This document shows positions 1-20,000 of a stretch of DNA of 20,000 bases, in pieces; position 1 is the first letter of the stretch, and every line of letters starts with the position of its first letter. Source of the DNA: an uncultured virus (IMG/VR IMGVR_UViG_3300030518_000008) (taxonomy: Duplodnaviria; Heunggongvirae; Uroviricota; Caudoviricetes). The translations under genes were made by a program, and so were the position numbers. The notes beneath the pieces are model-generated. The model was not told the DNA's origin and did no database searches. It worked only from the letters and a program-made list of their open reading frames with translations. The stretch lies in the IMG/VR virus record IMGVR_UViG_3300030518_000008, one strand, 5' to 3'.

Positions 1-1
1 T

Positions 2-1717
2 CCCGGTGACGCTGGCGCGGGGGCTTATTACTGGAATGCCACCTCAACGCTCGCTGACAACGGCGCCAGCGTTTTTCAGGTCACCGGCGTCTCGGTCGGG
101 CGCTGGATACGCACCGTTATGGCGCCGCTCAACCTCGGCGGCGGGTTCCGCGGAGCGGCAACCCGCAACCCCGGCCCCCTCGATGACGTGGCGCACGGCT
201 ACCCGGTTGGCGCGCTCTGGCTGAACACCGCCACCAACATTGCCTACACCAACACCTCAAACACTGCCGGGCAGGCGGTGTGGGCGGTGACCGAGTTTCC
301 CTTCCTGGCGCTGCCGGGCGACATGCTCTCGACCGCGCCGGTGGCCTGTTATGGCATGGTGCTGCTGCGGAAATCCTATGGCGGCAACTGCATCAAGGTT
401 AACCGCCAGTACGACAATTTTCAGTTCAACGTTGGTTTTACCAGCGCGGGACTGCTCGATGTTGCCACGCTGAGCCTCTACCTCTCCAGCGCCACGGGCG
501 CCGGACTCGCGGCCCAGGTCACCACCTGGTACGACCAAAGCGGCAACGGCTACGACGCCACACAGGCGACGGTGGCCAACATGCCGTGGATCTACCGCAA
601 CAGCATAAACGGCCACATGAGCCTCTGTTTTGACGGTCAGCAGAGCACGGTGGTCAAGTCTCTGACTATGCCAATCGGCGTGTCGCTCACGCACCCGGCG
701 CTGGCCCTGGTGGCAGTCGGCCGGCTCACCTCAAGCCGGGCGTTGAATGCCACGCTGGTTGAGGCTGGCACATCGCATCAGGCGGGCCTGTATTTCTCCG
801 CCAACATCCTGGCGGGCGCCGCCGGCGCCGACTTCACCACCGATACCAACGTCTCGGCCCTCCAGCCGGGCGATCACGAGCCGAGCGTCTTCATCGGCAC
901 ATCGCTTAGCGGCGCCGGCGGCGCCTCGCTGTGGATCAACGAAAGCAACGGGACTGCTTTCACCAACACCAGCACGCAGACCATCACCGGCGGTCTGATC
1001 GGCAACAGTGCGGTAGCCACCGGCAATCAGCTCAACGGCGATCTGCTCGCGGTCATGGTCTACGGCTACGGCCTGACCGCGGCGATGCGCACAGCGGTTG
1101 CCGGCTCCTGCTACAACACGTTCGGCCTGGCGCCGCAGTACATCGCCAGCACCATCCTGTTTGACGGCGACAGCATGACGGTGGGCGTCAACGGCCTCGG
1201 CTGGTTCGGCTTCTCGTCCCTGGTTCCCGAGCAGGCGCCAATGCCGTTGCGGGCCTACAATACCGGCGTGTCAGGGCAGACCATGCAGACCCTGCAAACC
1301 AACTACCCGACCATCATTGCCCCGCTGTACAACGCCGCCGCAGGGCAGAACTTCCTGGTGCTGCTGGGCGGCACCAACGATGCCGCCGCTGGGGCGGCGG
1401 CGGTGACGACGTGGGGATACTGTCAGGCTTACATCGCCGCCGCAGCCGCGACGGGATGGAAGGTTATTGTGATGACGATGCTGCCCAGGAACAGCGTCGA
1501 GCCGTTCCGCATCATCTACAACAGCCTGATCCGCGCTGGCGCGCTGGCGGCGGGGGCTGTCGCGATCTGCGATATCGCCGCCAACCCCCAGATCGGGCCG
1601 GCAGGGGCCAACACCAATCTGACGTATTACTATTCCGACCAGATCCATCCCAATGATCTGGGGCACGCCATCATCACCAGCATGCTTGTCGGTATCCTCA
1701 ACACCCTCGTTCAGTAG
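2..1717 (+). CDS. Tail spike/fibre-like multidomain protein, 5'-truncated: tailspike N-terminal motif, arabinofuranosidase-B-like/LamG jelly-roll region, C-terminal SGNH/GDSL esterase
   Basis: The frame of ORF 119..1717 is open from position 2 (PGDAGAGAYYWNATSTLADNGASVFQVTGVSVGRWIR), resembling the GDGGGGxFxW..DNGG..GRWxR motif of phage tailspikes. It continues with P..DD..GY.VG..W.N, then LRKSYGGNCIKVNR...VTTWYDQSGNG (AbfB-like). SGNH blocks GDS, G, GGTND and DQIHPN are intact. It lies directly upstream of the endolysin. Confidence 0.8.
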   Translation, partial: PGDAGAGAYYWNATSTLADNGASVFQVTGVSVGRWIRTVMAPLNLGGGFRGAATRNPGPLDDVAHGYPVGALWLNTATNIAYTNTSNTAGQAVWAVTEFPFLALPGDMLSTAPVACYGMVLLRKSYGGNCIKVNRQYDNFQFNVGFTSAGLLDVATLSLYLSSATGAGLAAQVTTWYDQSGNGYDATQATVANMPWIYRNSINGHMSLCFDGQQSTVVKSLTMPIGVSLTHPALALVAVGRLTSSRALNATLVEAGTSHQAGLYFSANILAGAAGADFTTDTNVSALQPGDHEPSVFIGTSLSGAGGASLWINESNGTAFTNTSTQTITGGLIGNSAVATGNQLNGDLLAVMVYGYGLTAAMRTAVAGSCYNTFGLAPQYIASTILFDGDSMTVGVNGLGWFGFSSLVPEQAPMPLRAYNTGVSGQTMQTLQTNYPTIIAPLYNAAAGQNFLVLLGGTNDAAAGAAAVTTWGYCQAYIAAAAATGWKVIVMTMLPRNSVEPFRIIYNSLIRAGALAAGAVAICDIAANPQIGPAGANTNLTYYYSDQIHPNDLGHAIITSMLVGILNTLVQ

Positions 1718-1722
1718 GTTTT

Positions 1723-2247
1723 ATGGACAATTTCGACGTGTGGTGGCAGTTCGTGCAACTGCCGAACAACGACGGCAGCGCCAACGACAGCACTAACGAC
1801 GGCGCGGGCGCTACGCACTGGGGCTGGACCTATCCGACGTGGCGCGTGGCACAACTCTACGGCGGCTGCGTCGCAACTGATGTGGCAACCTTCTCAGCGC
1901 TGACCCAGGATCAGGCAATGAGGCTGGCGCTGGTGTGGTTCTGGGATCGTCAGTTTGCGCCTTCGATGCTGCCGGGCGTGGCCATCTCCATCATTGACTG
2001 GACATGGACGAGCGGTGGCGCCGCGGCGGAAATCCAGTCCGCCATTGGCGCTGGCTTGACCGGCGTGCTGGATCAGCAAACCATCGCCACCCTCAACACG
2101 TTCACGCCGGCCACGCTCATAGCCAAGGTCTATGGCTTGCGCGCGGCCTACTACAACGACCTTGGCTATCAGGCGAAATATCCCGGCCTCTACCGCCGGG
2201 CCTTGGATTGTCAGGCGCTGTCCAACATCTACGCCGGCGTTACTTAA
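1723..2247 (+). CDS. Endolysin, glycoside hydrolase family 108-like with C-terminal peptidoglycan-binding helix region
   Basis: ND...DGAGATHWGWT resembles the GH108 D.GG.T..GIT motif. LTQDQA...W..FW, DW.WTSG and R..YY..L....KYPGLYRR match the remainder of the family. Position follows a tail gene. Confidence 0.75.
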   Translation: MDNFDVWWQFVQLPNNDGSANDSTNDGAGATHWGWTYPTWRVAQLYGGCVATDVATFSALTQDQAMRLALVWFWDRQFAPSMLPGVAISIIDWTWTSGGAAAEIQSAIGAGLTGVLDQQTIATLNTFTPATLIAKVYGLRAAYYNDLGYQAKYPGLYRRALDCQALSNIYAGVT

Positions 2248-2932
2248 CGCACTTGACCTTGTGCTGCGGCTTGTGATGCACGACCGGGGCGGCGGAGCAG
2301 TAGCCGTCAGCCCCCACGTGATCGCAGTGCCCAACCCAGCCGCCGGGCGGCGCCGGCGGCACGGGCATTGCCTCGACAACCACCACATTCGTTTGGCTGG
2401 CGGCAGCGACGGCGGCGGCGACACCATCGATATTGGCGATGGCGAATTCACGCGCCACACCGGGGCCAAACAGCCCGTAGAGCATTTCGGTCACCTTGCG
2501 GTTGTTGCAAGACTTGCTGATCCAGGTCGGGCCGATCCCGCCGCCCCCGCCTAACCCGGCACCAACGGCGCCGAACCCCACAACGGGACAGTCGAACCCG
2601 CCCCCGCCGATCGACGGCAGGCCCATGCTCGGGGCGCTTCTGGCGTTGATGGTGGTGTTACCCACGCCTGACAGAGAACTGCCGGCTGAGGCGGCGCCGC
2701 CCGTGGCGCTGGAGGCCGCCGATCCGCCCGCAGCGCTGCCGCCGCTGGCACTGCCCCCAGCTCCTCCAGCCCCGCCCGTAGCGGTCTGGTGCTGCTGCTG
2801 ATAGCTGTTGGACTGCGCTCCAGGGCCGCCGTCAACGATCTGGTTGCCGTGGCCGTAGTTGGTGTTCGTCCACGCGAACGCGGGTGTGGAGAGGGCAGCG
2901 AAGATCGCCACCGCCGAGGTGTATTTTCCCAT
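2240..2932 (-). CDS. Secreted Gly/Gln-rich phage protein with paired cysteines, function unknown
   Basis: Signal peptide MGKYTSAVAIFAALSTPAFA, low-complexity Q/G/A/S tract, then APS...DC...glycine zipper...C..RK. RBS AGGGA upstream. Its stop overlaps the endolysin stop convergently. Confidence 0.7.
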   Translation of the reverse strand: MGKYTSAVAIFAALSTPAFAWTNTNYGHGNQIVDGGPGAQSNSYQQQHQTATGGAGGAGGSASGGSAAGGSAASSATGGAASAGSSLSGVGNTTINARSAPSMGLPSIGGGGFDCPVVGFGAVGAGLGGGGGIGPTWISKSCNNRKVTEMLYGLFGPGVAREFAIANIDGVAAAVAAASQTNVVVVEAMPVPPAPPGGWVGHCDHVGADGYCSAAPVVHHKPQHKVKCVK

Positions 2933-2939
2933 GGTGTCC

Positions 2940-3878
2940 CTAGTTGTGCATGTTAGACAGGCTGTTAGCCTGCCAGACCTGAACCGAGTAAACGGTGATC
3001 GGATATTGGTTGTTCGAGCCGAATTGCAGGACGAAGTGATTAACGTCCATCACGCCATACGCCCAGGGCGTGCTGTTGGTCAGCGGCGGCGTGTCGGATG
3101 TCTGGTACTGTGTGTAGCTGATGGACTGTACAACACTTCCGTTCCAGTAGTAATTCACGTATCCACTTGTAGTCGCCGTGGCCGGAACCCAAAGCATAGC
3201 CACAGTATTATAGCTGGAGAAGTTTGCTGCAGGTACGCTGGGGTCTACAAACTGTGTGATATGCGGCGTCGGGTTGGCCGGAATGCCGTACCAGTTGATC
3301 AGCGTCGCCTGATACTGGTTTATCGTGCCGTAGGCGCCCAGAAAATGCTCTAGCAGATCCGCCTCGATGAAGTTGTTGTAGCCAGTGGCCTGCCCCGGCC
3401 ACTGGGCTGTCCCCAGGTACTCCTCCATGGCGTTAGCCCAGAAGGACGGCCACCCGTTTGATATGTCGGCTGATGCCACGTTGAATTTGACGATCGCCTG
3501 CACATAGGCGCCGCCTCCAAACGCCGTGCCAACGTATCCCGGCGCGGTCGCGATGTAGCCGGCCGTGGCCACGTTCGAGTTGTAACCATCCCCGCCCTGG
3601 CCGGCGGTGATCGAGCCGTCCGAGGCATTGATGGTGTTGTTGGCAAATGTCGGGGTCACACCGAAGAAGTTGAAGCCATACCACTGGTAGCCTTTGGCGT
3701 AGGTCAGTCCGGTATCGGTGTTCGTGGTCGTGAATGGCCCGGTGGAAAACGTGTTAACCACATACCCCACCGCCTGAGCGATCGGCGGCGCCACCGCCGG
3801 CGCCGTGCAGCTCTGCGCCAGCGCCGCGCCCTCCCCGGCACAGAGCAAGCCGATCACGGCGATTGAAATCTTCCACAT
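2940..3878 (-). CDS. Secreted GH16-like glycoside hydrolase (beta-glucanase-like, ConA jelly roll)
   Basis: Signal peptide MWKISIAVIGLLCAGEGAALA from ATG 3878. GWPSFWA resembles WPAFW, EADLLE matches the ExDxxE catalytic motif, and Y...W....YYWNG and V..VQVWQ match GH16 C-terminal features. Confidence 0.7.
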   Translation of the reverse strand: MWKISIAVIGLLCAGEGAALAQSCTAPAVAPPIAQAVGYVVNTFSTGPFTTTNTDTGLTYAKGYQWYGFNFFGVTPTFANNTINASDGSITAGQGGDGYNSNVATAGYIATAPGYVGTAFGGGAYVQAIVKFNVASADISNGWPSFWANAMEEYLGTAQWPGQATGYNNFIEADLLEHFLGAYGTINQYQATLINWYGIPANPTPHITQFVDPSVPAANFSSYNTVAMLWVPATATTSGYVNYYWNGSVVQSISYTQYQTSDTPPLTNSTPWAYGVMDVNHFVLQFGSNNQYPITVYSVQVWQANSLSNMHN

Positions 3879-3888
3879 GGAAACCCCG

Positions 3889-3990
3889 CTAAATGTCGGG
3901 CGCATCTTCGTCACAGTCGCGGTAATCGTCCACCAGACAGACGATCAGGACCGCGACGGCAACCAGGATCAGAATGCCGACCGGGCTCAC
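3889..3990 (-). CDS. Small membrane peptide, 33 aa (MSPVGILILVAVAVLIVCLVDDYRDCDEDAPDI)
   Basis: GTG start 1 nt after the ERF stop; fills the gap between ERF and GH16; one TM-like helix and an acidic tail. Too short for the ORF track. Confidence 0.5.
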   Translation of the reverse strand: MSPVGILILVAVAVLIVCLVDDYRDCDEDAPDI

Positions 3991-3991
3991 G

Positions 3992-5071
3992 TCAGCCTCC
4001 CAGCGCAATGCGGCGGGCGTCAATAGCCGCTGCCGCCAGCCCCCAGCATTTCGGGTTGCGTTCGCGCAACCCGCGCAAAACCTCCCTTCCCGCGCCCTCG
4101 CTCCACTTGTTCAGTGTCGTCAGCTCGGTAATCTCGGCGACTTCCTCTCGGATGTGGTCGACCAGCAGGACAGCATCGATCTCAGGGTCCGGCACATACG
4201 TAACAACGTCAGCTTCCGGCTCTGGCTCGGGCGGCATCTTCGGAGACAGCCGGTTGACGGCTTTCGTCAGCGCATCCTGCAAGATGGCCCTGACGGTGCT
4301 TGGCGCCTGATCCATCGTCTTCCTCACCACCGACATGGCGGTAATATAGTTGAGCTGATCGGCGGTCTCGGCACGCTCGCAAGCCGCCACGAACAGCTTG
4401 ATCCACTTGCCGCCATCCGGTTGATCATTCAGTGCCGCACTCACTTTTTGCTCAAACGTCAGCTCGGCCGCCCTGGCGGGCGGCTCGGGATCGGGTGTGT
4501 AGCGGGTCTGTGCGGCAGGCCGGCGCCCCGCGGCAGCAGCATGCCCGTCGTCATCCTCGTCCTCGCGCACGATGTTCAGTAGCATCTCCGCGCAGTATCG
4601 CTTGCCGTAGCTCAACGTACTGCCGATCTGCTGGAGCGGGTTGCGCCCCGGCCCGCTGTCGATCGGCATGGGCAGGCTCGCCGTTTGCGTGTGGCCGCCG
4701 CGGTGGTGCAGTGTGCCCTTGACGTGCAAGCCAGACGGGCCGTTCACCACGTCGAAAGAGAACCACAAGCCAAGCTCGCGCATGACGGGCCGAATGACGG
4801 CGTCCATGTCTTCCCACTTGGCGAAGCTGTATGAGCCCTTGCCGCCAAGGCTGGCTGTACCAAGCTTGGAAACCCGCAGATCGCATCGGTGATTGAAGTC
4901 CGCCATCGCTGCGTTGAACTGCTCCAGCGCATCCCGATCCAGGATGCGGTTCTGCATTTCCAGCAGGGCCATCATCTTCTCTATGTTCACCCGCTCGTCG
5001 GTCGCGGCGCGGGCGATCACTTCCAGCAGCACGCCGCCGGGTGATGGCGTGTGTGGTACAATTTCGTTCAT
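3992..5071 (-). CDS. erf: ERF-family single-stranded DNA annealing recombinase with C-terminal extension
   Basis: Y.FAKWEDM...IRP, L.H..GH, Q.IGSTLSYGKRY and EDEDDDG are ERF signature motifs. Adjacent to Gp157. Confidence 0.88.
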   Translation of the reverse strand: MNEIVPHTPSPGGVLLEVIARAATDERVNIEKMMALLEMQNRILDRDALEQFNAAMADFNHRCDLRVSKLGTASLGGKGSYSFAKWEDMDAVIRPVMRELGLWFSFDVVNGPSGLHVKGTLHHRGGHTQTASLPMPIDSGPGRNPLQQIGSTLSYGKRYCAEMLLNIVREDEDDDGHAAAAGRRPAAQTRYTPDPEPPARAAELTFEQKVSAALNDQPDGGKWIKLFVAACERAETADQLNYITAMSVVRKTMDQAPSTVRAILQDALTKAVNRLSPKMPPEPEPEADVVTYVPDPEIDAVLLVDHIREEVAEITELTTLNKWSEGAGREVLRGLRERNPKCWGLAAAAIDARRIALGG

Positions 5072-5079
5072 GTCAGATC

Positions 5080-5601
5080 CTAGCGGGTTCGAATCACGAT
5101 GTAGCTTTGCGGATTGCGCAGCTCGGCACCCTCGACGACAACGCCGTTTTTCAGTTCTTCCAAGATCGCTTTCTTGTCGGGCGTCACTTTTAAATCCACC
5201 TTTTTGAGCGCTGCCGGCAGCTTTTCCAGGTTCGTGATGACCACGCTCTCTTTGCCGGGCGCCGTCGAAAAAGCCAAGTCGCCGTAGTCGTGTTTGCGGA
5301 TGCCTAGCTCGGCGGCGAGCTGGGCGGCCTCATCGCGCAGGATCTGCTCGCGAGCCAGAAAACGATCCTTGCGCAAACCAATGGCCGCCGCGCGCTGGGC
5401 CGCGACAATCGCCAGATCACTATAATGGACAGCACCGCGCAGCAGACCGCCAAGAATTTCTGTGGCGTCCCTGGTGGCGCCGGTGATCTGATCAAGCATT
5501 TCGTCGTCGTGGATTTCTTCGCGGGCGAATGCCTCACGAACACGATTCAGTCTCGAAAGCGCTGCCTCAATCTGAAAAGCGCTGGGTGGTTTGGCTGACA
5601 T
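5080..5601 (-). CDS. Siphovirus Gp157-family protein
   Basis: Probable start ATG 5601 (MSAKPPS) with GGGGG RBS. Coiled-coil N-terminus and C-terminal SV.IT..EKLP....K.....PDKKAI.E.LK.G..VEGAEL motif. Typical position beside an annealase. Confidence 0.8.
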   Translation of the reverse strand: MSAKPPSAFQIEAALSRLNRVREAFAREEIHDDEMLDQITGATRDATEILGGLLRGAVHYSDLAIVAAQRAAAIGLRKDRFLAREQILRDEAAQLAAELGIRKHDYGDLAFSTAPGKESVVITNLEKLPAALKKVDLKVTPDKKAILEELKNGVVVEGAELRNPQSYIVIRTR

Positions 5602-5657
5602 GGAAACCCCCTTTGTTGCTTTGGCGCCACACTGCGAACATGCAGGCGCATGCAGAC

Positions 5658-5686
5658 TTTCTACCAAGACGGGAAAATTCCGACAA
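5658..5686 (-). promoter_or_regulatory. Leftward sigma70-type promoter for the Gp157-ERF operon
   Basis: Minus strand TTGTCG-N17-TAGAAA with TG preceding the -10. Confidence 0.5.
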
Positions 5687-5718
5687 GCACAAAAAGACGC
5701 AAACGCACACAATCGCAC

Positions 5719-5754
5719 TTGCTTCGCCCAAGACGCGAAGTTATGTCTTGGGCG
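5719..5754 (+). promoter_or_regulatory. Rightward promoter with overlapping 10-bp inverted-repeat operator
   Basis: TTGCTT(5719-5724)-N17-TATGTC(5742-5747). Perfect inverted repeat CGCCCAAGAC(5725-5734)-N10-GTCTTGGGCG(5745-5754). Confidence 0.6.
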
Positions 5755-5963
5755 TGTTAACCATTCCGACATGCTCCGAGCTGGAAGATGCAGCGCACAG
5801 CATCAGAATCAGCATGCGTCGTATCTGCTTAGAAGCGGGCGTCTCACCAACAGTCTACTACCGCTGGCGCCGTCTCAAATGTTCACCCCGAGCGGTTACA
5901 GTCCAAAAACTGATTTTCGTTATCAACAAAAAACTTGATGGGGGCCGCACTGCCTTGGGATGA
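5754..5963 (+). CDS. Cro-like HTH transcriptional regulator
   Basis: From GTG 5754: ...ISMRRICLEAGVSPTVYYRWRR...SP...TVQKL is an XRE/Cro HTH pattern. First gene of the rightward operon. Confidence 0.75.
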   Translation: MLTIPTCSELEDAAHSIRISMRRICLEAGVSPTVYYRWRRLKCSPRAVTVQKLIFVINKKLDGGRTALG

Positions 5964-6408
5964 GGCCTGGCTCGCCGATTACCGTGCCAGGATGGACGGG
6001 TTGAAATCCCTGCCAGCCCTTCCCGACAGCGTGCAGTTCTGCCTGCCGTTTCTGCTCAAGCTGCCTCGGCAAACGCTGGGGCGGCACTGGAGCGAGGCGG
6101 CCCGCTACAGGAAGTGGCTGCGGCCTCACGTCGAGGCTGCCGTTCGCCCCTGGCTTGGTCATGCGCCGATGAAAAAAGCGCAGATCACGATTACCCGCGT
6201 CTCGACCGGCTGCGGCGTCGATTACGATAACAACGTCAGCTCGACAAAGCCGCTGGTGGATTTGCTGCTGATACAAAGCTCGGTTCACCCGTCCTCACTG
6301 GGGCTGATCGAGGACGATGATCCGGCGCGACTGACGCGCATCATCCGCTGGGAGCGCTGCGCGACACGCAAGGAACAACGCACGGAAATAATAATCGAGA
6401 GGGCATAA
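5938..6408 (+). CDS. rusA: RusA-like Holliday junction resolvase
   Basis: DYDN....KPLVDLL...GLIEDDD catalytic Asp/Lys pattern; C-terminal TEIIIE strand. Confidence 0.8.
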   Translation: MGAALPWDEAWLADYRARMDGLKSLPALPDSVQFCLPFLLKLPRQTLGRHWSEAARYRKWLRPHVEAAVRPWLGHAPMKKAQITITRVSTGCGVDYDNNVSSTKPLVDLLLIQSSVHPSSLGLIEDDDPARLTRIIRWERCATRKEQRTEIIIERA

Positions 6409-7004
6409 TGGGAAATAAAACAGGCTCACGCTGGCCGAAAGAACGCGATGACAGGCTGGCCGCCATGTGGCGCGATCCGGATAAAACCGTCGCTGATGTC
6501 AGCGTCGAACTGGGCGTCACCTGGGCGGCGATAAAGCGCAAGGCCGAACGGCTGCGGCTTGGCCCCAAGATCGTCAAGGACGGGAATCGCCTGTACTGGT
6601 CAGCGGACGAAGACGCTGTCTTGAGACGCGGGTTGAAGCGCGGCTCATCCTGGGCTGACATCGCCCGCGTGCTTCCACCCCGCTCGATGGACTCCTGCCG
6701 CAAGCGCGCTTGTTATCTGGGGATTGTCCGCGAAGAACCTATCGAGCCGCCGCTGCCGCCGTTGCCGCCGCGGATTGTGCCGAAGGTGATCAGGTTGCCG
6801 GTCTGCCAGGCCCAGCCGGCGCATCCCGTCCGCGTGCTGATTGTGCCGCCGGCGCATGACTGTCAGTTCCCGTTGTGGAGCGATGGAACACCACGCTTTG
6901 AGCGGCGGGTTTGCGAATCCCCAGTCTGGCGCGGCAGCTATTGCAGGTGCCACTGGGAGAAATGCTACGAGACGGTGGGCGAGCGGATTTTGGAGATGGC
7001 ATGA
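6408..7004 (+). CDS. gcrA: GcrA-like cell-cycle regulator homologue with duplicated N-terminal HTH
   Basis: W......L..MW.....T...V..ELGVT..AI..KA.RL.L, followed by a second W.....AVL....SW.DIA..L..RS..SC..RA repeat. Pro-rich linker, then CQFPLW...C..PV..GSYC..H...Y resembling the GcrA C-terminal domain. Confidence 0.72.
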   Translation: MGNKTGSRWPKERDDRLAAMWRDPDKTVADVSVELGVTWAAIKRKAERLRLGPKIVKDGNRLYWSADEDAVLRRGLKRGSSWADIARVLPPRSMDSCRKRACYLGIVREEPIEPPLPPLPPRIVPKVIRLPVCQAQPAHPVRVLIVPPAHDCQFPLWSDGTPRFERRVCESPVWRGSYCRCHWEKCYETVGERILEMA

Positions 7005-7318
7005 TGGCTGACGGAGATGATGTTGTCGGCTGGCGCGTTCACCTGATCCAGCCGCTCGAAACGGTATCGAATATCAAGTCCGACCATTATTCGGTTGACT
7101 TCAAGACCAAAGAGGAAGCCGACGCCTACAAACGAAAAATGCAGGCAGAAGGCTGGGTTGCCAACACAAGCCCGGTTTTACCTGTCGCCGCAAGTGAGGG
7201 GAAAATGAGAAAAACAACACAGGGGCGAGCAGCCCCACCGGGGTTCAATGCAGACTGGCGCCTGCACGGCAGCGCGCCGCCCGTAGGGGCGGACAGCAAA
7301 TCGCGGGAGCGTGGCTGA
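7001..7318 (+). CDS. Hypothetical phage protein
   Basis: ATGA overlap with the gcrA-like stop, GGAG RBS, and overlap with the dnaB start. Confidence 0.65.
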   Translation: MMADGDDVVGWRVHLIQPLETVSNIKSDHYSVDFKTKEEADAYKRKMQAEGWVANTSPVLPVAASEGKMRKTTQGRAAPPGFNADWRLHGSAPPVGADSKSRERG

Positions 7319-8576
7319 GCGAGGCCCGCCAGCAAACTTACTCGCCGAACGCGGACTACTAGGCGCGATCCTGGTTAACAACAAAACCGTGGATCGATGC
7401 GCCGGGCTTTCTGGCGAGGATTTTTACTGGCCGGCGCACGGCCTGCTGTTCGAGGCCATGCGCTCACGGATCGAGCAGGGGCGATCCGTCGATCCGATCG
7501 TGATGCAGTCGTTCGCGGATGTGGTGTTTGAGGGAGAGAGTGGCGTTGTCTATCTGATGAAGCTCGCCTCGATGGTGATCGGCACGCTGATGATCAAAGA
7601 GTATGCGCAGTCCATCATGGACTGCGCACTGCGGCGGCGAATCATCGAGGTAGCCGAGACGATGATCGCCGAGGCGCACGGCACCGAGCCCGGCCTGGTC
7701 ACATCAACGGCGGCTGTCGCCGCCATAGAGCAGGCTACAAACCGTTATGCGGTGGCGGGCACCACTTCGATAGGTAGAGCGGTTGCCGTCGCCGTGGCGC
7801 AAGCCAGCGCGAGACAGAGGGGGGAGAAGACAGGTCATTACCTGATGACCGGCTGCAAGCCGCTGGATAACATCTGGCGCGGCTTGCACAACGGGGCGCT
7901 GGAAATTCTCGGCGGCCGGGCCGGATCGGGCAAGACGGCGCTGGCGCGCCAGATCGCGCGCCATGTCGCCGCCAAAGGCGCGGCGGTTGCGTTTTTCTCG
8001 CTGGAAATGCCGCATGCCGATCTGGCGACGGCTGATCTGTCCAGCGTCAGCGGCGTGTCGATGGATACCATTCGTTTGGGCGAGTTCGATAACCGCCAGG
8101 CAGAGGCGATACTTCGCGCAGAGAAATACCTCGCCCAGCTTCCGATCCACATTGTCGACACACCCGGCCTGCCGATCGATCAGGCAGTGTCGAGGATGCG
8201 CGCGATGGTGCGCACCGTTGGCGCCAAGCTCGTGATCGTGGATCACCGGGACCAGTTTGGCCGCGATTCCAAAGACCGCGACGACATCGGGTGGTATCGC
8301 AACATCACCCAGGTATTAAAGGTTACGGCAAAATCCCTGAATATCCCGATCCTCTTACTCGTTCAGCTTTCACGAGACATCGAGCGGCGCGAGAACAAGA
8401 CGCCAAGAATGAGCGATCTGATGTATTCCGGCGAAGCGGATGCCGACACCATCATTCTGATGCACCGCGAGGGCGATGTCGCCACCGCGTCATTCGTCAA
8501 GCGCCGGTTCGGCGCGCTGGGCAATGTGCGGCTGCATTTCGCCGAAGTGTCCACTACATTCGGATCGTGGACTTAG
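7311..8576 (+). CDS. dnaB: DnaB-like replicative DNA helicase
   Basis: N-terminal PP.N..AE..LLGAIL and DFY...H..LF. Walker A GRAGSGKT, FFSLEM, Walker B LVIVD, QLSR..E.R..K.P..SDL and K.R.G arginine finger. Confidence 0.92.
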   Translation: MAERGPPANLLAERGLLGAILVNNKTVDRCAGLSGEDFYWPAHGLLFEAMRSRIEQGRSVDPIVMQSFADVVFEGESGVVYLMKLASMVIGTLMIKEYAQSIMDCALRRRIIEVAETMIAEAHGTEPGLVTSTAAVAAIEQATNRYAVAGTTSIGRAVAVAVAQASARQRGEKTGHYLMTGCKPLDNIWRGLHNGALEILGGRAGSGKTALARQIARHVAAKGAAVAFFSLEMPHADLATADLSSVSGVSMDTIRLGEFDNRQAEAILRAEKYLAQLPIHIVDTPGLPIDQAVSRMRAMVRTVGAKLVIVDHRDQFGRDSKDRDDIGWYRNITQVLKVTAKSLNIPILLLVQLSRDIERRENKTPRMSDLMYSGEADADTIILMHREGDVATASFVKRRFGALGNVRLHFAEVSTTFGSWT

Positions 8577-8604
8577 CCTGGATCTGCCATTAAATGAAAT
8601 GCCC

Positions 8605-10365
8605 ATGAAGCACGCTGTCGCAGCCGCCGCCCTGTGTCTTGTCGCCGCATCGCCCGCAGTGGCGCAGCGCGGGCCGCAGAGCGGGGGGCCGGCGGCAAGC
8701 ATCCTGGCCGGCGTCAACCTGAGCCTTGGCAACATCACCACCAGCGCAGGCACCACACAGACCGCGGCGGCATGGCTCACATCCCTGACCGGCGTGGTTA
8801 TCCCTGACAGCACAAACTACAACTCAGGAAAATACACCGCCTATCTGGCACCGTTCGGGCTGAGCGGGGCCACGTACACCGAGAGCATGACGGTCAATCC
8901 CGCGCTGTTTCCCGGCACGGCCAACACTGTCTGGAGCCTTCCCACCTGGTCGGGCGGCATTCGCAACTTCCTGGCAATCGACTACGGGGATTATGACGGC
9001 ACGGTGCCGACGATCCCCGTCACGCCGTCACAGATCAACAACATCGTCACGCTACAGGAAACCCATTCGATCACGCTCGGCGGCGATACCGCCAACTTCG
9101 ATGTGATTGACGATCAGTTCCTGACATCGACGGCCGGCAACAACGCAAACAACATCTACGAAGTCGAAATACTGCTGCACACGCCTTCGTTCGTGCAAAG
9201 CAGCTTCCTGGTTCTTCTGGTCCCGATCGGATCGTTCACCTCAGCGACGACGGGCATAACCTGGAATTTCGCGGAGGGTGTCGGCGCCATTCCCGATCTG
9301 GTGTTTTACCCGTCCGGCTACACGGACGAGCTGATCGGCACGGTCGATATCGGCGAAATGCTCAAGTATCTTGTTGGCATCGGCTTTCTGACCGGGTCTG
9401 AATGGTGGAACGGGTTTGGCCAGGGCGACGAGGTGAAACAGAATGCCGGATCGGCGCTGACCAACTACTTTTACGTTAACTACGTCACTGGCGCCCCGCC
9501 GTCCACGCGGCTGATCACCACGGCCGGACCCGTGACCGAGCAGGGCAGCGAAAGCACGATCATTCTCGCCAAGACCGGCGCGCAGCAATGGTCACCGACA
9601 CAGAAAAACTCAGCCATCGTGCTTGGCAACCTGGGCCTCAGCGCCGCCAGCACCCTGGCGGCGACGAATACCGAGGCGTTCGCCAACAACGGCGTATCGA
9701 GCGGCCTCTATTATTATGAGGTCGTGCCCACCCCCTACTCCGCGACAGACGGAGCTGCCACCGGCCTCGGCAACACATCCTCCAGCACTGCCAACGGCGC
9801 CTACCTGGGCAGCACGAGCGATACCGTGCAGTGGGCATACGGTGGCGGCGTGGTCAACGGCGGCAACTTCTCGTACGGCACCTGGGCGACGTGGACCACG
9901 GGCAACGTGCTGTGCTGGGCCATTGATCTCACCCACCACATGATGTGGGGGCGGGTGAACAACGGCAACTGGAACAACAGCGGCACCGCCAACCCGGCGA
10001 CAAACGCCGGCGGCTTGGCCATTCCCGCCGGCGTCTACGCATCACCGCTGGTGCCTGGCCTTCAATTCGCGCAGTCAGGCGACACCTTTGCGGCACACTT
10101 CAGCAGCGGATCATGGACTTACACGGCGCCATCGGGCTTCGGCTCCATGAATGCGGCGGGGGCCGCCACGACGTTGACGCTGATGACATCGCCGCCGACA
10201 GGACAGACGCTGACGGTCATCGATGGTCTCGGCAACGCGGGCACATACAACACCACGGTTGTTCCGGCGTCCGGGTTGATCGGTGGCGCGTCTAACAAGG
10301 TCATCAGCACCAACTATGGGTCGTTCGTGTTCACCTACACGGGCACCGGCTGGAACGTGAAGTAA
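8605..10365 (+). CDS. Secreted multidomain protein: GH12-like catalytic domain, SPRY/B30.2-like domain and tail-fibre-type beta domain
   Basis: Signal peptide MKHAVAAAALCLVAASPAVA (alternative start 8599). NFDVIDDQFL, YEVEILLH and W..GFGQGDEV resemble the GH12 AYD, E.MIW and G.E motifs. GLYYYEV...GNVLCWAIDL....MWGRVNNGNW is SPRY-like. C-terminal GQTLTVIDG.G.A....YGS....Y.G.GW is a phage fibre-type repeat. Confidence 0.65.
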   Translation: MKHAVAAAALCLVAASPAVAQRGPQSGGPAASILAGVNLSLGNITTSAGTTQTAAAWLTSLTGVVIPDSTNYNSGKYTAYLAPFGLSGATYTESMTVNPALFPGTANTVWSLPTWSGGIRNFLAIDYGDYDGTVPTIPVTPSQINNIVTLQETHSITLGGDTANFDVIDDQFLTSTAGNNANNIYEVEILLHTPSFVQSSFLVLLVPIGSFTSATTGITWNFAEGVGAIPDLVFYPSGYTDELIGTVDIGEMLKYLVGIGFLTGSEWWNGFGQGDEVKQNAGSALTNYFYVNYVTGAPPSTRLITTAGPVTEQGSESTIILAKTGAQQWSPTQKNSAIVLGNLGLSAASTLAATNTEAFANNGVSSGLYYYEVVPTPYSATDGAATGLGNTSSSTANGAYLGSTSDTVQWAYGGGVVNGGNFSYGTWATWTTGNVLCWAIDLTHHMMWGRVNNGNWNNSGTANPATNAGGLAIPAGVYASPLVPGLQFAQSGDTFAAHFSSGSWTYTAPSGFGSMNAAGAATTLTLMTSPPTGQTLTVIDGLGNAGTYNTTVVPASGLIGGASNKVISTNYGSFVFTYTGTGWNVK

Positions 10366-10372
10366 TCTCCGT

Positions 10373-10570
10373 TTAGGATATTGTCTCGACGCGGCCACTG
10401 ACGCCGCCACCACAGAACCCACCAGTCGCGCATGTCGTCATGTACGCTGGATCTGTGCTGGCGCAGTGCGGACGGAACCCAGCACGGCGCTCTGCCTTGA
10501 TCCAGACTTCCTTTAGAACCTCTTGCCAGTCAGGTTGATGATCGGCCTTGAGGAAGTATCGATAGGTCAT
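10373..10570 (-). CDS. Hypothetical phage protein
   Basis: 65-aa ORF with AGGA RBS; follows the 10592..10786 gene. Confidence 0.65.
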   Translation of the reverse strand: MTYRYFLKADHQPDWQEVLKEVWIKAERRAGFRPHCASTDPAYMTTCATGGFCGGGVSGRVETIS

Positions 10571-10591
10571 GTTTCTTTCCTGCCCGTTTGG

Positions 10592-10786
10592 CTATCGCCC
10601 AGCGATGCGCCGCAGATCGTCCACTTCCCGCGCAGCGGCGGCAAGTGTCGAGCGGGTTAGCTGCCTATGACGCTTGATGCCCTCCAATCTGGTAAGATGG
10701 ACGACTTCATAAGCCTCGGACATATCCAGTTTGCGCGGGTTATCCGTCCACTCTGGGCCTGGATCACCGACGATCTCAACCTTCAT
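10592..10786 (-). CDS. Hypothetical phage protein
   Basis: GGAGG RBS upstream of GTG-ATG (MKVEIVGD...), directly downstream of a good promoter. Confidence 0.6.
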   Translation of the reverse strand: MKVEIVGDPGPEWTDNPRKLDMSEAYEVVHLTRLEGIKRHRQLTRSTLAAAAREVDDLRRIAGR

Positions 10787-10828
10787 CACGTCGCCTCCGG
10801 TTGGTGTGTGGTCTCTGTTGCTGACGTG

Positions 10829-10857
10829 AATATGGACCACCCGACCCAGTTCGTCAA
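10829..10857 (-). promoter_or_regulatory. Leftward sigma70 promoter
   Basis: Minus strand TTGACG-N17-CATATT. Confidence 0.6.
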
Positions 10858-10865
10858 GTTTTATC

Positions 10866-10894
10866 TTGCACGTTGGTTAACTTTCCCCTATATA
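10866..10894 (+). promoter_or_regulatory. Rightward sigma70 promoter, probably giving a leaderless mRNA
   Basis: TTGCAC-N17-TATATA. ATG 10902 lies 7 nt after the -10 and has no Shine-Dalgarno. Confidence 0.6.
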
Positions 10895-10901
10895 GAATTT
10901 C

Positions 10902-11567
10902 ATGACGCGGACTTACCTATCCAACATCAGGCCGGACTGGCCGACTGCCCGGCAGGAAGAACTGCTTGATCGGGCAATTCCCGAATGGCGATCAGGCGCG
11001 GTCTATCGAGACATCCTTCCTCGCGCTGGTCTCAAGTCTCGAAGGTCGCTCAAAGAACGCGATACCAACCTGCTGCGCGCTCACGGTCGAGTGAATGTTG
11101 ATGAGATTATTTGGGTCGCCAGCTTGACGGTCCTCGCATGGAACACGACCGACCTTATGGCTGTTCTGATGCGGGTTGCCGCTCGGCATGAGCAGCTTCA
11201 GGCCATTGCTGAAAACTTGCTTATCAATCCGGCCAATGCAGACCTGGATGGGCTTAAGACAGCCTTCCGTAGCGCCTTACGCCGCTTTAGTCCGGCTGGA
11301 GTGCCAGGGGGAGAGGCTTCAGGCAAAAGGCGCAGTGAGATTGCCCAGGCTTCCGTGGAGAAGATGCGGCCCTATTGGGCGCTACCGAGTGCGGATTACC
11401 CCACCACCAAACTGTGCAAGGAGTTCGGTGTCTCGCGACCGACAGCGTTCTTGTATCTCGGGAAGCGTAAGGATGCGCAGAAACAGCATGAAGCCGGGCT
11501 AAAGGTCGCGGAATCAAACCGAAAACGAAAGAAGCGTGGAAAGGATTATCAAGATGAACAAGCCTGA
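10902..11567 (+). CDS. Degenerate serine-resolvase-like protein with C-terminal HTH
   Basis: Y.......RQ..LL......VY.D......ER..LL......I.V.SL..LA....DL...L......L..I follows the resolvase catalytic-domain pattern. C-terminal TTKLCKEFGVSRPTAF.YL is a resolvase-type HTH. The YxRVS and DRLxR residues are absent. Confidence 0.65.
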   Translation: MTRTYLSNIRPDWPTARQEELLDRAIPEWRSGAVYRDILPRAGLKSRRSLKERDTNLLRAHGRVNVDEIIWVASLTVLAWNTTDLMAVLMRVAARHEQLQAIAENLLINPANADLDGLKTAFRSALRRFSPAGVPGGEASGKRRSEIAQASVEKMRPYWALPSADYPTTKLCKEFGVSRPTAFLYLGKRKDAQKQHEAGLKVAESNRKRKKRGKDYQDEQA

Positions 11568-11877
11568 CCCAACCAAGCCGCAGCGCATCCAGCGCAAACG
11601 CGAAAGGGGCTGGAGGATGCCGGAAGGCGCTGTTTATGTCGGACGCCCGACGAAATGGGGTAATCCGTTCCCGTGGCAAGCGCAGAGCAATTTGTTCAAT
11701 ACAGAGCGCGAAATGCGGGCCGAAGTGGTGGACATGTATCGTGATTGGCGTAGCGATAGCCCGGATTGGGTCAACGAAGTCAGGACCGAACTAGGAGGCA
11801 AATCACTGGCATGCTTCTGTCCGCTAGATCAGCCATGCCACGCCGATGTTTTGTTGGAGATCGCAAATGGCAAGTGA
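11554..11877 (+). CDS. DUF4326-family phage protein
   Basis: RIQR.R..GWRMP..AVYVGRP.KWGNPF...L.GK.LACFC.LD.PCHADVLL signature. Confidence 0.88.
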   Translation: MNKPDPTKPQRIQRKRERGWRMPEGAVYVGRPTKWGNPFPWQAQSNLFNTEREMRAEVVDMYRDWRSDSPDWVNEVRTELGGKSLACFCPLDQPCHADVLLEIANGK

Positions 11878-12190
11878 CCAACCTGAAACGACAGTCGAAT
11901 GCTGCGCCTGTCACGGGAAGGGTTCAATGGCGGCCTTCGTTGACGGAGCGGAAGGCGGCCACTTTGACCCAGCAATACGCTGCGGTCTGTGTCTCGGTGA
12001 GAAGCGTATATCGGCCACAAAAGCTGATTGGGTGGCGCGCGGCAGGACACACTACAAGGCGCGCGTCGCTCGCGGCGAAGGCGTTCGTGATTGTGCCAGG
12101 CGCCTTGGACTTAGAGCAGCAGAACTTAGCGGCATGGAACATGGCCGCACCGACCCTGGCAGGCTGGAGGCTGAATCAAATGCCCGCTGA
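11867..12190 (+). CDS. Zn-finger (CxxCxGxG) plus XRE HTH protein
   Basis: CCACHGKG and CGLCLGE, followed by R..RG.GVRDCARRLGL..AELS.MEHGR. GGAG RBS; overlaps the upstream stop. Confidence 0.7.
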   Translation: MASDQPETTVECCACHGKGSMAAFVDGAEGGHFDPAIRCGLCLGEKRISATKADWVARGRTHYKARVARGEGVRDCARRLGLRAAELSGMEHGRTDPGRLEAESNAR

Positions 12191-12440
12191 AATCCCAACG
12201 ACCGCCGAACTAAGGGGCTTTCGAGTTCGGGAACACTCCCCTGGAATAATGGGTGTAGAGATTGATAGTGGTGGCGAGCGGGTGTTCTCAATGGACTACA
12301 ACCCCCGCACCACAATGGCGTTACGTCAGTTGCTCGATGCCATGCGCCTGGAAGTCAAGATCGGCGCTGAAGGCATTCCCGACCTATCAGTCTGGCGTGG
12401 AGCGTTCAATATCCCGAAGGCAACCGACGATGCCCGATAA
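12180..12440 (+). CDS. Hypothetical phage protein
   Basis: ATG 12180 with GGAGG RBS, overlapping the upstream gene (MPAEIPTT...). Confidence 0.6.
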   Translation: MPAEIPTTAELRGFRVREHSPGIMGVEIDSGGERVFSMDYNPRTTMALRQLLDAMRLEVKIGAEGIPDLSVWRGAFNIPKATDDAR

Positions 12441-12571
12441 CCCGATGACCGCGATCCAGAATCTGAATCCGCTGAATTTTCCAAATGCCCCTTTAAGGAT
12501 TCCGGCGCTGGCCCTATATTCGGTTCGGCTGATGACCGTGACGTGGTCTGTTGTTTCCTCCCTTTCAAACT

Positions 12572-12598
12572 AAAGGCGCCCTAGGCGCCTTTCTTTTT
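12572..12598 (+). terminator. Intrinsic terminator, possibly bidirectional
   Basis: AAAGGCGCC-CTA-GGCGCCTTT followed by CTTTTT, located between convergent operons. Confidence 0.75.
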
Positions 12599-12689
12599 AC
12601 ATTTCCGAGGCCACGACGATCGCGAGCAGCACCACGCCAGAAATGGCGATGATGCAGGCTATCAGGACGGGCCAGGCGGTTTCCGCCAT
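12597..12689 (-). CDS. Small hydrophobic peptide, 30 aa (MAETAWPVLIACIIAISGVVLLAIVVASEM)
   Basis: Single TM-like helix; stop abuts the terminator; no clear RBS. Confidence 0.4.
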   Translation of the reverse strand: MAETAWPVLIACIIAISGVVLLAIVVASEM

Positions 12690-12735
12690 GTGGTAACGCG
12701 GCGCTGGCGGTTCGTCCGGTGGCGGGCGCCCCCAG

Positions 12736-12939
12736 TTATCGTGATTCCCGTCGAACGGCATCGGTCCTCTCCATCTGGTTTAGAACCAGCGTAACCCATT
12801 TGGGAAAGGGGCGGAAAATTCCGCCCCTTGTCTTGCCCCAGCCTCCGACCGTGTTCTTGTTGCATCCGGTCAGCTCGGCGAAATCCAGAATTGACAGTCC
12901 GCGACTGCGCAGTTCATCGCGGAATTCCATCGGCGTCAC
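12736..12939 (-). CDS. Small HTH DNA-binding protein
   Basis: MTP.EFR..L...GLS...FAELTG....TV..W.......P.WV..VL is a typical XRE-like pattern. Confidence 0.75.
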   Translation of the reverse strand: MTPMEFRDELRSRGLSILDFAELTGCNKNTVGGWGKTRGGIFRPFPKWVTLVLNQMERTDAVRRESR

Positions 12940-13010
12940 CGGCCGGAATCCGATGCGTTGCGGGCAAGGTCGACCATGCTCGGCGTGAGTTGAATGCTAT
13001 AAATTGACAT
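12936..13010 (-). CDS. Small peptide, 24 aa (MSIYSIQLTPSMVDLARNASDSGR)
   Basis: GAGGGGA RBS; its TGA overlaps the GTG of the HTH gene (GTGA coupling). Confidence 0.4.
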   Translation of the reverse strand: MSIYSIQLTPSMVDLARNASDSGR

Positions 13011-13104
13011 TTGTTCCCCTCAGTCCTTGATGGAATCTGATACGTCGCTCCCCTGCGGGAAGCGGAAAGCTGTCCATGACACCCATAGCTGCCATGGCGC
13101 ATCG

Positions 13105-13287
13105 TCAGTCAGCCGCTTCGGCCGTGGCGGTATCGTCAACGGATCTGGCGATTTCTCGTGAACGGTCAGCAGCCTTAGATCTAGCTTGTTCAAGTTTGTT
13201 TCCCCTGATTTTCTGGTGGCAGCGCTGCCTTAGTCGAGCGGCGCGCGTCAGCAGCAGACGCACGCCTAGCTCCGGATCGTCAGTCAT
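13105..13287 (-). CDS. Hypothetical phage protein
   Basis: 60-aa ORF overlapping the upstream gene's stop in the leftward operon. Confidence 0.5.
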   Translation of the reverse strand: MTDDPELGVRLLLTRAARLRQRCHQKIRGNKLEQARSKAADRSREIARSVDDTATAEAAD

Positions 13288-13471
13288 GTAGCAGCGCCGG
13301 AAGATACTTCGATGTGGCGATAAGCTCCATCGATGAGCGGCCCATGCTGCAAGGGCGCCAAGTGCTAAGGATCAGTTCGGCAAAGGGCAGTCGGTGAAAC
13401 ATCTCCTCTGCCTCTTTGAGCGTGAGAAAGTCACGGCATAGCGTGGCGCTGATAACCTGATAGGTGGTCAT
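13280..13471 (-). CDS. Hypothetical phage protein
   Basis: AGGAG RBS; ATGA-coupled to the upstream gene. Confidence 0.6.
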   Translation of the reverse strand: MTTYQVISATLCRDFLTLKEAEEMFHRLPFAELILSTWRPCSMGRSSMELIATSKYLPALLHD

Positions 13472-13641
13472 GCGGCATGTTCTCCTGTGCCAGGTGCATT
13501 TTCCGGTGTCAGCAGCATCAGCACGAAATCAATGCGTCGCTGCAAATCCGTTGGTGGTGGCGGTTCATGGTGTCCGGCTTGCCGTAATGCGCGGTAGGCA
13601 TCAGCAAGTTGGCCAACCAACTTCATCTGGTAGCTTGTCAT
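13468..13641 (-). CDS. Hypothetical phage protein, 57 aa (MTSYQMKLVGQLADAYRALRQ...)
   Basis: GGGGAG RBS; fills the gap exactly; ATGA overlap with the next gene. Not in the ORF track. Confidence 0.6.
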   Translation of the reverse strand: MTSYQMKLVGQLADAYRALRQAGHHEPPPPTDLQRRIDFVLMLLTPENAPGTGEHAA

Positions 13642-13655
13642 ATATGTTTTCTCCC

Positions 13656-14024
13656 CTAGCCGTCTCCGGAGCCGCCACGGTAGCCGTCGCCGCCGCCCCA
13701 GCCGTAGCCGTCGCCGGCGCCAGAGCCACCGCCGTAGCCACCGCCCCAGCCGTCACCGTAGCCGTCGCCGAAGCCGCAGCCGTCACCTTCGCCGCCACCC
13801 CAGCCGTAGCCGTCGCCGGCGCCGCCGCTGTAGCCGTCACCGTACCCCAGGCCGCAGCCGTCGCCGGAGCCCCAGCCGGAGCCCAAGCCGTAGCTGGGGC
13901 CCCAGCCGAGGCCGAGGCCGGGGCTGGAGCCGGAGCCGTAGACGTAGCCGGAGCCGCCATCCCAGCCGTCACCGTCGTGGCCGTGGTGTCTGGTCGCCAC
14001 ATCAGTCCTCGATAAATTTGACAT
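13656..14024 (-). CDS. Gly-rich repeat protein (GDGYG/GWG repeats)
   Basis: Gly-X dipeptide repeats with D/Y/W/S; GGAG RBS; follows the DUF6948-like gene, a pairing I recall as common in phages. Confidence 0.65.
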   Translation of the reverse strand: MSNLSRTDVATRHHGHDGDGWDGGSGYVYGSGSSPGLGLGWGPSYGLGSGWGSGDGCGLGYGDGYSGGAGDGYGWGGGEGDGCGFGDGYGDGWGGGYGGGSGAGDGYGWGGGDGYRGGSGDG

Positions 14025-14286
14025 ATGTTTTCTCCGCCGCTGCCGTTGTCGGGATGAATTCTATGCAATTGGTCAGAAACACCTGCGGTGTACGGTTCAA
14101 CCGCCCGCCCTTGATGCCGTTCGTCGCCACGGCCGAGAGCGAAAGCCCCCCATTTTCCCAGCGCCACAGGCGCAGTGCATCCGTGAGGTGCGCTTCCATG
14201 CCGTCGGCGCTAACGAGCGTGCCAATGTGGACACCGGCCGAGTAGGTGCGGATCAGTACGCGTTGGCCGATAAGTGGATTTTCCAT
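14002..14286 (-). CDS. DUF6948-like phage protein
   Basis: IG..V.IRTYSAGV..G.L......L..A.RLW.W....SLS.VA..GI motif; AGGAGAG RBS before ATG 14286. Confidence 0.75.
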   Translation of the reverse strand: MENPLIGQRVLIRTYSAGVHIGTLVSADGMEAHLTDALRLWRWENGGLSLSAVATNGIKGGRLNRTPQVFLTNCIEFIPTTAAAEKTYVKFIED

Positions 14287-14347
14287 GTATCTCTCCTGTT
14301 TCCCGACTGGTGTCGGTAGAGCCGGGCTAACCCGGACTCCATCGGCA

Positions 14348-15247
14348 TCAGGCCGCAACGGTGTCGCAGCGCTGAATCAGCTCCTTTAGCGAGCAGCAGA
14401 ACGTGCCGTTATCTTCTGGGCGCGGAAGTTCGCCCGGCCGCACGAAAGCCAGCGGCCTATGCGCGTGCGCGGCGTCAACGGGGAACAATCCAGCCAAAAC
14501 CTTGGTCTGCGCACGGGCAATCCGCGCCTTGCGCGCCGCATTGAAACAGCCCGATGCGTTCCAGATATCGGGCTCAACCTTTCCGTAGCTGCCGAAGCTT
14601 GTTCTGTCTGCGGTGCGAAACACCGCCCGTTTATTGGTTTCCAGAAAACGAGCCAGCGATTCATGGCTATCAAAGCGATACCAGGAATCCGATTTGATGT
14701 GCTCAACATAGCCAAAGCCATCAATGCCGAAATGGACATCGTAAGCCCCGCCCTCGACATTCACCCACGGCCCGGTCCAACGGTCACGCTGCATGATCCC
14801 CATCGGGATATCCAAAACGTTCGCCTTGCGCGGAACGGCTTGCCGGGCTGCATTCAATCCATCAACGAAGTCTGATCCGTCACCATCGGACGAAACACTG
14901 TGCGTTTCGGTCACGCTGGCAAGGTAGCAAAGGCATGCCGTTGCCGCGACATCGTACGGCTTGCACGCTGTTTTGCAGGAATCGTAGCCGGCCTCTCCGC
15001 CCGCCCATGACTTCACACGCTTGCGCGTGATGGTGAACGTCGCGTGCGAATCGTCCCCACTGCCGTTGAAAGCGATTTCATCGGCGCCGAAAGAAGGCCG
15101 GGTGCGCCGCTCCCCCCTGCCATCAGCAAGCGGAATGCCTAGTTCGTTTTCGACGTATGACAGTATAGCGCCAATGTCTTCTGACAATTCCATCCATTCG
15201 TCTTGTGTAAAGGCGCGGGTTTGCGCCCAGTAATGTGTATAGCCCAT
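14348..15247 (-). CDS. Conserved phage hypothetical protein (MGYTHYW family) with C-terminal extension
   Basis: MGYTHYW...I.FNG...H.TF...CKT..KPYD..A.A.L...VSSDG pattern; GAGGGA RBS. Confidence 0.78.
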   Translation of the reverse strand: MGYTHYWAQTRAFTQDEWMELSEDIGAILSYVENELGIPLADGRGERRTRPSFGADEIAFNGSGDDSHATFTITRKRVKSWAGGEAGYDSCKTACKPYDVAATACLCYLASVTETHSVSSDGDGSDFVDGLNAARQAVPRKANVLDIPMGIMQRDRWTGPWVNVEGGAYDVHFGIDGFGYVEHIKSDSWYRFDSHESLARFLETNKRAVFRTADRTSFGSYGKVEPDIWNASGCFNAARKARIARAQTKVLAGLFPVDAAHAHRPLAFVRPGELPRPEDNGTFCCSLKELIQRCDTVAA

Positions 15248-15274
15248 GGCTTTGTCCCTCTTTTTTGTTCAGTC

Positions 15275-15346
15275 TCAGAATGCTGCGTGGAGCACCTCCA
15301 GCAGCGCCAGCATGATCAACATCCATTCCAGGTGATCGCGCGTCAT
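15275..15346 (-). CDS. Small hydrophobic peptide, 23 aa (MTRDHLEWMLIMLALLEVLHAAF)
   Basis: ATGA overlap with the upstream gene's stop. Confidence 0.4.
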   Translation of the reverse strand: MTRDHLEWMLIMLALLEVLHAAF

Positions 15347-15561
15347 TCCACGCGCCAACTCAGCGTTGGCGCATCTTCGCTCTCAACCTCAAAATACGTC
15401 GGTCCCTCCCAATCGCCGCACCTGGCTTCCCATTCCAAGTCGGTGCCCAGCGCCATTTCGGCAACGATCTCCGGGTCGGCATCGTCATCGGCGTCAATCT
15501 CGACGCTCGCCCGCTCGTAGCGGGTGATCGCGTTGGTAATGGTTACTTTGTATTTGGTCAT
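15343..15561 (-). CDS. Small acidic phage protein
   Basis: MTKYKVTI.......SVEIDA.D....A..A pattern common in phage early genes; GGGG RBS. Confidence 0.7.
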   Translation of the reverse strand: MTKYKVTITNAITRYERASVEIDADDDADPEIVAEMALGTDLEWEARCGDWEGPTYFEVESEDAPTLSWRVE

Positions 15562-15633
15562 TTATTTCCCCATTGCTTCGTGTATTGAAGTAGCGGCAAG
15601 TAAAGCCAGCATGAAGAATACGAACGGTATCAT
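15562..15633 (-). CDS. Small hydrophobic peptide, 23 aa (MIPFVFFMLALLAATSIHEAMGK)
   Basis: GAGGGA RBS; stop abuts the next ATG. Confidence 0.45.
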   Translation of the reverse strand: MIPFVFFMLALLAATSIHEAMGK

Positions 15634-15950
15634 GGTGTTTCCCTCGTTGGTGTCAGGCGGCGCCGAAGCGCCGCCGGTTGCGTCAGTGCAGAAGGTCGGC
15701 CAGTCCAAGACGTTCGAATTCCGCCCTGAGTTCCTTCATCGTATGCGCGTACCAGCAGGCGGCATTGAGCGCGGATCGTTTCTGCTTTCTGCGCATGTCC
15801 AGCCGCGATGCTCTCGACGGCATCCCGAAGCATCCCAGCATGTTCCTCAATGGCTAGTAGCCGCTGCATTTCTGAGGTCTTCCGCTGGCGCCGCCTAGCC
15901 TGTCGTTCGGCATCTGTGAGGGGCCTAAGCCCCTCGGTTTTGCGAGGCAT
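15630..15950 (-). CDS. Hypothetical phage protein with basic LT.AERQ.R.R.R motif
   Basis: TAATG coupling to the upstream gene; N-terminal basic helix typical of small phage DNA-binding proteins. Confidence 0.65.
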   Translation of the reverse strand: MPRKTEGLRPLTDAERQARRRQRKTSEMQRLLAIEEHAGMLRDAVESIAAGHAQKAETIRAQCRLLVRAYDEGTQGGIRTSWTGRPSALTQPAALRRRLTPTRETP

Positions 15951-16156
15951 TAGCGGTCGAGGTAATGCGCGGGGAACGGGTGAGCCGACATGCAGTAGCC
16001 GTGCTCCCTAATAATCCGACCCCAAGCGCATGCCTCTTCGCGGATGGTGGTGAAAATCGTTTGCATCAGCTTACCGCTCTTGTCTGTGTAGGTAACTGCA
16101 AAAACTTCCTTGCCAGAGTGGCGGTCGGTCTTACTGATCAGGGCTGCGTTGGTCAT
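15950..16156 (-). CDS. Hypothetical phage protein
   Basis: GGAG RBS; part of the contiguous leftward gene run. Confidence 0.65.
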   Translation of the reverse strand: MTNAALISKTDRHSGKEVFAVTYTDKSGKLMQTIFTTIREEACAWGRIIREHGYCMSAHPFPAHYLDR

Positions 16157-16186
16157 CGTCTTGTCTCCGTTAAGGGTTCGGCCGAG

Positions 16187-16450
16187 TTACCATCGGGGAG
16201 CATCCATCAGGACCGGTACGCCACGATGTACAAGAAGTTGCACGCTGTCGGCGTCCCGAATTGAATGCTTTGTCTGACACTGGTATTTCGCTGCAATATG
16301 AATTGCCTCGCGCTCACTATCTGCCGTCACGCAATAGCCTCTTCCCGTTCCAAAACGTCGCCCCGCTTCTTCAGACTTGAGCGTCGTGCGCTCTGCCGTC
16401 ATGTCATTCATTTTGACGTTGAACAGCGGCTTAACGAACGTCCGGCCCAT
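16187..16450 (-). CDS. Hypothetical phage protein
   Basis: GGAGG RBS before ATG 16450 (MGRTFVKP...). Confidence 0.6.
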   Translation of the reverse strand: MGRTFVKPLFNVKMNDMTAERTTLKSEEAGRRFGTGRGYCVTADSEREAIHIAAKYQCQTKHSIRDADSVQLLVHRGVPVLMDAPRW

Positions 16451-16451
16451 C

Positions 16452-16658
16452 TCAGCCTCCAACCTGGAAGCAGTAGATGGTGCAGAAGGTGAGGTGGTGC
16501 GGAACGGTCAAACCGTGCGCCCACAGAACGGTCAGCAGGGCGTTCGCTTCGTCGTCGCTGCCCAGGTTATCGATGATGCCTTGCAGGCTCTTGGCGGGCT
16601 TGCTGATGGCGGTAGCAACCCGCTTGTCCATGCGGGCGATGAGCTTGGCTTGTGTCAT
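16452..16658 (-). CDS. Hypothetical phage protein, first gene of the leftward early-type operon
   Basis: Strong GAGGAG RBS; downstream of the promoter at 16828-16856. Confidence 0.65.
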   Translation of the reverse strand: MTQAKLIARMDKRVATAISKPAKSLQGIIDNLGSDDEANALLTVLWAHGLTVPHHLTFCTIYCFQVGG

Positions 16659-16827
16659 TGGTGTTCTCCTCTCAGGCGTTGAAGGAGAGGCACCGTTGGT
16701 GCCGCTCCCTAAGCGTCCGTAGTCTGTCCTGTCATCCCCTCACTGAGGGGCGTTTGAGCACCGGCTTGACGGTCTGCTTGGCGGTCTGGGCTGGCCCGGT
16801 AGAGCGGTGTGTCGCTCTGATAAAGCT

Positions 16828-16856
16828 AACATAGTCCGCTTGTCGGGATTGTGCAA
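16828..16856 (-). promoter_or_regulatory. Leftward sigma70 promoter of the small-gene operon
   Basis: Minus strand TTGCAC-N17-TATGTT. Confidence 0.6.
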
Positions 16857-17006
16857 GCGCTTTCTCCAAGCACGGCAATGACGAAAGCGTGAGCACGATT
16901 TAGCGTTGTCAGTAGCTGCGCAGGTGGTCGTACATCCATCGTAACGATGCTTTCTGCAACATGTGATCAAAAAAACCCAGGACTAAGGCCGCTTTCAAAA
17001 CGTGAT

Positions 17007-17035
17007 TTGACACGTTAAAAACCGTTTGCTATACG
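17007..17035 (+). promoter_or_regulatory. Strong rightward sigma70 promoter
   Basis: TTGACA-N17-TATACG with extended TG; GCTATA resembles the alphaproteobacterial -10. Confidence 0.7.
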
Positions 17036-17194
17036 CGCGGATACAAACTCCGTCGGTTCTACCAGTCTTTCTTTCTTACTTTCTTTCTTGTTTGTTGAAA
17101 CAGATGCGAGCGGACCGCCACAAGGCGGGTAGCGCTCTGGCAGGTGGGGCACGAGAGAAACCGAGCCTGAACCATCCCTGGCCCGACTCTCAAA

Positions 17195-17452
17195 GCCAGC
17201 ACCAGCAATTCCGGAGGGACTCGGATGGTCTTTCCCTCTTGACCCATAAGCAGGCTAGCGTGCCATGCCGGTTCCGCTGGAGCTCCACCGGCAATCCACG
17301 ACCGAACGGTCCTGAGCAAGAGTTCTGCACACGGTTTCAACACCAAAGCGTGGACAGAAGTGGGCATGACCCATTAGAGTGCAGGAGGCAACAGTCTCAA
17401 CGAGTGTGTACCAAGGCATGGGAATAAAGATGACGCCAGCACCAGCAATTCC
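17195..17452 (+). repeat. 18-bp direct repeat GCCAGCACCAGCAATTCC, two copies
   Basis: Identical copies at 17195-17212 and 17435-17452, 240 bp apart; a partial copy CACCGGCAATCC near 17286. Confidence 0.85.
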
Positions 17453-17469
17453 TGCGCGCGCGAGGAACA

Positions 17470-17844
17470 ATGCCAAAGCTGCCTGAGGTCGGGGCGACAT
17501 ACAAAAGGTTCGGATCGGATGTGCCTTATGTCTGTGTCAGGCGCGAATGGTATCAGCGCAAGGATGGCAAGAGCGTCGAAGTGCCGGTCTGGACGGCAGC
17601 TTGCAGGCAGTGTCAGGTGCAGTTTGAGCAGCGAAACTGGAACCCCGACACACAGCGATGCAGAACCTGCATAGGACCGTTCCAGATGCCTGGAAGGCCA
17701 CCAACATATAGGCCGGGTATGCAGCCGAAAGCGCCGGATATGATAGATTCTAGCCACAAAACGTCAGAGAAGCTTGCCAATTCGTACTGGAAGAACGGCA
17801 CCAGCCAGTTGAAACCCCCCTCCAGCGGGTATATCACCGACTGA
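17470..17844 (+). CDS. Hypothetical protein with CxxC...CxxC putative Zn ribbon
   Basis: GAGGA RBS; CRQC and CRTC pairs. Confidence 0.65.
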   Translation: MPKLPEVGATYKRFGSDVPYVCVRREWYQRKDGKSVEVPVWTAACRQCQVQFEQRNWNPDTQRCRTCIGPFQMPGRPPTYRPGMQPKAPDMIDSSHKTSEKLANSYWKNGTSQLKPPSSGYITD

Positions 17845-17882
17845 GTGGTACCCGCGCGAGGCCTGAGTGGTACCCGTGCGAG
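17841..17882 (+). repeat. Tandem 20-bp direct repeat CTGAGTGGTACCCGYGCGAG, period 22
   Basis: Copies at 17841-17860 and 17863-17882 with one mismatch. Confidence 0.85.
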
Positions 17883-17915
17883 TGTGCAGTGAGGCTAACG
17901 CTAGCAGCTAAGCTG

Positions 17916-17944
17916 TTGACATTGCACGATAGCTGACTTAACAT
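17916..17944 (+). promoter_or_regulatory. Candidate sigma70 promoter overlapping the dif-like site
   Basis: TTGACA-N17-TAACAT. Confidence 0.45.
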
Positions 17945-17963
17945 AATCACCATTATACGGTCT
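17936..17963 (-). other. dif-like XerC/XerD recombination site
   Basis: Minus strand AGACCGTATAA-TGGTGA-TTATGTTAAGT in an 11-6-11 layout. The XerD arm matches E. coli TTATGTTAAAT at 10/11, and the XerC arm keeps the CG.ATAA core. The site is intergenic. Confidence 0.78.
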
Positions 17964-18176
17964 TTACAGATACACTAGGCGCCAGTGACGCCGTCTTGTG
18001 GCAGTCTCGGTGCCAGGGTGGTGGCCCCCCCTCCCTCGCCCCTCCCTCGCCCCGCCAGCGGTTTCCGCAGCGGTTCCGACCCTTTGGGACGTTGACTGGC
18101 GAGGGAAAAGGTCCCCACCCCATCTCTCCGTTTATTTTTTTCTGTATGGATTGTGCAAACCCGGTATTCTGGCCTC

Positions 18177-18650
18177 ATGAGCAGGACATCGGATTTGTCA
18201 AATGATGAAGGCGCGCCTCGGTTTTCACCTGTCCAGCAGGCGCGTTTGCAGTGCGCCCGTCTTGGCATTCCCTTGGGGCGGTACAGGCAGTGGCGGGCGG
18301 AGCGCGCCAGCGCGCAGCGTCGTGGTCTGGCGTGGGATCTGGGGCTGCCTGAGTGGCATGCGCAGGCGCTGGAGGGGGTGGTTGTTGAGGTTGACCCGAT
18401 CGATGCGGCTATTCGCCGTGCTGGGGTGATCAGGCGCAGCGCTACGCTGGCTGTGGCGGGGCGTGGCTTGGGGGATCATCTGCGGGTGAAGGGTGCGGCG
18501 CATCCGCGCTCACGCGCGGTGCTCACGCCTGAGGGGCGGTTTGCCTCGCTCACGCTTGCGGCCGAGGCGTTCGGGGTTAGCAGGCAGGCGGTGTGTCAGT
18601 GGCTGCGGGAGGGCCGGGCCGGGTGGAGGTATGATGGGGCATCAGAGTAA
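18177..18650 (+). CDS. Homing-endonuclease-derived DNA-binding protein (NUMOD1-like HTH, no nuclease core seen)
   Basis: Y......A.RRG..W.L...EW N-terminal motif; HP.SRAV.TP.G.F.SL..AAEAFGVS...V..W C-terminal HTH. Confidence 0.6.
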   Translation: MSRTSDLSNDEGAPRFSPVQQARLQCARLGIPLGRYRQWRAERASAQRRGLAWDLGLPEWHAQALEGVVVEVDPIDAAIRRAGVIRRSATLAVAGRGLGDHLRVKGAAHPRSRAVLTPEGRFASLTLAAEAFGVSRQAVCQWLREGRAGWRYDGASE

Positions 18651-18921
18651 TGCGATCTGGGTTGAACTGGACGGTGTGCGCCGGCGGCTGGTTGATCTGT
18701 GCCGGGAGTTCTCGGTTGACCCGAATATTGCCCGCAGTCGTCTCAGGTGCGGCTGGCGGCTGGAGGATGTGCTGAGCAAGCCGGTGGCTAAGCGCGGGGC
18801 GAAGATGGCTTACGTGCGTGAGCTGCTGGCATCGGGCCAGCCGGTTCAGCGGGTGATTGAACGGGGGTTCAGCCATACGCTGGTGTATCAGGCGTGGCTG
18901 GACATGCGGAAAGGACGCTGA
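18631..18921 (+). CDS. DNA-binding protein resembling the C-terminal HTH of phage HNH endonucleases
   Basis: N....LDG....L..LC.E..V......SRL..GW.LE..L..P; GGAGG RBS. Confidence 0.65.
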   Translation: MMGHQSNAIWVELDGVRRRLVDLCREFSVDPNIARSRLRCGWRLEDVLSKPVAKRGAKMAYVRELLASGQPVQRVIERGFSHTLVYQAWLDMRKGR

Positions 18922-19136
18922 TGCCGTACAAGCCCACAGGCAAGCCTGTCGGACGGCCACTGTCGAAGCCGCGGATGGCAGCAAGAAAGCTGCTCATGAA
19001 GGGGGCGGGTGCGGCCGAGTGCATTGCCGCCGGCGTTCCGGAGTACGCGGTTTATCGTGAGTTGAAGGCAATGAGGAAGCGTCAGGCCGTGAAGGATTGT
19101 GCCGTGTTCGTGAACAAGGGGACAATTGTTCCGTAG
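18921..19136 (+). CDS. Small basic protein with KPTGKPVGRP (AT-hook-like) motif and HTH-like segment
   Basis: TGATG coupling; AAGGA RBS. Confidence 0.6.
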   Translation: MPYKPTGKPVGRPLSKPRMAARKLLMKGAGAAECIAAGVPEYAVYRELKAMRKRQAVKDCAVFVNKGTIVP

Positions 19137-19189
19137 GCCACCCGCCACCTATGTTGGCTGATAACAAACACGTCAACAGAGGGTAGCCG

Positions 19190-19414
19190 ATGCCGTTCAG
19201 TGGAACGACTGCACAAGACTACATCAACCACGTAGTCGAGGAAACCGCCAGTGCATTGCTGCACGAATGCGATACGGACCTCGCCCTTGTTGTGCTCAAG
19301 TCGATTGTGGTCAACGTCATTCGCAATGCGCAATACGATCCCGGCAGGCGGGATGCGGTGGTAGGGCGCTTCGCTGACGCGCTGTTCGAAGCTTTTCTGG
19401 AGGGTGAGCCGTGA
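19190..19414 (+). CDS. Hypothetical helical protein
   Basis: GAGGG RBS; GTGA-coupled to the next gene. Confidence 0.65.
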   Translation: MPFSGTTAQDYINHVVEETASALLHECDTDLALVVLKSIVVNVIRNAQYDPGRRDAVVGRFADALFEAFLEGEP

Positions 19415-19659
19415 CGGACGAAACCGAACATTCCGAAGGTGCTCTGAATGGGTATGCCCTTGAGTTGGCACTGCACGTCCTGACGGATTTCACCGATCCA
19501 GCGGAGCAGATGATGATTGTGGAGGTGGCTGTCTGCAATGTCATCCTCAACCTCTCAGTGCCGGATTGCCGCAAGATGGACGTGATTGAAATGCTGGCTG
19601 CCAAATGCCGCCCGCTGCTGCGCAACGCCCTGGCGGCCAAGGCGAAGGAGATGAACTGA
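19411..19659 (+). CDS. Hypothetical helical protein, probable paralogue of 19190..19414
   Basis: GGAGGG RBS; shares V.NVI.N and spaced hydrophobic residues with the upstream gene. Confidence 0.65.
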   Translation: MTDETEHSEGALNGYALELALHVLTDFTDPAEQMMIVEVAVCNVILNLSVPDCRKMDVIEMLAAKCRPLLRNALAAKAKEMN

Positions 19660-20000
19660 TGAAGTGGCAAAAGCACGAGACTGTTGCCGGTCACCAGTTC
19701 TATCCCAACGGGGTTTGCGCCTGCGGCCGGCGCTGGGTGGACATACGCAATGCCGGTACGGAAGACTTGTTTTCCTATGGCATAGCCCACGTCGACAGGC
19801 TTTCCGCTGGTGAGATCGATCAGATCCGGCGCAAGCGGGAGGAAGAAGATAACGCCCTGGCTGCCGCCATGGGCTACGCCACCGGCAAGGCCAGGGATGC
19901 GGAACCCGCCCCAGCCGATGATTACGTGAACTTCTGGATGCCGAACCCGCCGCTTATGGGGGACCCTTTTTGCCAGCGCATGCTGGAGCAACTGAACGAG
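19659..20000 (+). CDS. Hypothetical protein, 3'-truncated (MKWQKHETVAGHQFYPNGVCACGRRW...)
   Basis: AAGGAG RBS; TGATG coupling; frame open to the window end; H...CxCG possible metal site. Confidence 0.6.
   Translation, partial: MKWQKHETVAGHQFYPNGVCACGRRWVDIRNAGTEDLFSYGIAHVDRLSAGEIDQIRRKREEEDNALAAAMGYATGKARDAEPAPADDYVNFWMPNPPLMGDPFCQRMLEQLNE

Follow-up and report, generated by a model that had tools for sequence, protein, structure and literature searches.

RESULTS

Gene content of the phage genome

The window analyzed here is a stretch of 20,000 nucleotides from an uncultured tailed virus (IMG/VR IMGVR_UViG_3300030518_000008), and together with two further records, G001 (54,919 bp) and G002 (19,678 bp), it closes into a circle of 63,824 bp. 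Both records overlap the window at about 99.8 to 100% identity, and they also overlap each other. All 24 of the runs listed were peat DNA metagenomes, and 2 of these are possible sources. The genome encodes an endolysin, an SU10-type adaptor, and a terminase-like protein that carries an insertion and whose relatives are annotated as terminases. Within the window lie genes for an Erf single-strand annealing protein (positions 3992 to 5071, minus strand; PF04404, phrog_155), a Gp157/Gam-like end-protection protein (5080 to 5772, minus strand; PF05565, phrog_253), and a DnaB-like helicase (7311 to 8576, plus strand). The product of a further open reading frame (ORF; 6408 to 7004, plus strand) is a GcrA-like regulator with Atlas matches of 0.91 to 0.92 to GcrA clusters, a lead given by these matches rather than by an alignment. 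To our knowledge, GcrA is restricted to Alphaproteobacteria, and as a lead this ORF points to an alphaproteobacterial host. GANTC, the CcrM site, is depleted in the whole circle (85 observed versus 145 expected), as would fit avoidance of CcrM sites. The terminase (L001:730-3792, minus strand) is 1,020 aa long compared with 671 aa in its 77% relative, and the insertion looks intein-like: intein-type Pfam domains are present in homologues of comparable length. A TPR protein and two methyltransferases encoded upstream of terL (L001:3916-7157, minus strand) are common to relatives, and the virion region encodes a large GH5 plus GH26 glycosidase protein (L003:14225-18664, minus strand), an S8 peptidase (L003:454-1473, minus strand), and a GNAT acetyltransferase (L003:13100-13555, minus strand).

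The first-pass annotation, made from the window alone, had seen no integrase. This observation extends to the whole circle, in which neither PF00589 nor PF07508 was found, so that the full genome yielded no tyrosine integrase and no large serine recombinase. Six-frame searches of G001 plus G002 returned no PF00589, PF00239, PF07508, or PF13614, and no ORF longer than 133 aa occurs in the 1.3 kb for which the window is the sole record. The Pfam scans took in 30 ORFs of the window and 103 to 104 of the 133 listed outside it, with nested and duplicate frames left out. A lifestyle as a phage-plasmid, also suggested earlier, was not borne out: ParA (PF13614) was found in none of five records, and the scanned ORFs contained no ParB or Rep family.

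However, the window also encodes a protein, missed in the first pass, with a serine resolvase fold and a helix-turn-helix but without canonical catalytic motifs (10902 to 11567, plus strand). Its Atlas neighbors have the serine resolvase fold, its AlphaFold model (pLDDT, 82.9) has gamma-delta resolvase as the top Foldseek match (E = 8.7 × 10−4), and it matches a profile of the phage family's own resolvases (E = 7.6 × 10−6). The fold was found by structure search and not by phmmer against the PDB. YxRxS and DRLxR are the catalytic motifs of serine resolvases. In a nine-member alignment, YLSNIR stands at the place of YxRxS, a correspondence drawn by eye at the N terminus (hhalign began at residue 15), and LTVLAW is aligned to LDRLGR. 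Across the 10 database matches of this protein family, which Pfam misses, YLSNIR is invariant and the DRLxR motif is absent; tblastn detected no homologue in the relatives' loci. We infer that the protein is catalytically dead or altered. Given this predicted resolvase-fold protein, calling the phage "recombinase-free" needs a caveat.

A dif-like site in the noncoding gap upstream of the packaging genes

A predicted XerCD site of 28 bp occupies positions 17936 to 17963 on the minus strand, where it had first been noticed, and reads AGACCGTATAA TGGTGA TTATGTTAAGT, with the XerC arm at 17953 to 17963, the center (TGGTGA) at 17947 to 17952, and the XerD arm at 17936 to 17946. The 11-6-11 layout, the inner palindrome, and the conserved XerD arm of XerCD sites are all present. 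The site is placed in a noncoding gap upstream of the packaging genes, with no ORF of at least 60 aa over it, and occurs once in the circle. When the 20-kb window was searched for ATAA-N6-TTATGTTAA, allowing at most two mismatches, the single match was this site, with 0 mismatches; shuffled sequence, searched in the same way, gave a mean of 0.04 matches (7 of 200 shuffles with any). Scoring against a dif profile built from 18 sites from outside this phage family gave 29.3 bits for the site and 6.6 for the next best window position, compared with a maximum of 16.5 bits in 248 control scans, in which the spacer was wrong or the arms were reversed or swapped. Most training sites of the profile had been found through the same XerD arm, which favors this site.

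Both arms recur in chromosomal sites. Among the dif rows listed in the supplement of PMC3025954, the XerC-arm motif CGTATAA occurs in at least 35, including Gluconobacter, Granulibacter, and Gluconacetobacter, and the XerD arm TTATGTTAAGT occurs in at least 9 chromosomal rows; the inner XerC arm is common to the phage site and a Gluconobacter row listed in the supplement of PMC2731167. Contigs of all four metagenome runs compared bridge the site without a variant letter (depth, 7 to 13), while nearby positions vary. An Rfam search of 16500 to 18400 gave no match, and blastn of the site region against cultured phages gave chance matches only. Judged from its sequence, the dif-like site is real, and its function is a matter of inference.

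A sigma70-like promoter, TTGACA-N17-TAACAT (17916 to 17944, plus strand), overlaps the site as had been proposed, with 10 of 12 consensus positions and its −10 in the XerD arm. Because TAACAT simply reproduces the opposite strand of the XerD arm, the −35 alone is independent information. TTGACA occurs in 19 copies on both strands of the 63.8 kb, and an exact match at a spacing of 16 to 18 nt has a chance probability of ∼4.5 × 10−4; such a match is hardly expected by chance, which makes it plausible that this phage has a promoter here. However, it is lineage specific and not conserved in relatives: the −35 equivalent beside their sites agrees at 2 to 3 of 6 positions in all five tested, and no promoter covers the dif-like site of G438, the closest look-alike. 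The IHF-like match (17909 to 17921, plus strand) does have a single mismatch, but 13 equal or better matches occur in the genome, it shares TTGAC with the −35, and it sits on the XerD side; it was rejected as background. ColE1 cer contains the Pcer promoter, which drives Rcd RNA. The analogy drawn to cer and Pcer is not supported: in the available text of 10.1101/2024.04.05.588136, the accessory DNA of cer and psi, sites of small multicopy plasmids, adjoins the XerC arm, whereas the IHF box and promoter of the phage lie on the opposite, XerD side and are not conserved.

Other elements lie close by. A C-run plus T-tract motif following a C-rich stretch (18113 to 18141, plus strand) is a candidate packaging or genome-end signal. 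Two 20-nt direct repeats (17841 to 17882, plus strand), 54 to 95 bp from the XerD arm, each contain GGTACC, and these two copies (17847 and 17869) are the only ones in the whole window. GGTACC also occurs once, 29 bp from the G015 site (L036, about 3318), and is absent near six other sites checked. A perfect 18-nt direct repeat in the noncoding gap (17195 to 17212 and 17435 to 17452, 240 bp apart) is possibly part of an origin. Two divergent promoters called by eye, TTGACA-N17-TATACG with an extended TG (17007 to 17035, plus strand) and TTGCAC-N17-TATGTT (16856 to 16828, minus strand), are described here with −10 boxes lacking the last T and stand ahead of a ∼430-nt leader with no Rfam match. 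Between strains, substitutions and small indels cluster at 16676 to 16718, upstream of leftward genes. KOPS showed no polarity (nine copies, four pointing toward and five away).

Similar sites in related phages

The first-pass annotation had suggested looking for the site in related phages, and such sites were found in eight lineages of the family, the closest relative match being identical at 25 of 28 positions. At least 428 viral contigs carry the terL. Terminase searches supplied 158 loci (1.57 Mb), in which the exact core ATAA-N6-TTATG had 11 strand matches in 5 distinct places, including this phage, compared with 2 to 4 matches for the same core with a spacer of 4, 5, 7, or 8. A profile scan added sites in G020 and G016; with G438 (see below), this brings the total to eight lineages. 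Three of the eight family sites exceed the control maximum of 16.5 bits; the other five, at 11.6 to 15.5 bits, fall below it and rest on position and arm pattern. The 6-bp spacing is exact in all of them, seven of the eight lie 1.9 to 9.1 kb upstream of terL, and, relative to that gene, four are in minus and four in plus orientation. The exact core was present in one of six records at least 90% complete. In G014, ∼95% identical to G015, the XerD arm has changed from TTATG to TGCTG (L035:3870); a tyrosine recombinase gene is present in the two phages.

A C/G-run plus A/T-tract motif lies 104 to 246 bp from seven of the eight family sites; in G015, it lies 806 bp away. The motif was defined after three sites had been viewed; among the five others, it accompanies four, against a background of 0.07 to 0.11 per lineage.

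Viral contigs scanned with the 18 fixed bases gave 38 loci, representing 26 distinct sites. Besides this phage, three loci belong to one phage of the same terminase family, G438 (35% identity), one matches only one protein of a relative, and the other 33 gave no match. G438 is the sole phage of the same terminase family among the 25 other distinct viral sites. Its 25/28 identity includes 7 of 10 free positions, where the other 24 distinct viral sites agree at no more than 5, and the three XerC-side center bases (TGG) are the same. In G438 the site precedes terL by 9.1 kb, in the region and orientation seen in this phage, with unrelated flanks. Conservation of the site across divergent relatives supports the use of host XerCD.

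Alignments of noncoding regions with relatives were unconvincing beyond the site, with no blastn match outside this phage, and an XerC-arm-only scan (72 stretches) found no further family member. A candidate site in G022 lies inside a 469-codon ORF and was taken as chance, and a looser candidate in G027 was not counted. Among cultured phages, the best terL relatives are 27 to 33% identical. Unrelated G+C-rich viral contigs (L271, L276, L281, L282, L290, and L306; L279 and L285) also carry dif-like sites with G+C-rich centers.

The site and the small serine resolvase within the family

A small serine resolvase (PF00239) is encoded in 7 of 26 family records, typically 2 to 8.5 kb upstream of terL, and a tyrosine recombinase is encoded in 3 of 24. 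A PF00239 search found none in G001, G002, G015, G020, G021, G034, or the G438 fragments, and the 14-kb locus L117 had no resolvase match. Among the dif-bearing lineages searched as whole records, one of seven (G016) also has a resolvase. Strict mutual exclusion was rejected on account of G016, and because most records of relatives are fragments, exclusivity is weakly tested. G015 combines a site with a tyrosine recombinase, and in G008 and G010 no site, resolvase, or integrase was found. On a quick terL tree, in which G020 and G016 were not labeled as dif, the dif and resolvase labels are scattered (five changes each, no clustering), and this phage stands next to resolvase-bearing G004.

Center sequence, host search, and signs of integration

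The mean G+C fraction of the center is 0.58 in the 8 family sites versus 0.10 in 14 chromosome-like sites. TGGTGA matched the center of no chromosomal dif found and agrees at 0 to 3 of 6 positions with the 30 plus 7 loci compared, and the best chromosomal arm match, 19 of 22, has a center matching at 2 of 6. The 401 genomes of G030's class contained 48 XerC-arm matches, none with a center starting TGG; the XerD arm was found in 12 and the XerC arm in 45 of these genomes, while the search in one family gave 7 of 15 genomes. No host was identified among them.

None of the four metagenome runs had a joint or a listed loose end at the site (depth, 7 to 13; four loose ends not shown), the run data being contigs, which drop rare forms. 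By terL search, the genome collection, which like the four runs may lack the host, contained no relative as a prophage with host flanks and none in an isolate. All 11 terL matches of at least 30% over long stretches were on metagenome-assembled genome (MAG) contigs of at most 62 kb; the other 14 terL loci comprised one short fragment and 13 distant matches (23 to 28%). In the available text of PMC9226527, FtsK-driven excision of the gonococcal island (GGI) and TLC is limited by the degenerate XerD arms of these elements; this degeneracy was not found in the phage, whose arm is canonical. Two uses had been offered for the site in the first pass, integration and resolution of circular phage DNA. 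Resolution fits better and integration less well, because the center is unlike that of the chromosomal dif sites found, the XerD arm is canonical, and neither a junction in the four runs nor a flanked prophage in the genome collection was found.

DISCUSSION

We favor, with a probability of roughly 50%, the interpretation that host XerCD resolves dimers and catenanes of the phage circle at the phage site, recombination occurring between copies of phage DNA. The genome would circularize after entry and replicate as a circle. Homologous recombination, by phage Erf or host RecA, would produce circular dimers, and replication would produce catenanes. XerCD takes part in decatenation, and host XerCD, probably activated by FtsK as on large plasmids, would resolve both products at the site, doing the same job as the small serine resolvase in many sister phages. 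The G+C-rich center, unlike the host type, would block a completed crossover with chromosomal dif. Such a system may be most important in a circular carrier state or in early theta replication. Several observations weigh against this interpretation: the site is patchy, with G008 and G010 lacking site, resolvase, and integrase; G016 has both resolvase and site, a tyrosine recombinase accompanies the site of G015, and the XerD arm of G014 is decayed; the lack of ParA leaves a stable plasmid state unsupported; and KOPS are without polarity. In addition, enterobacterial plasmids of 30 to 100 kb tend to be without Xer sites, as far as the available text of 10.1101/2024.04.05.588136 describes them. 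A composite reading, in which the Xer site and the serine resolvase are interchangeable, XerCD acts in a Cre-like manner on a genome-end site, and the resolvase-fold protein is the synapse partner, strikes us as quite improbable; its architectural or activating-partner step is drawn from this genome alone.

Other roles for the site were weighed against dimer and catenane resolution. Cre at loxP circularizes the injected P1 genome, and host XerCD might serve as the phage's Cre if the site lay inside a terminal redundancy, its end copies recombining to circularize the injected genome. The distance of 104 to 246 bp to a candidate end or packaging motif in seven of eight lineages is consistent with this idea, as are the starts of long relative contigs, 10 of 30 of which lie 5 to 10 kb upstream of terL when 3.6 would be expected (scan-corrected P = 0.007), and the longest contig on record with this phage's protein, which at 64,489 bp exceeds the circle by 665 bp. 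However, the run data are contigs with no start or end peak listed, the motif was chosen after three sites had been seen, tandem repeats coincide with 3 of the 10 contig starts, and the contig set retains three pairs of near-duplicates. The phage also has Erf, a protein that circularizes P22. On balance, we consider a Cre-like role unlikely. Integrase-free integration at host dif, with the site as attP in the manner of an IMEX, seems rather unlikely. The circle lacks an integrase, the XerC-side TGG of the center is the same in a distant relative, and the host's dif could match, but no joint or listed loose end appeared at the site in four of four runs, the 11 long terL matches of at least 30% were all on MAG contigs of at most 62 kb, and the best chromosomal match pairs 19 of 22 arm positions with 2 of 6 in the center. 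Moreover, the stable IMEXs GGI and TLC have degenerate XerD arms in the available text of PMC9226527, and the phage arm is canonical.

Two further explanations were considered. XerCD might bind without recombining, repressing the overlapping promoter or acting as a roadblock or organizer beside the packaging region. The absence of the −35 in all five relatives tested and in G438, the even split of orientations relative to terL (four minus, four plus), and the exact 6-bp spacing kept in all sites make this quite unlikely, even though an exact −35 at 17 nt is itself unlikely by chance and the neighborhood of the C/G-run motif is fixed. Finally, the site could have been acquired from a host or plasmid and be a relic without function, or it could be a product of chance. 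Its patchy distribution, the decayed G014 copy, and the presence of Xer-like sites with a similar XerC arm on Sphingobium and Sphingopyxis plasmids would suit such an origin. This we regard as very unlikely, with a score far above controls, an island of identity between unrelated flanks in a phage of 35% terminase identity, invariance in four runs while nearby positions vary, and a recurrent position in eight lineages.

Use of host XerCD for dimer and catenane resolution would place the phage alongside several known systems. ColE1 cer and pSC101 psi likewise rely on host XerCD, proposed here for multimer resolution. As in P1, with loxP and Cre, a putative recombination site lies close to where packaging is presumed to start, in a phage that would be terminally redundant; in contrast to P1, there is no Cre-like gene, and the recombinase would be the host's. 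The IMEXs (CTX, VGJ, TLC, the gonococcal island, gokushoviruses, and nontailed vibriophages) likewise combine a dif-like site with the lack of an integrase, but they integrate at dif, whereas no integrated copy of this phage was found and its XerD arm is not degenerate. With regard to the IMEX trait of having no recombinase of its own, PF00589, PF00239, and PF07508 are absent, yet the protein at 10902 to 11567 has a resolvase fold. Chromosomal dif, recombined by XerC and XerD with FtsK, has the same 11-6-11 layout and arm motifs (available parts of PMC2731167 and PMC3025954); the phage site differs in lying on a 64-kb phage, in its G+C-rich center, and in the lack of KOPS polarity. Plasmid Xer sites have unconserved centers, and those of 28 bp can be FtsK driven; the FtsK-dependent 28-bp sites of large plasmids are likewise single, with an unconserved center, and host XerCD replaces a recombinase of the plasmid's own (available text of 10.1101/2024.04.05.588136). 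In contrast to these plasmids, the replicon here is a tailed phage in which no partition genes were found, and replicons of this size are usually without an Xer site in the same text (10.1101/2024.04.05.588136).

Among the matches listed in a search of the open-access literature, Xer-using phages are filamentous, microviral, double-jelly-roll, and satellite cases (including 10.1101/633727), and that search returned no paper on dif sites in integrase-less tailed phages. To these cases, this phage adds a nearly identical site in a distant relative and, within one family, the resolvase alternative. Xer use by phages is known for small, nontailed, integrating phages. If large tailed phages keep such a site without signs of integration, the role of XerCD would widen to phage DNA metabolism, and it would also follow that phages scored as virulent for want of an integrase may pass through a circular carrier stage. 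The exchange of resolvase for dif among members of one family lends itself directly to experiment, and hosts might be predicted with the help of dif arms.
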